64,000 nucleotides of DNA, taken from positions 69,861 to 133,860 of the IMG/VR virus record IMGVR_UViG_3300049218_000083, one strand, 5' to 3'. The position numbers and the translations under genes are program-made. Below are positions 1-64,000 of this stretch, piece after piece. The DNA is from a virus. The notes beneath the pieces were generated by a model. It searched no databases. It saw nothing but the letters and a program-made list of their open reading frames with translations, and had not been told where the DNA came from. The first letter of the stretch is position 1. Every line of letters starts with the position of its first letter.

Positions 1-2033
1 AGGTAGAATCCTGGGTATTGGATCAAACCGTTCAAGAATATAGCATTTGCCTTTGCCAAACCGTTTCCATACGTGATAACATTGTTTGACACAGCTGTAT
101 TAATCGTAGCATTGATGACCTGATTATCAGACAATGTCATGACAAGGTTGGCGAACACATTAATGCCGCCACGGTAGTTGTACAGACGCAATACGTTAGT
201 GGTGCTGTTCAGGCTGTCCACGTATGCTGTGTACGTTGCAGAGTTAGCACTGGTTCCCTGATAGATGATGACGTCGTTGGCTGGAACCTGGTTCAGAGCC
301 AATGGGTTGATAGTGACGTCCTGAATACGCAAGCTGACATTTGGTGCAGCGATGTAGTCAAATCCACGGTTGACAAGGTTGAAATCAAGGATCTGACCAA
401 TTTGACTTACACCAAGAGTGACGTTAGCACCCTGGCCGAAACCATATGGCTTCAAGTTTGCTCCAGAGCCTGCTGACACATTGTGGCTGTTGGTGCTGTT
501 AGCGATGTACAAGCCAACATTTGGCAAGCCGATGTAACCAGCGCCACGGTTGGTGACGATGACTTGCGTGATGACCCCACCGACTGTGATGAAGTTGAAC
601 GCAGCACCATAGCCGATAGCTGTGTTTGTGTAGATCTTGTCAGTGGTATTTGAATATCCATTTCCGCCGTTCAGAACCTGAACAGCAGCAAACATGCCCA
701 AGTCATCGATGTTCTGGAATGTTTGGTTGGCAGTTGGGTCATCAGCCTCAATCAAAGCATTGGTCAAATCTGTGTAATATACGACTTCGGTTTGGATGCT
801 TGGAACCTTACCATATCCGCCACCACCCTGAATAACATTCATGGTCTTTATAGGCGCGAACTGAAGGTTGGCATATGTCAATGCCTGGCCAATCTGTGTG
901 TTAGCGTTTGTGTATGAGCAGTTCGTGAATCCCCACTGATTAGCTGCACCAGGAGAGCCAATTACGACGTTGGCGTGAAACTCAATACAGTCCGTGTTGA
1001 CGTTGACGAAGATTTCGTTGGCTGTGTCCAAAGATGAAACGATAGCCTGTGCACCAACACCGTTGTCACCAGGTGCGGCAACAAAGGTTACGATGGTGTT
1101 TGGGTTTTGGCGGTAGTCGTAACCGCCGAATACAACATTGATAGATGTCACAGAACCAGTCGTGACGTTTCCAACATAGGCGATAGCCTTCTGTGCGGAT
1201 GGATCGTTTGGCTCAAGACCGTTGGTCAATACGACTGGGTCACCAGTGACGTACAGCAAACCTTGGTTGTGTGGATCAATGATGATGTTAGACAGCGCAG
1301 CAATAATCTTTTCTTCAAAGATCAAAGCGTTGCCGGTAGCATCCGTGCCATAGTTGATGATCAAATTTTCAAGGTCATCGAATGGCTGTGTAACCTGGGA
1401 GACGTAAACTTCAACAATCTCAAATCCAAGGTTTGGATCCACGACCTTGTTGACAGATTCGATGACACACTGTGCACCAGAGTTTGAACCAACACCAATA
1501 CGCTGCACAAGCTCCTGTACAGGGAAGTTCAAGTTTTGGGTATCAAGTAGCAGACGCAATGCTTGTGGCTGCGTCCACTTACCGTCAGACAGCTTGAGGA
1601 TGTTGTTCTTTGGGAAGTAGATATCAGCTTGCTTGCCGTACAGAACCTGGAACAGAAACTGGATAGACTGCGGAGTTCCTTTCTGGATGTAGAACTGGCG
1701 CGCGATCTTTATCAGCTTACGTTCGTCGAGGACTACGTCGTTTGGGAAGTAAGGCAAGAAATCATTGATGAAATACTGAATGAAACTGTCGAGAGTGGTG
1801 TCGACGTCTTTGTAGTTCAAAAGGTTTTTGGCATTGTAGACTACGCTGCTGCCGTTTGGAGTTGGCAGAACCTGCTGTTCAAGGAACTCGTAGTATGCTT
1901 GCAAGAACGCAACGAATGCTGGTGATCCTTCGCGTACAAACTCAGGGAACTGTGTTGAGATGAATGTGCTAACAATTGGTGCTATGACATTCGCGTCAAA
2001 CGTGTTTTGGAATGGTGGAACCACTGTGCTCAT
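1..2033 (-). CDS. gp7: Baseplate wedge gp7-like protein (partial, runs off window start)
   Basis: ATG at 2033 overlaps gp6 stop (TAATG); N-term STQFPEFVREGSPAFVAFLQAYYEFLE; frame spot-checked open at the window edge (NGLAKANAIFLNGLIQYPGFY). Confidence 0.75.
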   Translation of the reverse strand, partial: MSTVVPPFQNTFDANVIAPIVSTFISTQFPEFVREGSPAFVAFLQAYYEFLEQQVLPTPNGSSVVYNAKNLLNYKDVDTTLDSFIQYFINDFLPYFPNDVVLDERKLIKIARQFYIQKGTPQSIQFLFQVLYGKQADIYFPKNNILKLSDGKWTQPQALRLLLDTQNLNFPVQELVQRIGVGSNSGAQCVIESVNKVVDPNLGFEIVEVYVSQVTQPFDDLENLIINYGTDATGNALIFEEKIIAALSNIIIDPHNQGLLYVTGDPVVLTNGLEPNDPSAQKAIAYVGNVTTGSVTSINVVFGGYDYRQNPNTIVTFVAAPGDNGVGAQAIVSSLDTANEIFVNVNTDCIEFHANVVIGSPGAANQWGFTNCSYTNANTQIGQALTYANLQFAPIKTMNVIQGGGGYGKVPSIQTEVVYYTDLTNALIEADDPTANQTFQNIDDLGMFAAVQVLNGGNGYSNTTDKIYTNTAIGYGAAFNFITVGGVITQVIVTNRGAGYIGLPNVGLYIANSTNSHNVSAGSGANLKPYGFGQGANVTLGVSQIGQILDFNLVNRGFDYIAAPNVSLRIQDVTINPLALNQVPANDVIIYQGTSANSATYTAYVDSLNSTTNVLRLYNYRGGINVFANLVMTLSDNQVINATINTAVSNNVITYGNGLAKANAIFLNGLIQYPGFY

Positions 2034-4102
2034 TAGTAACTGTTCTCATCGTTCAAGCTGACGGTCACTGCGTTCACGTCAGTTGGATCAAGAGTCAAGA
2101 TGATCTCGTTGTTGGAACCGAAGGTCAAATTCTGTGGTGGAACGAAGAAGCTGATCACGCCCAACTGATCGTTAACAGCGATTGGGGTGAAGTTGTTCAG
2201 AGTGATTACACCGTTAAGATAGTCGATCGTTCCTGCGTTTGGATTGATGATCGTTTTGTTGTTGTTCTGGTCGAAGTAGTAAGATCGTAGCACACCATAC
2301 TGGCCTTGTAGGACAGCGGTGAATTCAGCACCGATACCACCGCCACCATTAGCAGTCACGGTTGCTGTAGTGTATTCAGAACCTGCATTGTCAATGGTTA
2401 CAGAGTTGACAACACCATTCACAATCGTCGCGATAGCGTTTGCGCCTTGTCCATCACCTTCGATAATCAGTGCTGGAGCAGAAGTGTATCCAGAACCTGG
2501 AATCGTGATGAGAATATCATCCAAGCCAGAGTAGCTGTTTGGAGTTTCTTCGATGTATGTTGAACGCGCAGTTCCGCCGGCATCAAGGATGGTGAAGGTT
2601 GGAGATGTGTACAAGTGACGGTTTGCGGTTCCTGGCTGAATCTGACAACCAGTGTTCATGACATATGTCTGTGGTGCATTCAAAGCTGGAATCAACTTCT
2701 TCTGCAAGAACACATTGACGGTAGATGACAGGACTGAATTTTCAGAATCATCGACAGCACGTAACAAACGAGACTGACGGAATTCGCTGTTGAACGTGTT
2801 GAAGTTCAGAGCCGCATACTGCTGGACAGCATTGACAATGGTTGTAGTCAGCTGAGATGAAGTCAAAGTGGTTTGGGTTGAATCGTAGTCGACATCGAAT
2901 GACAAGTAGAGATAGTTGTAGTCGGCGTTGACAAATTCTGGAGTGACAGTCAAAATGCTGATTGGGCTGATGACATCCTGAATCAAAGCCTGTTGCTGTT
3001 GAACGGTTACACCGAAACCATTCTTTGGCTTGGCACTGATGTAAACCTTTCCGTAGACTGGTGGGTTTAGAGTTTCACCACCCCATACGGTAACAGCATC
3101 AAAATACGGATAGTTCTTGTTGATCAAAGCGATGTAGTCATTTACGGTGACAGCACGGTTTTGAGCAATGTAACTCTTTGGTGCTGAGAACTTGATGGAA
3201 GCAACGTCTTCAATTGGTGTACCACCGAAACTTGACTGAACAGTTGTCACGCTAGAAACAGATCCGGAAAGCAACTGGCTCTGCAAGGCAAAACCTTCAA
3301 GACCATTGGCCGCATCTGCACTGGTTGTGATGTATGAGATTACAACGATGTTACCATCCTGAAGAGTAGCACCGATAACCCCATCACCAAAATAGATGTT
3401 GTAAGAAGCATTCGCACCTTCTTCAACGAAGTAGACGTTTGCGTTAGCATCGATTGTGGTCAAATCTGTAGCAAGCGTGTATGTTTGCTTGCTTGTGTTA
3501 GTCTGAGATGTCTGTACGATAACCTCGAATGACTGCGTGTCAACGTTTGCATCTGCAATGTTGAACGTAGATGTTGGATTCGTAGAGCTATCCATGATGA
3601 AAGTCTTGACGACTGGTGATCCTTCAAGAATTTCTACGTTGTTGAAATTGAATGTGTTTCCAGCCACTGAAACGGTTGTATCGTCAATCGTTACGAAATT
3701 GTATGAAGAGCCGTCGAGAGCAGAAGATGAGAACTGGCTGAAACGTGGAAGAGTCAAGATTGACGTGTTGTCACTGTTGGCCCTTGTGATAGCAACATTC
3801 ACTGTTGCCTGTGAGGCGACTGCTGATCGTGGCGTGTAGCCCAATGCCTTAGCATGTGAAACAACGGTGCTACGAAGAACAGCTGTGTCAAGGAACATTT
3901 CATTAGCGACAAGATTAAGATAAATCGCGTTATAATGCGTATTATAGGCCAACAAATCAATCAAAACATTGAACGCACTTCCAGTGAAATCATAATCTTG
4001 AAACTGTTCTTGACTTTGTAGGAATGTAATGAGATTCTGCTTGATTGTGTCAAAGTCCAACGAAGTCAACATTAATTTAGATGTGTTAGCAGTGGTTCCC
4101 AT
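2033..4102 (-). CDS. gp6: Baseplate wedge subunit gp6
   Basis: LDFDTIKQNL..DYDFTGS..LLAYNTHYN; APKSYIAQNRAVTVNDY; WGGE..PPVYGKVYIS. Confidence 0.93.
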   Translation of the reverse strand: MGTTANTSKLMLTSLDFDTIKQNLITFLQSQEQFQDYDFTGSAFNVLIDLLAYNTHYNAIYLNLVANEMFLDTAVLRSTVVSHAKALGYTPRSAVASQATVNVAITRANSDNTSILTLPRFSQFSSSALDGSSYNFVTIDDTTVSVAGNTFNFNNVEILEGSPVVKTFIMDSSTNPTSTFNIADANVDTQSFEVIVQTSQTNTSKQTYTLATDLTTIDANANVYFVEEGANASYNIYFGDGVIGATLQDGNIVVISYITTSADAANGLEGFALQSQLLSGSVSSVTTVQSSFGGTPIEDVASIKFSAPKSYIAQNRAVTVNDYIALINKNYPYFDAVTVWGGETLNPPVYGKVYISAKPKNGFGVTVQQQQALIQDVISPISILTVTPEFVNADYNYLYLSFDVDYDSTQTTLTSSQLTTTIVNAVQQYAALNFNTFNSEFRQSRLLRAVDDSENSVLSSTVNVFLQKKLIPALNAPQTYVMNTGCQIQPGTANRHLYTSPTFTILDAGGTARSTYIEETPNSYSGLDDILITIPGSGYTSAPALIIEGDGQGANAIATIVNGVVNSVTIDNAGSEYTTATVTANGGGGIGAEFTAVLQGQYGVLRSYYFDQNNNKTIINPNAGTIDYLNGVITLNNFTPIAVNDQLGVISFFVPPQNLTFGSNNEIILTLDPTDVNAVTVSLNDENSY

Positions 4103-4590
4103 TATTCTTTACTCTTACAATTATCGAAGTGGTATCTCTTCATCACTGGACCTTTCCCTTGTTTGTCACAGTGTGGACAGCTTACCAAAGGATGTGGATG
4201 GTAATTTCCTCTGTTGCCTACACCATACTGATTTCCTTGATGGGATCGGCTAATCTTTTCATTTGCTTCCTTGGTTCTTGTCCAAGGACCTTTCTTGTTA
4301 ACGTATGGTCGACCTTTCAATTTAGCAGACATCTTTGCTCGGTATTCAGGAGTCTTCACATATGACATATCTCGATTCTTAATTCCCTCACGCAAAGCTA
4401 TCAGTCTTCCTTCTTCACCAGTAACTCGACCAGATAACATCTCCCAAGCCAATTCATCTTGCCATCTACCATGCTGCTCGAACAGCACACGATGAGCCTC
4501 AGCGTGTTGCTCTATAGTCAATTCCACAAGGTTAGATGGATCGTCGGATCCACCAGCATGCCTTGGGTTTATGTGATGTAAATGGTTCAA
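4102..4590 (-). CDS. HNH homing endonuclease-like protein
   Basis: HHINPRHAGGSDDPSNLVELTIEQHAEAH; C-terminal CPHC..RYHFDNCK. Confidence 0.8.
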   Translation of the reverse strand: MNHLHHINPRHAGGSDDPSNLVELTIEQHAEAHRVLFEQHGRWQDELAWEMLSGRVTGEEGRLIALREGIKNRDMSYVKTPEYRAKMSAKLKGRPYVNKKGPWTRTKEANEKISRSHQGNQYGVGNRGNYHPHPLVSCPHCDKQGKGPVMKRYHFDNCKSKE

Positions 4591-5000
4591 CGAAGCCTCT
4601 CAAGGAACACTTGTATCTGAATTGGAGTTTGTATGCCACCAGCTACAGAAAACACGATTGTCACCTGGTATCCGTCCAATTGCGTGGATGCCTGTACGAT
4701 GATGTTCAGGACTTCCGCGCGAGGTTCAAAGTTTTGAAGCACGTCACCGATTTCCTTGGACAACAAATTAGCTGTAACACCATCGACAAGTTCAAACAAC
4801 AGCTTGCGAACGTTGCCACCGATTTCTGGGTGGAATGGTCGTTCGTAGTGATTCGTGGACACCAGGTTAACGATGGACTGAACCACGCTGTTAACACCAG
4901 TCACTTTCAGCAAATCACCAGTGATTGGGTGTGCTTGAAAATCAATGTCAAAATCTGAATAAGTGCGTGTTTGTAGAGGTGTTGATAAATTATTTGCCAT
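4587..5000 (-). CDS. gp25: Baseplate wedge subunit gp25
   Basis: YSDFDIDF..HPITGDL..ERPFHPEIGG..FEPRAEV. Confidence 0.92.
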   Translation of the reverse strand: MANNLSTPLQTRTYSDFDIDFQAHPITGDLLKVTGVNSVVQSIVNLVSTNHYERPFHPEIGGNVRKLLFELVDGVTANLLSKEIGDVLQNFEPRAEVLNIIVQASTQLDGYQVTIVFSVAGGIQTPIQIQVFLERLR

Positions 5001-5498
5001 TTAGCAGAACCTCCCATTGTTGTCTTTGTTACTATTTAGACCTTTTGTTCTACCGAAATTCCAACCAGTTGGTAGTTGGCCATTCTTTTTCATGGTTTTA
5101 TCTGTTACACCATCAGTAATCCATCTGAATCCACCATGGTTATGATGAGCTGAACCACTCAATGGTTTTGGTGGATTGACATGAGTCCCAAGTTGTTTTC
5201 TTGTCTCGTATGCCTTTCTACCTGATTCTAATGTTGTCTTTGGTGGAATTTTCCCACCAACAGTCATGTTGTAGTTCCAAGGATGCTTTATGAATTCTTC
5301 CGTGACAATTTCAGCTTCCTTGGCATATGCCTCTTCAGCTGTTATGAAAGCTGTTATTCCATATTTCTTAACAGCTCTCTTTAGGTGTTTTCCGGAGCCA
5401 AAATATCCATCAAATTCGTATGGTTGTTCTTGTTCATGTACTCCGATGTACACTTTTCCTGTGGCAATATGAGTGGTGATGTAAACTATGTGGGGCAT
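5001..5498 (-). CDS. GIY-YIG (Seg-like) homing endonuclease, possibly internally deleted
   Basis: IVYITTHIATGKVYIGVH..GYFGSG..YNMTVGG; start re-assigned to MPHIVY. Confidence 0.75.
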   Translation of the reverse strand: MPHIVYITTHIATGKVYIGVHEQEQPYEFDGYFGSGKHLKRAVKKYGITAFITAEEAYAKEAEIVTEEFIKHPWNYNMTVGGKIPPKTTLESGRKAYETRKQLGTHVNPPKPLSGSAHHNHGGFRWITDGVTDKTMKKNGQLPTGWNFGRTKGLNSNKDNNGRFC

Positions 5499-5509
5499 TT
5501 CGTATTTTA

Positions 5510-7522
5510 TCAAGTTAGGAACAGAGCGCGCTCGTTGTTGCGACGAGTCGTAAGTCCTGGAAGCACCTCTCCGCCACCCTTGTTCCAAAGCAAGAATGCG
5601 TTGCCAGCCTTACACCACTGCTGCTGGTTGATGAACTTAAGAACGGAGCTCTTCTTCCAGTTGTTAGGACCGATGTTGTAGATCAGGCTCAAGCATGCGT
5701 CGATCATGTTCTGTGTCAATCCGACTGTTACAGTCTGTTGTAGGATTGGTAGGAACTCATTGTTCACTGCGTCGGTCAAGTATTCCTGTGCGGTTTCGCG
5801 ACTGATCAATTCACCGAGCGTGACTGGCTTGCCAATAGCGACGGCTGTAGTTCCATAGCCGATTGTAAGAGGCTCACCACCCGTTGCTGGGTCTGGGTAA
5901 GCAGTGACCATATTAGGAGACACAACCTTTGCAAAGCCTTCTGCTGACTGTATAAGTGCCAGACCATTTTGCGTGATAGCGAACTGAGACTGATTCGTAA
6001 TGAATGTCTTGGTAGACGCATCGTATGTGCAGTTGCTCGTATTGACGTTGGCCGTGTTGGCGTCTGGTGTGATAAGGTTGTTGTTCGCAACAGTGTTGTT
6101 AGCGCCAGGCACCAAGAACTGACGCTGAACGTATGCGACGCCAGTGACTGGGTCCAATTGAACCTCGGTGATGTCGAATGGAATTGGGACTTCTTCTGGT
6201 GGAGCCACGCCAGTGTTCTTCGTAAGCGCAGCCATGCCACCTGGGATACCAGCAGCTGCACCTGCCTGAGGTGAACCAGCACCACTGGCGGTTGGAGCAC
6301 CCTGATTAACACTGATCAATTCAGCGATTTGAACGGCACCACTGATTCCAACGGTTGCACCCGTCAACGCTGCCTGACCTGACGCAAGCAAGTTTACATC
6401 AGAACCTTGCGCGTTGAAATCACCACCAGCATTCATATTCAAATCACCACCAGAGCCGATGGTTGTTACACCAGAAGAAACATCAATGCTGTTCTGGCCA
6501 GTCACGAACACTTGATCACCGATCAACGTCGCGTCTTCATCTGCTGACAAATTGACGCTCTTGGCTTGAACATTGAACGAGCCACCAACAGAGAAATCAA
6601 CGTCACCAGCAACGTTGGCGGTCATCTTTCCACCACTCTCAAGGATTACGTCACCTTTGACCCTGATGTAAGCATCGGAGTCAACTGTGATAGCAACTCG
6701 GCCCATAACGTGGATGTTGTCATCACCCATGACGATCGTGTAACGACTTCGTGTGATCTTTTCAACTTTGGTTCCTGTGGGATACCATTCCATGAAAGAT
6801 CCGCTTCTGTGAGCAATATGGATACGTTCTGATCCAGGGGTATCATCATACTCAATGACGTGCCCTGATTCTGTGACTGTAGCGTTGTCATATGGATACT
6901 CCGGATTGTATGCAGGGTACGGTTCGGACCATCGATAATTATTTGCTGAGACCACATTCTTATCTAGATTGTTCTTACGAGCGGCAATCACAGTGTTCGC
7001 AAGATTTTGGTATCTTGCGACACCAGAAACGGTTGGTTGGTTGAGCTCGTCTGCGTTTGGATGACGCAAAGACTCAAGGACTGCTGGATCAGCAGTGTTA
7101 GCTTCGTTGATGACTATGCCAGAGCCATCAGTGTTGTATACTCTGGAGACTGGAACCTTTGGCGCGAGCGCAATAACTGACTCTGGACGAAGATCATGGA
7201 AACCTGATCCAACGTTTGGTGGGTTGCTTTCGATACCTGGAAGCACGCCGATAACCAAAGGCATTTGCTTGGACCCATCTAGCCATACACCGAAAACAAC
7301 TTCGGACTCTTTTGGTGTTGAGAAACTCTTGCCGTTCTCACCCTGGATTATCGGAGCCCACGGTAAGTCCGATGAAGGAATTTCAGCCAACGACGGATTA
7401 TGTACGCCATAGATACGCACCTGTACGCGACCCAACTCTAGAGGGTCTTGACGTGATTCTACGACTCCAGTAAAGAAACCCTGGAAGTCTTCACCTGAGA
7501 ACCACTTATTGATTGTTGCCAT
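5510..7522 (-). CDS. gp5: Baseplate hub/spike gp5-like protein with C-terminal lysozyme domain
   Basis: N-term DPLELGRVQVRIYG OB fold; TESGHVIEYDDTPGSERIHIAHRSG; C-term AEG..AYPDPATGGEPLTIGYG..GLTTRRNNERALF. Confidence 0.9.
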   Translation of the reverse strand: MATINKWFSGEDFQGFFTGVVESRQDPLELGRVQVRIYGVHNPSLAEIPSSDLPWAPIIQGENGKSFSTPKESEVVFGVWLDGSKQMPLVIGVLPGIESNPPNVGSGFHDLRPESVIALAPKVPVSRVYNTDGSGIVINEANTADPAVLESLRHPNADELNQPTVSGVARYQNLANTVIAARKNNLDKNVVSANNYRWSEPYPAYNPEYPYDNATVTESGHVIEYDDTPGSERIHIAHRSGSFMEWYPTGTKVEKITRSRYTIVMGDDNIHVMGRVAITVDSDAYIRVKGDVILESGGKMTANVAGDVDFSVGGSFNVQAKSVNLSADEDATLIGDQVFVTGQNSIDVSSGVTTIGSGGDLNMNAGGDFNAQGSDVNLLASGQAALTGATVGISGAVQIAELISVNQGAPTASGAGSPQAGAAAGIPGGMAALTKNTGVAPPEEVPIPFDITEVQLDPVTGVAYVQRQFLVPGANNTVANNNLITPDANTANVNTSNCTYDASTKTFITNQSQFAITQNGLALIQSAEGFAKVVSPNMVTAYPDPATGGEPLTIGYGTTAVAIGKPVTLGELISRETAQEYLTDAVNNEFLPILQQTVTVGLTQNMIDACLSLIYNIGPNNWKKSSVLKFINQQQWCKAGNAFLLWNKGGGEVLPGLTTRRNNERALFLT

Positions 7523-8823
7523 TATGATTTAACCACGGATTGCAAAGATGGAGAACTGCTTGCTGGTTGGTTGAACGCAGTTGACACGCTATCAGACAAC
7601 AACTCAACGATCGTTGTACTGATGTCAAGAATGAACTTGTGATGAACGCTACTGACCAAATAGTAACCAGTTCGCACTGGGTCATTGGCTGTTGTCTTGT
7701 TCTGAATCTGCATGACTGGAACATTCAAACCGACAACCATTCCAGCCTTCAGCTGAATGTCACCCGGAATTGATCCAACAACCTTGAAGGTATTTAACTG
7801 ACCCAAACGAGAGGCAGTTTGTGGCAACCACTTCTGAACATTTGCTGGGTTGAATGTTGGATCTGAATCCGCCGACAACGTGAATTTCAACATGTTGCCT
7901 TCGGTTTGGTATACAGACTGTCCAAGCCTGTTTTGCAGTTCATTGGATGGCAGATACTGATTCAGGATAGCATTGTTGGCCAATTGCTTGACGTTGAAAT
8001 TGACGGCAGTGTATTTGCGGTTGACAATATCGAAAGTCGCAAGGGTAGATGAGAACGCACCTGACCTGATTGCCTTCAGCATGTCGAAATCCTGAGTAAT
8101 GTTCAGGACAACGAACGTGTTACTGTTCTTGACCGGATCCTGTTCCAACGTAATGTTGTAGCTGTAAACCTGATAAACAGGTTGATTCAGCAATGACTCG
8201 TAAGACACAAAATTGTATCCGTCACGGTTTTCGAAGAACAAGAACAAATTCTTGTTGACTCCGTAGCCGCGAGGTGTCAACCATGAGATAGCTTCAAACG
8301 GAGCCATACGTGGAATGATCATGTCGAAGTTGCCAGATGTCTGTTCAACCTGATGAATCTTCTGAGAAGGAACTTTGAGTTTGTTTTTAAGAAGATCAGT
8401 AATCATCTGATCGATACGCAATCCTTTGTAAGACTTGCTGACCAGGTTTTGCGCTGACACCAGCAATTCTTCAGAACAAAAGTAAAGAGTGTAATTCTGC
8501 AATCCGTTAGAGCCAAGAGAGCGATCGCTGCACTTGTAGATTCGGAATGTCTTGATGATAGGGTTGTTCAGAGATGGCTTATCGATGTTGATTTGCAGGA
8601 ATTCATTGCCGTGCAATTTCAGGTTTGAAATCAAGTCCAACGCATCACCCATAACCAAACTACCTGTCATCACTGCCGTGAAAATGTCTTCGTAGAGGTT
8701 CAATTCAACCATCAAACCTCGAATGTCTGTGACTACACCGTCGCTGGTTACAAGCTGAAGAGTGTTCAACTTGTAGTCGGACGATGCTATCAAACCAGTG
8801 GTATCAGATGCTGTATTTGCCAT
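7522..8823 (-). CDS. Baseplate hub/tail protein (gp27-like)
   Basis: LNLYEDIFTAVMTG..FLFFENRDGYNFVS..IPGD..AGMVV..GYYLVSSVHH; located between gp53 and gp5. Confidence 0.65.
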   Translation of the reverse strand: MANTASDTTGLIASSDYKLNTLQLVTSDGVVTDIRGLMVELNLYEDIFTAVMTGSLVMGDALDLISNLKLHGNEFLQINIDKPSLNNPIIKTFRIYKCSDRSLGSNGLQNYTLYFCSEELLVSAQNLVSKSYKGLRIDQMITDLLKNKLKVPSQKIHQVEQTSGNFDMIIPRMAPFEAISWLTPRGYGVNKNLFLFFENRDGYNFVSYESLLNQPVYQVYSYNITLEQDPVKNSNTFVVLNITQDFDMLKAIRSGAFSSTLATFDIVNRKYTAVNFNVKQLANNAILNQYLPSNELQNRLGQSVYQTEGNMLKFTLSADSDPTFNPANVQKWLPQTASRLGQLNTFKVVGSIPGDIQLKAGMVVGLNVPVMQIQNKTTANDPVRTGYYLVSSVHHKFILDISTTIVELLSDSVSTAFNQPASSSPSLQSVVKS

Positions 8824-8837
8824 GACGAAGGTTTATT

Positions 8838-9512
8838 TTAAGAGCCTAGAAGTGACTGGAATTGCGCCTCAATCTGCGGAGCATATGCTGTGTCAATCAA
8901 GATGATCTCACGCTTTGCCTCGTTAATCGCCACCTGATTATCGTAGGCAGTGACTGCTGTCAAAGTCGTCACGGTTGTGACCAGCGCACCATCTGGAGTG
9001 ATGACGCTGTTATTAGACACGATGACGACTGGATTGTCGATTGTTGGTAGCGTTCTTGGGACCAGCTGATTGGTTGCGAAATTGTAAGTGTATGGTTCTG
9101 GAGTTACCGTTGCGCTGTAAGTTTTGGTATTTGCCACACCATTGATCACCGTTGTAACGGTTTCAGTTTGTTGGTAGACAGCGATCTGAGATTGAGCGTT
9201 TGCTTCGCTTCCGTACGCAGCGATGATGTTGTTAGAGAACGCGTCGTTGTTCAAAACAAAATCAAAGTATGGGTCGATTGCCATGTTCGCAAAAATGACC
9301 ATCCAGTGACGGAGCGGATCACCATAATACTTGAACGCGATACTCTCGATGGTATCTCCATCCTGCATAGCATATTTGTAATACACCAATGAGTTCTGCA
9401 GAACTGAACTGAGAACGTTGACACGCGTGAAGATGTTCGTGAGCGTGTAGAATTCCTGGTTGTCGGGATCGAACGTGTAGTAGAGCGTTGGGAATTGTTC
9501 GAAGTACAGCAT
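8838..9512 (-). CDS. gp53: Baseplate wedge subunit gp53
   Basis: YFEQFP; DGDTIESIAFKYYGD..HWMVIFAN; INEAKREIIL. Confidence 0.88.
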   Translation of the reverse strand: MLYFEQFPTLYYTFDPDNQEFYTLTNIFTRVNVLSSVLQNSLVYYKYAMQDGDTIESIAFKYYGDPLRHWMVIFANMAIDPYFDFVLNNDAFSNNIIAAYGSEANAQSQIAVYQQTETVTTVINGVANTKTYSATVTPEPYTYNFATNQLVPRTLPTIDNPVVIVSNNSVITPDGALVTTVTTLTAVTAYDNQVAINEAKREIILIDTAYAPQIEAQFQSLLGS

Positions 9513-9808
9513 TATGCTACTTTCCTATTGCGATTACCTTTCATAGCTAGTGATTGCTTTCGTTTTTGTTCTTCAGTTACGACTTTACCTTTGTTGGCTC
9601 GACTTTGCGTCAAACGAATTGCCTCTTCGTGACTTATCATTCTAGCCAACCCTTTCCAGGCAATCTCATCTTGCCACAATCCATGTTGTTCAAATAATAC
9701 ACGGTGCGCTTCTGCATGCTCTTCGACAGTAAATTCGATGAGATTAGATGGATCATCTGTTCCGCCCATGTGTTCAGGGATGATATGATGCATATGCTTA
9801 GTAGCCAT
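9512..9808 (-). CDS. Short HNH endonuclease-like protein (paralog of 4102-4590)
   Basis: HHIIPEHMGGTDDPSNLIEFTVEEHAEAHRVLFEQHG; start overlaps gp48 stop. Confidence 0.75.
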   Translation of the reverse strand: MATKHMHHIIPEHMGGTDDPSNLIEFTVEEHAEAHRVLFEQHGLWQDEIAWKGLARMISHEEAIRLTQSRANKGKVVTEEQKRKQSLAMKGNRNRKVA

Positions 9809-10958
9809 ATTTGTCAATTAACTCCCGAGTTATTACAGCCATTTCCTGGAATGTCAACTGCACATCGATGCGCAATGGAGATCCGTCGTTGAATGTTGTC
9901 CAAGAACCAGCGCCAGCATAGTTCACGTTGATGTTCGTCAAAGCGCAAGTGGAAATACGAGCGATGCTCTGGTTCTCAGCCTGCATGAAGTAGAATGAGA
10001 TGTCGAACTGCGCTGGTGGAATGAAGTAACGACCACCTGCTTCACTGCTGACTTCTGGAGCCGCAAATGACTTGAAAGTCTTGATGATGTTAGCGATTGC
10101 AACAGACTCTTGCTGGGATCGAGGAATGAAATGGAAGTCAAACTGGAACTGACGATTCTCGGTTTGCTTGAACAACATTTCAACGTGAGGGTTGACAGCT
10201 GCACCGATTGACTTCAATGTCAAATCAGTGAAACCTGGACCAACACCACCGGAAGCTGACAACAGATCCGCGCCAAGTTCACCAGACTGCGCTGCGTTGA
10301 AGCTCTTGTTTGGGTTATGCGTGAAAAGGTTGTTGCTCAGAGTAGATGCCAAATCCTTTGCGATCTTTTTGTCATCATCGAAGCTGCCGCCGATTTGCGC
10401 ATACTTACCGATGTTTCCGCCGGCATCCGTTGCGCTTACTCCACCCCATGTATGCGTGTACTGTGTAGCAATCGTATCAGGCATGTAGATGGCGATGGAC
10501 TGTTTGATTCGTACAAGCTTCGGCTTGAGATTCAAGGTAGTCAACAGCGTGCCACCGAGCGCACCGCCAGCTGCTGCAACGGCTGCTGCCTTGCCTCCTG
10601 ACTGGATTGCTGTTACACCGCTAGTCAAGAGAATAGCACCACCGAGATTTTGTCCAGTCGTAACTGGTGCGTAGACTCCACCCTGAGACTGAAGCGTGTT
10701 GTAATTCTGAACAGACGCGATGTTAGCATTTGCCACAGCCTGGTTGCTGTTCTTGAGATACTTGGATGACTCAGGAAGGTTAATGTTGAAGACTACATAA
10801 TGAGGAACATCGTTTGTTCCAATGCCTTCAAGCGGATAACGAAGCTGCTGTAGAGAGTATGGATCCTTTGACAATGCGGCTGTTGGTCCCACACCTGTTT
10901 GCTGAGAACCATCGGTTGGTGGTGAGACTGCTGTTACTGAATAGGGATTCTGTGGCAT
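9798..10958 (-). CDS. gp48: Baseplate tail-tube cap gp48
   Basis: LRYPL..HYVVF; AVNPHVEMLFKQTENRQFQFDFHFIPRSQQES; CALTNINVNY. Confidence 0.88.
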   Translation of the reverse strand: MPQNPYSVTAVSPPTDGSQQTGVGPTAALSKDPYSLQQLRYPLEGIGTNDVPHYVVFNINLPESSKYLKNSNQAVANANIASVQNYNTLQSQGGVYAPVTTGQNLGGAILLTSGVTAIQSGGKAAAVAAAGGALGGTLLTTLNLKPKLVRIKQSIAIYMPDTIATQYTHTWGGVSATDAGGNIGKYAQIGGSFDDDKKIAKDLASTLSNNLFTHNPNKSFNAAQSGELGADLLSASGGVGPGFTDLTLKSIGAAVNPHVEMLFKQTENRQFQFDFHFIPRSQQESVAIANIIKTFKSFAAPEVSSEAGGRYFIPPAQFDISFYFMQAENQSIARISTCALTNINVNYAGAGSWTTFNDGSPLRIDVQLTFQEMAVITRELIDKYGY

Positions 10959-10997
10959 GGATACATACAGGATAGTGTAATAGGGAATATTTAGTCC

Positions 10998-11846
10998 ATG
11001 TCTGAAGCCTTACATTCATTGTTCGTATCACCCAAGAATCCTTGTAATTTTGACCATGTATTGAAACGTGGGCAATATCAGAACATAAAGAAATTAGATG
11101 TCGACACTCTCGAATTGGCTGGATTGATTTCAACAGAATTGAAAACAACCACTTCGTTGGCCTTAACAGTTATTCGTAACAACCGATGCCAACGATGTTT
11201 GACTTGTAACAAATTGTTCGTTGATATAACAAAGTCGACATGTAGCAATCGATGCAGCGTAATCAAACAACGAAAAGAATTGAAAGCTGATCCAATAAGG
11301 CTAAAGATCTTTAGCAACAATCTTCATGAAATCGTGACAAATCATTGGGCATCGTTAGATGATGAACAATTCAAGAAAAGAGCAAAGATGGGTGGATATG
11401 TGAAAACATTAAAAGGATTCTACGAACCAAAAAATCCAAGCAAGTATCGCGGTGATGTTAAATCTATCGTGTATAGAAGCAGTTGGGAGCGTCGCTTCAT
11501 GGTTGTTTGTGATGAAACACCTGAAATCGTTGGCTGGTCATCTGAAGAACTCATCATTCCATATCGCGATCCATCAAAAGATAACACGATTCATCGCTAC
11601 TTCCCCGACTTCGTCATTCATGTAAAGCAACCAAACGGCATCGAGAAACGAGTCGTCGAGATCAAGCCATACAAAGAAACCCAGATGCCTGTAAAGAAGA
11701 AGCGAGTCACCAAGGCATACATGGAGTCAGTCTACACCTATGTAAGGAACCAAGCCAAGTGGGAGGCTGCGCGAGCTTACTGCGCGTCTCAGGGAATGAA
11801 GTTCGTGGTGCTAACCGAAAATGAGTTGTTTCCAAAACCGCGATAA
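10998..11846 (+). CDS. gp4: Head completion nuclease gp4 with ~130-aa Cys-rich N-terminal extension
   Basis: PKNPSKYRGD..VYRSSWERRFM..HRYFPDF..VEIKP..NQAKWEAA. Confidence 0.85.
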   Translation: MSEALHSLFVSPKNPCNFDHVLKRGQYQNIKKLDVDTLELAGLISTELKTTTSLALTVIRNNRCQRCLTCNKLFVDITKSTCSNRCSVIKQRKELKADPIRLKIFSNNLHEIVTNHWASLDDEQFKKRAKMGGYVKTLKGFYEPKNPSKYRGDVKSIVYRSSWERRFMVVCDETPEIVGWSSEELIIPYRDPSKDNTIHRYFPDFVIHVKQPNGIEKRVVEIKPYKETQMPVKKKRVTKAYMESVYTYVRNQAKWEAARAYCASQGMKFVVLTENELFPKPR

Positions 11847-11853
11847 ATAGTGG

Positions 11854-12375
11854 ATGGCAACCTCTAAGAAGAAACCCTCCGTCAATAATGCTCGCGAATC
11901 AGTTCGTTGGTACACGCGCATTATCAAGAACCTGAATATGAAAGAGATCCGCAAGGAAGGCATTGGTGATGTCGTCAGCGGTCCTCATATGGGTAAGATG
12001 TGCTGTTTCTATTACGACCCGAAACTGAAGCGTGAACTTCCTTACTACGATCGTTTCCCATTGGTCATCCCTCTTGATCCAAAGCCTGATGGTTTCCTTG
12101 GATTGAACCTGCATTATCTTCCACCGGCTGCACGTCAAGTATTGTTTGAACAGCTGTTCGCAGTTCGTGCTCGTAGGGACTTGACCCAAGAGAACCAAAT
12201 TCTTATGACGTATGCTGTGCTTAAGCATACCACCAAATTCCCAGGCTGGAAGGATTGCATCAAGCGATACCTTGCCAACCACTATCGTTCCAAGATTATC
12301 GAGATCGACCCAATGTCATGGAAACTTTGCGTCGCTCTACCAACAAGTCAATTCCAGAAAGGTTCACCATACTAA
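11854..12375 (+). CDS. gp2: DNA end protector gp2
   Basis: YDPKLKRELPYYDRFPLV..FLGLNLHYLPP. Confidence 0.9.
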   Translation: MATSKKKPSVNNARESVRWYTRIIKNLNMKEIRKEGIGDVVSGPHMGKMCCFYYDPKLKRELPYYDRFPLVIPLDPKPDGFLGLNLHYLPPAARQVLFEQLFAVRARRDLTQENQILMTYAVLKHTTKFPGWKDCIKRYLANHYRSKIIEIDPMSWKLCVALPTSQFQKGSPY

Positions 12376-12377
12376 TC

Positions 12378-13238
12378 ATGGCATTCCTGTTCAAAGCCTT
12401 CGGCGCAAATATCGACCTTGAAAACAACGGGAATGCTTCTATTAAGATTCCTGGGTTGCCAGGCATCACCTTGTTGAGTGGCAATGGTCCAAGTGTAAAC
12501 AAGTCATTCAGTATCAACAACTTCACGCAAAATCTTAACAGACACAACGAAACAGCACGTACAGACAAGTTTGACGTGTCCATGATTCCTCCAGCGTCTG
12601 TTGCCTCTTACATCGGTATGTCACCAGCTGATATGATGAAAGGATTGTCACTTCAGTGCGAAGTGTCTGAATTGCCTTCTCGTGATATTCAGATGACCGA
12701 GTACATGACCCACGCATTCATCCGTCGTGTTCCTCATCAGAACCAATATGGCACAGCGAACTTCACGTTCATCTGCACTGGTGACTTGTGGGAAAAGAGA
12801 ATGTTCGATGCTTGGTTGGATTTGATGGTTCCGGTTCAGACTGGTCTTGTCAACTATCCGGTCGACGCTAACGGACAGCGCATGTACGAAACCGACATCA
12901 TCTGTAACCAGTATGATTCCATGGGCACGTTGATTTACGCAGCAACATTGATAGACGCTGTACCAACCAACATGGGCCCATTGAACCAGTCCTGGGACAA
13001 TGATTCCATCCACCGTCTAAGCATGACTTTCATGTTCCGTAAGTGGACAACGATCGACACGTCATTCGCTACATCTACAACGTTTGCTGGTTCAAACCCA
13101 GGCATCCTACCTTCAGCTGTCAGCGGTATCGTAAGCACGGTTGCTCAGGCTGCTACACAGGTGCAGGATGCTCGTGCTATCATTTCTGGCGGAGTGCCAA
13201 TTAACAGTGCGTTGAATGCTATCAAGAACAACATATAA
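12378..13238 (+). CDS. gp54: Baseplate tail-tube initiator gp54-like
   Basis: LQCEVSELPSR; EKRMFDAWLD; FMFRKW; start re-assigned to MAFLFK. Confidence 0.75.
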   Translation: MAFLFKAFGANIDLENNGNASIKIPGLPGITLLSGNGPSVNKSFSINNFTQNLNRHNETARTDKFDVSMIPPASVASYIGMSPADMMKGLSLQCEVSELPSRDIQMTEYMTHAFIRRVPHQNQYGTANFTFICTGDLWEKRMFDAWLDLMVPVQTGLVNYPVDANGQRMYETDIICNQYDSMGTLIYAATLIDAVPTNMGPLNQSWDNDSIHRLSMTFMFRKWTTIDTSFATSTTFAGSNPGILPSAVSGIVSTVAQAATQVQDARAIISGGVPINSALNAIKNNI

Positions 13239-13253
13239 GCAAGGTGAATAATT

Positions 13254-14009
13254 ATGAAACTGCCTCAAATCTCACTTCCCACTTACGAAGTGAAGCTCCT
13301 ATCTAAGAAGGATCCAGTAAAGATCCGTCCGTTCACGGTTCGTGAAGAGAAGCTCATGCTCATGGCTGTCGAAGCCAAGGATCTAGAGTCAACGGTTAAT
13401 GCTCTCAAGCAAATCATCAGCAACTGCGTGATCGGTGAGTTTGACGTTGAAGAAATGCCAATGATCGACATGGAAATCATGTTCCTCAACCTTCGAGCTC
13501 GTTCTGTTGGTGAAATCGGCACCCAATTCTACAAGTGCAAAAACGAAGTAACAATCAATCCTCCACCAAACCCAGACAAGACAACCACGAAAGAGTGCGG
13601 CATGTTGTTGGAAATTCCAATCAACTTCCTTGAAGTGCCTATCGTAAACAAGGACACAGAGACGAACATCAAGTTCACGGATGAGATCGGCGTCAAACTC
13701 AAGTTCCCATCCTTCTCTCTGATCCGCAAGCTTACCAAGGCCAACCCAGAAAAGGATGACATGGAATTGATCATTGCGACTAACTGCCTCGATATGATCT
13801 ATGACAAGGATACAGTCTACCATGCAAAGGATTGTACGCAAGTCGAACTGGAAGAATTCATCCTTGGTCTTCGAACAGAAGACTATGACAAGATCAAGGA
13901 ATTCTGCAACAAGGTCCCAAAGACCCAACTGATCTCCAAGAAGCAGTGTAAGAAGTGTGGATATGAACACACCTTCACGCTGGAGGGTATCGAAGATTTT
14001 TTCGTGTAG
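13254..14009 (+). CDS. gp26: Baseplate hub assembly chaperone gp26
   Basis: KIRPFTVREEKLMLMA; LNLRARSVGE; C-term CKKCGYEHTFTLEGIEDFF. Confidence 0.9.
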   Translation: MKLPQISLPTYEVKLLSKKDPVKIRPFTVREEKLMLMAVEAKDLESTVNALKQIISNCVIGEFDVEEMPMIDMEIMFLNLRARSVGEIGTQFYKCKNEVTINPPPNPDKTTTKECGMLLEIPINFLEVPIVNKDTETNIKFTDEIGVKLKFPSFSLIRKLTKANPEKDDMELIIATNCLDMIYDKDTVYHAKDCTQVELEEFILGLRTEDYDKIKEFCNKVPKTQLISKKQCKKCGYEHTFTLEGIEDFFV

Positions 14010-14221
14010 GATTTTGTCATGATTCGCTAGAGGCTCAGTTTCGACTGAACCATAGCTTGCTGTATCATCAGAAAATTGATTTCCGAATGTTTGATGATAT
14101 GATTCCTTGGGAGCGTGATGTTCATATCGCTATGATCATCAAGAACGTCGAAGAGGACAATGAGAAAGAGAAGCTGAAGCAACAAGAACGAAGAGCGCGT
14201 AGGGCAGCTGGTAGACGATAA
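13997..14221 (+). CDS. gp51: gp51 baseplate hub assembly catalyst frame; no suitable own start, probably reached by -1 frameshift from gp26
   Basis: Manual translation: CHDSLEAQFRLNHSLLYHQK..MIPWERDVHIAM; in -1 frame from T TTT TTC at 13997-14003; stop overlaps next ATG. Confidence 0.75.
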   Translation, partial: FFRVGFCHDSLEAQFRLNHSLLYHQKIDFRMFDDMIPWERDVHIAMIIKNVEEDNEKEKLKQQERRARRAAGRR

Positions 14222-16071
14222 TGGCAATTAAAAAACCAACAGTAATGACACAACAATCTGGACCTTCTAATCCAGACGCGAAGTTGACAACACCATCTGG
14301 TATGTCAATCAACGAAATCGCATTGCTGTTGAAAAGTCAGGACCCAACCATCAAGTTTTCTGACGCCAAGAAGAAAGCGCAAGAACTCAAGGATGCTGAA
14401 AGCACTGCCAAGTATGGACGAGGTTGTGAGCTCGGTAACAAAATCATCGGCGGTGTAATCGGTAAGAAGCTGGCAGCCAAAGTCACCAAAGCATTCACAC
14501 CGAAAGACAAGATCAAAGAAGCCAAGTCAACGTTGAAGGATTTCAGCGAAAAGCAAATGGCTGAGCAGATGAAACCACAGCTTGAGATGCAGAAAATCAA
14601 AGTGGATCTTCAAACCATCCTTGGTAAGCTTGACACTCTCAGCAGCGAAATCAAAGAACTCAAGACCAGTTCCGAGAAGGTTGCTGCCGCACCTGTAACA
14701 GCACCAACAGCCAGCCCAGCATACGCAGCCAAGGTTGTGCCAATGAAGGCTGAAAAGAGCGATGACGAACTTGACCTTGAGAAGATCATCAAGAAACAGT
14801 TCCCTGACTTCAAGAAGGCTGATATTGACAAGTTGGTTGCGTCAACCAAGCATCTCGAGACGTTGGAAGCCAAGGCATTGGCTGTTCTTCAGGCTCGTGG
14901 TCGTGCTGAAAAGATTCCTAAACCTCAAGTCGCGCCGCAGGTAGCCAAAGTCCAGGCTGATATGAAGCAGGAGAATGAGGATCGTCGAACTGCTGAAATG
15001 AAAAAGCAGAACGAACAGAACAAAACGACTGAGAAGCCAACGGTTGAACAGGTCAAGCCTGCACCAGCTACTCCGCCACCTCCTCCAAAGGTTGAAGAAG
15101 TTAAGCCACCAACACCGGCTGTTGCTGCTAAGTCAGCTGACACGGATGAAGATCAGAAAGAAGCTCGTGAGATCCTCAACGCTCAGAAAGAAGAGAAGGC
15201 TCGCAAGGAGCAAGAGAAGCGTGAAGAGGCTATCGAAAAGACTCTGGAAGATATCAAGAAAAAGCTGGCCGACAACGGTATCGCTGACTTGATTGCTATG
15301 GCTTTGGGTGCTTTGGGATCCAAGCTGTTCAAGCTGATTGGCAAAGGCATGTGGACATTGGTCAAACTGGCTGGTAAGGCTGCTTGGGAGTCAGTCAAGC
15401 TTGCTTGGAAGGGTGCTAAAGCATTGTTCAGCAGCCTCAAGAATCTCTTGAAGGGTGGAGAGAAAGCCGGAGCCAAGGCTGGTGAAAAGGCTGCTGAGAA
15501 AGCTGCCGTCAAGGGTGGTGAGAAGGCTCTCGAGAAAGCTGGTGAGAAAGTTGGTGCTGAAGAAGCAGCTAAACTCGGCGGCAAAACCTTGGCGAAGTCA
15601 TTCCTGAAGAAGATTCCTTTGATTGGTGCGGTTGCTGGTTTGGCATTCGCTGCTTCCGATTTGCTTGAAGGCGACACGGTTGGTGCCGGTTTGGATGCCG
15701 CATCCGGACTTGTGTCTATCATCCCTGGCGTCGGTACAGCTGCATCCATTGCGTTGGACGCAACCAAGGCTGCACGTGACTTTGGTGTAATCGGTGACAA
15801 GGCTGGAACCATGTCGGCGAAGTCTGACAAGGCTGACGCTCTCGCGAAGGCTAATGAAGACAAGGATGAGATTCCAGACATGGACGATGATAGTGATGGT
15901 CCAAGTCAGCCTGTAGTTGTACACCAAGACAACCGCAAAACGATTGTAGCAGGCGGTGGTGATTCAGGCTCTACCATAATCAAGGTGCGCAACGATGAGC
16001 CTTCAGTCGCTGGCTTGACCGCATCCCTGTTTGACCATCCTGTGTCATACGGTGCCGTCTATCGTATGTAA
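14221..16071 (+). CDS. Tape-measure/baseplate hub gp29-like protein
   Basis: Ala/Lys/Glu-rich helical protein; KKIPLIGAVAGLAFA..GDTVGAGLDAASG; AGEKAAEK repeats; follows gp26/51. Confidence 0.6.
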   Translation: MAIKKPTVMTQQSGPSNPDAKLTTPSGMSINEIALLLKSQDPTIKFSDAKKKAQELKDAESTAKYGRGCELGNKIIGGVIGKKLAAKVTKAFTPKDKIKEAKSTLKDFSEKQMAEQMKPQLEMQKIKVDLQTILGKLDTLSSEIKELKTSSEKVAAAPVTAPTASPAYAAKVVPMKAEKSDDELDLEKIIKKQFPDFKKADIDKLVASTKHLETLEAKALAVLQARGRAEKIPKPQVAPQVAKVQADMKQENEDRRTAEMKKQNEQNKTTEKPTVEQVKPAPATPPPPPKVEEVKPPTPAVAAKSADTDEDQKEAREILNAQKEEKARKEQEKREEAIEKTLEDIKKKLADNGIADLIAMALGALGSKLFKLIGKGMWTLVKLAGKAAWESVKLAWKGAKALFSSLKNLLKGGEKAGAKAGEKAAEKAAVKGGEKALEKAGEKVGAEEAAKLGGKTLAKSFLKKIPLIGAVAGLAFAASDLLEGDTVGAGLDAASGLVSIIPGVGTAASIALDATKAARDFGVIGDKAGTMSAKSDKADALAKANEDKDEIPDMDDDSDGPSQPVVVHQDNRKTIVAGGGDSGSTIIKVRNDEPSVAGLTASLFDHPVSYGAVYRM

Positions 16072-16075
16072 ATGA

Positions 16076-16096
16076 AGACCCTCACAAGGAGGGTCT
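16076..16096. terminator. Hairpin between convergent transcription units
   Basis: AGACCCTC-acaag-GAGGGTCT perfect 8-bp stem. Confidence 0.55.
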
Positions 16097-16190
16097 CACT
16101 TGCCAGCGTTAGGTGGATTTTACTTTCCGCGCAGTTCGCAACCACCGTGTCGCATCCAATTGCAAGGCCAGCTGGCGCTCCCGGATACGA

Positions 16191-17141
16191 TTACTCGTCG
16201 TCGTCGGCAAGACCATTGAACATGTTCAACATCTTGTCGTCATCGTCCTCATCACCACCGGCAGCGACTGGAGTCTCTTCCCAAGGAGGAGTCTGCTCAG
16301 CCTCGACTGGCTTTGCCTTCACCGGACCAGAGTTGACTGGCTTGCTGCCGTCCAACCCGATGACCTTGTGGAACTTCGCTTCCAACTCTTCATAGCTCTT
16401 GAACTGGTCAGGAGCCTTCAGAGCCTTCAACGAATAGGCTGAACGCCAGATCTTTTCGATCTTCTCATCGCTGTCCGCAATCGGCGTTCCCTTCGCTGGG
16501 TTTTCAGCCGTCGCCAAACCTTCGAAAGAAGAGGTATCGTAGTTGCGATATCCCTCGACCTTACGAATACGAAGACGGAAGTTGTGTCCCTTCCAGAAAT
16601 CGAACACTGGAACCTTCACCAGCGTGATATCTTCCAAAGCTGCTGCCTTGATTTCTTCTTCGGTTGGCTTGATGCAAACACGAATCTTGTCGAAAATCTT
16701 CTTGCCATAACTGTACAGGAAGATCTTGCCTTCGTTGTCTGGATTGCCTGGGTCCTTAATAACCAGAATGTTTGACGTGTAACTCAAACGACGCTTCTGC
16801 TTACGAACAATCTTCTTGTTCTCTTCGACGCCAGTCTTCCAAAGCTTGCTGTTGTACTCAGCGACTGGGTCCTTCAAACCCAAAGTCGTCAAGCTGTTTT
16901 CGATGTACCAGCCGCCAGGACCTTCAAATCCATGGCTGAAAAGCTGTACCCATGGTAGACCATCTTCACCGTCTACTTCTGGGGTGTCCAAGAAACGAAT
17001 GACTGCAGAACCGTTGCCAGCCTTATCGACAGTTGGCTTCCAGTATCGGTCATCGCCCTTGTTTTGTTTGTTGGTTTGCTCGAGAGCTTTGGTTAGCTTG
17101 TCGAGGGAAGAGTTCTTCTTCAATGCTGCGAAACTTGACAT
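16191..17141 (-). CDS. gp32: Single-stranded DNA-binding protein gp32
   Basis: DDRYWKPTVDKAGNGSAVIRFL; WYIENSLTT; GKKIFDK; acidic tail. Confidence 0.95.
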   Translation of the reverse strand: MSSFAALKKNSSLDKLTKALEQTNKQNKGDDRYWKPTVDKAGNGSAVIRFLDTPEVDGEDGLPWVQLFSHGFEGPGGWYIENSLTTLGLKDPVAEYNSKLWKTGVEENKKIVRKQKRRLSYTSNILVIKDPGNPDNEGKIFLYSYGKKIFDKIRVCIKPTEEEIKAAALEDITLVKVPVFDFWKGHNFRLRIRKVEGYRNYDTSSFEGLATAENPAKGTPIADSDEKIEKIWRSAYSLKALKAPDQFKSYEELEAKFHKVIGLDGSKPVNSGPVKAKPVEAEQTPPWEETPVAAGGDEDDDDKMLNMFNGLADDDE

Positions 17142-17211
17142 GTATTTCTCCGTGTAAGTGTATGATTTTGTTAGTGTATTGCAGTTTTGTCCACTTAGCG
17201 CATAATGTATT

Positions 17212-17517
17212 CTATTTAGAAAATTCCCTGCGAGAATCCGACCAAACCGGCAACAATTTTACCGTGTAATTGAGTTCTTTCGCTACCACTGTTCGGCGCT
17301 GTGAACGACGAAAAATAGCACGAGAACGCTCAAGATTTCGCTCTCTCCAACGACGCTGACGTTCTGCCAGCACCAATCGGTACTCAGGATTCTCCCGCAG
17401 CTTCTTCGTGAGCCATTCTTTTCTCTTGATGGCTGCTGGAGATGGCGGACGAACCTCACCTATGCGAGGTCGTCCACGTTGATACCCTGTGTTCCAGATC
17501 TGGAGTTTCTTACTCAT
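17212..17517 (-). CDS. Small basic hypothetical protein
   Basis: Arg-rich ORF; start overlaps upstream ATPase stop. Confidence 0.5.
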   Translation of the reverse strand: MSKKLQIWNTGYQRGRPRIGEVRPPSPAAIKRKEWLTKKLRENPEYRLVLAERQRRWRERNLERSRAIFRRSQRRTVVAKELNYTVKLLPVWSDSRREFSK

Positions 17518-18502
17518 CGCTCTCACTTCCTGTGAATCCAAACGTTCCACCACTCTGGTCCGAAGAGACCTTTGAGGTGTTCATCTTCTGCATGCGCTTC
17601 AGCGTGCTCTCGAGGCTGTTTCCCAAGCACTCGACAGAGATAATGATCTCACGGATATGTGCGATAGACATACCACGCGAACCTTCGACCCAAGCCTGCA
17701 GTTCTTCACCGATCACCAGCTGCGGGTCGACCAAGCCAACCTTCTCAGCCAAGCCACGAGGCTGAGACGCCAAACGAGGCACCTTCGCAGCGATGTACTG
17801 GGCGCGAGCCGCATCGGTTGGCATACCGATCTTGATGATTTCGTCAAACCGCGAAGGGCGATTCACGAGACGCTTATCCAGACGCTCCGGATAGTTGGTA
17901 GTGGCAACGAAAACCACGTTGTCGATCTGCAACTCGCCGTCAAGCAACGCGAGCATCTGGGATTCACCCTTACGCTCAACGATGGCATCGATATCTTCGA
18001 TCATGACAACGACCGGACGCTTCGGCTCGATCAAACGCAGCACGCGCAAGCCTTCCGCTGTGAACGCTGGGTCGGTCAAGTAGACCGAGATGCCACCTTG
18101 GTCAACGATCTGTTGACTGAGCTGTTGGCACAGGACCGTCTTACCAGAACCTGGAGGACCCCACAGCATGATACCACGCTTCCACAGAAAGCCATGCTCG
18201 CGGAACTTGGGCTCGCAGGTCCAGAAGTGTCCGATGGACGCCAGAACCTTCTCAGCCTTGGAATCGGGAAGAACCATCAGCTTGTCCAGGTTGATTTCTT
18301 TCTTCGTGAAGAAAATACCCTTGATGTCACTGTAGTTCACAATGTACTGCCCAGGAGGCAGTGACTTCTCGGTGGTCGAACATGGAATGTAGGAATCGCC
18401 ACCACTCACAGCCCACATTTGAGAGCCGTCGTACAACGAATTGAATTTCTTCTCTTCTTCGTCGTCAACAGCTTCGGGTCGTGCTTTCAAGGAATTAGGC
18501 AT
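17510..18502 (-). CDS. AAA+ ATPase (single module)
   Basis: Walker A GPPGSGKT, Walker B VMIEDID, TTNYPERLD, RPSRFD. Confidence 0.88.
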   Translation of the reverse strand: MPNSLKARPEAVDDEEEKKFNSLYDGSQMWAVSGGDSYIPCSTTEKSLPPGQYIVNYSDIKGIFFTKKEINLDKLMVLPDSKAEKVLASIGHFWTCEPKFREHGFLWKRGIMLWGPPGSGKTVLCQQLSQQIVDQGGISVYLTDPAFTAEGLRVLRLIEPKRPVVVMIEDIDAIVERKGESQMLALLDGELQIDNVVFVATTNYPERLDKRLVNRPSRFDEIIKIGMPTDAARAQYIAAKVPRLASQPRGLAEKVGLVDPQLVIGEELQAWVEGSRGMSIAHIREIIISVECLGNSLESTLKRMQKMNTSKVSSDQSGGTFGFTGSESDE

Positions 18503-19080
18503 TGTAAGTTCTCCGGTATGAATTGCTTGAAGGAATCATCTACTGGTTCATGTTGAAAATAAAATGGAAGGAACTTGATCAGCTTCTTGTATTTCTGATC
18601 CCAGAGAAAGTTCCCGGTCAAATTCGTATTTATTACATCAATGATATTTGTAAATCGGTCGAGGATAAACAGTGATGCGTAATGTAAATCGCCTTGGTTC
18701 AGTTTCTCGAAGATCTTTGGTTCTTCAAATGTCCGGATCTTCACCATGTCGAGCCTGAAATTCAATTCGCGCTGCTTGCCGTAGTTGCGCCACTCGTATG
18801 GCCACTGGCCAGCTTCTGTTTCATACGTCTTGGAGTTGACCCACTTCTCTTGTCTGTAAAACAACCAAGATGTGAGATATGCGAACTCATTAGGATTCCA
18901 CGAAGCATATTCACGGGCAAGCTTGTGATAGGAATACTTATCACGTCGCCTATCAAACGCTTCCTCAGTGTAGCTAGTTCCTCCGGAGTACTTTTGGAAG
19001 TCATACGAAGTCGTGTAGTGAAGGAAGACGGCATGATAAATTTGGAAGATTGCAAACGGTTTCATTTCTGTGGTGATCAT
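18487..19080 (-). CDS. gp59: Helicase loader gp59-like
   Basis: LHYTTSYDFQKYSG..FDRRRDKYSYHKLA; adjacent to gp33/gp32. Confidence 0.8.
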   Translation of the reverse strand: MITTEMKPFAIFQIYHAVFLHYTTSYDFQKYSGGTSYTEEAFDRRRDKYSYHKLAREYASWNPNEFAYLTSWLFYRQEKWVNSKTYETEAGQWPYEWRNYGKQRELNFRLDMVKIRTFEEPKIFEKLNQGDLHYASLFILDRFTNIIDVINTNLTGNFLWDQKYKKLIKFLPFYFQHEPVDDSFKQFIPENLQCLIP

Positions 19081-19298
19081 ACTGGCAGAGTGGACTCTTT
19101 GGTTAGATAGCGAAGTTCGCGTGCTTCAAATTCAATCTTCGCTTTCAATGTTGGGGCAATCAATGTTCCAGCAATTTCAACTTCGAGTCCAGTCCTGGAA
19201 CAATGCTCTGTGATTGCTTCGATATGACTGATGCCCATGGCGATAGCCATTTCTTCTATGAGCAATGAAAAACTGTTTTTTTCTTCCTTAGTTGGCAT
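19077..19298 (-). CDS. gp33: Late transcription coactivator gp33
   Basis: FSLLIEE..IEAITEHC..LKAKIEFEARELRYL. Confidence 0.85.
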   Translation of the reverse strand: MPTKEEKNSFSLLIEEMAIAMGISHIEAITEHCSRTGLEVEIAGTLIAPTLKAKIEFEARELRYLTKESTLPV

Positions 19299-19542
19299 GG
19301 CGTATACTCTTACAATTATTAAAGTGGTATCGGGTCATATTACTCGACACACCAAACGCACTGCAGTGCGGACAGGTCGTAATCTTTCTTACTACTGGCA
19401 TTCCTGTTCTTGTACATGACATCTTTCGTTTTGTTTCTTCAGACATTGGACCACGAGGACGCTCTAAGCATGGTTCAGTGAATACAAGGTGACGTTGCCT
19501 TTCATCTTTGCTCAGCTTCATGTATTCTTCAATTTGAATCAT
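19288..19542 (-). pseudogene. Collapsed homing endonuclease remnant
   Basis: HEG-like N-term (IEEYMKLSKDERQRHL..PCLER), NUMOD3-like MSEETKRKMS, C-term CPHC..RYHFNNCK; no catalytic core. Confidence 0.55.
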
Positions 19543-20597
19543 GATCCAAATACGTTATTGAGTTGATTGTTTACACGAATGAATTTCGGCTCAATAGCCA
19601 AATCTGTGAGTTTACTGACACCCTGATACGCACATGAAGAACGCAAGCCACCCAGTATTTCGTAGATGGTGTTTCGTACAGGACCACGGTATGGAACCAG
19701 CACTTCTTTGCCTTCGCTGGCTCGATACTCTGCGACTCCACCGTTGTGTTTCTCTTGAGCGATCTTTGATGCCATGCCGTAGAACTTTCGATACTCTGGT
19801 CCGCCAAGCTTCATGGATGTACCAGCGACCTCGCCACCACCCTCATCATGGCCTGCAAGCATACCACCAAGCATCACATAGTCAGCTCCGGCAGCAAATG
19901 CTTTTGCTACGTCACCAGGAGTCGTACAGCCTCCGTCAGCAACTATCTTCGGAGAGCGTAAACCTTTGGGGTTGCGGGTGCCGTAGTGCCCGAAGAGTTT
20001 GGCTGCGCTGACGCATTCCAACACTGCGCTGAACTGTGGATAACCAACACCAGTTAGTTTGCGCGTTGTGCAGACTGAACCAGGACCGATTCCAACCTTG
20101 ACAATATCCGCTCCAGCGTTGGCCAGGTGAAACACGCCATCTTCAGTGACAACGTTCCCAGCCATAACCCAAACACCATGCTTCTTGACTTCGCTTATGA
20201 AGTCAGCTGCTTGCTTGGTGTAACCATTTGCTACATCAACACAAAACATTGGAAGGTTGCCTTCGTAGGCAGTTATGAACTTAAGGAACTTTGCGTAATC
20301 TGCATCGTTGGCACCCATCGAGTAGATGGCGTGAGAATTCATCATCGGCAAACTGAAGAAGTCGAGCAACTGTTCGAGGGTGTAATGCTTGTGCACGGCT
20401 GTCAGCATTCCAAGCTTCGCGAGCTCAATAGCCATCTCGAAGGTCCCGACTCCATCCATGTTAGCTGCGATAATTGGAAGGATGCCTTCCTGATTGCGTA
20501 GAATGACTTCGCCGCGTGAATTTGGACCTTCAGAATTACACTGGGGCAACATCATCACGTCCCCATAGTCCAACTTCACATCTTTTTCGATATGCAT
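19539..20597 (-). CDS. guaC: GMP reductase
   Basis: VDVANGY; AGNVVT; KVGIGPGSVCTTR; FYGMAS; YRASEGK. Confidence 0.93.
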   Translation of the reverse strand: MHIEKDVKLDYGDVMMLPQCNSEGPNSRGEVILRNQEGILPIIAANMDGVGTFEMAIELAKLGMLTAVHKHYTLEQLLDFFSLPMMNSHAIYSMGANDADYAKFLKFITAYEGNLPMFCVDVANGYTKQAADFISEVKKHGVWVMAGNVVTEDGVFHLANAGADIVKVGIGPGSVCTTRKLTGVGYPQFSAVLECVSAAKLFGHYGTRNPKGLRSPKIVADGGCTTPGDVAKAFAAGADYVMLGGMLAGHDEGGGEVAGTSMKLGGPEYRKFYGMASKIAQEKHNGGVAEYRASEGKEVLVPYRGPVRNTIYEILGGLRSSCAYQGVSKLTDLAIEPKFIRVNNQLNNVFGS

Positions 20598-20851
20598 TGC
20601 ATCGCTTCCCGAATCTCGGAATATTCCACTTCGCCAATCAATTCTACGTCGTTATCGGTCTCGATCCATAGCCTAGCACCGCAGGGAAGCGGATTGTCTG
20701 GGCTGTATACCATCTTGCTGGGACCGCTGAAGTGAACTTCGCGGCAGTATCGAGACTTACTTCCTTCCTGTACCCTGCACGGTGCTAGAGTCGTGCCGTG
20801 CTTCTTGTTGAACCGAATCAGATTGACGTTCACGTGGACCAGTCGTTTCAT
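20576..20851 (-). CDS. Conserved phage hypothetical protein
   Basis: VYSPDNPLPCGARLWIETD; overlaps guaC start. Confidence 0.65.
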   Translation of the reverse strand: MKRLVHVNVNLIRFNKKHGTTLAPCRVQEGSKSRYCREVHFSGPSKMVYSPDNPLPCGARLWIETDNDVELIGEVEYSEIREAMQCISKKM

Positions 20852-21041
20852 CTAGCTTGCCCCAAACTGAGTCTAAGAACTCAATTCTACTTCGTAAGCA
20901 AGATGAACAGGGTCTGCACTCGCAGTATGGAGCCGAAAGGCTCTTTGCCTTATGTTCTTTGTGCAGTTTCTTACACGGTTCCGAATGAATCGGACCATAC
21001 GACGGCAGACCCTGCGCGCCGCATTCTGGACACTGGATCAC
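20757..21041 (-). CDS. Cys-rich hypothetical protein
   Basis: CPEC; start overlaps upstream stop, but 95-nt overlap with the next gene. Confidence 0.4.
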   Translation of the reverse strand: MIQCPECGAQGLPSYGPIHSEPCKKLHKEHKAKSLSAPYCECRPCSSCLRSRIEFLDSVWGKLDETTGPRERQSDSVQQEARHDSSTVQGTGRK

Positions 21042-21745
21042 GGTTCGCGATAAAAAGCGTGCTGGCCGATAGTAGCAACCAGATTCTCAGGCGTCGCCCA
21101 GTTGGGAGCCTTAATGTACACAGCGTGATACAGGAGCGCGTCAGCAACTTCATCACTCCGTTCATGCTTGTAGTAAACAGCTTTCGCCATGTCCATGATT
21201 CGGTGATACAAGGAAACTGCGGCGGCATGCCTGGGCTTACAGGTCCAGGAGAACATACAGACTATCTTGTTGCTTGCCTTAGCGACATGCCGTTCGTAAA
21301 CAACTCCGCAGACTGTTTTCGGATAGTCTCGGTTGTAGACACGATTCATCGTGACGGTAGCAACCGCCAGCTTCCCATCGTCAGGCTCGAACGCTGCCTC
21401 GTTGTAGATGTTGTCAGCCAGACACTTGACTTCGTTCTGGATAAAATTGATCTTGGCTTGCCTGTCAGCCTTCTTCTTGGCTTCTTCGGCTTCCTTCTTC
21501 AGAACCTCGGCGCGCTGCGCATCGATCCGGTCCTCATACTGCTTGAGCGACTCAGTCAATGCGGCAATCGTTGCGCGATCCTCGGTCTCTACCTTTAGGA
21601 GCTGCGCCTGGAGATCGACATTCTTTTTATCAGTCTGCTCGGAGTTGACGAAGAACGCCAACGCGAGGACTGCGAAGATCCATGCCCAGTTGAAACGCTT
21701 CGGCTCACGTTCCAGGTCAAAAAGCTTGTCGGATTGTAATCCCAT
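21038..21745 (-). CDS. Cell wall hydrolase, SleB/Hydrolase_2 family
   Basis: CLADNIYNEA..AVATVTMNRV..YPKTVCGVVY..FSW..IGQHAFY; N-terminal TM plus coiled coil. Confidence 0.88.
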   Translation of the reverse strand: MGLQSDKLFDLEREPKRFNWAWIFAVLALAFFVNSEQTDKKNVDLQAQLLKVETEDRATIAALTESLKQYEDRIDAQRAEVLKKEAEEAKKKADRQAKINFIQNEVKCLADNIYNEAAFEPDDGKLAVATVTMNRVYNRDYPKTVCGVVYERHVAKASNKIVCMFSWTCKPRHAAAVSLYHRIMDMAKAVYYKHERSDEVADALLYHAVYIKAPNWATPENLVATIGQHAFYREP

Positions 21746-21816
21746 AAGTCACCTCGTTCATGATAAAGCGATAACCAACGCTCGTAATTATGGGTGAGAC
21801 TAAGCTAGAACGAAAG

Positions 21817-22524
21817 TCATTCGTGCAGTTCTTCGTAGCGAATTCGCGCTATTATGTAAGCTTTCACCAGTGGTCCACGCACAATATCGTCGACACCCAT
21901 CTGGATGAAGTCAAACTGAGGCACCTGTTCGAGAATCGCTTTGAACTTGACGAAACCTGTCGTATCGTTCTTTTTTACAGTCAAGTCGTTCTGATAGAAA
22001 TCGCCGCAGAAAACTACTCGGCAGTTGTTGCCTATGCGGGTGATGATCGTGTTTAGTTCTTCGAACTTCATGTTCTGGAACTCATCGATAATTACGATAC
22101 AATTCTGGAATGTGTTACCACGCAAAAACGAAGTCGTGACGAACTCTACGATCCCTTCTTCCTTCAGCTTGTCATACGCATCAGCGCGTCCAAACAACTC
22201 TGTGAAGATGGCTGCATATGGTGGCTCGTAGATTGCTGCCTTCTCTTCAGCAGAACCTGGAAGGAAGCCGACGTCTCTAGATGGAACGGCTGATCGGACG
22301 ATCAGAATTTTCTTGTATGGTGATGTCACAGGAAGCATCTCCCTGAGACCAAGGAACAGACTCAGGAATGACTTACCAGTTCCTGGACAACCGTGCAAGA
22401 AGATGTATTTTCCATTGGCATATGACTCGAACAGCTTGTGTTGATTTGGTGTGAGCGGTTTGATCTCTTTTAGCGTAAGTCCCAACCTGCTGAATGCTGA
22501 TTGCTGCCTTTGCTTCTTAGCCAT
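21817..22524 (-). CDS. phoH: PhoH-family ATPase
   Basis: GCPGTGKS; GFLPG; SFLRGNTF; IIDEFQN; GDFYQND; DIVR. Confidence 0.93.
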   Translation of the reverse strand: MAKKQRQQSAFSRLGLTLKEIKPLTPNQHKLFESYANGKYIFLHGCPGTGKSFLSLFLGLREMLPVTSPYKKILIVRSAVPSRDVGFLPGSAEEKAAIYEPPYAAIFTELFGRADAYDKLKEEGIVEFVTTSFLRGNTFQNCIVIIDEFQNMKFEELNTIITRIGNNCRVVFCGDFYQNDLTVKKNDTTGFVKFKAILEQVPQFDFIQMGVDDIVRGPLVKAYIIARIRYEELHE

Positions 22525-22557
22525 TGAAAGTCTTCCTTTGTTGTTGCTGTGTTCACG

Positions 22558-23016
22558 TTAGTTCAATGTTCTTTTTGGAGACAAGTCATCTTCGGTGTAT
22601 TGAGCCTTCGCATCGTCGCAGTCATCTTCGACTAATGAGAGCTCGTCAGCCTCGAATGCGTTTATGTCTTCATCATGACCATCATACAAACCGATGTACG
22701 CTTCTGGATCTTCTTCGCCAGTAACGGTGTTGATACCAGTGTACAAAACAGAGAATGGGTGGACCTTAGCTTGGCAGTCTTCACAAAGGAATTCTTCGAT
22801 GAGGTTGTCGTATCCGTCATCGATAAGGATGCAGATACCTTCGTGGCCGGCATGAACGGCACACATTTTGGTTTTGTCGCGGGGATCAGGAATGAGAAGT
22901 GCTTTGGAACGGTTTTCCTGAGGCATCCATTCCAGTACTTGATTGAGAGCAGTGGTAAGGATAGTGACAACATCATCATGACTAAGGGAAGTCTTCTTGT
23001 CGTCGTCACTCACCAT
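22558..23016 (-). CDS. Acidic hypothetical protein
   Basis: ORF with AGGAG RBS; CEDC. Confidence 0.6.
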   Translation of the reverse strand: MVSDDDKKTSLSHDDVVTILTTALNQVLEWMPQENRSKALLIPDPRDKTKMCAVHAGHEGICILIDDGYDNLIEEFLCEDCQAKVHPFSVLYTGINTVTGEEDPEAYIGLYDGHDEDINAFEADELSLVEDDCDDAKAQYTEDDLSPKRTLN

Positions 23017-23035
23017 CGCTCTCCTGTTAGAAAAG

Positions 23036-23320
23036 AGTGGCAGCTTATGAGGAACCCGGAAAGCTGCCGAAACCTGGTGAGAAATTACGCTGCTAGGCGG
23101 AATTCCTCAGATGCATTTTCAGTTGCATTTATACTGTTTTGCTTCATTTAGATGGTCGAACCACCAAGACGATAGCTTGTCTGTTGCCTTTACTTTTATC
23201 TCTTCCCGTCGAAAACTATTTCGCCCCCGAAGGTCGCCTAGCAGGGCGATAGTGGTGGAGGCGTCGGTTTCGCAACCGAGTCCGCAAAGCATTATAGCAA
23301 AGGAATTACAACATTCTGTT
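23036..23320 (-). ncRNA. ssrA: Circularly permuted (two-piece) tmRNA
   Basis: T-arm plus CGCCTCC-A-CCA (ends 23253), 24-nt spacer hairpin, then GGGGGCG..TTCGAC (G1=23228); G3-U70; tag ATENASEEFRLAA* at 23126-23085 after ATAAAT; P2 pairing; 3' hairpin GGCAGCTT/AAGCTGCC. Confidence 0.92.
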
Positions 23321-23908
23321 CATTTTATTTAGAGATTCATATTCGGTTCTATAGAACTCTCTTCTTTCAATTTTATTTAGCCCCTCATCAAGATTTGTCA
23401 AAAGTCCACCATGAGCAACCAACCCAAATATGTCAATTAACTTTGATTCATAGGATAATGCGTCAAGTTCGGAAATGTCAGTTATAAGTTTTACAACTTT
23501 TACTTCTTCACCAAAAGCCTCAATTTTTAATTTTATTTTTCTATGGGTCTCATTTCTATTTAATTCGTAACATCTATTACCCATACCCTTTCCAATGTAA
23601 AATGGCATATGTGTCATACCAAGAGTTGCGCCAAATGTAGTTTGCCCAGCTCTACCAATAGCAATTTTTTTAGTTGTATCTAAATGAGCATAAACATAAT
23701 ATTCTTTATTCGGATCTAATTCCAAATTCGAATACACAGATTTTATATCTGTATCATAAATTTTTCTACAATTATCAATTATTTGTCTAACCTTTTCGTT
23801 TTTTGATGGTTTATTTGATATTTGGGCAAGTCGACCCTTGACCTTACCGTAGTGTTCAAGTAACTTGACTGGGTCATCCCAGTCAAGTATAAATGTCTTT
23901 TCGTTCAT
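23306..23908 (-). CDS. GIY-YIG (LEM3-like) endonuclease, very AT-rich
   Basis: YYVYAHLD..PFYIGKGMGNR..ALSYESKLIDIFG..LTN; 3' end overlaps tmRNA 5' end. Confidence 0.78.
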   Translation of the reverse strand: MNEKTFILDWDDPVKLLEHYGKVKGRLAQISNKPSKNEKVRQIIDNCRKIYDTDIKSVYSNLELDPNKEYYVYAHLDTTKKIAIGRAGQTTFGATLGMTHMPFYIGKGMGNRCYELNRNETHRKIKLKIEAFGEEVKVVKLITDISELDALSYESKLIDIFGLVAHGGLLTNLDEGLNKIERREFYRTEYESLNKMNRML

Positions 23909-24555
23909 TTGAACCTCAACTTTTTGTATGAAAGAAGACGTTTTCTCTTGCCCGCAGGGATCGGAGCAGTTGCAAACGCTGTCATCACATTGCCAATGTC
24001 CGGTTCATAAAACGGATAGGTCGTAACACCAAGTTCCTTACAGTCATTGAGAGCTACAGCCATCTCACTTAAATCATGAACTCCTATCACTGCGAAGTAA
24101 AGCTCATCAAAGAATGATTGACTGAGAGCACCACTACGATGACCCATCTTCGCAGCAGCATGTGATGCCTGAACCAGCTGATACTCAGGTGAGATATCCT
24201 GGCGAACGAAAATGTAAATGTAATGGCGGTCAGTTGGTGCTGGCTCGTATGACTTATACAGTTCCTTGAGAACTTCATGGAAACGCTTGCGCTCTTCCTC
24301 TGTCTCGCAGAATGTTTCAGTCGCCCACTGGGCTTCTCTGAGTGCAACCGCAACGGTGTCATATGGCAAACGACCGTTGTCAAGTTTCTTCTTTCTGGTG
24401 ATTGGACTGAATCCGGAACGGATGATTTGGTTGGCGACCTTTACTGCGTCGTCACCATACTCCATACCGATGCAGATAGCACGTTGAACAACATGCCATC
24501 GTTCGAGTTGCTTGGTCTTAGCCAAGTCTTTGAAAATTGCTCTAAAGTTCTTCAT
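23905..24555 (-). CDS. Peptidyl-tRNA hydrolase 2 (PTH2)-like domain protein with N-terminal extension
   Basis: YIFVRQDISPEYQLVQASHAA..FYEPDIGNVMTAFATAP. Confidence 0.75.
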   Translation of the reverse strand: MKNFRAIFKDLAKTKQLERWHVVQRAICIGMEYGDDAVKVANQIIRSGFSPITRKKKLDNGRLPYDTVAVALREAQWATETFCETEEERKRFHEVLKELYKSYEPAPTDRHYIYIFVRQDISPEYQLVQASHAAAKMGHRSGALSQSFFDELYFAVIGVHDLSEMAVALNDCKELGVTTYPFYEPDIGNVMTAFATAPIPAGKRKRLLSYKKLRFK

Positions 24556-24774
24556 TGAAATTCTCCATCTATTGATACTGAATGATAATCGTCTCAAGCA
24601 GTAGCAACGAGGAGGACCTCGCGCATAACAAAAGTTCTACGTGTCAGGAACCTAGATTTCGAATTCTTGTTTCATAATTATGTCCTTGGTGGAATATCGC
24701 CCCAACCAGTGGATGCATTTCCACCTGGAAGGATAGCGACCCAGCCGTCTTTTTCGAACCAAGTCTTGACCATG

Positions 24775-25128
24775 TTAGCTCTTCTTGTGGAACAAGCCAG
24801 AAATCTTGTTTTCGGTTTCATGAAGAAGCGCAAGAGCGTCAGCTTCAAGCTTCTTAGCTTCGTCTTCGACCTTGTCTACAAAGCTCTCAGCAGTGTTTGC
24901 AGCGGTCTTCTCGTCAGCCTTTACGGTTGATACGACGGTGTTGGCTTCAGCCTTCACATCGGTTTCAACTTTCGGCCAGTCCTTTTCGAACAGGGAGAAA
25001 ATTGCGCGACCTTCTTCATCGACCTTGCCAGTTGCCTTAGCAGCTGCTGGAAGCAAGTTGCCTTCGATTACAACGACGGCAGAACGATCGACCTTGTCAA
25101 GCTTTTGGATCAGTGTTACAAGACTCAT
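24775..25128 (-). CDS. Helical Ala/Lys/Glu-rich hypothetical protein
   Basis: ORF with GGAG RBS. Confidence 0.6.
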   Translation of the reverse strand: MSLVTLIQKLDKVDRSAVVVIEGNLLPAAAKATGKVDEEGRAIFSLFEKDWPKVETDVKAEANTVVSTVKADEKTAANTAESFVDKVEDEAKKLEADALALLHETENKISGLFHKKS

Positions 25129-25144
25129 ATTTCTCTCCAGGAAG

Positions 25145-25221
25145 TGGCGCGCGAGGCGGGCATCGAACCCGCAACCTTCAGTTTTAGAGACTGCGCTCTA
25201 GCCAAGTTGAGCTACACGCGC
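25145..25221 (-). tRNA. Amber suppressor tRNA (anticodon CUA), Trp-like body
   Basis: Loop CTCTAAA; TTCGA T-loop; G73; encoded CCA. Confidence 0.88.
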
Positions 25222-25236
25222 ATCGTTACTTCCTAT

Positions 25237-25734
25237 TTAGCCTTGCGGACCCTTCGGTGGAAGCTGACGGTGAGGAGCACCATGCTGTTCCATCGCACAA
25301 ACACCCATTCCTGCAACCTTCCGCATGATGTCCAGAGCCTTCGGCTTCGCAGTGTTGCTTGCTTCACGACTCAGGATATGCTTCGCTTCGTTGATGTAGT
25401 CTTCCATGTAAGTGAACCACTCTTCCAACGAATGCTTACCTTCCGTTTCGTATGCACGTTCGCTATCTAGCGCCGCATACACCTGGGCTCGGCTTGCTGT
25501 CATCACTGCGTTTCCACGCTTGCTGAATTGTGCTTCAGCCTGTGCCAACACTCCGGAATTGATCGAACCATAGTTCGAGAACCAGCTACCGACCACCAGT
25601 CCTTCATGACTGACTCGTACAGAAATCGTTCCGTTGTCGAGATTCTCTACCTTGACATCGGCACCAAGTCTGCCAACCTTTGCTGCGTCAAGCATGAAAG
25701 CCTTGACATCTGTATACTGTTTTGCGTTTGACAT
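25237..25734 (-). CDS. Hypothetical protein
   Basis: 165-aa ORF with helical C-terminal domain. Confidence 0.6.
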   Translation of the reverse strand: MSNAKQYTDVKAFMLDAAKVGRLGADVKVENLDNGTISVRVSHEGLVVGSWFSNYGSINSGVLAQAEAQFSKRGNAVMTASRAQVYAALDSERAYETEGKHSLEEWFTYMEDYINEAKHILSREASNTAKPKALDIMRKVAGMGVCAMEQHGAPHRQLPPKGPQG

Positions 25735-25735
25735 G

Positions 25736-26059
25736 TTACATTAACCCCAATCGTTGTTTCTCTTGTATCTCAGCTATCTTCGCCTGGATGTCAGCTTGAC
25801 GTTTCCGCTCAGCAATCACATGCTCCAATTTCTGAAACGCTTGTTCCTGAACTATTGCGGCCAGCAACGTGCTTTGGTCAACCAACGCAGTATGCCAAAC
25901 CCCAACTCCTCCACCGACCTCGTCCGAAATGTATTCTCGACAGCCTGTGGCTTCATCAACTTTCCAATAAAGAGTACAGCCATTGGGCAATCTTACTTCG
26001 CCTGTTGTGGGTGGCGGTGGAAAAGTATCACCCAATGGCTTGTACAAGTCTTCGATCAT
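25736..26059 (-). CDS. Hypothetical protein
   Basis: Start MIEDLYK coupled to upstream stop. Confidence 0.55.
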   Translation of the reverse strand: MIEDLYKPLGDTFPPPPTTGEVRLPNGCTLYWKVDEATGCREYISDEVGGGVGVWHTALVDQSTLLAAIVQEQAFQKLEHVIAERKRQADIQAKIAEIQEKQRLGLM

Positions 26060-26208
26060 TCTATCGGATCCTTGCTGTTCCAAAACACATTTTCCTGAAC
26101 GATCACACCTTCGTATCGACAATCAGCTCTATGTGATGCAATTTTCGTCCAAACGTACACATCACGTTTGAACGTGTCACCAATTGCTAGATCGCCGAAT
26201 GTCTTCAT
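26056..26208 (-). CDS. Small hypothetical protein (50 aa)
   Basis: MKTFGDLAIGDTF..; ATGA overlaps on both sides. Confidence 0.55.
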   Translation of the reverse strand: MKTFGDLAIGDTFKRDVYVWTKIASHRADCRYEGVIVQENVFWNSKDPIE

Positions 26209-26927
26209 TTCTTCTTTTCAGCCTTCTTTTTGGCTTCCTTCTCAGCGTTCAGTCGTTCCTGGAACGCAAGAGGGTCATCCATAAATTCCTGGAGACGCTG
26301 TTGGCCTTTGTATGACGGTTCAATGAACACGGCAGGCATTGGCGTTTCTTCAACAGCCATTATTATAACTGATTGCTGTGGCATTTCTCCAAATCTTTCC
26401 TGGTACATGCGAGAATAAATCGCAGTCTGTATCCAGTAAGTCGTAATCCATTCTTCCTGCTTCTCACGCGTGGACGTCTTCAAGTCAACCGTCGAAAAGA
26501 TCCGATCATAGTCAGCCATGATATCAGGCGTGCCAGCAAGTTTCAGTTCATCGCTGTAGATAGCCTTTTCCATCATACGGATGTTGTTCAGTTTCTCGAG
26601 CTCCGGCTTGATCTTCAGGAATAGAGCCTTGTTGAACAAATCTTCATTGAGCATCTTACGATAGCCGAGCTCATCGTTCATCAGATACTTCTCAGTCATC
26701 TTGTGAACATACGAGCCACGATCTGTAGCATGACGCGACTGACTAGCAGCTTTTGCTTCACCAATGCGCTTCTTCCACTTGACGAGGAAGGACTTGTCCC
26801 AGTGTCGACCGATGTACGTTGTTACGGACTCATACCGAGCACCCTCGGGAGTCAAATAGTGACGTACACCGTCTTCCGCCGTGTGAACTGACATCACAGG
26901 CGGAGTTACAAAACAATGATTAAACAT
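26205..26927 (-). CDS. PD-(D/E)XK RecB/Cas4-like exonuclease
   Basis: YESVTT; ATDRGSYVH; AGTPD..VDLKTS; QTAIY. Confidence 0.85.
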   Translation of the reverse strand: MFNHCFVTPPVMSVHTAEDGVRHYLTPEGARYESVTTYIGRHWDKSFLVKWKKRIGEAKAASQSRHATDRGSYVHKMTEKYLMNDELGYRKMLNEDLFNKALFLKIKPELEKLNNIRMMEKAIYSDELKLAGTPDIMADYDRIFSTVDLKTSTREKQEEWITTYWIQTAIYSRMYQERFGEMPQQSVIIMAVEETPMPAVFIEPSYKGQQRLQEFMDDPLAFQERLNAEKEAKKKAEKKK

Positions 26928-27172
26928 TAGAACAGTGGCTTCTTACAGGTTTCGATCAACGCGAGATGCGCAGGCTTGCCGATAATAGCAAGGATTTCTT
27001 TCTCAGACTTGTCGCGCAGAACCACGGTTCTTCCATCGTTGTACGTGATGAAAGCTTCGGTGACGATGCCACATTCAACAGTCACTCTGGCACTGACCAC
27101 TTCAGGTGTCGATTCAGCGGCAAATGTTGCGGTGGCGAGCAGCGCTGCGGCTGCAATCAATAGCTTCTTCAT
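26927..27172 (-). CDS. Small secreted hypothetical protein
   Basis: Signal peptide MKKLLIAAAALLATATFA. Confidence 0.6.
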   Translation of the reverse strand: MKKLLIAAAALLATATFAAESTPEVVSARVTVECGIVTEAFITYNDGRTVVLRDKSEKEILAIIGKPAHLALIETCKKPLF

Positions 27173-27180
27173 GGTGCCTC

Positions 27181-27342
27181 CTAGCGGATCTTCATTCTCT
27201 GTGCACCACGACCAGTGTTTTTGATTCGGCGTGGTTGCACTTTGGTTGCTGACTGTTGCTTCAGCATGTCGATGGTGATCTGGGTCTTCTTCTGACCCTT
27301 GACCATTGCTCTTTGTCTGTTGAACTGTTTGACGTTTGGCAT
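27181..27342 (-). CDS. Small basic hypothetical protein (53 aa)
   Basis: Manual translation MPNVKQFNRQR..; TAATG coupling. Confidence 0.5.
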   Translation of the reverse strand: MPNVKQFNRQRAMVKGQKKTQITIDMLKQQSATKVQPRRIKNTGRGAQRMKIR

Positions 27343-27740
27343 TAGCGTGCGAACTTCGTTTTCTTCATGTCACGAATCTTTTCAGCTGCCTTTCGGCCAG
27401 CCTTACGATGCTTGTCGACGACCTCGCGTGTGCGAATTTCCTTGATCGTCTTGTTCTTTCTGTAACGAGCCGCAAGAGGCGAAGAAGGATGAGCCTCGCC
27501 TATCTTAGCCAGCACTTCTTTGAACGTGTCTGGCTGGCGCGTCTCAACACCGCTGCCGAAGGTTTTGCCTTCGTAGGTCACAGCTGGCGCAGTGCCGATG
27601 TACCGTTCAAGCTGCGGATAGGCGGCAGCGAACTCATCGTACTCCGACATCTTAATGTTGACTTCGATGATGGTTCCAATCTCAAGAACGTTTCCATCCT
27701 TGTCCTTGAGATTACCGATGACCTTGAAATCGTACAGCAT
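27342..27740 (-). CDS. Conserved T4-like hypothetical protein (FmdB-like lineage)
   Basis: MSEYDEF..PQLERY..FKEVLAKIGEAHP. Confidence 0.6.
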   Translation of the reverse strand: MLYDFKVIGNLKDKDGNVLEIGTIIEVNIKMSEYDEFAAAYPQLERYIGTAPAVTYEGKTFGSGVETRQPDTFKEVLAKIGEAHPSSPLAARYRKNKTIKEIRTREVVDKHRKAGRKAAEKIRDMKKTKFAR

Positions 27741-27931
27741 TATTCGTCTCTCCAGATCGCGGTTTTGATCAGTCCGATTTGGAAGAACTGATTGTATTCC
27801 GCTTGTTGTTGTGGGTTGAGGCGATCCAGATACCAATTGTCACACAGGAACTGGTATGCCTCAACCTTGTCTTCGACTTTTGCTCCGGAGTTGATTTCAA
27901 CAACTCGGAGAGCCGTTTCGAGAAGAATCAT
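27740..27931 (-). CDS. Hypothetical protein
   Basis: 63-aa coupled ORF. Confidence 0.5.
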   Translation of the reverse strand: MILLETALRVVEINSGAKVEDKVEAYQFLCDNWYLDRLNPQQQAEYNQFFQIGLIKTAIWRDE

Positions 27932-27933
27932 GC

Positions 27934-28344
27934 TTATTCCTCGTAGCGAGTGCTTCCGCCACCGAAACCGCTGAGCGAAGAAATCGTGTCAGCCAGTTCG
28001 CGCTCAGAAACGACGTCAGTCTTGGCTACGTCCAAGTCGTCGGCGATCGTAGAAATTGCGGCGACGACATCCTTCTTCTTTTCAGTCTTAGGAGTAGAAC
28101 TCTTCGATCCCTTGCGAAATTCCGGGACGGTGATCTCGGACGCATTCACCAGCTTGTACGCGGTGACATTATTGCCGTCCTTGACCGACTCGAACTTGGC
28201 TTTGAACTTCTTGGTCAACTTGTGAATGTACACAGCGACCGAGGAAGTGCTAATATTCATCGCCGAAGCGATAGTGCCGACTTCAACAGCCGTGCCACTC
28301 TTCAGCAACTGGAACAACCGAAAATGACGTGTTTGCTTAACCAT
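27934..28344 (-). CDS. HTH DNA-binding protein
   Basis: LFQLLKSG..IASAMNISTSSVAVYIHKL. Confidence 0.65.
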   Translation of the reverse strand: MVKQTRHFRLFQLLKSGTAVEVGTIASAMNISTSSVAVYIHKLTKKFKAKFESVKDGNNVTAYKLVNASEITVPEFRKGSKSSTPKTEKKKDVVAAISTIADDLDVAKTDVVSERELADTISSLSGFGGGSTRYEE

Positions 28345-28382
28345 AAATGTACCTCTGTTTCAATAATACCTGTTTCAAATTG

Positions 28383-28898
28383 CTATCGCTGACTTTTGTC
28401 GATGCAGAATCTCGATGGCTTTTGCGCGTCTGCATCGGTCAGACCATTCATATGGTTAGTCTGCACGAAATTCTCTTTCTGGTCTGGACGCATATCTGAG
28501 TCATCGTCAAGAATAACATAACTCTTAATCTCGTCACCGAGTAGATCCATCCAACGCTTGATCTCATCGCCGCGTATGGACGACATCTCGAAACCATCGA
28601 CCATCTTACCTCGGGGAGTTTTGTCGATGACCTTGCTGGAAGCTAACTCGCCACCTGCAGTTTTGATGTAGCCACGAATCTCAGCCAAAGGATGCAGAAT
28701 TCTCCAGGTGGAACTGATCACGATCTCGACGTCAGGGTGAGCGACCATGATCTTCTCGAGATGGGCGACTGCTTCTGGATCGAATTCGGCTTCATCGCGC
28801 CACATGAAAGTCTTACCTTCTTCTTTCAGCTTCTGACGCTTCATGTACCACTTGGTACTATTCAGCACGCCATCGATGTCGAGGAACAAAACCTTCAT
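28383..28898 (-). CDS. HAD phosphatase, Swiss Army Knife RNA-repair-like domain
   Basis: LFLDIDGVLN; ISSTWR; RGDEI; YVILDDDSD. Confidence 0.82.
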   Translation of the reverse strand: MKVLFLDIDGVLNSTKWYMKRQKLKEEGKTFMWRDEAEFDPEAVAHLEKIMVAHPDVEIVISSTWRILHPLAEIRGYIKTAGGELASSKVIDKTPRGKMVDGFEMSSIRGDEIKRWMDLLGDEIKSYVILDDDSDMRPDQKENFVQTNHMNGLTDADAQKPSRFCIDKSQR

Positions 28899-29092
28899 GG
28901 GTACTTCCTCCGAATGTACTCTGCGACTTCTTCCTTCCCCATTGGCAACTCATTTGGTTGGATCCATTCGGCGAAGTCGTCGACGATCTGCCAACCAGCC
29001 AGGAAGTATCTCATCGCGCATGCCCAGAGCATTCCGAGCAGCATGAACGGCACGAAAATGATGTACAGAACGATAGCCAGAAAGTTCTTCAT
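28895..29092 (-). CDS. Small membrane protein
   Basis: Hydrophobic N-term. Confidence 0.55.
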   Translation of the reverse strand: MKNFLAIVLYIIFVPFMLLGMLWACAMRYFLAGWQIVDDFAEWIQPNELPMGKEEVAEYIRRKYP

Positions 29093-29685
29093 GCGTCCAC
29101 CTTTAGATTGTTGGCAAGCAACATCATGATGTCATAGGCGCAGTCATGTACTGGATCGTGCTTCTGAACGATGAACCGATTGAAGTTCGGGACATCACAG
29201 TATCCGCCTGAAGAGCCATCAACGATCAGGTCAACCGCTGTTCGAACGTCACGCCAGTTGGAGAAGGGAATGAGGATCTCCTGACCTGCGGAACGGCAAA
29301 GGCTGTCGAGCACGATACCATCGAGAGCACCACGTGCCCAGAACACGACGTCATCGTTCTTGCGTGTCTCTGGCTTCAGCTGGCAGTAAGTTCGCAGGGC
29401 ATTCAGGCCATCCACAGCCGAAACATCTGTAGGATAGACAGTCAAAGACTTGTCCTTGATGATCTGAGGACGCTTGCGCCACCATTCCATCGTTTCGGCG
29501 TCAACATGACGCTTGTAGACTTTGATCTGCTCTTCGACCTTGAACTTCACGAACACTGCGCGCTCGAGAAGATCCTGATAGTTTGGCTTTTCGTCGAGTT
29601 TGAACTCGATGGCAGCAACCGAAAGAACAACAGCGTTGCTCTCGATAGATGCGCACTCGATATCGACCATGTATTGACGTGTCAT
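29089..29685 (-). CDS. DEDDh 3'-5' exonuclease (DexA/Rv2179c-like)
   Basis: MVDIEC..FWARG..HDPVHDCAYD. Confidence 0.8.
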   Translation of the reverse strand: MTRQYMVDIECASIESNAVVLSVAAIEFKLDEKPNYQDLLERAVFVKFKVEEQIKVYKRHVDAETMEWWRKRPQIIKDKSLTVYPTDVSAVDGLNALRTYCQLKPETRKNDDVVFWARGALDGIVLDSLCRSAGQEILIPFSNWRDVRTAVDLIVDGSSGGYCDVPNFNRFIVQKHDPVHDCAYDIMMLLANNLKVDA

Positions 29686-30251
29686 TCTTCGTCCTTGCTG
29701 TGGTGTTGTCGGATCTCGAGTCGGTCCAAGTGACGCTTGATTTCATCCATCGGATACAGCCGATAGTCGCCATAACTAAAAGTCGGCGAGTCAACGCAGA
29801 CATTGGCGATGCGACCCTCGACGCCAGACAGCTTCTCATGGATGTGACCATGGAGATGATACGCACCACGAGCCATCTTGTTCCATTCCTGGATGGGATA
29901 GTGGAACAGAATCCAGTTGCCACCGGGAACCGTCAGTTCCTTGTATTCCTGAATCGTCGTGAACTTGTTGCGCAGCTTCTCGTCCTGACGAATCTCGCGG
30001 TCATGGTTGCCGTAGATCAAGTGCTTTTTGCCTGGCAGCTGATCCATGATCCGTTTGGCTTTGTCAGCCTTGCAGAAAAACCCATCACCCAGGATGAAGA
30101 CGTCATCTTCTGGAGTGACCTGTTCCTGCCACTTTTCAATCATCTTTCGGTCCATGACTTCGATGTTGGCATCGGGCCGAGTCGCAGGACAGAACCTGTG
30201 GATGTTGGTGTGGGAGAAATGATTGTCGGAAGTGAAGAAGATTTGACTCAT
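29682..30251 (-). CDS. Calcineurin-like metallophosphoesterase
   Basis: SDNHFSH; LGD; GNHD; FHYP; HGHIH. Confidence 0.88.
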   Translation of the reverse strand: MSQIFFTSDNHFSHTNIHRFCPATRPDANIEVMDRKMIEKWQEQVTPEDDVFILGDGFFCKADKAKRIMDQLPGKKHLIYGNHDREIRQDEKLRNKFTTIQEYKELTVPGGNWILFHYPIQEWNKMARGAYHLHGHIHEKLSGVEGRIANVCVDSPTFSYGDYRLYPMDEIKRHLDRLEIRQHHSKDEE

Positions 30252-30259
30252 AGGCTCAT

Positions 30260-30288
30260 AATATAAAATGTACCACGCAAAATGTAAA
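30260..30288 (-). promoter_or_regulatory. Sigma70-like promoter
   Basis: TTTACA-17 bp-TATATT upstream of the phosphoesterase gene. Confidence 0.55.
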
Positions 30289-30295
30289 GGCTATC

Positions 30296-30478
30296 TTAAA
30301 CCTCTTCTATCGTGATCTTGTGTCCAGCCCAAACGTAGACATCGGTGCTTTCTCCAGGAAGGAGTGATGCCAATGCCACACTCTCGATGTTGTTTGCGTC
30401 AGCACGCTTGACAATCACATTATGGTTGTCAGATGCAGTGTTGCTGGATTCATTGATAATCTTAACCTTGGTGGTCAT
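30296..30478 (-). CDS. Hypothetical protein
   Basis: 60-aa coupled ORF. Confidence 0.55.
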   Translation of the reverse strand: MTTKVKIINESSNTASDNHNVIVKRADANNIESVALASLLPGESTDVYVWAGHKITIEEV

Positions 30479-31485
30479 AGCGAGTTGATATCCTCATTTC
30501 TAGAACGCAAGTATACGTCAAACTCGCGCTTCAATTCTGGTTTGTGTGAAGCAAATTCAAGAACGCCAAAGCTGTTTTTGTGAAGATCAGTGTATGGATC
30601 AAACTGGTGCTTCAGGAACATATCCCAACGACCGACATACTGACGATCAGCCTTTCGACCATGCCAAAAGTGCTCGATGGTTCCTTGCATAAATCCAATT
30701 TCGTAATTGATAAACTTGACTGCACGATCTTTCCATGACTGGAGAGCGTGAAGGTAGTTAGGATGCGTTCCGCCTGGGTGAGAATACTCAACCTTGTTCA
30801 CCATAGCCAACGCCATGTGATGATCGCCAGATCCCATTCCACCCAACTCGAACAACCCACCGATCTTGTCTAGCGCACTTCTACGATACGCCCAGGCATA
30901 ACCAGTGTGAGGATATGTGTGAGGACCGCCATCGAACTTCCAGAACTTCTTTCCGTTTGGAACGACTGGGTGTCCATGAAGGAATTGCTTTGCGAATGAG
31001 CTATGGACATCCAAGTGCTCATCGTTTGGACCAAGATCATACGCAGTATCCCAAGGTTGGATGACTGGGTAAAGCTGAAGAGCATTCAACACGTCTTGAG
31101 CCCAGGTTGGCTTACGAAACGTCACATCCGCATCAGCGGTCATGATGTATTTTGCGTCATGTGGGAGACGTGAAATACCAATGTTCATCAGGTTTTCTTT
31201 GTTCCAAGCAAGTGTTTCAGCTTTTACACCGATGTGTGTTACACCAGGAGTTCCGGTACACTGGAATGGGCGATCACCGTTGACGCACTCGACTACAGTC
31301 AGATTGACACCCGCAGCGACCATGGCTGCTTCGAATGCTCTGTAGGTTGCGATACGACTTGCCCACAGAAGTGGGTTGTAGATGACTGTCACTACATGTA
31401 ACAGTTTTGGGTCCATTAGACCACTGCCACTGAATGAAATCGTACCGGGCACAGATTTCTTGACGCTGCCAGTATCGTATGACAT
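30475..31485 (-). CDS. Putative GT-A glycosyltransferase
   Basis: KENLMNIG..YIMTADAD (DxD); GSGDH; HFWHG. Confidence 0.6.
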   Translation of the reverse strand: MSYDTGSVKKSVPGTISFSGSGLMDPKLLHVVTVIYNPLLWASRIATYRAFEAAMVAAGVNLTVVECVNGDRPFQCTGTPGVTHIGVKAETLAWNKENLMNIGISRLPHDAKYIMTADADVTFRKPTWAQDVLNALQLYPVIQPWDTAYDLGPNDEHLDVHSSFAKQFLHGHPVVPNGKKFWKFDGGPHTYPHTGYAWAYRRSALDKIGGLFELGGMGSGDHHMALAMVNKVEYSHPGGTHPNYLHALQSWKDRAVKFINYEIGFMQGTIEHFWHGRKADRQYVGRWDMFLKHQFDPYTDLHKNSFGVLEFASHKPELKREFDVYLRSRNEDINSL

Positions 31486-31575
31486 TATGAACTCCGAGGG
31501 ATTATTTGCTTTCCTTCTATTTAGTTCATGTCAACGCGATGCTGTATTTACAGCATTATTTCTAAGAACGACGTT

Positions 31576-33075
31576 TCACCTACGAATGTTGGCACGAACC
31601 TCGCCAACCGTCCACTTCTTGTGGAACATACCATTACGCCAGACCACGGCAAGGTTGTCATGCTTGCTGAGAGCCGCCTGTCCAGCCTTGTCCAACTGGT
31701 CCTTGGCATGGAACGGTTCGATGTTACCGTCACCCAGAACCACGATGCGACCCTTGGCACTCTTCTTCACGCCACTGTCGGTCTTCGGATCCTTGAACAG
31801 CATATGCTCTTTCCCACCCACGACGGCTGCTGTAGCCTTCATTGCGAAACCATACGTGTCACGAGTGTTGTACTCGTAGAAGTATGAGCCGAGTCCCAAC
31901 ACCACGTTGGTGCTGGCGAATCCTTTCGCTTCCAATCGCTGGAAGATTTCCTGGGCTCGCTCGTAGGTGATGGAGTCACCGTAGATCGCACCGATATGGC
32001 TGTCGAGCACCTTGAAACCCTTCTCATTGACAGTTCCACCGAAGATGTCCCACAGAGCCTCGACAACACCCTTTTGGATCAAGGAGTCACGCAGTGGCAA
32101 TTCGTTCAGGTCCGGACGCGTGTATCGATGGTCACCACAAAGGATGTCGACCGGATCTCCACTGTCTGGGCGGATGACAGTCTTACCGTCACGCGCAAGG
32201 ATTTGGTCCTTCAGTCTGGGTAGGATGTGCCCGATGACGTGCCACAGGTCCCAGGTGTCGCTTACAATCGACACGATGCCTTGTGGGTACAGGCTGAGCA
32301 ACCGCGAGTAAGTCTCTTCCTCATCGGTCTCACCACCAGCGCACATGACCGAATGCTCAGTCGCTGGAACAGACATGCCGAGTAGTGGCTCATTGCCACC
32401 ATAGTAATACTTCTCGAGCAACTCGAGAGCCGGTAGAGTGTCGGTGCCGGTGAATGACAACAGGTGACCTGCTCCACTCATGGCCGCATCCTCAATGCCG
32501 CTCATGCCGCGGAATGAGAAGTCATGACCTTGCCAGTCGACAAAAGCCGGATCTCCAGTCACTCGGGCGAAGCGATCGAACATGGCACGCATACGATGAG
32601 CATGAGTCGCGCTGGTGCAACCTTTCCAGATCAGGTTGGAAAGCATGCTCTCGAAGTAGTTCGTGACCCAGGCGAAATCGCTATGGGTAGACTCGATGGT
32701 GAACATCGGAACACGAAGCGGAACACGCGTGCCTTCTGGCACAGCGCGGAACTCGAGAGGAACATAACCCAAATCATGCAGAGCAGCGATGTGGTCGACA
32801 CCAATGCTGTTCGGGCCGAAGTAGCCGTTCAAACGCTTCTGATACTTCTCGAGCACAGTCTGCTTGTGAGCATCGAAGAATGTCTCATTGGCCAACTCGA
32901 TGAAGTATGCCTGAAGAACATACTGCAGAATGAAGAACACGACGCTGTCAACACCCTGGATGCGCGAGTTGCGTGCGGTCCAGTTGGAATAGACGTTCTG
33001 TGTCTTGTTTGGATACTGTCGACGATGATCCAGCTTGTAGCCATCGGCCAGAGTGATGAAATCAAACTTGTGCAT
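31576..33075 (-). CDS. nadV: Nicotinamide phosphoribosyltransferase-like (Nampt/Namat)
   Basis: ADGYKLDH; HDFSFRG; ATEHSV; SDTWD; IRPDSGDP; YGDSIT; KKSAKG. Confidence 0.92.
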   Translation of the reverse strand: MHKFDFITLADGYKLDHRRQYPNKTQNVYSNWTARNSRIQGVDSVVFFILQYVLQAYFIELANETFFDAHKQTVLEKYQKRLNGYFGPNSIGVDHIAALHDLGYVPLEFRAVPEGTRVPLRVPMFTIESTHSDFAWVTNYFESMLSNLIWKGCTSATHAHRMRAMFDRFARVTGDPAFVDWQGHDFSFRGMSGIEDAAMSGAGHLLSFTGTDTLPALELLEKYYYGGNEPLLGMSVPATEHSVMCAGGETDEEETYSRLLSLYPQGIVSIVSDTWDLWHVIGHILPRLKDQILARDGKTVIRPDSGDPVDILCGDHRYTRPDLNELPLRDSLIQKGVVEALWDIFGGTVNEKGFKVLDSHIGAIYGDSITYERAQEIFQRLEAKGFASTNVVLGLGSYFYEYNTRDTYGFAMKATAAVVGGKEHMLFKDPKTDSGVKKSAKGRIVVLGDGNIEPFHAKDQLDKAGQAALSKHDNLAVVWRNGMFHKKWTVGEVRANIRR

Positions 33076-33078
33076 GAT

Positions 33079-33918
33079 TTAGAAATCCTCGGTAATGATC
33101 TTGTTGATGATCTGGTAAAGCGGAATCACTTGCAACCGTGGGTCATGGTACGGATTGGCTGGCAAGTGAGCGAAACTGTCTGTCGTATAGATAGAACTGA
33201 TCGTTTTGCTGATAGCATCTACACCTTTCGAGAAAATTCCGTGCGACACCCATAGCCATAGGTTGCTACTTCTGGCTGCGGGATCTTTCTCGAATTCCTG
33301 TGCCAAGAGATTAAAAGTCCCACCGCCATCACAAATATCGTCCACGATCAAATAGTTTCCTGGGCCAGGCAAAGCCGGCATGGAGAAACCAGTGAACTTT
33401 CCGGTGGCGAAGTCACGCTGTTTGTCGCACTGAATGACTTCCTTTATTGAACTCTTGGCCTCTGCGAAATTCCTTGCTCTTTCAACTGCACCATGATCAG
33501 GAGCGATCACGGTGAACTCTTTCTCAAAATTGAAACTCATGTCACTCGGCATGAAATTGTAGTCAACCAGACCCGAAGTCACTGGAGAGTGTGCATCGAA
33601 TGTGTAAATCTGGTCAGCCACCTGGTCAAACAACTCCATCATGATGTTAGCCGTGATTGGAGTCTGACCATCGCTGCGATCCTGACGAGCAGCTGGAAAA
33701 TATGGCACGAATAAAGAGGCGCGACCTTGTCGACGAACAGCATCGAGGACACAGATCGCAAGACCAATATCATTCCAGGTCCGTGGTTTCAGGAACAACA
33801 GTGCATTACCAAAGTCCTTTGGGATACGCGCATGCGGTTCACCGCCAGGGAAAAAGAAGGTCTCAATCCCAGTCGCCTTGTAGTTGTCACTGTCAATTAC
33901 TGTCACGGAGCCTTTCAT
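33079..33918 (-). CDS. prs: Ribose-phosphate pyrophosphokinase-like (Prs/Adps)
   Basis: FPGGEPH; PYFPAARQDR; APDHGA; IVDDICDGGGTF; SHGIFSKG. Confidence 0.88.
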   Translation of the reverse strand: MKGSVTVIDSDNYKATGIETFFFPGGEPHARIPKDFGNALLFLKPRTWNDIGLAICVLDAVRRQGRASLFVPYFPAARQDRSDGQTPITANIMMELFDQVADQIYTFDAHSPVTSGLVDYNFMPSDMSFNFEKEFTVIAPDHGAVERARNFAEAKSSIKEVIQCDKQRDFATGKFTGFSMPALPGPGNYLIVDDICDGGGTFNLLAQEFEKDPAARSSNLWLWVSHGIFSKGVDAISKTISSIYTTDSFAHLPANPYHDPRLQVIPLYQIINKIITEDF

Positions 33919-33949
33919 AATCTATCCTCAGTTACGTGCCAATATCTTA

Positions 33950-34534
33950 CTATGGTTTCTTCGTAATAACCCGATCGATCAAACCATACTGCTGAGCCTC
34001 GAGACTGGTCATGAAATTGTCCCGATCGCTGTCCTTCTCAACCTGTTCCGCTGGCTTGCCGGTATGGCTGCCCAGAATTTCATTCAGGCGAACCTTGGTC
34101 TTCTCAACATCGCGAGCATGGATCAGGATGTCCGATGCCTGACCATAGAACCCAGCGCTCGGCTGGTGAATCATGATCTTGGAGTTGGGAAGAGCGAACC
34201 GTTTGCCCTTGGCACCTGCCGCAAGCAACACTGCACCCATGGACGCAGCAACGCCAAGGCAGATAGTTGAGATCGGCGACCTGATGAACTGCATCGTGTC
34301 GTAGATGGCCATCCCGGAACTCACAGAGCCACCTGGTGAGTTGATGTAGAGGCAAATATCCTTGTCGTCGTTCTCATTCTCGAGATACAACAACTGGGCG
34401 ACGATGGAGTTGGCCACCATGTCATCGATGCCACCAGTCAGAAACACAACGCGCTCTTTCATCAGGCGCGAGTAAATGTCATAGCCACGTTCACCACGTG
34501 GACCAGACTCAACAACCATTGGGACAAGATTCAT
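33950..34534 (-). CDS. clpP: ATP-dependent Clp protease proteolytic subunit
   Basis: YDIYSRL; INSPGG; AASMG (Ser), IMIHQP (His), DRDNF (Asp). Confidence 0.95.
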
Positions 34535-34728
34535 ATTGCTTCCTCAGTAAGTGATGATTTGTATTGTACCTGACCAACAACCACTTGCGTTACAACAAGT
34601 GGTGCTGGCCTCGGGAGAACTGTGCAGGTGACGGTAAACTGAGCATGCGCTGTTTTGGCATGCGCGCAACCAATCAGAACGAGGCAGTTGATTGCGATGG
34701 AGCCGATGATGCAGAGAATCCACTTCAT
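34531..34728 (-). CDS. Small secreted/membrane hypothetical protein
   Basis: Hydrophobic N-term; coupled. Confidence 0.5.
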
Positions 34729-34901
34729 CGCGAAAAGATCTTCGGCTTGGTCATGAAGATGAGCAATATGACCCAGAAAGTGTCAAAGATCAATCCCCAC
34801 CAGTTGTGCTTGAAGAAGTCGTCAGCCATGAAGCCGATACAAATCCCAATCAGGATCAGTTGGATATCTCTATGCATGCTGTTCATTGTCTGTTCTGCCA
34901 T
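34725..34901 (-). CDS. Small two-TM membrane protein
   Basis: Manual translation ..IQLILIGICIGFMA..WWGLIFDTFWVILLIF. Confidence 0.45.
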   Translation of the reverse strand: MAEQTMNSMHRDIQLILIGICIGFMADDFFKHNWWGLIFDTFWVILLIFMTKPKIFSR

Positions 34902-35029
34902 TCACACTCAACGCGGCACCAAGAACCCTGCCAGTCAGCGCGACGACCATACTTTCGGTGCAGGATCTTCATGTCATCGAGGTTGTCAGCGGTGATGTAC
35001 GTCCAGATATCATGCCAGACGACTCCATA

Positions 35030-35719
35030 TCATTGATTTGCCCTCTTCATGTTCTTCATGGCGGTGAAGTCCGCCAGCGCAGCCTCGGCTATCTTCTCAT
35101 CAAACACCGGCAGGTCGTCGAACTTATCCTTGCCCCACGGGAGTCCGTAGTGTTCAGCGCAGTCAGGACCATAACCCATGGCCTTGGATTCCGGCGTCGA
35201 CAACTGGCGGGAGCAGAAGCAGCACTTGCTGAGCAGCTTGCCGTGCTCTGCAGCCATCTTGGCCGGATCCTCGTTGAACTTGGTGAGGAGGGTCAGCAGT
35301 TCCTGCTTCACTTCGACACCACGCTTGATGACAGTCACCGAACTGTCGAGGTTGATTCGGCCCATATAGCCACGGTTGTCAGTCACGAGGCTCAACGCAC
35401 CGGGATGCTTGGCGCGATCACTGGCGACGCTCATCTTGATCTCTTCGTTACCGAATTTGAGCAGCACCTTGGGAGCCTGGAGACCAGCCTTCTTAGCACG
35501 ACCCATGAGCGCGAAGATTTTGTCAAAGACAACCTTGGTCACGGTAGTGGTGCTGGGGATGCCCAGCGTCTGCTGAAGAAGCTTGGTGACCCACTCGGCT
35601 TGCTTGGCAGACGGCGGATTCGCGTAAGCGATACGACGAGCGAACTGAGCATCACAAGCGGCAACCAGCTCACTTTCTACGAGAGACTGGAGTTGGATTT
35701 GTTCATCACTGTAAGCCAT
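35030..35719 (-). CDS. Hypothetical protein with C-terminal Zn finger (DUF6011-like)
   Basis: CCFCSRQLSTPESKAMGYGPDCA. Confidence 0.7.
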   Translation of the reverse strand: MAYSDEQIQLQSLVESELVAACDAQFARRIAYANPPSAKQAEWVTKLLQQTLGIPSTTTVTKVVFDKIFALMGRAKKAGLQAPKVLLKFGNEEIKMSVASDRAKHPGALSLVTDNRGYMGRINLDSSVTVIKRGVEVKQELLTLLTKFNEDPAKMAAEHGKLLSKCCFCSRQLSTPESKAMGYGPDCAEHYGLPWGKDKFDDLPVFDEKIAEAALADFTAMKNMKRANQ

Positions 35720-35818
35720 TTTCTATCCTCGTTTCTTACTAACCACGCACCCATTGTACCGGCGCATGTTACGAAAAGAAAGACCACTCGTAGAGTTCTT
35801 GACCGAACTGTTAACTGG

Positions 35819-36022
35819 TTATCGCTTTTTCACCCTCGCTCCGTTGCGCCATACATATTCAGGCTTTGAATCCTCTTTCTTGACCTGTGGCTCGTCAAAT
35901 TCAGTCGCCATCTCGATGAAAATCTCTTCGTCTTTCATCGAACCTAGCTGCGCCATGGCGAGCGCTCTGTCCATCATGGATCGAATCTTGGCCGCCAGCT
36001 CCTTTGCCTTTTCTTCCAACAT
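35819..36022 (-). CDS. Hypothetical protein
   Basis: 67-aa coupled ORF. Confidence 0.55.
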   Translation of the reverse strand: MLEEKAKELAAKIRSMMDRALAMAQLGSMKDEEIFIEMATEFDEPQVKKEDSKPEYVWRNGARVKKR

Positions 36023-36918
36023 TACATGTCACTCCTGTCGCGGAAGCCCAAGTAGATGGGGAAACGCGGCGCATCCTTGTTTCCACCGTCGAAGAACTTG
36101 TACTTCACGATCTTACCAATCAGGTTCTTGCGGTCAGCCCACAGAGCCTTCCGGGTCGCGATGTCGAACCCAGAGCCGATATTGAACACGGCACCACCCT
36201 CGCAGTTCTTCACGATCAGCGCGCCGAGCATGTCCTGCGGGATCATGCCTTCTTTGTGTGACGAGCGCTCGGTATGGCCGAAAGCATCGGTGGTGGCCTG
36301 GTTGCCGTTTTTCAGCAACTCCTCGAAGCCAGTGATCTCAGCCTCGGCATCGCTGAAACGCTTCAGCTTGATCATCCCACCCTCGCTGGTCGTCGATCGA
36401 CCATGCTTGTAGGCACCGTTGACCGAGCGGCAAATCAAACCCTCGAACCCTTGACCCAGGCATTGGCGCTCATAGGTGTCCAGTTCGTTCTGGGTCGAGA
36501 TCATGGTCTGTTCGACCAACACGCCAGGATACGGAAGAGCACCGTCGCTCTGCAACTTGATGAGCGAAGCGACGCGCTGCTTGAAGCCAAGCGTCTTCTG
36601 GTTCAGGTTGTCGAAAATCCAGTACTGGAAGTCCGGCTCGCCGTCCTCGGACATGACCGCCGACATCGTCACGCGGTAGAAGTCCGGCGCTCCCGGATCA
36701 CCAACACCCAACTCACCGTCGAAGCCATCGAACTTCCCAGTGCCAAGCAGCTTCTGCACATGGCGATTCGGAATCGGTTTCCAGTTGCGGCTCATCGCGA
36801 TACCACCAACGACGATACAGCGGATTCCGTCCAGCTTCGGTGAAGCGATCAGCGGGAACTTGAAGGTATCCGGTGCCTTGGCGGCCAGCATCGGTTTGAT
36901 TGCAGCAGGAAGGCTCAT
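36022..36918 (-). CDS. ATP-dependent DNA ligase
   Basis: KPMLA; PKLDGIR; FDGEL; GFEGLI; KLKRF; RFPIYLGFRD; start MSLPAA. Confidence 0.92.
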   Translation of the reverse strand: MSLPAAIKPMLAAKAPDTFKFPLIASPKLDGIRCIVVGGIAMSRNWKPIPNRHVQKLLGTGKFDGFDGELGVGDPGAPDFYRVTMSAVMSEDGEPDFQYWIFDNLNQKTLGFKQRVASLIKLQSDGALPYPGVLVEQTMISTQNELDTYERQCLGQGFEGLICRSVNGAYKHGRSTTSEGGMIKLKRFSDAEAEITGFEELLKNGNQATTDAFGHTERSSHKEGMIPQDMLGALIVKNCEGGAVFNIGSGFDIATRKALWADRKNLIGKIVKYKFFDGGNKDAPRFPIYLGFRDRSDM

Positions 36919-37115
36919 TTCATCTCCTTGGCTTCGCCACCATGGCGAGTTGCGTAATCTTTGGCGCGCTGCTCGGTAATGCCGAACATACGCTGGGACA
37001 TGTGGGGTCCGATCCACTGCCAGTTTGTCGGAGCCGACTGCATCGAGGCGGCAATCTGGCGGAATCCATCAAGAGTCACTTCATTCATCACGAATCTCCT
37101 GTTACCTGAGACCAA
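36915..37115 (-). CDS. Hypothetical protein
   Basis: 66-aa ORF. Confidence 0.5.
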   Translation of the reverse strand: MVSGNRRFVMNEVTLDGFRQIAASMQSAPTNWQWIGPHMSQRMFGITEQRAKDYATRHGGEAKEMK

Positions 37116-37162
37116 CTCTACGCGGACTCGGCGACTAAAGAAAGAGGCGCAGTTATCGTTTC
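37113..37162. repeat. 50-bp dispersed repeat, copy 1
   Basis: ~42/50 identical to 38350-38399. Confidence 0.85.
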
Positions 37163-37573
37163 AGGGATCGGCCAAATGTATGGCAAATCTGGCGACTCAG
37201 TCCAGCCGAATGTGGAGTAATGCTCGGGAAACTTCCGTAGAAGATTGCTACGATGAGATGCGTGGAAAGCCTCGTCACCGATCCAGCTTGGGAGCCGGTA
37301 TTCGACCGGCAACGCGATGTTCTCGAAGATCGGCAGTTGGGTGTCCTTGTAGCCGCGACGAATCCACTCGCGACACATGACCATCCCATACTCACACAGT
37401 GCGCGAGAGTGGCCACGCCACATCTTTGCTGCAGGGTGCTGGGACCATCCGTTAGAAGTGCCGAGCGTCACGCGCAGCAGTTGCATGGTCTCGATGCGTT
37501 GCTTCCCAAGTCGCCGGTAGTCGAGACACTCGGCTGACTTTTGGAAGTCAGAATACGGAAGGAACGTCTGCAT
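37118..37573 (-). CDS. Pyrimidine-dimer DNA glycosylase-like (DenV/MSMEG_6728-like)
   Basis: MQTFLPY..LDYRRLGKQRIET..HPAAKMWRG..HASHRSNLLRK. Confidence 0.82.
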   Translation of the reverse strand: MQTFLPYSDFQKSAECLDYRRLGKQRIETMQLLRVTLGTSNGWSQHPAAKMWRGHSRALCEYGMVMCREWIRRGYKDTQLPIFENIALPVEYRLPSWIGDEAFHASHRSNLLRKFPEHYSTFGWTESPDLPYIWPIPETITAPLSLVAESA

Positions 37574-37775
37574 CTTCGCCGTCCGAACCATCCAGTTCAT
37601 CCTCGAAGCGCACGTCGCACTTCTCACCCCAGATTTGGCCGAAGGCTCGCTTCAGCTGCTCTGTTATGACGGCGCGATCATTGGTGTCCATTTCGCTGAC
37701 ATCCATGTCAACCACCGCGTCCTGGCCAGGAATTCCGACCGACCAGTCACCTGTCGTTTGGACGTAGATTTTCAT
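37548..37775 (-). CDS. Acidic hypothetical protein
   Basis: GDWSVGIPG; 75 aa. Confidence 0.55.
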   Translation of the reverse strand: MKIYVQTTGDWSVGIPGQDAVVDMDVSEMDTNDRAVITEQLKRAFGQIWGEKCDVRFEDELDGSDGEDADVPSVF

Positions 37776-38200
37776 GAGCGATCCGCCGGAGTCAGGAACG
37801 CGTCGAGGATGTTACCACCGACAGGCTTCTCACCGAAGTACTGGGCGACCTGGTCGGCATTCATGCGAAACATCTTGCCGTTACCGTCTTTCACCGCGCA
37901 CTTGGAGCGACCAGTGAAACCCTCGAAGGTGAAATTGCCGTGGCGAGGAGTGCTGAAGGTTTTGCCGAGATGAGCCTCGGTCAAACCGAACTTCCAACCG
38001 TTCCGCTTCAGATTGAAGAGAAGCTTCGGATCGACACCTCCAGTTTCGGCAGAGTCACCGAACTGCGCCGATAGCTTAAAGGTCGTCGGGTTGTAGCGGA
38101 TAGAAGTCGGACTGAGCGTCAAACCGTGAGCCTTCGCTATAAGCTGAAGAGCCTCGGTGATGTCCTTGTGGATCGCTTTAACTTTCGCTTCGGTCAACAT
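37772..38200 (-). CDS. Hypothetical protein
   Basis: 142-aa ORF. Confidence 0.6.
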   Translation of the reverse strand: MLTEAKVKAIHKDITEALQLIAKAHGLTLSPTSIRYNPTTFKLSAQFGDSAETGGVDPKLLFNLKRNGWKFGLTEAHLGKTFSTPRHGNFTFEGFTGRSKCAVKDGNGKMFRMNADQVAQYFGEKPVGGNILDAFLTPADRS

Positions 38201-38344
38201 TTAGATCTCCAGTTTGAGTTGACGCTTCAGCTTGGCGCGCACGAGTTTGGTAATGGTACGCTTCAAACCCTTCTTGACCTTGGAGTGGGTATTGCCCTTC
38301 CGGGTCAGAGTGGTATTCAGCTTCTTGTGAGATATCTTGTCCAT
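38201..38344 (-). CDS. Small very basic protein (47 aa)
   Basis: Manual translation MDKISHKKLNTT..KLEI. Confidence 0.5.
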   Translation of the reverse strand: MDKISHKKLNTTLTRKGNTHSKVKKGLKRTITKLVRAKLKRQLKLEI

Positions 38345-38349
38345 ACCAG

Positions 38350-38399
38350 CAACTCTACGCGAAGTCGCCGACTAACGAAAGAGGAACAGTTATCGTTTC
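38350..38399. repeat. 50-bp dispersed repeat, copy 2
   Basis: See 37113-37162. Confidence 0.85.
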
Positions 38400-38767
38400 T
38401 ACCAGGCAATCTGGAATGAATCGAGATTCAGGTCGGGAAGATTGGACTTGCCGTGGAAATGACGAACGACTTCTTCACGGTGTTCCTTGTGTACTCGATT
38501 CAGCATGTGGTCCTCGGATTTGAACCAGAACGAGTCTCCATTGTAAGTGGCCCAAACATCGATGCCATATCGATGGACGTATGGACAAAGTGACATTTCA
38601 CCAATTGCTGCTTTACCGTTCTTCTCATTGATGAACACAACGATGTTGAATCTGAATCCGGACTGGAAAACTTTGATCTCACGTTTTTTGAGGACCGTAG
38701 CAATTCTCTTGGCATCCTCTAGACTCACATGACCCAAACCACCGGGACCATTATATGGTTGAACCAT
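38399..38767 (-). CDS. Hypothetical protein
   Basis: Start MVQPY via TGATG coupling. Confidence 0.55.
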   Translation of the reverse strand: MVQPYNGPGGLGHVSLEDAKRIATVLKKREIKVFQSGFRFNIVVFINEKNGKAAIGEMSLCPYVHRYGIDVWATYNGDSFWFKSEDHMLNRVHKEHREEVVRHFHGKSNLPDLNLDSFQIAW

Positions 38768-39255
38768 CAGCTGACCGTCCTTGGACACTGCCAAATATCT
38801 CGATAAATGATACCCTTCATCTGAGGGAACCCAGCGTTTGGTACAAAGTTGATTTTCAGCTTTGCCAACTTGCCAGCTGGAATACCATGAACAGATTCGA
38901 ACTCGTTTGTGCAATGAACGATTTCAACCTGGAAACCCTCATGTTGTGCAGCCTCGACATAGTCTCGGATCGACGCCCAACGCGCCAGCACACCAATGAG
39001 CACGACAGAGTTGCCGTTTGATAGTTCGGTGTAGATGCCGTCTTCAACCTTCTGAATTGCTTTCAGCCAACGTTCCTCAGTCCAGATGTAAGTGCCATCC
39101 GGCTCGGTCATGAACATATCGGTCTCGAAATACTTGATCCCAAGGTCCGTGGCAAGCTCACTCCCATACGTGGTCTTGCCAGATCCTGGAAGTCCGCGCA
39201 CGATGTAAAACACCTTGGGTTTTGGGAACAAGATTTTGGAAAGCCACTTGAACAT
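38767..39255 (-). CDS. P-loop kinase (AAA_33 / polynucleotide-kinase-like)
   Basis: IVRGLPGSGKTT; ETDMF; GFQVEIV; SVHGIP. Confidence 0.78.
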   Translation of the reverse strand: MFKWLSKILFPKPKVFYIVRGLPGSGKTTYGSELATDLGIKYFETDMFMTEPDGTYIWTEERWLKAIQKVEDGIYTELSNGNSVVLIGVLARWASIRDYVEAAQHEGFQVEIVHCTNEFESVHGIPAGKLAKLKINFVPNAGFPQMKGIIYRDIWQCPRTVS

Positions 39256-39582
39256 TTACTTCACCTGGACGTTCATCGCTGACGTTTTGTTCTGGGTCAC
39301 AAATCCGACATTGCCTTTGGTCACATGAATGACTGTGGCTGTCTTCCAATGAAGTTTGGTCACGTTGGAGCTGCTACCATTCAACGGAACTCCAAATACC
39401 AACTCAACTCGATCGTTCTTTTTGAGTCCCAGGCTTTCGTCAAGGTGAATCAAGCAGCCACCAATGCTGACGTTGACAACCTTACCGACCTGGCGTTTCT
39501 CACCAATTTTGCACAGGACAAAAATCCGTCCAACAGGTAGAAACCGTTGGTTGAGTCTTTTCTCTTCGCCCGAATAAGTCAT
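39256..39582 (-). CDS. PilZ-domain protein
   Basis: RLNQR (RxxxR) and NVSIGG (D/NxSxxG); ORF-track 5' extension is occupied by tRNA-Thr. Confidence 0.78.
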   Translation of the reverse strand: MTYSGEEKRLNQRFLPVGRIFVLCKIGEKRQVGKVVNVSIGGCLIHLDESLGLKKNDRVELVFGVPLNGSSSNVTKLHWKTATVIHVTKGNVGFVTQNKTSAMNVQVK

Positions 39583-39656
39583 GGAGCTCCCTTGCGGAAT
39601 CGAACCGCATTCTCTCGTGTACGAAACGAGTACATCGCCAGCAATGCTTAGGGAGC
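39582..39656 (-). tRNA. tRNA-Thr(CGT)
   Basis: Loop TTCGTAC; cloverleaf with CCA. Confidence 0.9.
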
Positions 39657-40190
39657 GTTGCTCAATTGAACCTTCAATGTCAAAGGGTAGATCTTGTTGA
39701 GCTGAAGGCTGGTCTTTCGAGTGTAAGGAATCTTTACCCAATGATAGTCAGACTTCAACTGTTTTTCGATCGCTTCGTATTTAGCGCACTCATCGACATA
39801 GCGAGTTTGCTCAGCTGCGTTCTTGGCATCAGCATCCGGATCTCCAGGACCATGGGTCCGAGTGATATAATCCCAAATGCCAGTTTTGCTGTACCACTGA
39901 CGCGTTGGATACTTGTGGCCCAACTTCTGCATCGTGTTGTAATCCCACTCTTTGCCAGTCACCTTGTGGACAAACACGCGGCGATACAGTTGCTGTTCAA
40001 CGCAAACAGAAATTTCCTGCGGACGATCCTTGGTTGCTTCCCGGACAATACGATATCCGAGATAGATACCCTTCGCTGCGTATGCGCTGCCTGTACACTT
40101 GGTCACAGACAAGATCGGATCGCCTGGATTGATCACGTCACCATGATCATTGGTGAACGGATTTTTCAAAATCGGTTTTAGTTTCGCCAC
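39648..40190 (-). CDS. Hypothetical protein (N-term similar to 41237-41638)
   Basis: TND.G..INPGD..VT..KGIYLG. Confidence 0.6.
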   Translation of the reverse strand: MAKLKPILKNPFTNDHGDVINPGDPILSVTKCTGSAYAAKGIYLGYRIVREATKDRPQEISVCVEQQLYRRVFVHKVTGKEWDYNTMQKLGHKYPTRQWYSKTGIWDYITRTHGPGDPDADAKNAAEQTRYVDECAKYEAIEKQLKSDYHWVKIPYTRKTSLQLNKIYPLTLKVQLSNAP

Positions 40191-40219
40191 GTCATTCTCC
40201 TCTTACAAGTCAAAATCGG

Positions 40220-40467
40220 CACTATCCCTATAGCCAGGTTTCTGTCTGTGTTGAGCCTATCCCAACACTCATCCATCATTCGCCTCAGGCTTTCGCCTGG
40301 TCACCAATTGTGACTGCCGCAACCCGACCTCATAGGGTGAAGCTTCCCTCGGTCTGTTAGCGTTGCTGGCCACGTTGCTAGTGCTAACGACTTTCGTCTC
40401 CTAACAGCTTCGAGCCAGTCCTGAACTTCCTCTAGGGTTTCCGCCCCAGCGATGGATCGGGATAGTG
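40220..40467 (-). ncRNA. rnpB: RNase P RNA, compact form
   Basis: P1 CACTATCCC/GGGATAGTG; CR-I GAGGAAGTTCAGG; CR-V ACAGAAACCTGGCT; P4 AG(U)UCAGG:CCUGGCU; P2 ATCCATCG/TGATGGAT; P19 GTGTTGGG/CTCAACAC. Confidence 0.88.
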
Positions 40468-40472
40468 AAACC

Positions 40473-40838
40473 TTAAACTTTCTTGGCCTTTTGAACTGCT
40501 TTCTTCGCAGCTTCAATTCTAGCGCGTTCTTTCTTAACCACCTTCTCCATCTCGAGTATCTTGGCCTTTGCTTGAAGCATGATCTCGATGGCCTTGTCGA
40601 TCTTCTCGAGTTTCATCTCGGAGTCGGAGTCGTATTCTTCGAAGTCCCAAGTGATCACGCGATTGCAATCACCAAGACTCATGGTGAAGTCAACGTTGAT
40701 GTAATCCTTGTCTGGCGAATCAGCCTTGCTGACATAGACGTGCGCTTTGTAGCGAATGAAGCTGCCGGTGTCGAGTGGATCGATAAAGTCTCCACCAGTG
40801 ACACGGATCAGGTCATCGCGATTCTTTTTCTTCGGCAT
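40473..40838 (-). CDS. Hypothetical protein
   Basis: 121 aa, coiled-coil C-term. Confidence 0.6.
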   Translation of the reverse strand: MPKKKNRDDLIRVTGGDFIDPLDTGSFIRYKAHVYVSKADSPDKDYINVDFTMSLGDCNRVITWDFEEYDSDSEMKLEKIDKAIEIMLQAKAKILEMEKVVKKERARIEAAKKAVQKAKKV

Positions 40839-41214
40839 CTACTTCTCCATCTGGTAAAACTGCGTCCTTGGGAACTTCTTTCCAAAGACCATCATCTTTG
40901 ACTTCCACTTTGATTTGTCGCATCTGGCGCGCAACATTGTCCTGGATCACTGCCTCGGTGCCGTTGCGTCGCATGATTTCCATCTTGTGCCACACCTTGA
41001 ATTTATCAGTGTTGCACATACGTTCAAAGGCAGTGCTGCGGTTTTGGCGCTGTACTCTAGAGTCTTCTGCATACCCATGGGCACCACTGGCTCGGTGGGT
41101 ACAGTGAACCGCTGAGTTCGTCTTATTCTTCTTCTGACCACCATTGCCGGTGCCGCGAGTGTAGGACCAATCGCAGTCGGCAGCGGTAACAGAGAAGAGT
41201 AACTCGCGAGCCAT
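40813..41214 (-). CDS. Class I release-factor-like GGQ peptidyl-tRNA hydrolase domain protein
   Basis: RGTGNGGQKKNKTNSAVHCTH..SRVQRQNR..A. Confidence 0.88.
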   Translation of the reverse strand: MARELLFSVTAADCDWSYTRGTGNGGQKKNKTNSAVHCTHRASGAHGYAEDSRVQRQNRSTAFERMCNTDKFKVWHKMEIMRRNGTEAVIQDNVARQMRQIKVEVKDDGLWKEVPKDAVLPDGEVDAEEKESR

Positions 41215-41236
41215 TATGGATTCAATCGATTCTGCA

Positions 41237-41638
41237 TTAACTTGATGGCGTCAGCCGGTTGCGACGAAACAGCAATGTTATATCGTCCTTGTCAACTCGA
41301 AAGATTTTCTTGTTGACGAATGCACGATTTCCGTCGTAACCAGTCTCAACACGCTTGCGAACAACGTCAGGAGCCGTATTCCACCAATCCTTAAGCACTT
41401 TTCCAGTCGCTGCGTCCTCGAAGTGGATCTTCTTCTTGCGAACTTGCAAACGAACTGACGTGGTCTTGTTTGTAGTTGTGTTCACAAGAATGCCAAGGAA
41501 CTTACCCTTGGTGATTTTAATGCCACTCTTGGCTGAAGTTACAGCAATCACTTCTTGACCAGGTTGAATGGTCTGATTGATTTCGTTGGTGTAAGCAACT
41601 GCGAGAAACTTGGGACGCTTGTAATTCCGCTTGCTCAT
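41237..41638 (-). CDS. Basic hypothetical protein
   Basis: TNEINQTIQPGQEVIAVT..KGKFLG. Confidence 0.6.
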   Translation of the reverse strand: MSKRNYKRPKFLAVAYTNEINQTIQPGQEVIAVTSAKSGIKITKGKFLGILVNTTTNKTTSVRLQVRKKKIHFEDAATGKVLKDWWNTAPDVVRKRVETGYDGNRAFVNKKIFRVDKDDITLLFRRNRLTPSS

Positions 41639-41720
41639 AATGTATATCCTTGACGATATCTATCGAAGTAAACGTGGTTGTCCTTGACGATATCTTTGAT
41701 GTCGGATGAGAGGAACAAGA

Positions 41721-42005
41721 TTAGACATCCTTCCGGTTGGCTGGACGAGGCAACGGGACACCACGGCGAGTGATGTAGTCCTGAGCAAGTTTGTCCTGCT
41801 CAGCCTTGAGCAGTCTTTCGATCGTTCGCCGCTGGATGCACTTGTCGCACATACACTCTGGCTTGTGGATGTCTAATGCTTGACTCATTTCACGAACTCT
41901 CTTGATATACGCAGGAGGACAATTTAGAAACGCTAGATACAAGTCTAAATTGTTTCCTCGTAAAAGAAACGTCAAATTTCGACGTTCCATCATGACAAAT
42001 GACAT
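41721..42005 (-). CDS. Hypothetical protein (start uncertain)
   Basis: CMCDKC; lies downstream of tRNA-Ser. Confidence 0.45.
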   Translation of the reverse strand: MSFVMMERRNLTFLLRGNNLDLYLAFLNCPPAYIKRVREMSQALDIHKPECMCDKCIQRRTIERLLKAEQDKLAQDYITRRGVPLPRPANRKDV

Positions 42006-42019
42006 GTGCAATTTTAATC

Positions 42020-42107
42020 TGGCGGAGAGCAGAGGAATCGAACCCCAACCCATTACTGAGTCCCTTTCTTTAGCAAAGAAGCGTGAGCCCAGCCCACGTT
42101 ACTCTCC
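42020..42107 (-). tRNA. tRNA-Ser(GCT)
   Basis: Loop TTGCTAA; long variable arm; GCCA. Confidence 0.88.
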
Positions 42108-42470
42108 AGATCTCTTTCTGTTGTCTTGATTGACTTTCTTAGTGATGTCAATGAAGTCAGGATACATTTTCTTGAACGTTTTGACAGCGTCATGAATGTT
42201 ACCAGCATACCACTCGGAGTTCTTTCCAGTTCCTGAACCTTTGAATGGCAACCATGCGTTGTGCATAGCCTTCTCAACTTCCTTGTGGTCTTCCATTTCT
42301 GCGACCAAAAGAACTTCGGCTGTCATGCCCGGAAACACTTTGTAGCGGTTCAGGGATTTCTTCAATTCCAACAAGTCACGGCTGGTCTTATCGACTCTGC
42401 CGAGCTTAAAGAAGGTCTTCCGTCCTGGATGTTTGATGATGTAAATTGAACCACTGGTTTTCTTCATCAT
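42099..42470 (-). CDS. GIY-YIG / T5orf172-like protein
   Basis: GSIYII..FKLGR..VEKAMH..SEWY. Confidence 0.65.
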   Translation of the reverse strand: MMKKTSGSIYIIKHPGRKTFFKLGRVDKTSRDLLELKKSLNRYKVFPGMTAEVLLVAEMEDHKEVEKAMHNAWLPFKGSGTGKNSEWYAGNIHDAVKTFKKMYPDFIDITKKVNQDNRKRSGE

Positions 42471-42512
42471 CGAACCTCTTTATTCTTAGCTCGACAGAGT
42501 CTCATTTAGACT

Positions 42513-43100
42513 CTAGTGCTTATTATACGCTGGATTCTTCCAGACTCGGCTGTTCTTAGGAATCGTTGCAAGCAAGTAGTCCATTTGATCAGCCAGCACT
42601 TTCCGGTTCTTCAACAGCAACTTCTCCTGAAGAGATGGTGCGTATGGAACGTAAAGAAGATGCATTCCTGCTTCCTCTGGAGTCCTGTCAGCCTTACCAT
42701 GGTTGCATGACTTACATGCAGTTACCGTGTTTGTCCAGAAGTGCCTTCCACCACGAGACTTTGGGTGCACGTGGTCGATGGTCAAGTGGTGATCCTTGAA
42801 CTGGATTCCACAGTAAGCGCAAAGATGTGCGTCACGAGCGTACAGAATGTCACGCTCTGCGTACACGGTTTCACGAGTGTAGAAATCGTTGCCGAATACA
42901 GGACCAGTAACCATGATGATGCTTGACACTGTGACGACAGAAACATCGCCGTCGCCGTTCTTTCCGCCTGTATAGGTCTTGATTGGGGAACCAAGATCAC
43001 ACACGACTTTGTCACGAGCGTAGTAGCAACATCCAGTTTCTATGTCAGTCCAGTCACGTGGGTTGCCAGATTTGTCAACAATCAATACATCGAGAGACAT
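42513..43100 (-). CDS. HNH endonuclease (McrA-like)
   Basis: RDAHLCAYCG..TIDHVHPKSRGG..WTNTVTACKSCN. Confidence 0.9.
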   Translation of the reverse strand: MSLDVLIVDKSGNPRDWTDIETGCCYYARDKVVCDLGSPIKTYTGGKNGDGDVSVVTVSSIIMVTGPVFGNDFYTRETVYAERDILYARDAHLCAYCGIQFKDHHLTIDHVHPKSRGGRHFWTNTVTACKSCNHGKADRTPEEAGMHLLYVPYAPSLQEKLLLKNRKVLADQMDYLLATIPKNSRVWKNPAYNKH

Positions 43101-43145
43101 GGTAATCTCCTCTTTATCAACAACATAATGTATTTAGCACGAAAC

Positions 43146-43220
43146 TGGAGTGGTCGACAGGATTCGAACCTGCATAGGACAGTTTTGCAGACTGCCGCGT
43201 GACCTTTCCGCCACGACCAC
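43146..43220 (-). tRNA. tRNA-Cys(GCA)
   Basis: Loop CTGCAAA; TCCA. Confidence 0.9.
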
Positions 43221-43228
43221 GTTGACTC

Positions 43229-43555
43229 TTAGCGCGCCAGGATCAGATTTTGATTTGGCACATCAATCTTGCGCTTGCCAAACATACGTTCATGGTGAAC
43301 GATAACCTGATCATCAGGCTTGGCAATGAATACGATCTTGTCCAGGAACAGAGGGACGGCACCGTCAACCAATGTTGCCCACGGAAGGAAACCTACACCG
43401 ATTTTGACTTGACCTGTCTTAGGATCCGGTTCGCCTGGCTGCGGAACAATCATCACAGCTTCGTCAACCTCGACAATAGTCTCGCTGACATTCAGGACGC
43501 GGCAAAGAAGCTCTTCGCCAGAAACCAACTTCACAATCTTTACATCGTCACTCAT
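43229..43555 (-). CDS. Conserved T4-like hypothetical protein (Sm-like)
   Basis: VKIVKLVSGEEL; FLPW. Confidence 0.65.
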   Translation of the reverse strand: MSDDVKIVKLVSGEELLCRVLNVSETIVEVDEAVMIVPQPGEPDPKTGQVKIGVGFLPWATLVDGAVPLFLDKIVFIAKPDDQVIVHHERMFGKRKIDVPNQNLILAR

Positions 43556-43564
43556 GATATCCCC

Positions 43565-43726
43565 TTAAAATTTGAACCTGACCTGTAACGGCATTCGCTT
43601 GTCACAGTGAAGATGGACATTATGCTTATCATCGACCGCGCGTTCGCACAGGACAAAAACATTTTCTCTGGTGATTGCACAACCAGAGAAAATGAGCAGT
43701 ATGACCAACAAAACTATGTTGCGCAT
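43565..43726 (-). CDS. Small putative lipoprotein
   Basis: Lipobox FSGC. Confidence 0.5.
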   Translation of the reverse strand: MRNIVLLVILLIFSGCAITRENVFVLCERAVDDKHNVHLHCDKRMPLQVRFKF

Positions 43727-43761
43727 ACAATTATGATAACCTGGAATTGACGATGGGGAAA

Positions 43762-43837
43762 TGGAGCGGATGATGGGACTCGAACCCACGACGTTTTCCT
43801 TGGCAAGGAAATGCAATTGCCGCTATGCGACATCCGC
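43762..43837 (-). tRNA. tRNA-Gly(GCC)
   Basis: Loop TTGCCAA. Confidence 0.92.
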
Positions 43838-43845
43838 GAAAGGAG

Positions 43846-43990
43846 TGCCCGAAGTGGGATTCGAACCCACAGTAAGCGTCGTGCATCACCTTTTCGGTTG
43901 CATCGACCTATACAAAGATACATTAATGCTGACTCGGACATTCGCACAATGCGAACCCATGTTGCGTTTTGCCTGTTTCGCCATTCGGGC
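43846..43990 (-). ncRNA. 145-nt tRNA-like RNA with large insertion
   Basis: Leu-like acceptor GCCCGAA/TTCGGGC, D-arm and T-arm; no standard anticodon arm; no CCA. Confidence 0.7.
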
Positions 43991-44021
43991 AGAGTGGTTG
44001 CGCGAAACATCTTTGTAAACC

Positions 44022-44096
44022 TGGTGCTCTCACTGAGAATCGAACTCAGATCCCGTCCTTACCAAAGACGTATCTTGACCATTGGACGATAAGAGC
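44022..44096 (-). tRNA. tRNA-Thr(GGT)
   Basis: Loop TTGGTAA. Confidence 0.9.
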
Positions 44097-44100
44097 GAAC

Positions 44101-44173
44101 TGGTGGTTCATGAAGGAATCGAACCTTCGTATTGCCATGTCAAAGCAACGTATTCCCGCTATACGAATGAACC
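44101..44173 (-). tRNA. tRNA-Val(GAC)
   Basis: Loop TTGACAT. Confidence 0.88.
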
Positions 44174-44180
44174 AAAATCT

Positions 44181-44363
44181 TTAGTGAATTCCTAGCGCAT
44201 GTAAATATGGCAGGAACTGTATTACCAACCAAACCACTAAAGCAGCAATGGCTACGCAGTTCAGGATATCCTTGAACGTTTGCTGGATTGGCGCTTTGTT
44301 TGCTAGATATAGCAAAATTCCAGCGAAGAAAATTACTGCAAGAATTGGTAGAATCGCGATCAT
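44181..44363 (-). CDS. Small two-TM membrane protein
   Basis: MIAILPILAVIFFAGILLYL.. Confidence 0.55.
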   Translation of the reverse strand: MIAILPILAVIFFAGILLYLANKAPIQQTFKDILNCVAIAALVVWLVIQFLPYLHALGIH

Positions 44364-44397
44364 AGTTTGTGTCTCAACATTATGTTTATCGAACAAT

Positions 44398-44474
44398 TGG
44401 TACCTCAGATGGGAGTCGAACCCACAGAAACTCATTTTTGAGACGAGTATGTTTGCCAATTACATCACTGAGGC
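44398..44474 (-). tRNA. tRNA-Leu(CAA), short variable arm
   Basis: Loop CTCAAAA. Confidence 0.87.
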
Positions 44475-44497
44475 ATAGGTCAATATGTATCCAAAGC

Positions 44498-44583
44498 TGG
44501 CGGGAAGCTGACGAATCGAACGCCAACCGTTTCCAGTCGATCTGCTTTCTAGACAGTCTTGAGCCCAGCCCAAATAACTTCCC
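44498..44583 (-). tRNA. tRNA-Ser(AGA), A34
   Basis: Loop CTAGAAA; long arm; G73. Confidence 0.85.
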
Positions 44584-44587
44584 AATA

Positions 44588-44664
44588 TGGTGCCTCGTGC
44601 GAGATTCGAACTCGCAAAATTCTGGGTTTAAGTCAGACACGTTTGCCAATTACGTCAACAAGGC
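44588..44664 (-). tRNA. tRNA-Leu(TAA), short variable arm
   Basis: Loop CTTAAAC. Confidence 0.85.
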
Positions 44665-44671
44665 GAATCGA

Positions 44672-44767
44672 TGGTACTCCATACAGGAATTGAACCTGCC
44701 CGTTGCAGCCAGTCCGGCCACTCTCGCGTGCTTATAAAACACACCCGCACGACCAGTGCTATGGAGC
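44672..44767 (-). tRNA. tRNA-Ile(TAT)-like with long variable arm
   Basis: Loop TTTATAA; 96 nt; ACCA. Confidence 0.7.
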
Positions 44768-44784
44768 ATATTATACTCTAAACT

Positions 44785-44870
44785 TGGCGGAAAGTACAGG
44801 AATCGAACCTGAACCCTTTAGAGTCAATCTGTTTAGCAAACAGTTGCAGACCCAGTCTACATTACTTTCC
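44785..44870 (-). tRNA. tRNA-Ser(GCT), second copy
   Basis: Loop TTGCTAA; long arm. Confidence 0.88.
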
Positions 44871-44875
44871 AAATT

Positions 44876-44926
44876 TGGCGGATGGTGAAGTATAAGGCAG
44901 TTGTTTTACCGCTAAACTATAGGACC
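44876..44926 (-). pseudogene. Chimeric truncated tRNA
   Basis: 5' half of one tRNA (GGTCCTA..CTTATA) joined to a Ser-type 3' end (CACCATCCGCCA). Confidence 0.65.
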
Positions 44927-44931
44927 AAAAC

Positions 44932-45017
44932 TGGCGGAAGAATGACGAATCGAACGCCACCAGTTTCCCGGCAATCCGCTTTCAAGGCGGTTCCCATCCC
45001 AGATGAGTTATTCTTCC
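44932..45017 (-). tRNA. tRNA-Ser(TGA)
   Basis: Loop CTTGAAA; long arm. Confidence 0.9.
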
Positions 45018-45019
45018 AA

Positions 45020-45299
45020 ATTCTTTGTTCTGAAATTGCGCGTCCTGGTTCTAATCATGTGACAGTTAGAACAACGTATAACACATTTTTGCAATTTCGA
45101 CTTTAATCTTTTTTAGGCTGGAATACATCATGGAGCCAACCGTCTTGACTTTGGTTGTTTCATTGACATGATCAAATTCTAGCGCATGTGCATTGGCTTT
45201 GTAACCGCAGTCAACGCATCCTTTCATTCGCTTGTACCGACCAATGATTGCTCTGGTACGTGCGGCTCTAATTTTACTTACGCTTGGATTGGTGCCCAT
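45020..45299 (-). pseudogene. Frameshifted HNH endonuclease
   Basis: CVDCG..LEFDH..EIAK, then CVIRCSNCH in another frame after an A5 run near 45088. Confidence 0.7.
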
Positions 45300-45310
45300 G
45301 GGAGTATAGC

Positions 45311-45385
45311 TGGTGTTCCTAGAGGGAATCGAACCCTCGTCGAGATCTTGAGAGGATCTCATCCTGGCCGCTAGAAGATAGGAAC
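45311..45385 (-). tRNA. tRNA-Glu(CTC)
   Basis: Loop CTCTCAA. Confidence 0.9.
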
Positions 45386-45390
45386 ATAAC

Positions 45391-45466
45391 TGGGGCGATC
45401 GACGAGATTCGAACTCGCGCTGACTCTTTCACAGAGAGTGGTGCTTACCGCTACACTACGAACGCC
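45391..45466 (-). tRNA. tRNA-His(GTG)
   Basis: Loop CTGTGAA; G-1, C73. Confidence 0.9.
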
Positions 45467-45472
45467 ATAAAC

Positions 45473-45546
45473 TGGTTCCTCGAGATGGGGTCGAACCACC
45501 GTTAACGATTTCAGAGACCGTTGTCCTGCCATTAGACGATCGAGGA
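45473..45546 (-). tRNA. tRNA-Gln(CTG)
   Basis: Loop CTCTGAA. Confidence 0.88.
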
Positions 45547-45604
45547 ATAAACTGGAGCGCGCCAGAGTGTTTGGCTCTGTAAAGTCGCGAGCAGCGCGCA
45601 TAAA

Positions 45605-45680
45605 TGGTCGGAGTGGTGGGATTCGAACCCACGACCTCTCAGTTCCAAGCCGAGTCGTCTGGCCACTGACTTACACTCCG
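45605..45680 (-). tRNA. tRNA-Pro(TGG)
   Basis: Loop CTTGGAA; C1-G72. Confidence 0.88.
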
Positions 45681-45688
45681 ATAAACTT

Positions 45689-45772
45689 TGGTGCCCTCGA
45701 TAGGAGTCGAACCTACACGTCTTTCGACACTGGCTTCTTAGACCAGCATGGCTGCCGTTACATCACAAGGGC
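45689..45772 (-). tRNA. tRNA-Leu(AAG), A34
   Basis: Loop CTAAGAA; long arm; A73. Confidence 0.87.
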
Positions 45773-45777
45773 AAATC

Positions 45778-45854
45778 TGGACCCGCCAATAGGATTCGAA
45801 CCTACAACCATCCGCTTCGTAGGCGGAAGCTCTATCCAGTTGAGCTATGGCGAG
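45778..45854 (-). tRNA. tRNA-Arg(ACG)
   Basis: Loop CTACGAA. Confidence 0.9.
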
Positions 45855-45888
45855 AATATTGTGGTAATGCTAGCTTGTTTACCATAGA

Positions 45889-45964
45889 TGGCACCCTCGA
45901 TAGGAGTCGAACCTACGCGATCTTCGTTCGAAGCGAAGTCCCCGAATTCCCTCGGGTCGAAGGC
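45889..45964 (-). tRNA. tRNA-Arg(TCG)
   Basis: Loop CTTCGAA. Confidence 0.85.
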
Positions 45965-45969
45965 ATAAT

Positions 45970-46046
45970 TGGTAGCGAGTGGCAGGATTCGAACCTGCGT
46001 TCTTCAGCTTATGAGACTGACGAGATGGCCTCTTCTCCACACCGCA
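45970..46046 (-). tRNA. tRNA-Met(CAT), initiator-like 1:72 mismatch
   Basis: Loop CTCATAA; T1:T72; lacks the three G-C anticodon pairs. Confidence 0.8.
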
Positions 46047-46054
46047 TAATCGTG

Positions 46055-46375
46055 ATAGTGTTTGTGTTAGATTTTCGAGAAGTTGTCAAGCTTCTATCTT
46101 TCCCAGCACCTCTAGTTGTTCAGGTTCACTTGACTCCGCAGGATGGCCGTCCTGCCTCAACATCAAGGAGAGTCTTTCACTCTCAGCACCGTCGCCTTCT
46201 GACTTTATGTGTCTACCGACTGTGCAGCGATCCCAGGCTGTTTCCATATCTGACCTGGTACTTTCTACCCTTACTCTAAATGCCGTCTACTCAAATATTG
46301 CGTATGGACTTTCGCAACTGCCTTTCCGCCGAAGGACGCGTCTTATCAGCCACAAAAACCCAACACAAACACTAC
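46055..46375 (-). ncRNA. ~320-nt structured ncRNA candidate
   Basis: 23-bp closing helix whose four non-WC pairs are all G-U on the minus strand; several internal hairpins; no ORF. Confidence 0.7.
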
Positions 46376-46383
46376 AAACAAAC

Positions 46384-46458
46384 TGGTGGTGATACTGAGA
46401 ATCGAACTCAGGTTAATGGCTTATGAGACCACTGTCTTTGCCGCTGGACGATATCACC
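46384..46458 (-). tRNA. tRNA-Met/Ile2(CAT)
   Basis: Loop CTCATAA. Confidence 0.87.
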
Positions 46459-46463
46459 GAAAT

Positions 46464-46539
46464 TGGTCGAACTGGTTGGAGTCGAACCAACTCATCTGGG
46501 GTTTCAAGCCAGCGCTAAATCCACATCAGCTACAGTTCC
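46464..46539 (-). tRNA. tRNA-Phe(GAA)
   Basis: Loop TTGAAAC; 1:72 and 31:39 mismatches. Confidence 0.75.
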
Positions 46540-46697
46540 AAAATCGCTGGTTTTGAAATTGTTCCAGCAAACAAGCATGTCAGGGTAGACTCGGACATTA
46601 ACCCTTTTTCTTACGCATCTTTCCGGATTCAAAGTCCGGCGATAACGATCAGCATTCCCGCTCTCCACGAGCAGGCGCATGAGGACATGACATAATA

Positions 46698-46774
46698 TGG
46701 TACTCGTGACAGGAGTTGAACCTGCAACATTCTGGTTCTAAGCCAGACGCGTCTGCCAATTGCGCCACACGAGC
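46698..46774 (-). tRNA. tRNA-Leu(TAG), short variable arm
   Basis: Loop CTTAGAA. Confidence 0.88.
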
Positions 46775-46951
46775 ATAAGAGAAAAGAAGGACGCCGATGT
46801 CACGATTTGCGCGGACTAGGAGGTTATGAAGCTCCGTACTGCTAAAGACGACGTCCTCTGCTATAGTCAACCGGAGTTGCTGTAGCCTACCATCTCAGCC
46901 AAGGCACTTGTCAAAGCGATCAAATCATCAACATCAATCATACTTGTAATT

Positions 46952-47027
46952 TGGAACACCGAGTAGGCATCGAACCTACATTCTCCTAGTTCAAAGCCAG
47001 GCGTCCTACCAATTAGACGATCAGTGT
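46952..47027 (-). tRNA. tRNA-Gln(TTG)
   Basis: Loop CTTTGAA. Confidence 0.87.
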
Positions 47028-47033
47028 ATAATC

Positions 47034-47110
47034 TGGCGCAACCGACGGGATTCGAACCCGCACCGTCTCCCGTGACAGGGGAGAGACCTAGCCAGTTGGT
47101 CTACGGTTGC
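47034..47110 (-). tRNA. tRNA-Asp(GTC)
   Basis: Loop CTGTCAC; G73. Confidence 0.9.
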
Positions 47111-47117
47111 ATAAATT

Positions 47118-47195
47118 TGGTGGGCCGCCAGGGATTCGAACCCTGAGTCTCGGTGCTTAAAAGGCAGGTGATTTTTCCAGTTAATCTAGCAGCCC
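47118..47195 (-). tRNA. tRNA-Lys(TTT)
   Basis: Loop CTTTTAA; weak anticodon stem. Confidence 0.83.
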
Positions 47196-47201
47196 AAATT
47201 T

Positions 47202-47276
47202 TGGTAGGTCTAGAAGGATTCGAACCCTCGTTTTCCGCTAATCAGGCAGACGTCCTTGCCTCTGGACGATAGACCC
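47202..47276 (-). tRNA. tRNA-Ile(GAT)
   Basis: Loop CTGATTA. Confidence 0.87.
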
Positions 47277-47283
47277 ATAATCT

Positions 47284-47442
47284 TTACTTGGTGGACAACG
47301 CTGTAATCAGCGCCAACAAGTTTTCGTATCTTCTACCAGCGCTGTCAAGATAGTAGGTGACCATCTTGCCATTGACTTTCTGTCTGCAGCGCGTGATATT
47401 GTGACCATCGACAACGATTTGTTTCTTCTGCACAAATTCCAT
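47284..47442 (-). CDS. Small hypothetical protein (52 aa) in tRNA array
   Basis: GGAG RBS; MEFVQKKQIVVDGHNITR.. Confidence 0.5.
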   Translation of the reverse strand: MEFVQKKQIVVDGHNITRCRQKVNGKMVTYYLDSAGRRYENLLALITALSTK

Positions 47443-47501
47443 AATGGTCTCCGATTCTTTTTGGCTACAGTCTTTCTACTTGACAATGCTTGCATTTCAT
47501 A

Positions 47502-47577
47502 TGGTGGGTCCGCAGGGATTCGAACCCTGATCTCGCTGGTTAAGAGCCAGATATAATAGCCGTTATACGACGAACCC
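47502..47577 (-). tRNA. tRNA-Lys(CTT)
   Basis: Loop CTCTTAA. Confidence 0.9.
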
Positions 47578-47583
47578 GAAACT

Positions 47584-47659
47584 TGGTGCCCTTGACAGGA
47601 GTCGAACCTGCAACCTGCGGGATAGGAATCCGCTGCTCTTTCCATTGAGCTACAAAGGC
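47584..47659 (-). tRNA. tRNA-Arg(CCT)
   Basis: Loop TTCCTAT. Confidence 0.88.
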
Positions 47660-47702
47660 ATGGAGTGCAAGGAGGAATACACCTCACGATGCACATAGAA
47701 AT

Positions 47703-47779
47703 TGGTACAGCCGACCGGAGTCGAACCGGCATTGCACAGGGTGAAAACCTGGGTTCCTAAGCCATTAGAAGACGGCTGC
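47703..47779 (-). tRNA. tRNA-Glu(TTC)
   Basis: Loop TTTTCAC. Confidence 0.9.
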
Positions 47780-47790
47780 ATAGACGAAAT

Positions 47791-47865
47791 TGGAGCTCCC
47801 ACTCAGAATCGAACTGAGTTCTCAGGATTACAAAACCAGCGCATCGCCACGTATGCTTTGGGAGC
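47791..47865 (-). tRNA. tRNA-Thr(TGT)
   Basis: Loop TTTGTAA. Confidence 0.85.
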
Positions 47866-47871
47866 AGAAAT

Positions 47872-47947
47872 TGGAGCGGACGACCAGACTCGAACTGGCA
47901 TGACTCTGATTTGGAAGACCAGGGCACAACCTTTATACCACATCCGC
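47872..47947 (-). tRNA. tRNA-Gly(TCC)
   Basis: Loop CTTCCAA; TCCA. Confidence 0.9.
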
Positions 47948-47982
47948 GAAAACAAGTGAAATGCGTGCGATCGCACGCAGTC

Positions 47983-48108
47983 TTAGACCTTCTCGGTGCT
48001 ACCGATCAGGTCATCGGTGCCTTTATCTTGGCGACCGAATGTAGGAGAAATAGACAGTGATATCGTTTGTTCAAAATGCTTACTATCGCATTGAGTAACG
48101 ATACCCAT
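47983..48108 (-). CDS. Small hypothetical protein (41 aa)
   Basis: AGGAG RBS then MGIVTQCD.. Confidence 0.35.
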   Translation of the reverse strand: MGIVTQCDSKHFEQTISLSISPTFGRQDKGTDDLIGSTEKV

Positions 48109-48141
48109 GATTGTCTCCTAAGTTAATGAAGTGAAAGAAAT

Positions 48142-48219
48142 TGGTCGGGGTTAAGGGATTCGAACTCTTGACCTTCTGCGCCCAAGGCAGACGCTCTAAC
48201 CAGACTGAGCTAAACCCCG
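48142..48219 (-). tRNA. tRNA-Pro(TGG), second copy
   Basis: Loop CTTGGGC. Confidence 0.9.
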
Positions 48220-48226
48220 AAGAAAC

Positions 48227-48313
48227 TGGTGCATTGTGATGGATTCGAACCACCGTTGCCCATAGGACGGCTGATTTACAGTCAGCTTGTTTAAACCACT
48301 CACACAACAATGC
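48227..48313 (-). tRNA. tRNA-Tyr(GTA)
   Basis: Loop CTGTAAA; long arm. Confidence 0.9.
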
Positions 48314-48321
48314 AGAAACTT

Positions 48322-48397
48322 TGGTGCCCTTGGTAGGAATCGAACCCACACCGAATCGGGTAGAAGCCGAACGCATTATCCGTTTTGCTACAAGGGC
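48322..48397 (-). tRNA. tRNA-Arg(TCT)
   Basis: Loop CTTCTAC. Confidence 0.88.
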
Positions 48398-48410
48398 AGG
48401 GAAATTAAAT

Positions 48411-48519
48411 CGGTTCCATAGACAGGGATCAAACCTGCAAATTCTTCAGCAGGACACTTGGCTGCAATACACAAGTGGAAGTCCTCTGCCCAAGACACCG
48501 TACCGTTTGTTACCATGAA
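48411..48519 (-). ncRNA. tRNA-like RNA with extended anticodon arm
   Basis: Acceptor TTCATGG/CTATGGA; T-arm GCAGG-TTTGATC-CCTGT; CACTTG/CAAGTG stem; ends ACCG. Confidence 0.6.
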
Positions 48520-48538
48520 ATACATAACCAAATTTAAC

Positions 48539-48613
48539 TGGCGGGATGCGAGGGATTCGAACCCCCATAACTAGTTTTGGAGTCTAGAGTCCTAGCCATT
48601 GGACGAGCAACCC
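48539..48613 (-). tRNA. tRNA-Trp(CCA)
   Basis: Loop CTCCAAA; G73. Confidence 0.83.
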
Positions 48614-48942
48614 AATTTTGCTTTACCTCTTTTCTTCAGATGAACATGGCCTTTCTGAAAGAGGTTGACTTTACGAGCAGCGCGAAGGTTGCAACGCAAA
48701 TGTGAAAATGATATGTTGTTCATATCCCAGAACAACTCCGTCGGTGTCGCAGTATCTTGCCAAGCAATTTTATGCTCTAAGCTCAACTGACCGAACTTGA
48801 TTTTCTCACCACAATGAAAGCACACATCGAAACCTGCTTTCTGCGCGAGATCGAATATAACCATGTTCCATAACTTTCTAGAAGCTGCATGAAAGCTCAT
48901 ACCGAGCTGCGCAGATTTCTTCTTGAAAGTGCTGGTTCCCAT
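48592..48942 (-). CDS. HNH endonuclease in tRNA array
   Basis: CFHCGE..LSLEHKIAW..NNISFSHLRCN; overlaps tRNA-Trp 5' end. Confidence 0.75.
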   Translation of the reverse strand: MGTSTFKKKSAQLGMSFHAASRKLWNMVIFDLAQKAGFDVCFHCGEKIKFGQLSLEHKIAWQDTATPTELFWDMNNISFSHLRCNLRAARKVNLFQKGHVHLKKRGKAKLGCSSNG

Positions 48943-48960
48943 GATGTATCCTCTGTAAAT

Positions 48961-49034
48961 TGGTGGGATTGATGGGAGTTAAACCACGTGACCTCTCACC
49001 GTTAAGTGAGCGCTCTACACTGAGCTACAACCCC
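48961..49034 (-). tRNA. Degenerate tRNA-Val-like (AAC?)
   Basis: 6-nt loop TTAACG; irregular T-arm. Confidence 0.5.
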
Positions 49035-49075
49035 GAAGCGACGGTTCTCTGCTCTAGTACCGACAACACGTAATT

Positions 49076-49154
49076 TGGTGGACCGCCAGGGATTCGAACC
49101 CTGCTAGTTTCCTCGGTGCAAGCGAGGTGAACACCCCAAGCATTCCCGCAGCCC
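49076..49154 (-). tRNA. tRNA-Ala(TGC)
   Basis: Loop CTTGCAC; G3-U70. Confidence 0.88.
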
Positions 49155-49159
49155 AAAAC

Positions 49160-49234
49160 TGGTAGTCCGTGACGGGATTGAACCGCCGACCCTCTCCGTG
49201 TAAAGGAGACGCTCTCCCGCTGAGCTAACGGACC
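49160..49234 (-). tRNA. tRNA-Val(TAC)
   Basis: Loop TTTACAC. Confidence 0.92.
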
Positions 49235-49314
49235 ATGGGATAGAATTGGCAGAGTCGTCTGGTAATCGGCGCGACCCGATACCCTGGCTTGCAACCAGAC
49301 GACTCTACCATTTT

Positions 49315-49390
49315 TGGCTCCGTGTGCAGGATTCGAACCTACGAATACTCCGTTAACAGCGGAGGCTATTACCACTCTAGTCAACACGGA
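49315..49390 (-). tRNA. tRNA-Asn(GTT)
   Basis: Loop CTGTTAA; T1-A72, G73. Confidence 0.9.
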
Positions 49391-49399
49391 AGAAACTTT

Positions 49400-49760
49400 C
49401 CTTTCTTTTATGCTGTGTATTTTGGTTAAGAAAACGATACAGCACTGCGTAGTGTACGCATACCAGAATCAGGTGGCGAAGGCAGCCAAGACAAGACAAA
49501 AACATTGCTGGTTTGATGGGATCCAGCGCCCAATAGCAAATGGGTCCTGCTTGCGGCAAGACCCTTAATCTTGTTCCAGCGGTTCGTGTTTACGAGTAAC
49601 CGCGTGCTGGGTCCGGTGAGAACGTCACCGAAAGTTGCGTGGGAGAATCCGGGAAGCATTCTTCCTAACAGCTAGAATTAGCTGACAGGTACTTCATGCG
49701 GTGCTTCTACCACCCCAAATCATCAGCGCGGATTTCTCCGCGAGTAGAACAATCATGAGT
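49400..49760 (-). ncRNA. ~360-nt structured ncRNA candidate at head of tRNA array
   Basis: At least 6 hairpins plus long-range pairing 49702-49714 with 49472-49484; no credible ORF. Confidence 0.6.
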
Positions 49761-49784
49761 TAGCAAGACTGTAATTACTAGAAA

Positions 49785-49818
49785 TATTTAGCTTGATGTT
49801 ACCATTCAGTGTATTTAG
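49785..49818 (-). promoter_or_regulatory. Two T4-late-like CTAAATA motifs upstream of the ncRNA/tRNA array
   Basis: tatttag at 49785-49791 and 49812-49818. Confidence 0.5.
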
Positions 49819-49824
49819 GAAATT

Positions 49825-50075
49825 CAAGTTCCTGAAATTAAACAGGATTTAGTTTCTAGGATCTTTCTACCCTTAAATGCACCAGCTTTCATGTTACACT
49901 TGAAGTGGGAGAACGCTATGTTGTTCAAAATCCCAGAACAATTCAGGATTTCTGCGCCATGGAATCTTCTGTTCACATTGGAAACACACGTCTTTTCCAG
50001 TCTGTTTTACCAGCATGAACAGTATCATCTTTCTCAGTTTAGCCTGAGCCTTCGACATAGACATGCCAAGATAGA
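49825..50075 (-). pseudogene. Degenerate HNH paralog of 48592-48942
   Basis: KLRKMILF..CFQCEQKI..ELFWD, then NNIAFSHFKCN in shifted frame; central EH motif deleted. Confidence 0.65.
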
Positions 50076-50104
50076 TTTCACATTTACGTTGTGGAACGAA
50101 TTGC

Positions 50105-50293
50105 TCAATTATCAAGAAACTCATCATCACCCAACAGGTCTTCAACTCGATGACGATTAAACCGTTCACGCTTGTAAGGCTCTCGAGATACAACCTCACC
50201 ACGCTCACGCACAGTTTTCTTCTTTCCACCGGATCGATTTTGTCGACCAGGCTTCTGATAATCGTCAGAGTTAGTGTTTCGTTGGTCCGCCAT
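50105..50293 (-). CDS. Hypothetical protein
   Basis: 62-aa ORF, start uncertain. Confidence 0.5.
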   Translation of the reverse strand: MADQRNTNSDDYQKPGRQNRSGGKKKTVRERGEVVSREPYKRERFNRHRVEDLLGDDEFLDN

Positions 50294-50495
50294 TTCTCAT
50301 CATTTCATCGGCTTCCGCCTGCATGAATCCAAGTAGAAATATTCGGAACCGCTGCTCAGACAAAGATTCAAACTGGTCAGGCTTGATCCAAGCACGCGAC
50401 TCACCAACGTAGACCGCATACATCTTTGCCGCCTCGTCAAACATGACGTAGGAGCCAACACTTTCTGCGATCTGTTTCGCAACACTCAATTCCAT
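50271..50495 (-). CDS. Hypothetical protein
   Basis: MELSVAKQIAES..; start estimated. Confidence 0.5.
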   Translation of the reverse strand: MELSVAKQIAESVGSYVMFDEAAKMYAVYVGESRAWIKPDQFESLSEQRFRIFLLGFMQAEADEMMRNGGPTKH

Positions 50496-50515
50496 GGATG
50501 TAATTATACGTGATG

Positions 50516-51028
50516 TTAGATCGTTTGCGTACCAGCTGCTGGCAACTGAGCGCAAATCATTGATTCAAGCTGGAATGCTACACTCTTTGGTGGTATCTGA
50601 TTGAACTGCTTATCCGGTGAAGCAAGTACATCGATGACGCTCATATGCTCACCAATGAAGGTTTCGCTGATACCCTTGACCGTATGCTCGACACAGTTTA
50701 TCTGGGTCTTGCTGACGATCATATACAGTTCCTTGTCCTTGTACATGTCACCTTCTGGCGCGATGAACACAGCAAGAAAAGTTGCTACCGGACCATCCGT
50801 GTCAACGCTGTCGACGTCGATTGCAACGGCATCACCCATTGAGTCGATACCGAAAACTTTGAGATGATCACCCGTTTGAGGAACGACTGCTTCAACTGCT
50901 GGTCTGACTGGACCAACAGGAGTATTTTGAACAGCTACAGGTTTTGGTGCTGCATGCTTGATGGCTAGAAATCCAAGGGCAAGTAAAGGAATCATCACAA
51001 GACCAATCCAGACACGAGTGCTCAACAT
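50516..51028 (-). CDS. Membrane-anchored/periplasmic hypothetical protein
   Basis: N-terminal TM, Pro-rich linker, beta-rich domain. Confidence 0.6.
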   Translation of the reverse strand: MLSTRVWIGLVMIPLLALGFLAIKHAAPKPVAVQNTPVGPVRPAVEAVVPQTGDHLKVFGIDSMGDAVAIDVDSVDTDGPVATFLAVFIAPEGDMYKDKELYMIVSKTQINCVEHTVKGISETFIGEHMSVIDVLASPDKQFNQIPPKSVAFQLESMICAQLPAAGTQTI

Positions 51029-51063
51029 TTCCTACTCCAAACTGAATGACCATTTGTATATAG

Positions 51064-51459
51064 TCATCGGCGATTCTTGTATCTGGCTGTTAGCTTCTTT
51101 ACATTGGCGTCGATAACCGTCTGCGGATCAATGCCGTGGCGATCACAAATGATCATCCAATAATACAACACGTCCCCAAGTTCCTTCACAAGCTTCTTCT
51201 TATTGACCTTCGTGATATCCTTCTTGTCGCGCACAGCCTTCTTCAACAGCTCCTGCACTTCACCAACCTCACCGCTGAGTCCCATCCCCATGATGTAGTC
51301 GTCACGGTCGCCGTATGCTTTCTTCTCACCATTCCAGATGGAAGCGCACCATGCTTTGTACTGAGCCATGTTCATGCTGGCTGCGTTTTGTACAAGAGGA
51401 AGTTGCCATTCGATCAATTTCTTACGAGTGGCTATGTCTGTTTTCTTTTTGCTGCTCAT
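51064..51459 (-). CDS. MazG-like NTP pyrophosphohydrolase
   Basis: GLSGEVGEVQELLKK..KELGDVLYY. Confidence 0.85.
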   Translation of the reverse strand: MSSKKKTDIATRKKLIEWQLPLVQNAASMNMAQYKAWCASIWNGEKKAYGDRDDYIMGMGLSGEVGEVQELLKKAVRDKKDITKVNKKKLVKELGDVLYYWMIICDRHGIDPQTVIDANVKKLTARYKNRR

Positions 51460-51716
51460 GATTTCTTGTGTGTCATGTAACGGTTGAGTTTCTCGATCTT
51501 TCGCTCGGCTTGCTGCATCAGTGCGTCTTCCTGGAAGAGGTCCGGATGCTCGGTGATCAACATTTTCACGACGCCCATGATGTCACCGACTTCATTCTGG
51601 AGATCGTATTCATTGTTACGGTTGTCACCGAAACGCTGAATCTTGGTTACACACTTGATGACTTCCGAGCATTCTTCAGCAAGGCAAACCAACAGTTCTT
51701 CTTTTCGGTCTTTCAC
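51456..51716 (-). CDS. MazG-like protein (second)
   Basis: LAEECSEV..KIQRFG..LQNEVGDI. Confidence 0.72.
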   Translation of the reverse strand: MKDRKEELLVCLAEECSEVIKCVTKIQRFGDNRNNEYDLQNEVGDIMGVVKMLITEHPDLFQEDALMQQAERKIEKLNRYMTHKKS

Positions 51717-52243
51717 TGGTCGTGAACCTCTACTGGGTCAAGGGGAGCACCATACGCTTTGACTGGCTTCTGAGGAACCTGCTTCTTCAGGTCTTCGTTC
51801 TCGACGCGCTGTAAAGCGATAGCATAGTTGAGCTGGTTCTGATACACTTGAGCCTGAGCCAACTGACTCTTCAGTTTGCGGTTCTCATCACGAAGCGCAA
51901 CTAGCTCGTCAGCATCCTTCATCGACTGGAGAAGATCATTGTAGCCAACAACAAGGCATCGTGTATAGTATGCCTGATATGCGGCCACTGGGCTGATGTT
52001 TTCAGCATAGATTTGACGGCGAATCAACGTCACTGGAAACGTCTGAACCGTCGGTTGGGAGATGTATTGGACCAGATCTGTCTCAGTTATGCCGGACACC
52101 TTCAGCGTCGCAATAGACCGTGCAAAGCTGGCCACCTGATTACACTGCTGGTAGATGACTTCGTTGGTATCATCATGGATCGGTGGGGTTGCGACAGCAA
52201 CCCCACCGACCAACAGCGCTGCAAGAATTAGCAGTGCTTTCAT
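51713..52243 (-). CDS. Secreted hypothetical protein
   Basis: Signal peptide; coiled coil. Confidence 0.6.
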   Translation of the reverse strand: MKALLILAALLVGGVAVATPPIHDDTNEVIYQQCNQVASFARSIATLKVSGITETDLVQYISQPTVQTFPVTLIRRQIYAENISPVAAYQAYYTRCLVVGYNDLLQSMKDADELVALRDENRKLKSQLAQAQVYQNQLNYAIALQRVENEDLKKQVPQKPVKAYGAPLDPVEVHDQ

Positions 52244-52244
52244 G

Positions 52245-53297
52245 TTACTTGCTCACGACCTTGGTAGTGATACGATCTTCCAGGAGGCGCAACTCAGCAT
52301 GCGTTACAGCGTCCGGAGGAGTCGGAGCAGGAGCGACCTCGACAACTGGAGCGACCAGTGGCGGGCACTCTGCGCCAGCTTCTTTCATGGCTTCACGAAT
52401 CAACGCACCTTCCTTGTCCAAGGTAGCGCGGATACACGCAGCACGCTGCTGGTTCAATTCCAACAGGAGGTGAGTCTGTTTGATCAGGTCGCAACCTTTG
52501 TCACGAACAGTCTTACCAAACGTGATACCCAGGATTTGAGTCTGACCACCAGCTGAGATCGAACCGAGGCAGGTGTCCATACCAGAAGTGAGCGACGCAG
52601 AGTATGCAGTGCTTACAGGTGCTCGGTACGTTTTCGCAGCTTCGTAGGTGACGTCAGTGGTGTTTCCGTTACCGTTGCCGGATCCGTTTCCATTGGCGGT
52701 TGCGCTGGAAGTAGAGGCTCCTGTGGAGACGTTTCCGACTGTCGCGGCACCACCAGCGACGCCACTAACAGAAGAAGTAGACCCAACAGTATTTTGAACA
52801 GCGCCACTAGCAATAGAAGCACTAGAAGTGCCGCCAGTGACAACATTGCTATTCTGTACAGCACCCCTTGAAATCGACGCATTGCCGCCTGCTCCACCCT
52901 GACCACCCTGGCCGCCAGCACCACCTGAGACGGTGTTGTTATTGGTCACCGCACCTTTGGCAATAGAGGCTGAAGATGTCGAGGTTTGGTTGCCCGAATT
53001 ATTTATGGCTTGCCCCTGGGTGTTTGTGCTGTTATTTGTAGCACTCCCTCCAGTCGCATTGCCGCCAGTTGCTGTGGCAGTACCACCAGTCGCATTGGAC
53101 GATGCACCAGCGCCAGCGGACACGCTGCCGTTGATACCATTCACAGTGTTGTTGGTAGTGTTGTAAACATTGTTCGTGGTATTGTCAATCCACTGATTGT
53201 TTTTACACGAACAGTTCGGCGGAGGCGAACCGCTACACGCCAGTGCTGCTTGCGCAAGGAGTGCGGAAGCTGCGATAAGACCAGTCAGAAATTTCAT
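52245..53297 (-). CDS. Secreted Gly/Asn/Thr/Ala-rich low-complexity protein
   Basis: Signal peptide; paired Cys; C-terminal Cys-rich domain. Confidence 0.7.
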   Translation of the reverse strand: MKFLTGLIAASALLAQAALACSGSPPPNCSCKNNQWIDNTTNNVYNTTNNTVNGINGSVSAGAGASSNATGGTATATGGNATGGSATNNSTNTQGQAINNSGNQTSTSSASIAKGAVTNNNTVSGGAGGQGGQGGAGGNASISRGAVQNSNVVTGGTSSASIASGAVQNTVGSTSSVSGVAGGAATVGNVSTGASTSSATANGNGSGNGNGNTTDVTYEAAKTYRAPVSTAYSASLTSGMDTCLGSISAGGQTQILGITFGKTVRDKGCDLIKQTHLLLELNQQRAACIRATLDKEGALIREAMKEAGAECPPLVAPVVEVAPAPTPPDAVTHAELRLLEDRITTKVVSK

Positions 53298-53356
53298 AAT
53301 GTCTCCATGGTAAAGTTAGAAATTCAAGTCACTCGACAATCTTACTCGTAATCATC

Positions 53357-53680
53357 TCAGGCATAAATGGTGTATAGGACGTGCGTAGAATATATCAGGT
53401 TAAGCACCATCAAGAAATTCGCGAACGCAATCATTCGACCGGCAAAGATCGCGTCCTTCACTAGAGTTATCCTGATCATCACCAACGCTGTGAACAGGAA
53501 GAAAAACAGTTTGACGTAGAAAAGGTTGACTGGATTCTCCCCAATGAAGTATGCCATGATGGGATTCAATTCCTGTCCACCCTTGACCTTCACGATGATC
53601 CATGTAAAGAAACTATCCAGGCTGTTTACTAGGATCGCTATCCAAAACTGGAGCCACATGAATGTTACCGACGTCATAAC
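53357..53680 (-). CDS. DUF5658-like membrane protein
   Basis: NSLDSFFT..GGQELNPIM; start approximate. Confidence 0.6.
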   Translation of the reverse strand, partial: VMTSVTFMWLQFWIAILVNSLDSFFTWIIVKVKGGQELNPIMAYFIGENPVNLFYVKLFFFLFTALVMIRITLVKDAIFAGRMIAFANFLMVLNLIYSTHVLYTIYA

Positions 53681-53864
53681 GAATTCCTTTACAGATAGGA
53701 CCACAAAGAACGCCACGAGAAGTCAGTGGCTTGTCACCTGGTAGCCAGTACCTGGATGCTGGAATCCAGTGTAGGCCATACGGTTCAGAATCAACATCGG
53801 CACCGCAACCCACACATTTCCAGGTCGCGCGATTTGCTGTCACAATTGGAAAGCTTACTTCCAA
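53613..53864 (-). CDS. Cys-containing hypothetical protein
   Basis: CVGC..CGPIC. Confidence 0.4.
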   Translation of the reverse strand: MEVSFPIVTANRATWKCVGCGADVDSEPYGLHWIPASRYWLPGDKPLTSRGVLCGPICKGIRYDVGNIHVAPVLDSDPSKQPG

Positions 53865-54379
53865 AGCGATTCAACCTTTTGGAGATACATGTAATAGAGA
53901 CCTTCAGACAATCCATAGGCTTCAATTTCCCATGGAGAGTTGAAGTATTCCCAGTCCATGGTCTTGCTCGTAGGAAGTGAGTAAAGCTTGCCTTCAAAAC
54001 GACTGTGAGTACCGTTGCTGTAGTCAAACAGCTGGTTGGTCAGATACTGCTTCACATGCACCATCTCGTGTGCAAGGAGCTTCAAGACGGTTTTGTAGGC
54101 AGTTAGAGTGTTCTCTGTCAACTTGTTGACAGATTTGTTATCGATCTTCACGGTGAACAGCTTCTTGCCGTTCAATTTGCCGTCGTAAGTCATCCAGGCT
54201 CCTGCCTCAGCCATCTCTTCGCGTTCGTCCTCTGGGAGGTCGTTACGATCGATGATACGAATACGAATGTTGGCATTCGCTATGACGCTGGGCTTGACGA
54301 ATCGCTCAAGAGCAAACTGGCAGAACTCGCGAATCAATTCACGAGCATCACGAAGTGGGACTCCATACACGATTAGCAT
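53855..54379 (-). CDS. Zn-metallopeptidase-like (HExxH) protein
   Basis: LAHEMVHVKQY..PWEIEAY. Confidence 0.8.
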   Translation of the reverse strand: MLIVYGVPLRDARELIREFCQFALERFVKPSVIANANIRIRIIDRNDLPEDEREEMAEAGAWMTYDGKLNGKKLFTVKIDNKSVNKLTENTLTAYKTVLKLLAHEMVHVKQYLTNQLFDYSNGTHSRFEGKLYSLPTSKTMDWEYFNSPWEIEAYGLSEGLYYMYLQKVESLWK

Positions 54380-54421
54380 TAGAGTTTTCCTCGGAAGGGT
54401 GGATAACTCTATTTAACCCTG

Positions 54422-54718
54422 TCATCCCAACAGCATGACTTTGCTAGGGTTATATTCGAATCCACCAATCTTAACCGATTTGATGGATTCCACGCGGAAG
54501 GAACGCCACGCGGACTTCTCGAGATCCCATACAGAGATAGTCGCCGAATCGGCTTCGATCACTGGCTGTGCACCTTTACCTTTGAATTCGCCTTCGAAGA
54601 ATTCTTCCTGAAGGGTTGCGATCATCCTGCGCTCGGTGCCATCGACCTTCGTAAACAAGATTTCGACTTTACCGTTCTGCAACAGGTTGCGGAGCTGGGC
54701 TGGGTTGATTGTAGACAT
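54422..54718 (-). CDS. WYL-like/SH3 conserved phage protein
   Basis: FTKVDGTERRM..VWDLEKSAWRSFR. Confidence 0.75.
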   Translation of the reverse strand: MSTINPAQLRNLLQNGKVEILFTKVDGTERRMIATLQEEFFEGEFKGKGAQPVIEADSATISVWDLEKSAWRSFRVESIKSVKIGGFEYNPSKVMLLG

Positions 54719-54768
54719 GGAATCTCCGAAGTAAGAAGGAATGTCATTGAGACTTTAAGTATGCGGTG

Positions 54769-55314
54769 TTACGTCGTAACAGTAAAGCCGAATTGTGCGA
54801 TGTAATAGGAGTCGATGATATCTGAGATCGGAGATCCAAGCTTCGCTTTCTCCCACATGGTAAGCCTCAATGATACGTCCTTTTTCCAAGCTTCATACAT
54901 CTGTTCTTTCTTGGCATTGCCTTTGCCAGTGGCGAACTTCTTGATGACGCTTGGTGGAATGACTGTGATGGGATGACCACGTTTCCACAGCTTGTATTTC
55001 ATCAGGCCAGTATTCTCAGCGATGTGAAACACTCTACCCTTGGAACCGAATGAGTAGTCTTCAATAAAAACTGGCGTGTTGGATGGTACGTTGAGAAGGA
55101 ACAACTTCTCGATGAAGAACTCCGAAATGTTTTCGTATCGCTCTTCTGGAGTTTTCCATTCCTTGTGAAATGAACCTTTGATCAGGTTATCGAAGAACGA
55201 ACCTTGATCTTTCTTGGTATCGGTTAGATAGTGGAATGATGCGTTGGCTAGTCCAGGACCAGACGCAACGCACATACAGGGACATGATAAAGAGAAGTCA
55301 AATCCGAGCAACAT
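54769..55314 (-). CDS. RuvC-like Holliday junction resolvase
   Basis: GFDFS; IEDYSF; KKFATGKGNAKKEQM; DIIDSY. Confidence 0.82.
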   Translation of the reverse strand: MLLGFDFSLSCPCMCVASGPGLANASFHYLTDTKKDQGSFFDNLIKGSFHKEWKTPEERYENISEFFIEKLFLLNVPSNTPVFIEDYSFGSKGRVFHIAENTGLMKYKLWKRGHPITVIPPSVIKKFATGKGNAKKEQMYEAWKKDVSLRLTMWEKAKLGSPISDIIDSYYIAQFGFTVTT

Positions 55315-55352
55315 AATACAACCACCTTTGTTCAGTGGCTGTATATAGGTGC

Positions 55353-55556
55353 TTAGTAATTGTCTTCTCGATCCTCGTCAGCTTCCTCTTCGTCATCCTC
55401 GCGGTCATCTTCCTCGACCTCTACCGCGAATCCACAGAATGGGCAGTACTGTGGCAATGGATTGCTGACAGCATGCTTCGCCCACTTGACGGTTGACTCT
55501 GAATCGCAAGACTCACAAATTAGCGTGAGCGTTTCTTTGCTTTCTCGTTTAGCCAT
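55353..55556 (-). CDS. Zn-ribbon protein with acidic tail
   Basis: CESC..CPFCG. Confidence 0.6.
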   Translation of the reverse strand: MAKRESKETLTLICESCDSESTVKWAKHAVSNPLPQYCPFCGFAVEVEEDDREDDEEEADEDREDNY

Positions 55557-55680
55557 GAATCGGTTCCTTTACTCCATTGAAGTTTGCTGATTTCAACAAC
55601 AGTGTATTCCACTTCAAGAATTCTTGGTGCAGTCGTGATTCCTACTGCGTTAAGAATTCCTGTTGCGTTTATTGTTTCTC

Positions 55681-57579
55681 TTAGAGTTCGCATACCCCGG
55701 AGCTACAAGCCAAGTTTTGGGCACCGATGGTGTTGTCGTCTTCTTCTCTGAAGGCAGTCCAGTCGATACTTCCTTTAGATGCTGCGACCAGTTCCTTGTA
55801 TTTTTCTTCGGTGACTTCTTCATATGGTGCCTGACGGTATGAACCAGTATCACGAGGCAGGAAGCTTACTCCTGACAGGCGGTCTATGTGTCTGTAAACC
55901 CAAGCACCGACTTCCATCCATTCATCGTCACCAACATACACAGTGATAGAAGGCTTATGTTCGCACCAGTTGTCCTGGAATACCAACCAGTGTTCCAACT
56001 GATGAAGAGCGCTCACGTCCTTTACCAAACGTGAACCTTCCGGTGCTTTCATTGGGAATGAAAACACCCAATTGCTCTTGTTGTAGAAATCTTCTTCAGC
56101 CTTGTATCCTTTCTCCATCATGTAAGTCGCGAGTGGATCGGTCTTAGCCAAACGAACACGTCGTATGTAGTATTGTGCATATCTTGGATGAATACCAGAT
56201 GCGGCATCTGTCAACTGTGAAACTGTACCTGATGGCTTGACGCACGTGATAGCAGCTGAATGTTCGATGCCAAGAATATCAGCAAACTCAACGTTGGTGT
56301 CTACAGCCTTTTGCCGAAGTGTACGCAGCAGCTCTCCACCCCAAACACTGTTGTCATCGTCACCCAATCCGTTCAAATGTGGATTGTCCATAATGCCGGT
56401 CAAACTGACGCCCAACAAACGCTCTTCCTCAGTGTTCTTTTTCCACTTCTTGTTGATGTAGCGGAAATCTGAGACTGTGCTCTGGATAGTTCCCAGGATA
56501 GCAGCCAAACGAACTTTTCTTAAAAGATCTTCTGGCCTATCGTTTGCACGAACAACAACCTCAGACAGATTGCAGAACTGATATGGACGTAGGATGATTT
56601 CAGAACATGGGTTGGTTCCATAGTCGATCTCAGGATCACGGCGACCAAACTGTGACGCAATCAACTGCGATGCCTTACGTGAGAAAATACCACGCTCGCC
56701 GGAATGACTCTTCAACAATGCCAACCACTCTGACATGAATGTTTCCATGTCTGGCTTGACTTCGTACACCGCGCTGATGTTGGCAAGGGCACGCTGTCCG
56801 TTGTCGAGCCACCAGTTGCCAGACTTCGCCTGACGCATCTTATCATCGTTCAAGTCGGTAAGGCTAATCAATGCTGAACGGCGAACACCGCCAGACACAA
56901 TGACGTCTGCAACCTTACACACTACGTCATGACACTCGAGAGGACTTAGCTTTCTTCCTCGTGCTTTGTTGAATACTGTGACTGTGAACTTGAGCAAGTC
57001 GACCAATGGCTCTGGTCCTGAAGCTCGTCCACCGAATGTCTTGAGTCTTGCTCCTGCTGGACGCAACTGGCTGACATCGTATTTCGCAATCTTTCCAGAA
57101 TACAGGAGTGATACGAACTCACGGAATCCAGATGCCCAGCCAAGTTTGGAGTCCTTAAAGATAATGGTGGTATCGGTTTCGTGAAGCTCATCTGGCACCT
57201 CAGGAAGCTTGTTGGTGTAACGTGATTCGACGCTGAATCCTACTCCGCAACCGCAGCTGAGCAAGTACATAATTTCGTCAAATGATTTTGGATTGTCGAT
57301 TGGAAGATAAGAGCAATTGTATCCTGCGACATTGTCCTTGTCGAGCGCTGGACCAGCGGTCATCAAAGAACGCATGGATGGCATGACTTCCAAGTTCAGA
57401 ATTGCTGAACGAAGTTCATCCCAAGGAATCTTGCGGGACTTGATTCGTCCTTTGAAAAAGTCGATGTATCGGTCTACGGTTTCTTCCCAAGTTTCTCTTC
57501 GACCCAGATCGTCACGGAAGCGAGCATAGTGTCCTACATGGATGAAAGCTTGATAGATTGTCGGCAACTCAACACTCAT
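55681..57579 (-). CDS. nrdJ: Class II (B12-dependent) ribonucleotide reductase
   Basis: RRETWEETVDR; SGGVRRSA; TNPCSEI..FCNL; KPSGTVSQ..ASGIHP; C-term CSSGVC. Confidence 0.92.
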   Translation of the reverse strand: MSVELPTIYQAFIHVGHYARFRDDLGRRETWEETVDRYIDFFKGRIKSRKIPWDELRSAILNLEVMPSMRSLMTAGPALDKDNVAGYNCSYLPIDNPKSFDEIMYLLSCGCGVGFSVESRYTNKLPEVPDELHETDTTIIFKDSKLGWASGFREFVSLLYSGKIAKYDVSQLRPAGARLKTFGGRASGPEPLVDLLKFTVTVFNKARGRKLSPLECHDVVCKVADVIVSGGVRRSALISLTDLNDDKMRQAKSGNWWLDNGQRALANISAVYEVKPDMETFMSEWLALLKSHSGERGIFSRKASQLIASQFGRRDPEIDYGTNPCSEIILRPYQFCNLSEVVVRANDRPEDLLRKVRLAAILGTIQSTVSDFRYINKKWKKNTEEERLLGVSLTGIMDNPHLNGLGDDDNSVWGGELLRTLRQKAVDTNVEFADILGIEHSAAITCVKPSGTVSQLTDAASGIHPRYAQYYIRRVRLAKTDPLATYMMEKGYKAEEDFYNKSNWVFSFPMKAPEGSRLVKDVSALHQLEHWLVFQDNWCEHKPSITVYVGDDEWMEVGAWVYRHIDRLSGVSFLPRDTGSYRQAPYEEVTEEKYKELVAASKGSIDWTAFREEDDNTIGAQNLACSSGVCEL

Positions 57580-58030
57580 TAAAATCTCCCTGGAACAAAG
57601 CCTTCAGGTATCTCACCTGGCTTGACTCTTTTATTTGTAATACCATTATTGACCCATAATCTACCAACACAATTTTTATTTCCTTTTGCTTTCTCGCTTA
57701 AGAGCTTGCAAACTTCTGGACGAATTGGTTGGACAGACATCACATTAAATGTTGGCTTCAATTCTTTCAAAAGGACTTGCTCATATTCACGAGCTTCCTT
57801 TCTTGATAAATTTCTACCTAAACTTTCACCCATTGTTCTGGAGTGAACCCATCATTTAACAAACCTGTAATCCAATTTCTGTGCTCTACGTTTCCATGGC
57901 TTGTTGGTGAGCACACAAATGCTCTACCGCCAGATCCCATTCCGACATACATTGTTTCGCCACTTATTGGTTCAATGTGAGCGTACACATAAAATTTGGA
58001 GAATAGTAATTTGAGACATCGACGTGTCAT
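57579..58030 (-). pseudogene. Frameshifted GIY-YIG endonuclease
   Basis: YVYAHIEP..YVGMGSGGRA..WVKV* continues as LGRNLSRKEAREYE in the -1 frame at ~57820. Confidence 0.7.
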
Positions 58031-58086
58031 GATAGATTCTTTTTAGTTAGGGATGTATGTAGTGAACGGGAATTTTACGATGTATC

Positions 58087-58299
58087 TTACTGATTCTCAA
58101 CCCAGAACTTTCCACATACACCACAGCTACAATGTCTGTAGTATTTGGTTGGTTCAGCATATCCATCATCAGAATGATTTGTAATACCTACCATCTCTTT
58201 TGGGTGGCTGCATTCTTCTTGTATTTTTGTAAGTTCTTCGCCAGCACGCTTTATAGCATACTTTGCGTCTTGGGCTCGTTCAAACAGTGACTTTGTCAT
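58087..58299 (-). CDS. Hypothetical Zn-binding protein
   Basis: CSHP..CSCGVCGK. Confidence 0.55.
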   Translation of the reverse strand: MTKSLFERAQDAKYAIKRAGEELTKIQEECSHPKEMVGITNHSDDGYAEPTKYYRHCSCGVCGKFWVENQ

Positions 58300-58993
58300 T
58301 TCGTATCTCATCAAAAGCTGCAATGGTGACTGGGACAATTGGTGTAATCAGTTTCTTCATAGCCTGGGCATAGACACGAACTTCATGTTGAGCATGGTCG
58401 TGGTCACGTAGAACCGTGAAGTTGTTAAGAAGGTTGTGTAAATTTACAGTAGCGAACATCTTGGAATACATCGCTACAGGCAACACAATACGCGCCAACT
58501 CCCGAGGAGTACCTTCTTTCAACAATCTTAGATAGGTCCTGTACGATCGTGTAATGCTTGCGTACATCTGGGTTTGGATCCACTGCGCTTTTGGATGCTG
58601 CTCTTTAGTGCGCTGCTGTTTGTTTGCAACACTCTGAGTCGTAATTTGATCTAGATCTGGAATATAGAATCCCATATCCAGTTCGGTGTAACGAGCGCTC
58701 ACTTCATTGTATGACCAAGTACGATGACGATGCCATTGGCGATACACGAAAATTGGAGCCTTGACTTCAAACGTGAATGTAACAGACTCGAATGGTGAAG
58801 TGTGATGATTCTTCATTAAGTAATGAACCAGCTTGGCGTCCTTACCAACAGCTTCTCCAGTTTCTGGTTCGCGCCAGTCTGCATCGTAAGATACTCGTGC
58901 TGAACGAACCACAGAAAGATCATCACCCATGTGATCAACCAAGCGGACATATCCGCCGTTGAGAACATCGATTTGTAAATTATTATCTCTCAT
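58280..58993 (-). CDS. thyX: Flavin-dependent thymidylate synthase
   Basis: ARVSY; HTSPFE; RQWHRHRTWSYNEVSARY; ELARIVLP. Confidence 0.95.
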   Translation of the reverse strand: MRDNNLQIDVLNGGYVRLVDHMGDDLSVVRSARVSYDADWREPETGEAVGKDAKLVHYLMKNHHTSPFESVTFTFEVKAPIFVYRQWHRHRTWSYNEVSARYTELDMGFYIPDLDQITTQSVANKQQRTKEQHPKAQWIQTQMYASITRSYRTYLRLLKEGTPRELARIVLPVAMYSKMFATVNLHNLLNNFTVLRDHDHAQHEVRVYAQAMKKLITPIVPVTIAAFDEIRNDKVTV

Positions 58994-59138
58994 CTTTATC
59001 CTTATTATCTAGCAAATATTCTGGAATGTATGGGCAATTATATGCTGCAACTACCCAACCACATTTCTTGCAGGTTGCTACACCTACACCAGATTGTGGA
59101 TGCGCCCAAACAGCGGTGCCTCCGCAATCACACTTCAT
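58983..59138 (-). CDS. Small Zn-finger protein (51 aa)
   Basis: Manual translation MKCDCGG..CKKCG; TAATG coupling. Confidence 0.55.
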   Translation of the reverse strand: MKCDCGGTAVWAHPQSGVGVATCKKCGWVVAAYNCPYIPEYLLDNKDKDER

Positions 59139-60175
59139 TAGCTCTTTCTCCAACTGGTAAGACGCAACTGAGCCTCCAACCCCGATACTGTATTTTCATC
59201 AATGATACGTCGTATTTCTTCTGCTGTTAAACCAGCAAGAATAGCTTCGTTGATATCTTTCCCTGGGAATGATTCAGGAAATAAACATACATCCCAACCA
59301 TCGTCAATTGCTTTACGAATGGTCTTACAGATTTCACGATTCCGTGGTTCGTTATCAAATACAAGGATTGGACTGATACCCAAAGTATCCAACAACCACT
59401 CAGCAGTTCCCGCCAGGTTACTATCTCCAGACGCAATAGCATTTGGAAGAAACATAGCATCGAACTGACCTTCGAGCAAATATACAGGATGATCTTTTGG
59501 CTTAAGTCTGTGAAGGTTGAACACCTTACGCGACTCACTAACTTTAACTGTGATGTATCGAAACTTTGCATCTGCACCAAACGAACGACCAGTGACGTTG
59601 GTCACCTCACCTTGGAAGTTGGTATAGAACACAACGATGCGTGGATCATTTTCAATCAGATTCTGTTTGCCGTGATTTGGCCACATATGATCAAGGAACT
59701 TCTTGTAGTCCTCAGCATAGTAAATCTCAGACCAGTATTCTCTTGGGATTTTTCGATTCTCGATGTACTTGCGCGCATAGTGATCTTCATGGAGACTCTC
59801 GATCGATGGAATCGAAACATCACGATGACCAATTAACTTCGAGTCGATTGGTTCAGGTTCAGGTTCAGCAGTCTTGGTTTCTTCTTTTGGTTTTTGGTCC
59901 TTGAATCTTTCCATGATGTATTCCTTGTACTGCGCTGGATCAAGGAATTTCAGAAAGTGAGTGAAATTTGTGGATATGTTACAATTCCAACACTTGTAAC
60001 CATATCCGTTGTACTCTTGCGCTTTGAAAATGTAGCCGCGAGCCTTCAACATGTTGCGTTTCGAGTCGCCACAGAACGGGCAACGAAAACGATATAGATC
60101 CGGGGCAGTTTCTTTGAATTGTTGGAGCCGCGCAGAGATCAATAACAAATATTTGCGGTCAAGGTAGATCGACAT
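59138..60175 (-). CDS. gp61: DNA primase gp61
   Basis: FRCPFCGDS..CWNC; EGQFDAMF; FDNEPRN; KDINE. Confidence 0.95.
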   Translation of the reverse strand: MSIYLDRKYLLLISARLQQFKETAPDLYRFRCPFCGDSKRNMLKARGYIFKAQEYNGYGYKCWNCNISTNFTHFLKFLDPAQYKEYIMERFKDQKPKEETKTAEPEPEPIDSKLIGHRDVSIPSIESLHEDHYARKYIENRKIPREYWSEIYYAEDYKKFLDHMWPNHGKQNLIENDPRIVVFYTNFQGEVTNVTGRSFGADAKFRYITVKVSESRKVFNLHRLKPKDHPVYLLEGQFDAMFLPNAIASGDSNLAGTAEWLLDTLGISPILVFDNEPRNREICKTIRKAIDDGWDVCLFPESFPGKDINEAILAGLTAEEIRRIIDENTVSGLEAQLRLTSWRKS

Positions 60176-60199
60176 ACCCCAATCATAACCTGAAATGGC

Positions 60200-60655
60200 T
60201 TAATTGAAAAGTGCTGTAATCAATCCCCACTTGTGTGTAATGACAGCTGCCATTACGACTGCACCAATGGACAGGTATTTCCAGTTCTCAACGATAGTTT
60301 TGAAGAAGCCGATCTTTGGATCTTCCTTGCTCTCTTTCTTCTCGACGCCATCGACAGCCGCAGTAGTGACAAGATTGATGTGAGTGATGAGATCTTTCTT
60401 CAGATCATCCAATCGTTCCATGGTGCGTGCTTCGTGTTCATCAAGCTGTTCCTTGATGTCTTCGTTCAGCTTTTCCTGATTCTTGAACTTCTCGTCATGA
60501 ACCTTGATGGCGCTGTTGTTTACATCCGTGACATCGACATAGCGTTCCAACGCAACCTGCATCTTTTCCAGCATTTTGGTATGCTGGTCAGAATCACGCT
60601 TCAGAAGTTCAACACTAATTTCTAGCTCGTGGATTCTTTCAAGATCCTGTGACAT
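60200..60655 (-). CDS. Coiled-coil protein with C-terminal TM
   Basis: Heptad pattern; hydrophobic C-term. Confidence 0.6.
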   Translation of the reverse strand: MSQDLERIHELEISVELLKRDSDQHTKMLEKMQVALERYVDVTDVNNSAIKVHDEKFKNQEKLNEDIKEQLDEHEARTMERLDDLKKDLITHINLVTTAAVDGVEKKESKEDPKIGFFKTIVENWKYLSIGAVVMAAVITHKWGLITALFN

Positions 60656-60827
60656 CTTTACTCTCTGCTGGCGCAGCGACTGGCGCTGGCTTCTTGATGG
60701 TTTGAAGTGGCGGAAGTGGAGCCATCAAGGTTGCAGGAGCATCAGGAAAAACATACTGAGGAACAAGCTTGGTGTTGACGCATCCAGTTAACAAAAGAAT
60801 GGAAGCAATTAAGATTTTGACGTTCAT
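60639..60827 (-). CDS. Pro-rich lipoprotein, o-spanin (Rz1)-like
   Basis: Lipobox LTGC; PDAPATLMAPLPPL. Confidence 0.6.
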   Translation of the reverse strand: MNVKILIASILLLTGCVNTKLVPQYVFPDAPATLMAPLPPLQTIKKPAPVAAPAESKDVTGS

Positions 60828-60830
60828 GGG

Positions 60831-61148
60831 TTATGTTCCACTCGTATTTGTTGTTTGGCTCGATGTAGTTACGACTCGACTTGATGTTGTTATTGCTTGA
60901 TTGTCACCAGGCACATCTTGTTCTGTCGTTTCCTTGATCTTGATAGAAGCACCACCACCAGCCAAGATACCGCCAAATGCGATACCGAAGTTGATCATGT
61001 TGAATGTAGATGGAGCCAAGATGGTTGTATAGATGACCAATCCAAAGAAGATCAGCGTACCTATCACCCACAGGATTCGTGCTGTATCGAAAGACGTGCC
61101 GTCCTTCTCAGTCGAAATATCCTTCAAGACTCTCGAAAACAACATCAT
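60831..61148 (-). CDS. Two-TM protein, holin candidate
   Basis: Two hydrophobic helices; next to putative endolysin. Confidence 0.45.
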   Translation of the reverse strand: MMLFSRVLKDISTEKDGTSFDTARILWVIGTLIFFGLVIYTTILAPSTFNMINFGIAFGGILAGGGASIKIKETTEQDVPGDNQAITTSSRVVTTSSQTTNTSGT

Positions 61149-61150
61149 GA

Positions 61151-61633
61151 TTATTCACCAAGAACATACTTTTTGTATTTAGCAACGAACTCATCGTGCG
61201 TAGCTGCACCTGCTGGCGTGTTGTACCACTTCTTGTAATATGCCCAGATTTGCTCAATATCATTGGCAGGAGGCACAGCACCAGGCTTACGAAGGTAATG
61301 GACGCGTGCCATACAAATAGCATACTGATCGTTGTTGATCATGTCGTCGACAGTTCCCTGACGACCACCGTTGTAATTCTTAATTTGAAATGCAAGAGTT
61401 GCATGATACTGGAGATAATTCGTCCAGATGTCATTGAAATCTTCACCTTCCATCTGGAAGATTCCACGTGCTGGCCCACCGCCACCTTGTGTACGGTAGA
61501 CACCGAAATTGCTTTCGTTTGCACAGGTCGCCAACAGAAGTTCTTCAACGTCTGGTGTCCAGAGTGAAAGTGGCTTCAGAGTTGCTTCGATATTTGCTCG
61601 GAGTGCTTTTGGATCTAGTGGTTGTCCGCTCAT
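61151..61633 (-). CDS. Lysozyme-like superfamily protein, endolysin candidate
   Basis: ANES..GPARGIFQME..ARVHYLR..YYKKWYNT. Confidence 0.6.
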   Translation of the reverse strand: MSGQPLDPKALRANIEATLKPLSLWTPDVEELLLATCANESNFGVYRTQGGGGPARGIFQMEGEDFNDIWTNYLQYHATLAFQIKNYNGGRQGTVDDMINNDQYAICMARVHYLRKPGAVPPANDIEQIWAYYKKWYNTPAGAATHDEFVAKYKKYVLGE

Positions 61634-62172
61634 TCTGGCCTCTTTCGACGCGCATAGTTGTCGGCAACCTTGTGCTTGATCTTCTGGTCCAAACGCTTGC
61701 GACGCTTGTCCTTCTCCATAGCATAGTTGGTGGTTGGGTCTGTGATAGATGGAACAGCTGCGCCAGAGCCAACACTCATAGCAACGTTTTCTTTGATCGC
61801 TGGCTTCTTAGTTGCCTTGTCTGCCATGTGTGAGAAGTAGTCATTAGAGACTGGCTTCTTGTGGTGTGTCAAATCAGGACGAAGCATTTTCATACGAGCA
61901 GTTTGACTGAGACGCATGTTTGCGGTTGCTTCGCTTTCCTTGCCTTCCCCAAGACCATGACTTGTTGGGCCAGTATGGGATGCCTTAGCCGTCGTTGCTG
62001 TTCTGGAACTCATTGGACGCGTGACAAGCTTTTGCTTGCCAATGCCAGCTACACCACCAATGGTTGGTCCACCTGGTTGGGTTTGCTGTTGCTTCTGCTT
62101 ACCAGATACAGCGTTGTTCTTAGAAACAACACTTTTGACTGTATCTATGGTCGTTCTTGTATTCGCGTTCAT
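61630..62172 (-). CDS. Basic low-complexity hypothetical protein
   Basis: 180-aa ORF. Confidence 0.6.
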   Translation of the reverse strand: MNANTRTTIDTVKSVVSKNNAVSGKQKQQQTQPGGPTIGGVAGIGKQKLVTRPMSSRTATTAKASHTGPTSHGLGEGKESEATANMRLSQTARMKMLRPDLTHHKKPVSNDYFSHMADKATKKPAIKENVAMSVGSGAAVPSITDPTTNYAMEKDKRRKRLDQKIKHKVADNYARRKRPE

Positions 62173-62558
62173 TTCAATGCTCTCAATGCTTCGATTGCCT
62201 GTTCGTCCATCTGGATTTCATCTGTAAATATCGTCTTCCCCTTTACCATCTGAATTTGAACTGGCAACACGTTCAAATACAAAAGGAAAGGTTTGATCAC
62301 CTTCCAGTCTTTCTCTTCTAACCTCAGCCACAGCAACCGAGTCGCTGAACTGATCCCAAAAACGTTCACGAAGATGATCAGGTGGTTCAACAACAACCGA
62401 TCTTTCAAAATTCCTGTCGAGTAATACTTCGAGAGGAGCCTCTTGATGTACAGAATCCTATTCAGGTCTTCTTCGAACTCTGACTGCACAGCTGATGGTC
62501 TAGCATAAACTTTCGCAGCAAACAACACATAATTGTCATCGTTCAAATCTGTAATCAT
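62169..62558 (-). CDS. Conserved T4-like hypothetical protein
   Basis: EFEEDLNRILYIKRLL..RLLLNHLII..NVFG. Confidence 0.75.
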   Translation of the reverse strand: MITDLNDDNYVLFAAKVYARPSAVQSEFEEDLNRILYIKRLLSKYYSTGILKDRLLLNHLIIFVNVFGISSATRLLWLRLEEKDWKVIKPFLLYLNVLPVQIQMVKGKTIFTDEIQMDEQAIEALRALK

Positions 62559-62570
62559 ATAGGTTTTCAA

Positions 62571-63035
62571 TTATTCTGAAGAGCCACCAGCATCATTTTC
62601 TGCATGACGGATTTTCGTCAAATATGAAGTCTGGTCAGGAGTGTCTGTATCAGGATAGTCAGCTGGATCAATGCTCACCAAAAATTCCAGTTCCTCTTGA
62701 TCAACGACCTGCGCATAACACTCATAATGACCTTGATCATTGCGATTAACAATGATGTAAATGTAAGCATCAGTTTGATCGCCGCGTTCATCTTCGATTG
62801 GGTAGACGTATTCGCCTTCTACTTCAACCGGATCCTGGACATCGATTGACAGTGGAACTGGGTCAAGTCCATCAAGTTCCATCATCGGCAATACGATACC
62901 ATGAAGATCAAGTACAGCGCGAACAGCCGTGATGAATATCGTTGGTGATGTGAATGGCTTGAGAGTGATTTGATCCAAGAGATCATTCGCTCTACCAATG
63001 TCAACTACAGAATCGAAGCTTACCGGCTCAGTCAT
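62571..63035 (-). CDS. Acidic hypothetical protein
   Basis: Start MTEPV coupled to upstream stop. Confidence 0.55.
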   Translation of the reverse strand: MTEPVSFDSVVDIGRANDLLDQITLKPFTSPTIFITAVRAVLDLHGIVLPMMELDGLDPVPLSIDVQDPVEVEGEYVYPIEDERGDQTDAYIYIIVNRNDQGHYECYAQVVDQEELEFLVSIDPADYPDTDTPDQTSYLTKIRHAENDAGGSSE

Positions 63036-63550
63036 TTCTTGTATCCCAATTCCTTCAGTCTCTTGATCGTAGTCTTGGCATCCTTGTGGAATATACCAAT
63101 ACCACCTTTCCTCGTCCATTCATCGATATTCTGTTGCTTATCATCGATCAGAATATTCGGTTCTTTTGTGTCACTATTTATGGCAAATTTCTGCTTGTCT
63201 TTACGCTCCACAATATGGATCCTATCGCTAGGAATCATCACATGCGCGCGAAGCCAATTCTTCTTGCCAATAACCGCAACACTCCTCGCTTCTTTGCTCC
63301 ACATTGGGTACGCAGACAGAATCGAAGGATTCCAATATTTGATGTAACCCCAGTATGTATTGAAGTCAGGCATCGGTTCCAATGCCGTCCAAAACTCTAC
63401 CGTGTCACACGCTTCAGCATACTTCTTGTTTCTCGGACCCTGTGCCATGTTCGAAAACGCAGCACTCTCAATATTCATTCCAATTTTTTCTGACGCAGCC
63501 TTGCTGAAATTGCAAGTCACGCCATCCATGTCTGAAAATATCATATACAA
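63032..63550 (-). CDS. HAD 5'(3')-deoxyribonucleotidase-like
   Basis: DMDGV; FWTALEPMP; LIDD..NIDEW..GGIGIFH. Confidence 0.85.
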   Translation of the reverse strand: MYMIFSDMDGVTCNFSKAASEKIGMNIESAAFSNMAQGPRNKKYAEACDTVEFWTALEPMPDFNTYWGYIKYWNPSILSAYPMWSKEARSVAVIGKKNWLRAHVMIPSDRIHIVERKDKQKFAINSDTKEPNILIDDKQQNIDEWTRKGGIGIFHKDAKTTIKRLKELGYKK

Positions 63551-63684
63551 CTCCTGGCGTGCTTTTCCAAGTTTCCAGTATTCTGGAGAACACGCTTACA
63601 CTTTACACATGACCAAGATATCTTAGCTGGGTTATTTGCCACTCCACCTGTTACATGCTTAGGAATTATGTGATGTACATGCAT
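63541..63684 (-). pseudogene. Collapsed HNH remnant
   Basis: MHVHHIIPKHVTGG joined to CVKC..KHARSC. Confidence 0.5.
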
Positions 63685-64000
63685 TACTTCGGTTTGTCTC
63701 CACTTGGAGTCGTCTTGTTCCAATCCTTTGTCTGGATACCAAGCATCGGCTGGATATCAATAGCATGTGCAGGTTTTCCTGTTGCTGTTCGACCCTTTTG
63801 ATTGCCTAGATACTTGCGCTTGACAGTTGATACTCTACCTGTATTTCCGCCAGTCGTTGTTGGTGACTTAAATTTCTTGACTTCGTTATCGCCGTCGACT
63901 TTACCTTTCTGACCAACCTGAACTTCTTCAGCGACTAAAACGTATCCGTGTGTTTCAAAGATAGGATAAAGGTCTTCAAATGACGAAATAACGCTTTCGT
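63684..64000 (-). CDS. Hypothetical protein (partial, C-terminal end only)
   Basis: Open frame from window end to TAA at 63684. Confidence 0.55.
   Translation of the reverse strand, partial: ESVISSFEDLYPIFETHGYVLVAEEVQVGQKGKVDGDNEVKKFKSPTTTGGNTGRVSTVKRKYLGNQKGRTATGKPAHAIDIQPMLGIQTKDWNKTTPSGDKPK

Follow-up and report, generated by a model that had tools for sequence, protein, structure and literature searches.

Two structured RNA modules, conserved and separately distributed, at the head of a T4-like phage tRNA array

To our knowledge, large tRNA arrays are common in phages and their transcription and processing have barely been studied; the only array-accompanying RNAs that we know of are GOLLD, ROOL and the T4 RNAs rnaC and rnaD, which have lacked a function for years. 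In the T4 annotation the latter are two stable RNAs inside the tRNA cluster, rnaC (species 1) of 139 nt and rnaD (species 2) of 119 nt, and both are processed from the same precursor as the tRNAs. Promoter-proximal RNAs at the head of long untranslated or terminator-rich operons form another relevant group, which comprises the boxA/Nus leader of rRNA operons, lambda nut and HK022 putL/putR. GOLLD and ROOL have been described as phage RNAs 'often near tRNA islands' (PMC12286853). The leader studied here resembles GOLLD and ROOL in being phage-encoded, multi-helix, covarying, non-coding, located beside tRNA islands and without assigned function. It shares with rnaC and rnaD the lack of an assigned function, the T4-type tRNA cluster and, presumably, stability, and with the antitermination leaders its promoter-proximal place at the operon head.

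The window, the whole stretch of 64,000 nucleotides that was analysed, is part of a 166.7 kb virus record that is ~98% complete and belongs to a T4-like phage from moss metagenomes. ARAGORN identifies 35 tRNA genes on its minus strand between 43146 and 49390. Three further tRNA genes missed by ARAGORN are found by the Rfam tRNA model (45974-46045, 47794-47865 and 48964-49034, all minus), by which the array totals ~38 genes. A gene-free leader of ~390 bases lies immediately 5' of the first tRNA, and it was here that the original prediction placed one large structured RNA leading the tRNA operon. The leader region 49393-49720 on the minus strand is non-coding, has a conserved structure and a fixed position, and is modular. 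Conservation, covariation and absence of coding sequence bear the prediction out; a single indivisible RNA it is not, since there are two modules with separate distributions. The layout is as follows, with R1 and R2 the covariance models described below.

49562-49720, minus strand: module 1, the conserved multi-helix 5' core of ~157 positions (R1, 101.8 bits)
49494-49541, minus strand: linker with hairpin H6 (49507-49527, GCUGG...CCAGC), from the alignment
49393-49493, minus strand: module Z, a closed domain of ~100 nt (R2, 78.7 bits)
49315-49390, minus strand: tRNA-Asn(GUU), first tRNA of the array, abutted by module Z (ARAGORN and Rfam)

Folded as RNA on the minus strand, the 400-nt stretch 49391-49790 reaches -129.2 kcal/mol as compared to a shuffle mean of -105.2 (z = -4.3). 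The prediction was to fall if the fold were no better than shuffled controls; none of 100 shuffles equals it. The minus strand had been favoured on account of G-U pairs, which agrees both with the weaker z of -2.2 obtained for the plus strand and with the G-U pairs found in the covarying helices, including S1. The four dense stems first pointed out, 49727-49742, 49669-49684, 49614-49630 and 49542-49564, are all present in the sequence and in the folding. As RNA parts they are of unequal value: 49614-49630 (H3) and 49542-49564 (H5) are conserved, whereas 49669-49684 caps a variable arm and 49727-49742 is specific to this phage.

A blastn search in distant mode with the window element and the leader of locus L093 gave no match in 50,697 phage records, and a synteny search from a 350-aa neighbour protein gave no related loci. 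Relatives were collected by synteny, from the class II RNR gene (40 IMG/VR loci) and from the MazG-like gene (9 viral and 80 metagenome loci). Eleven members were picked by means of a nucleotide profile, a motif scan and then R1, the covariance model of module 1 (157 positions, 29 pairs); R2 is the covariance model of module Z (102 positions, 16 pairs). Loci L155, L156, L158 and L159, reached via a neighbouring small protein, were outside the R1 training set and score 67-100 bits with R1. The R1 members number 15, namely the window and 14 uncultivated T4-like phage contigs, with scores of 67-132 bits, and nothing beyond them was found at E<=1 in ~1 Mb of fetched loci. Homologue search and covariation, both proposed as checks beforehand, hence yield 14 further carriers and compensatory changes in both modules.

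Downstream of each of the 15 R1 members, and on its strand, lies a tRNA array, usually with tRNA-Asn first. Because the members share one syntenic ancestry, this constant position at the array head amounts to one observation. The conservation spans phages with RNRs only ~55-80% identical. The genome of the window phage holds one copy each of the R1 and R2 elements. Neither model has a match anywhere in the genome of Stenotrophomonas phage DLP6, a cultured relative, or in the near-complete relatives to which L033 and L037 belong, and R1 has none in the records behind L040 and L045; with these searches empty, no cultured carrier is known. A scan of IMG/VR with the motif CGAAACCGR-N10-GNAACT...CACG...CTGRAA gave four matches, of which three are true (one of them new, L135) and one is a false match in coding sequence. 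In 185,579 prokaryote genomes the same motif matched 16 times where ~8 were expected by our own estimate; all matches are apparently coding and none fits the profile. We thus see no sign of cellular copies in these genome sequences, a statement about forms that carry the scanned motif, which the window's own subtype does not.

Module 1 is built from the following elements.

49705-49713 with 49639-49647, minus strand: S1, a stem of 9 bp
49699-49701 with 49649-49651, minus strand: P2, 3 bp, which closes the junction that holds the variable arm
49653-49695, minus strand: variable arm, with hairpin 49669-49684 as its tip
49637-49638 with 49606-49607, minus strand: P3, 2 bp, which encloses H3
49612-49632, minus strand: conserved hairpin H3
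49580-49602, minus strand: bulged hairpin H4
49565-49579, minus strand: J4/5, a conserved purine-rich junction
49542-49564, minus strand: hairpin H5, the terminator-like end of module 1, 9 bp followed by AUUUGCUAUU

In the R1-fitted alignment of the 15 members, 92.4% of the cells are paired, as compared to 68.7% after shuffling of columns and 34-39% when the partners are slid. Compensatory double changes occur in 23 of the 29 pairs, and pair 115/154 appears as all four Watson-Crick types (C-G, G-C, A-U and U-A). S1 alone has compensatory changes in eight of its nine pairs. It also settles the fate of the long-range pairing of 49702-49714 with 49472-49484 that had been proposed: this shows zero compensatory changes between the window and L003, and its strand 49705-49713 is taken up by S1 through pairing with 49639-49647, so we rejected it.

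These data leave hardly any room for the reading of the leader as non-functional, be it a fold arisen by chance, the remains of tRNA genes or the coding sequence of a small protein. An ORF of 77 aa does lie inside the leader (49426-49659, minus), but its reading frame is not kept in the relatives and their leaders have no conserved ORF; neither ARAGORN nor the Rfam tRNA model finds a tRNA-like match between 49391 and 49800. Covariation far above the shuffled and slid controls, and conservation across phages as divergent as their RNRs indicate, already contradict it.

That the RNA belongs to no known family, as initially stated, agrees with a scan of all Rfam 15 models, which gives no match to the window leader at either the gathering score or E<=10; GOLLD (RF01998) and ROOL (RF03087) are included. 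Eight relatives (L003, L016, L029, L052, L055, L079, L093 and L104) are equally without a match at E<=1-10. Apart from sequence, size distinguishes the leader from GOLLD and ROOL: module 1 is much smaller and the window copy comprises ~330 nt in two modules, although the type B relatives introduced below approach them with an ORF-free leader of ~500-650 nt, by reading. The fixed promoter-proximal position is a feature of the present RNA, unlike GOLLD and ROOL. These two form homo-oligomeric cages, and the likeness drawn here is one of kind and genomic context. As for rnaC and rnaD, these are shorter and lie at the 3' end of their cluster rather than at its head; in the T4 tRNA region (L152) R1 does not exceed 5.6 bits with filters off and R2 has no match. 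Both modules are new families absent from Rfam 15, of a kind that is known, namely structured RNAs beside phage tRNA islands. We found no description of either module in the literature; new are the two families, the leader position and the cassette-like exchange with a boxA leader.

Strictly conserved unpaired junctions (ACCGCACUAG, CGAAACCGG, GNAACU, CCAGCCACG and CUGAAAACAGAAGCA) surround the multi-helix core, as is typical of catalytic or ligand-binding RNAs. This would fit a ribozyme (self-cleaving, tRNA-processing or a further RNase P-like RNA) or a ligand sensor (riboswitch or T-box-like element), as would what we take to be a faint resemblance to the T-box sequence (GGGUGGUA...ACCGC) and to CR-II of RNase P (GCCAC...ACAGAA). 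We consider such a role very improbable. The window's own subtype has lost several of the junction motifs, and the Rfam models for T-boxes, riboswitches and ribozymes have no match in the leader at E<=10. The same holds for bacterial RNase P RNA, of which the GAGGAAAGUCC / ACAGAAnCCGGCU pair, read by eye, and any P4-type pairing are absent, and a separate RNase P-like RNA is encoded elsewhere in the window:

40220-40467, minus strand: RNase P-like RNA (mini), with CR-I-like GAGGAAGUUCAGG, CR-V-like ACAGAAACCUGGCU and P1 pairing, assigned by eye

A 500-nt stretch around this candidate has no Rfam RNase P match even at E<=10. For want of Rfam support we gave up apparent likenesses of the leader to a hammerhead core, a T-box sequence, RNase P CR-II and, on the plus strand, SRP domain IV (GGCGAAGGCAGCCAAG), as well as a boxA-like reading of J4/5.

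Downstream of H5 the linker hairpin H6 is common to the window, L003, L155 and L159. It is followed by module Z, which consists of these parts.

49479-49482 (CCUU) with 49400-49403 (purine tail AAGG), minus strand: closing pair
49472-49474 with 49462-49464, minus strand: inner 3-bp hairpin ACC/GGU
49446-49460, minus strand: hairpin H7
about 49410-49444, minus strand: hairpin H8

Conserved GCC(C/U)U closes the domain with a conserved tail A(G/A)GG, and the window has a compensating U-A pair. With R2, 89.3% of the cells are paired, as compared to 74.6% for shuffles, and compensatory changes are seen in 12 of 16 pairs. Three kinds of leader can be distinguished. Nine are of the window's type and carry R1 and Z together. 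Six (L016, L029, L079, L093, L104 and L135), named type B, have R1 without Z and other conserved structure 3' of it. Type C, in two sister lineages (the group of L045, L056, L058 and L059, and L081), has Z without R1. Since either module occurs without the other, the flagged region consists of two tandem cassettes rather than one indivisible RNA.

The 3' part of type B leaders contains what by eye reads as an H-type pseudoknot, CGUGC...GUCAGUC...GCACG...GACUGAC in L093 (~5215-5270), the second stem of which covaries to CCAAUC/GAUUGG in L079 (~4875-4930). More conserved blocks lie 3' of it, in a leader that by reading is apparently structured throughout its ORF-free ~500-650 nt. In most relatives, though not in the window, an extra module is found between Z and tRNA-Asn. 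It has a canonical T-arm (GGUUCGAAUCC) and ~70 nt later a D-arm-like AGUGG... segment, and is enclosed by a 5-bp stem (e.g. GAGGG/CCCUC in L155) and acceptor-like pairing, an order that corresponds to a tRNA permuted in the anticodon loop or to a permuted tmRNA-like tRNA domain. ARAGORN is silent in seven of seven loci and Rfam in the four that were scanned (L003, L052, L055 and L081).

T-arm/D-arm-like module in relatives: L003 ~16215-16350; L052 ~2545-2700; L155 ~1325-1450; L156 ~1070-1190; L158 ~1150-1280; L159 ~1580-1700; L081 ~4380-4500

Upstream of module 1 the following elements are relevant to transcription.

49812-49818, minus strand: CTAAATA, distal late-promoter-like motif, supported by the strand bias of its copies
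49785-49791, minus strand: CTAAATA, proximal late-promoter-like motif and probable transcript source, supported by NTAAATA in relatives and a contig start at 49768
49761-49766, minus strand: TTGCTA, -35-like hexamer with no -10 following, a remnant of the sigma-70-type promoter of relatives
49727-49742, minus strand: GC hairpin CGCGGA-GAAA-UCCGCG, restricted to the window phage, 5' of the conserved RNA and at the position of the relatives' -10 box

Both CTAAATA motifs are where they had been reported, upstream of the leader. CTAAATA resembles TATAAATA, the late promoter of T4. The window has 12 copies, every one on the minus strand, as compared to 3.8 expected on both strands. Several, among copies such as 23374-23380, 25234-25240, 39778-39784 and 49785-49791, just precede RNA genes; the permuted tmRNA and the amber-suppressor tRNA each have a copy close upstream. 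The heptamer is probably the late-promoter core of this phage. Several relatives have a late-like NTAAATA 38-49 nt before the core. In eight of ten relatives a sigma-70-like, T4-early-like promoter (TTKMCT-N17-TAnnnT) stops 7-17 nt short of the R1 start, in L003, L054 and L052 as TTGCTA-N17-TAAGAT/TATAGT; in those relatives the core therefore begins at about +1. No sigma-70-like promoter was found upstream of the window leader, so that transcription there probably proceeds from the CTAAATA motifs. A contig of 312 nt from a moss metatranscriptome library (X4) is identical to 49457-49768 and starts ~10 nt past the start predicted from the proximal motif. It is a weak hint of transcription, as contigs show neither strand nor ends and the library may contain DNA. 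Over the flanking genes (49800-51500) the RNA run is without contigs, but since the DNA runs are equally patchy we draw no conclusion from uncovered parts.

Transcription would probably start at ~49778 on the minus strand, a few bases past the CTAAATA at 49785-49791, and a single transcript would comprise module 1 with H5, module Z and, directly thereafter, tRNA-Asn and the array. RNase P cleaves all pre-tRNAs at the 5' end, and a cut at the 5' end of tRNA-Asn (49390/49391) would release a leader of ~390 nt; an RNase P-like RNA of its own is encoded by the phage at 40220-40467. In some relatives H5, acting as a leaky terminator, could also yield module 1 alone. While the transcript ends are predicted, this route of co-transcription with the tRNAs and release by RNase P is well grounded. 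The freed module or modules may persist as folded RNA and act in trans, by themselves or together with a phage protein.

We tentatively favour this last possibility, by which the released RNA would be stable, compact and trans-acting, akin to GOLLD and ROOL, and give it a probability of roughly 0.4. It is favoured because of the precedent of GOLLD, ROOL, rnaC and rnaD, the size and ornateness of the type B leaders and the contig from the RNA library. What counts against it is that structured RNAs right after a promoter at an operon head are usually cis-regulatory, and that sister phages have a boxA antitermination signal at the same place. In a close rival reading, which we hold to be somewhat less probable, the leader would act in cis: folded just behind RNA polymerase, module 1, Z or both would protect elongation through the ~6-kb untranslated, hairpin-rich array from Rho and intrinsic terminators, or the leader would gate read-through at H5 by attenuation. 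The models for the former are HK022 put RNA and the boxA/Nus complex of rRNA operons. The RNA is always transcribed first and the core begins near +1 in the eight of ten relatives mentioned, yet the window transcript would start ~60 nt upstream of the core, which argues that a +1 start is inessential.

The boxA evidence can be read in two ways. The type C leaders of both sister lineages have a perfect rRNA-operon boxA (GCTCTTTAACAA) ~100 nt upstream of Z, comprising GCUCUUUAACAA, which we take to be the E. coli rrn boxA consensus.

boxA in type C leaders: L045 5637-5648; L056 6817-6828; L058 3089-3100; L059 2913-2924; L081 4084-4095

Within two mismatches GCUCUUUAACAA is absent from the window leader and from all 14 R1-bearing leaders checked, and among 16 leaders examined boxA and module 1 are mutually exclusive, as expected if one replaced the other in cis. 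Nevertheless, ~100 nt of structure lies between boxA and Z in type C, so that boxA may be an extra element and not a replacement. Other differences from the antitermination leaders are the lack of boxA in the window leader and a size that exceeds put or nut several-fold; size and elaboration count against a cis role, as the antiterminator RNAs that are known are far smaller and simpler, put being ~70 nt and boxA 12 nt.

Attenuation draws on H5, which is terminator-like in the window and textbook-like in L003 and L155. A hairpin is present at this position in every member read, but the U-tract, by reading, is clear in L003, L054 and L155, weaker in L104, L135 and L093 and absent in about half of the members, and by eye we found no alternative antiterminator pairing. 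A more specific version, which appears unlikely, would make module 1 a new kind of RNA device for reprogramming RNA polymerase where phage tRNA operons begin, a large put-like processive antiterminator, factor-independent or assisted by the small protein, that replaces the boxA/Nus signal of sister phages; if true, phage tRNA arrays would carry their own modular, swappable operon-head RNAs.

The trans-acting RNA that we favour may have a protein partner, and one candidate is encoded nearby.

50105-50293, minus strand: gene of a 62-aa protein, candidate partner of module 1 by co-occurrence
Small-protein genes in relatives: L003 15578-15757; L055 5099-5293; L135 12890-13093, and others

It is, together with ORFs of 94 and 170 aa and the MazG-like gene (51064-51459), among the nearest conserved genes upstream, all on the minus strand. 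The family measures 58-93 aa (most 58-70) and has an acidic N-terminus, a Lys/Arg-rich middle and an acidic tail. For the window protein the Atlas model is of low confidence (pLDDT 0.38), which suggests that this basic/acidic protein is probably disordered. It has no Pfam or PHROG family. T4 Trna.4 was considered as a homologue and rejected for lack of similarity.

Module 1 could thus be the RNA part of a small RNP with this disordered protein of 60-70 aa, with a role anywhere from RNA chaperoning to counter-defence; judged from sequence, this seems quite unlikely. The family is tiny, with only 16 clusters among 5.8 billion proteins, and is present in 10 of the first 11 module 1 loci; in the other fetched loci we found only a weak match of 28 residues, in the short fragment L068. 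In leaders of the window's type 64-125 nt separate the end of its gene from the core, and following the protein gave the four new RNA members L155, L156, L158 and L159. The co-occurrence is nevertheless confined to one syntenic clade and the gene lies 0.4-2.8 kb away in type B; L079 has no copy of the protein, and L160 has the protein without the RNA in the 1.2 kb downstream.

The result is two covariation-supported RNA modules with covariance models, coordinates, promoters and a candidate protein partner, exchanged as cassettes with the boxA-bearing leader of sister phages. They are a new class among the large, puzzling RNAs found beside phage tRNA genes and offer a testable handle on whether the tRNA operons of phages depend on RNAs dedicated to antitermination or processing, or export stable structured RNAs.

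The leader's upstream flank has itself been a site of insertion. A decayed remnant of an HNH homing-endonuclease gene, which relatives are without, occupies 49884-50088 (minus). It is a paralogue of an intact-looking 116-aa HNH ORF within the tRNA array (48592-48942), with 36% identity over 77 aa, and shows an 11-residue deletion over the catalytic region followed by a frameshift. The insertion site is flanked by the small-protein gene on one side and the promoter of the leader on the other.
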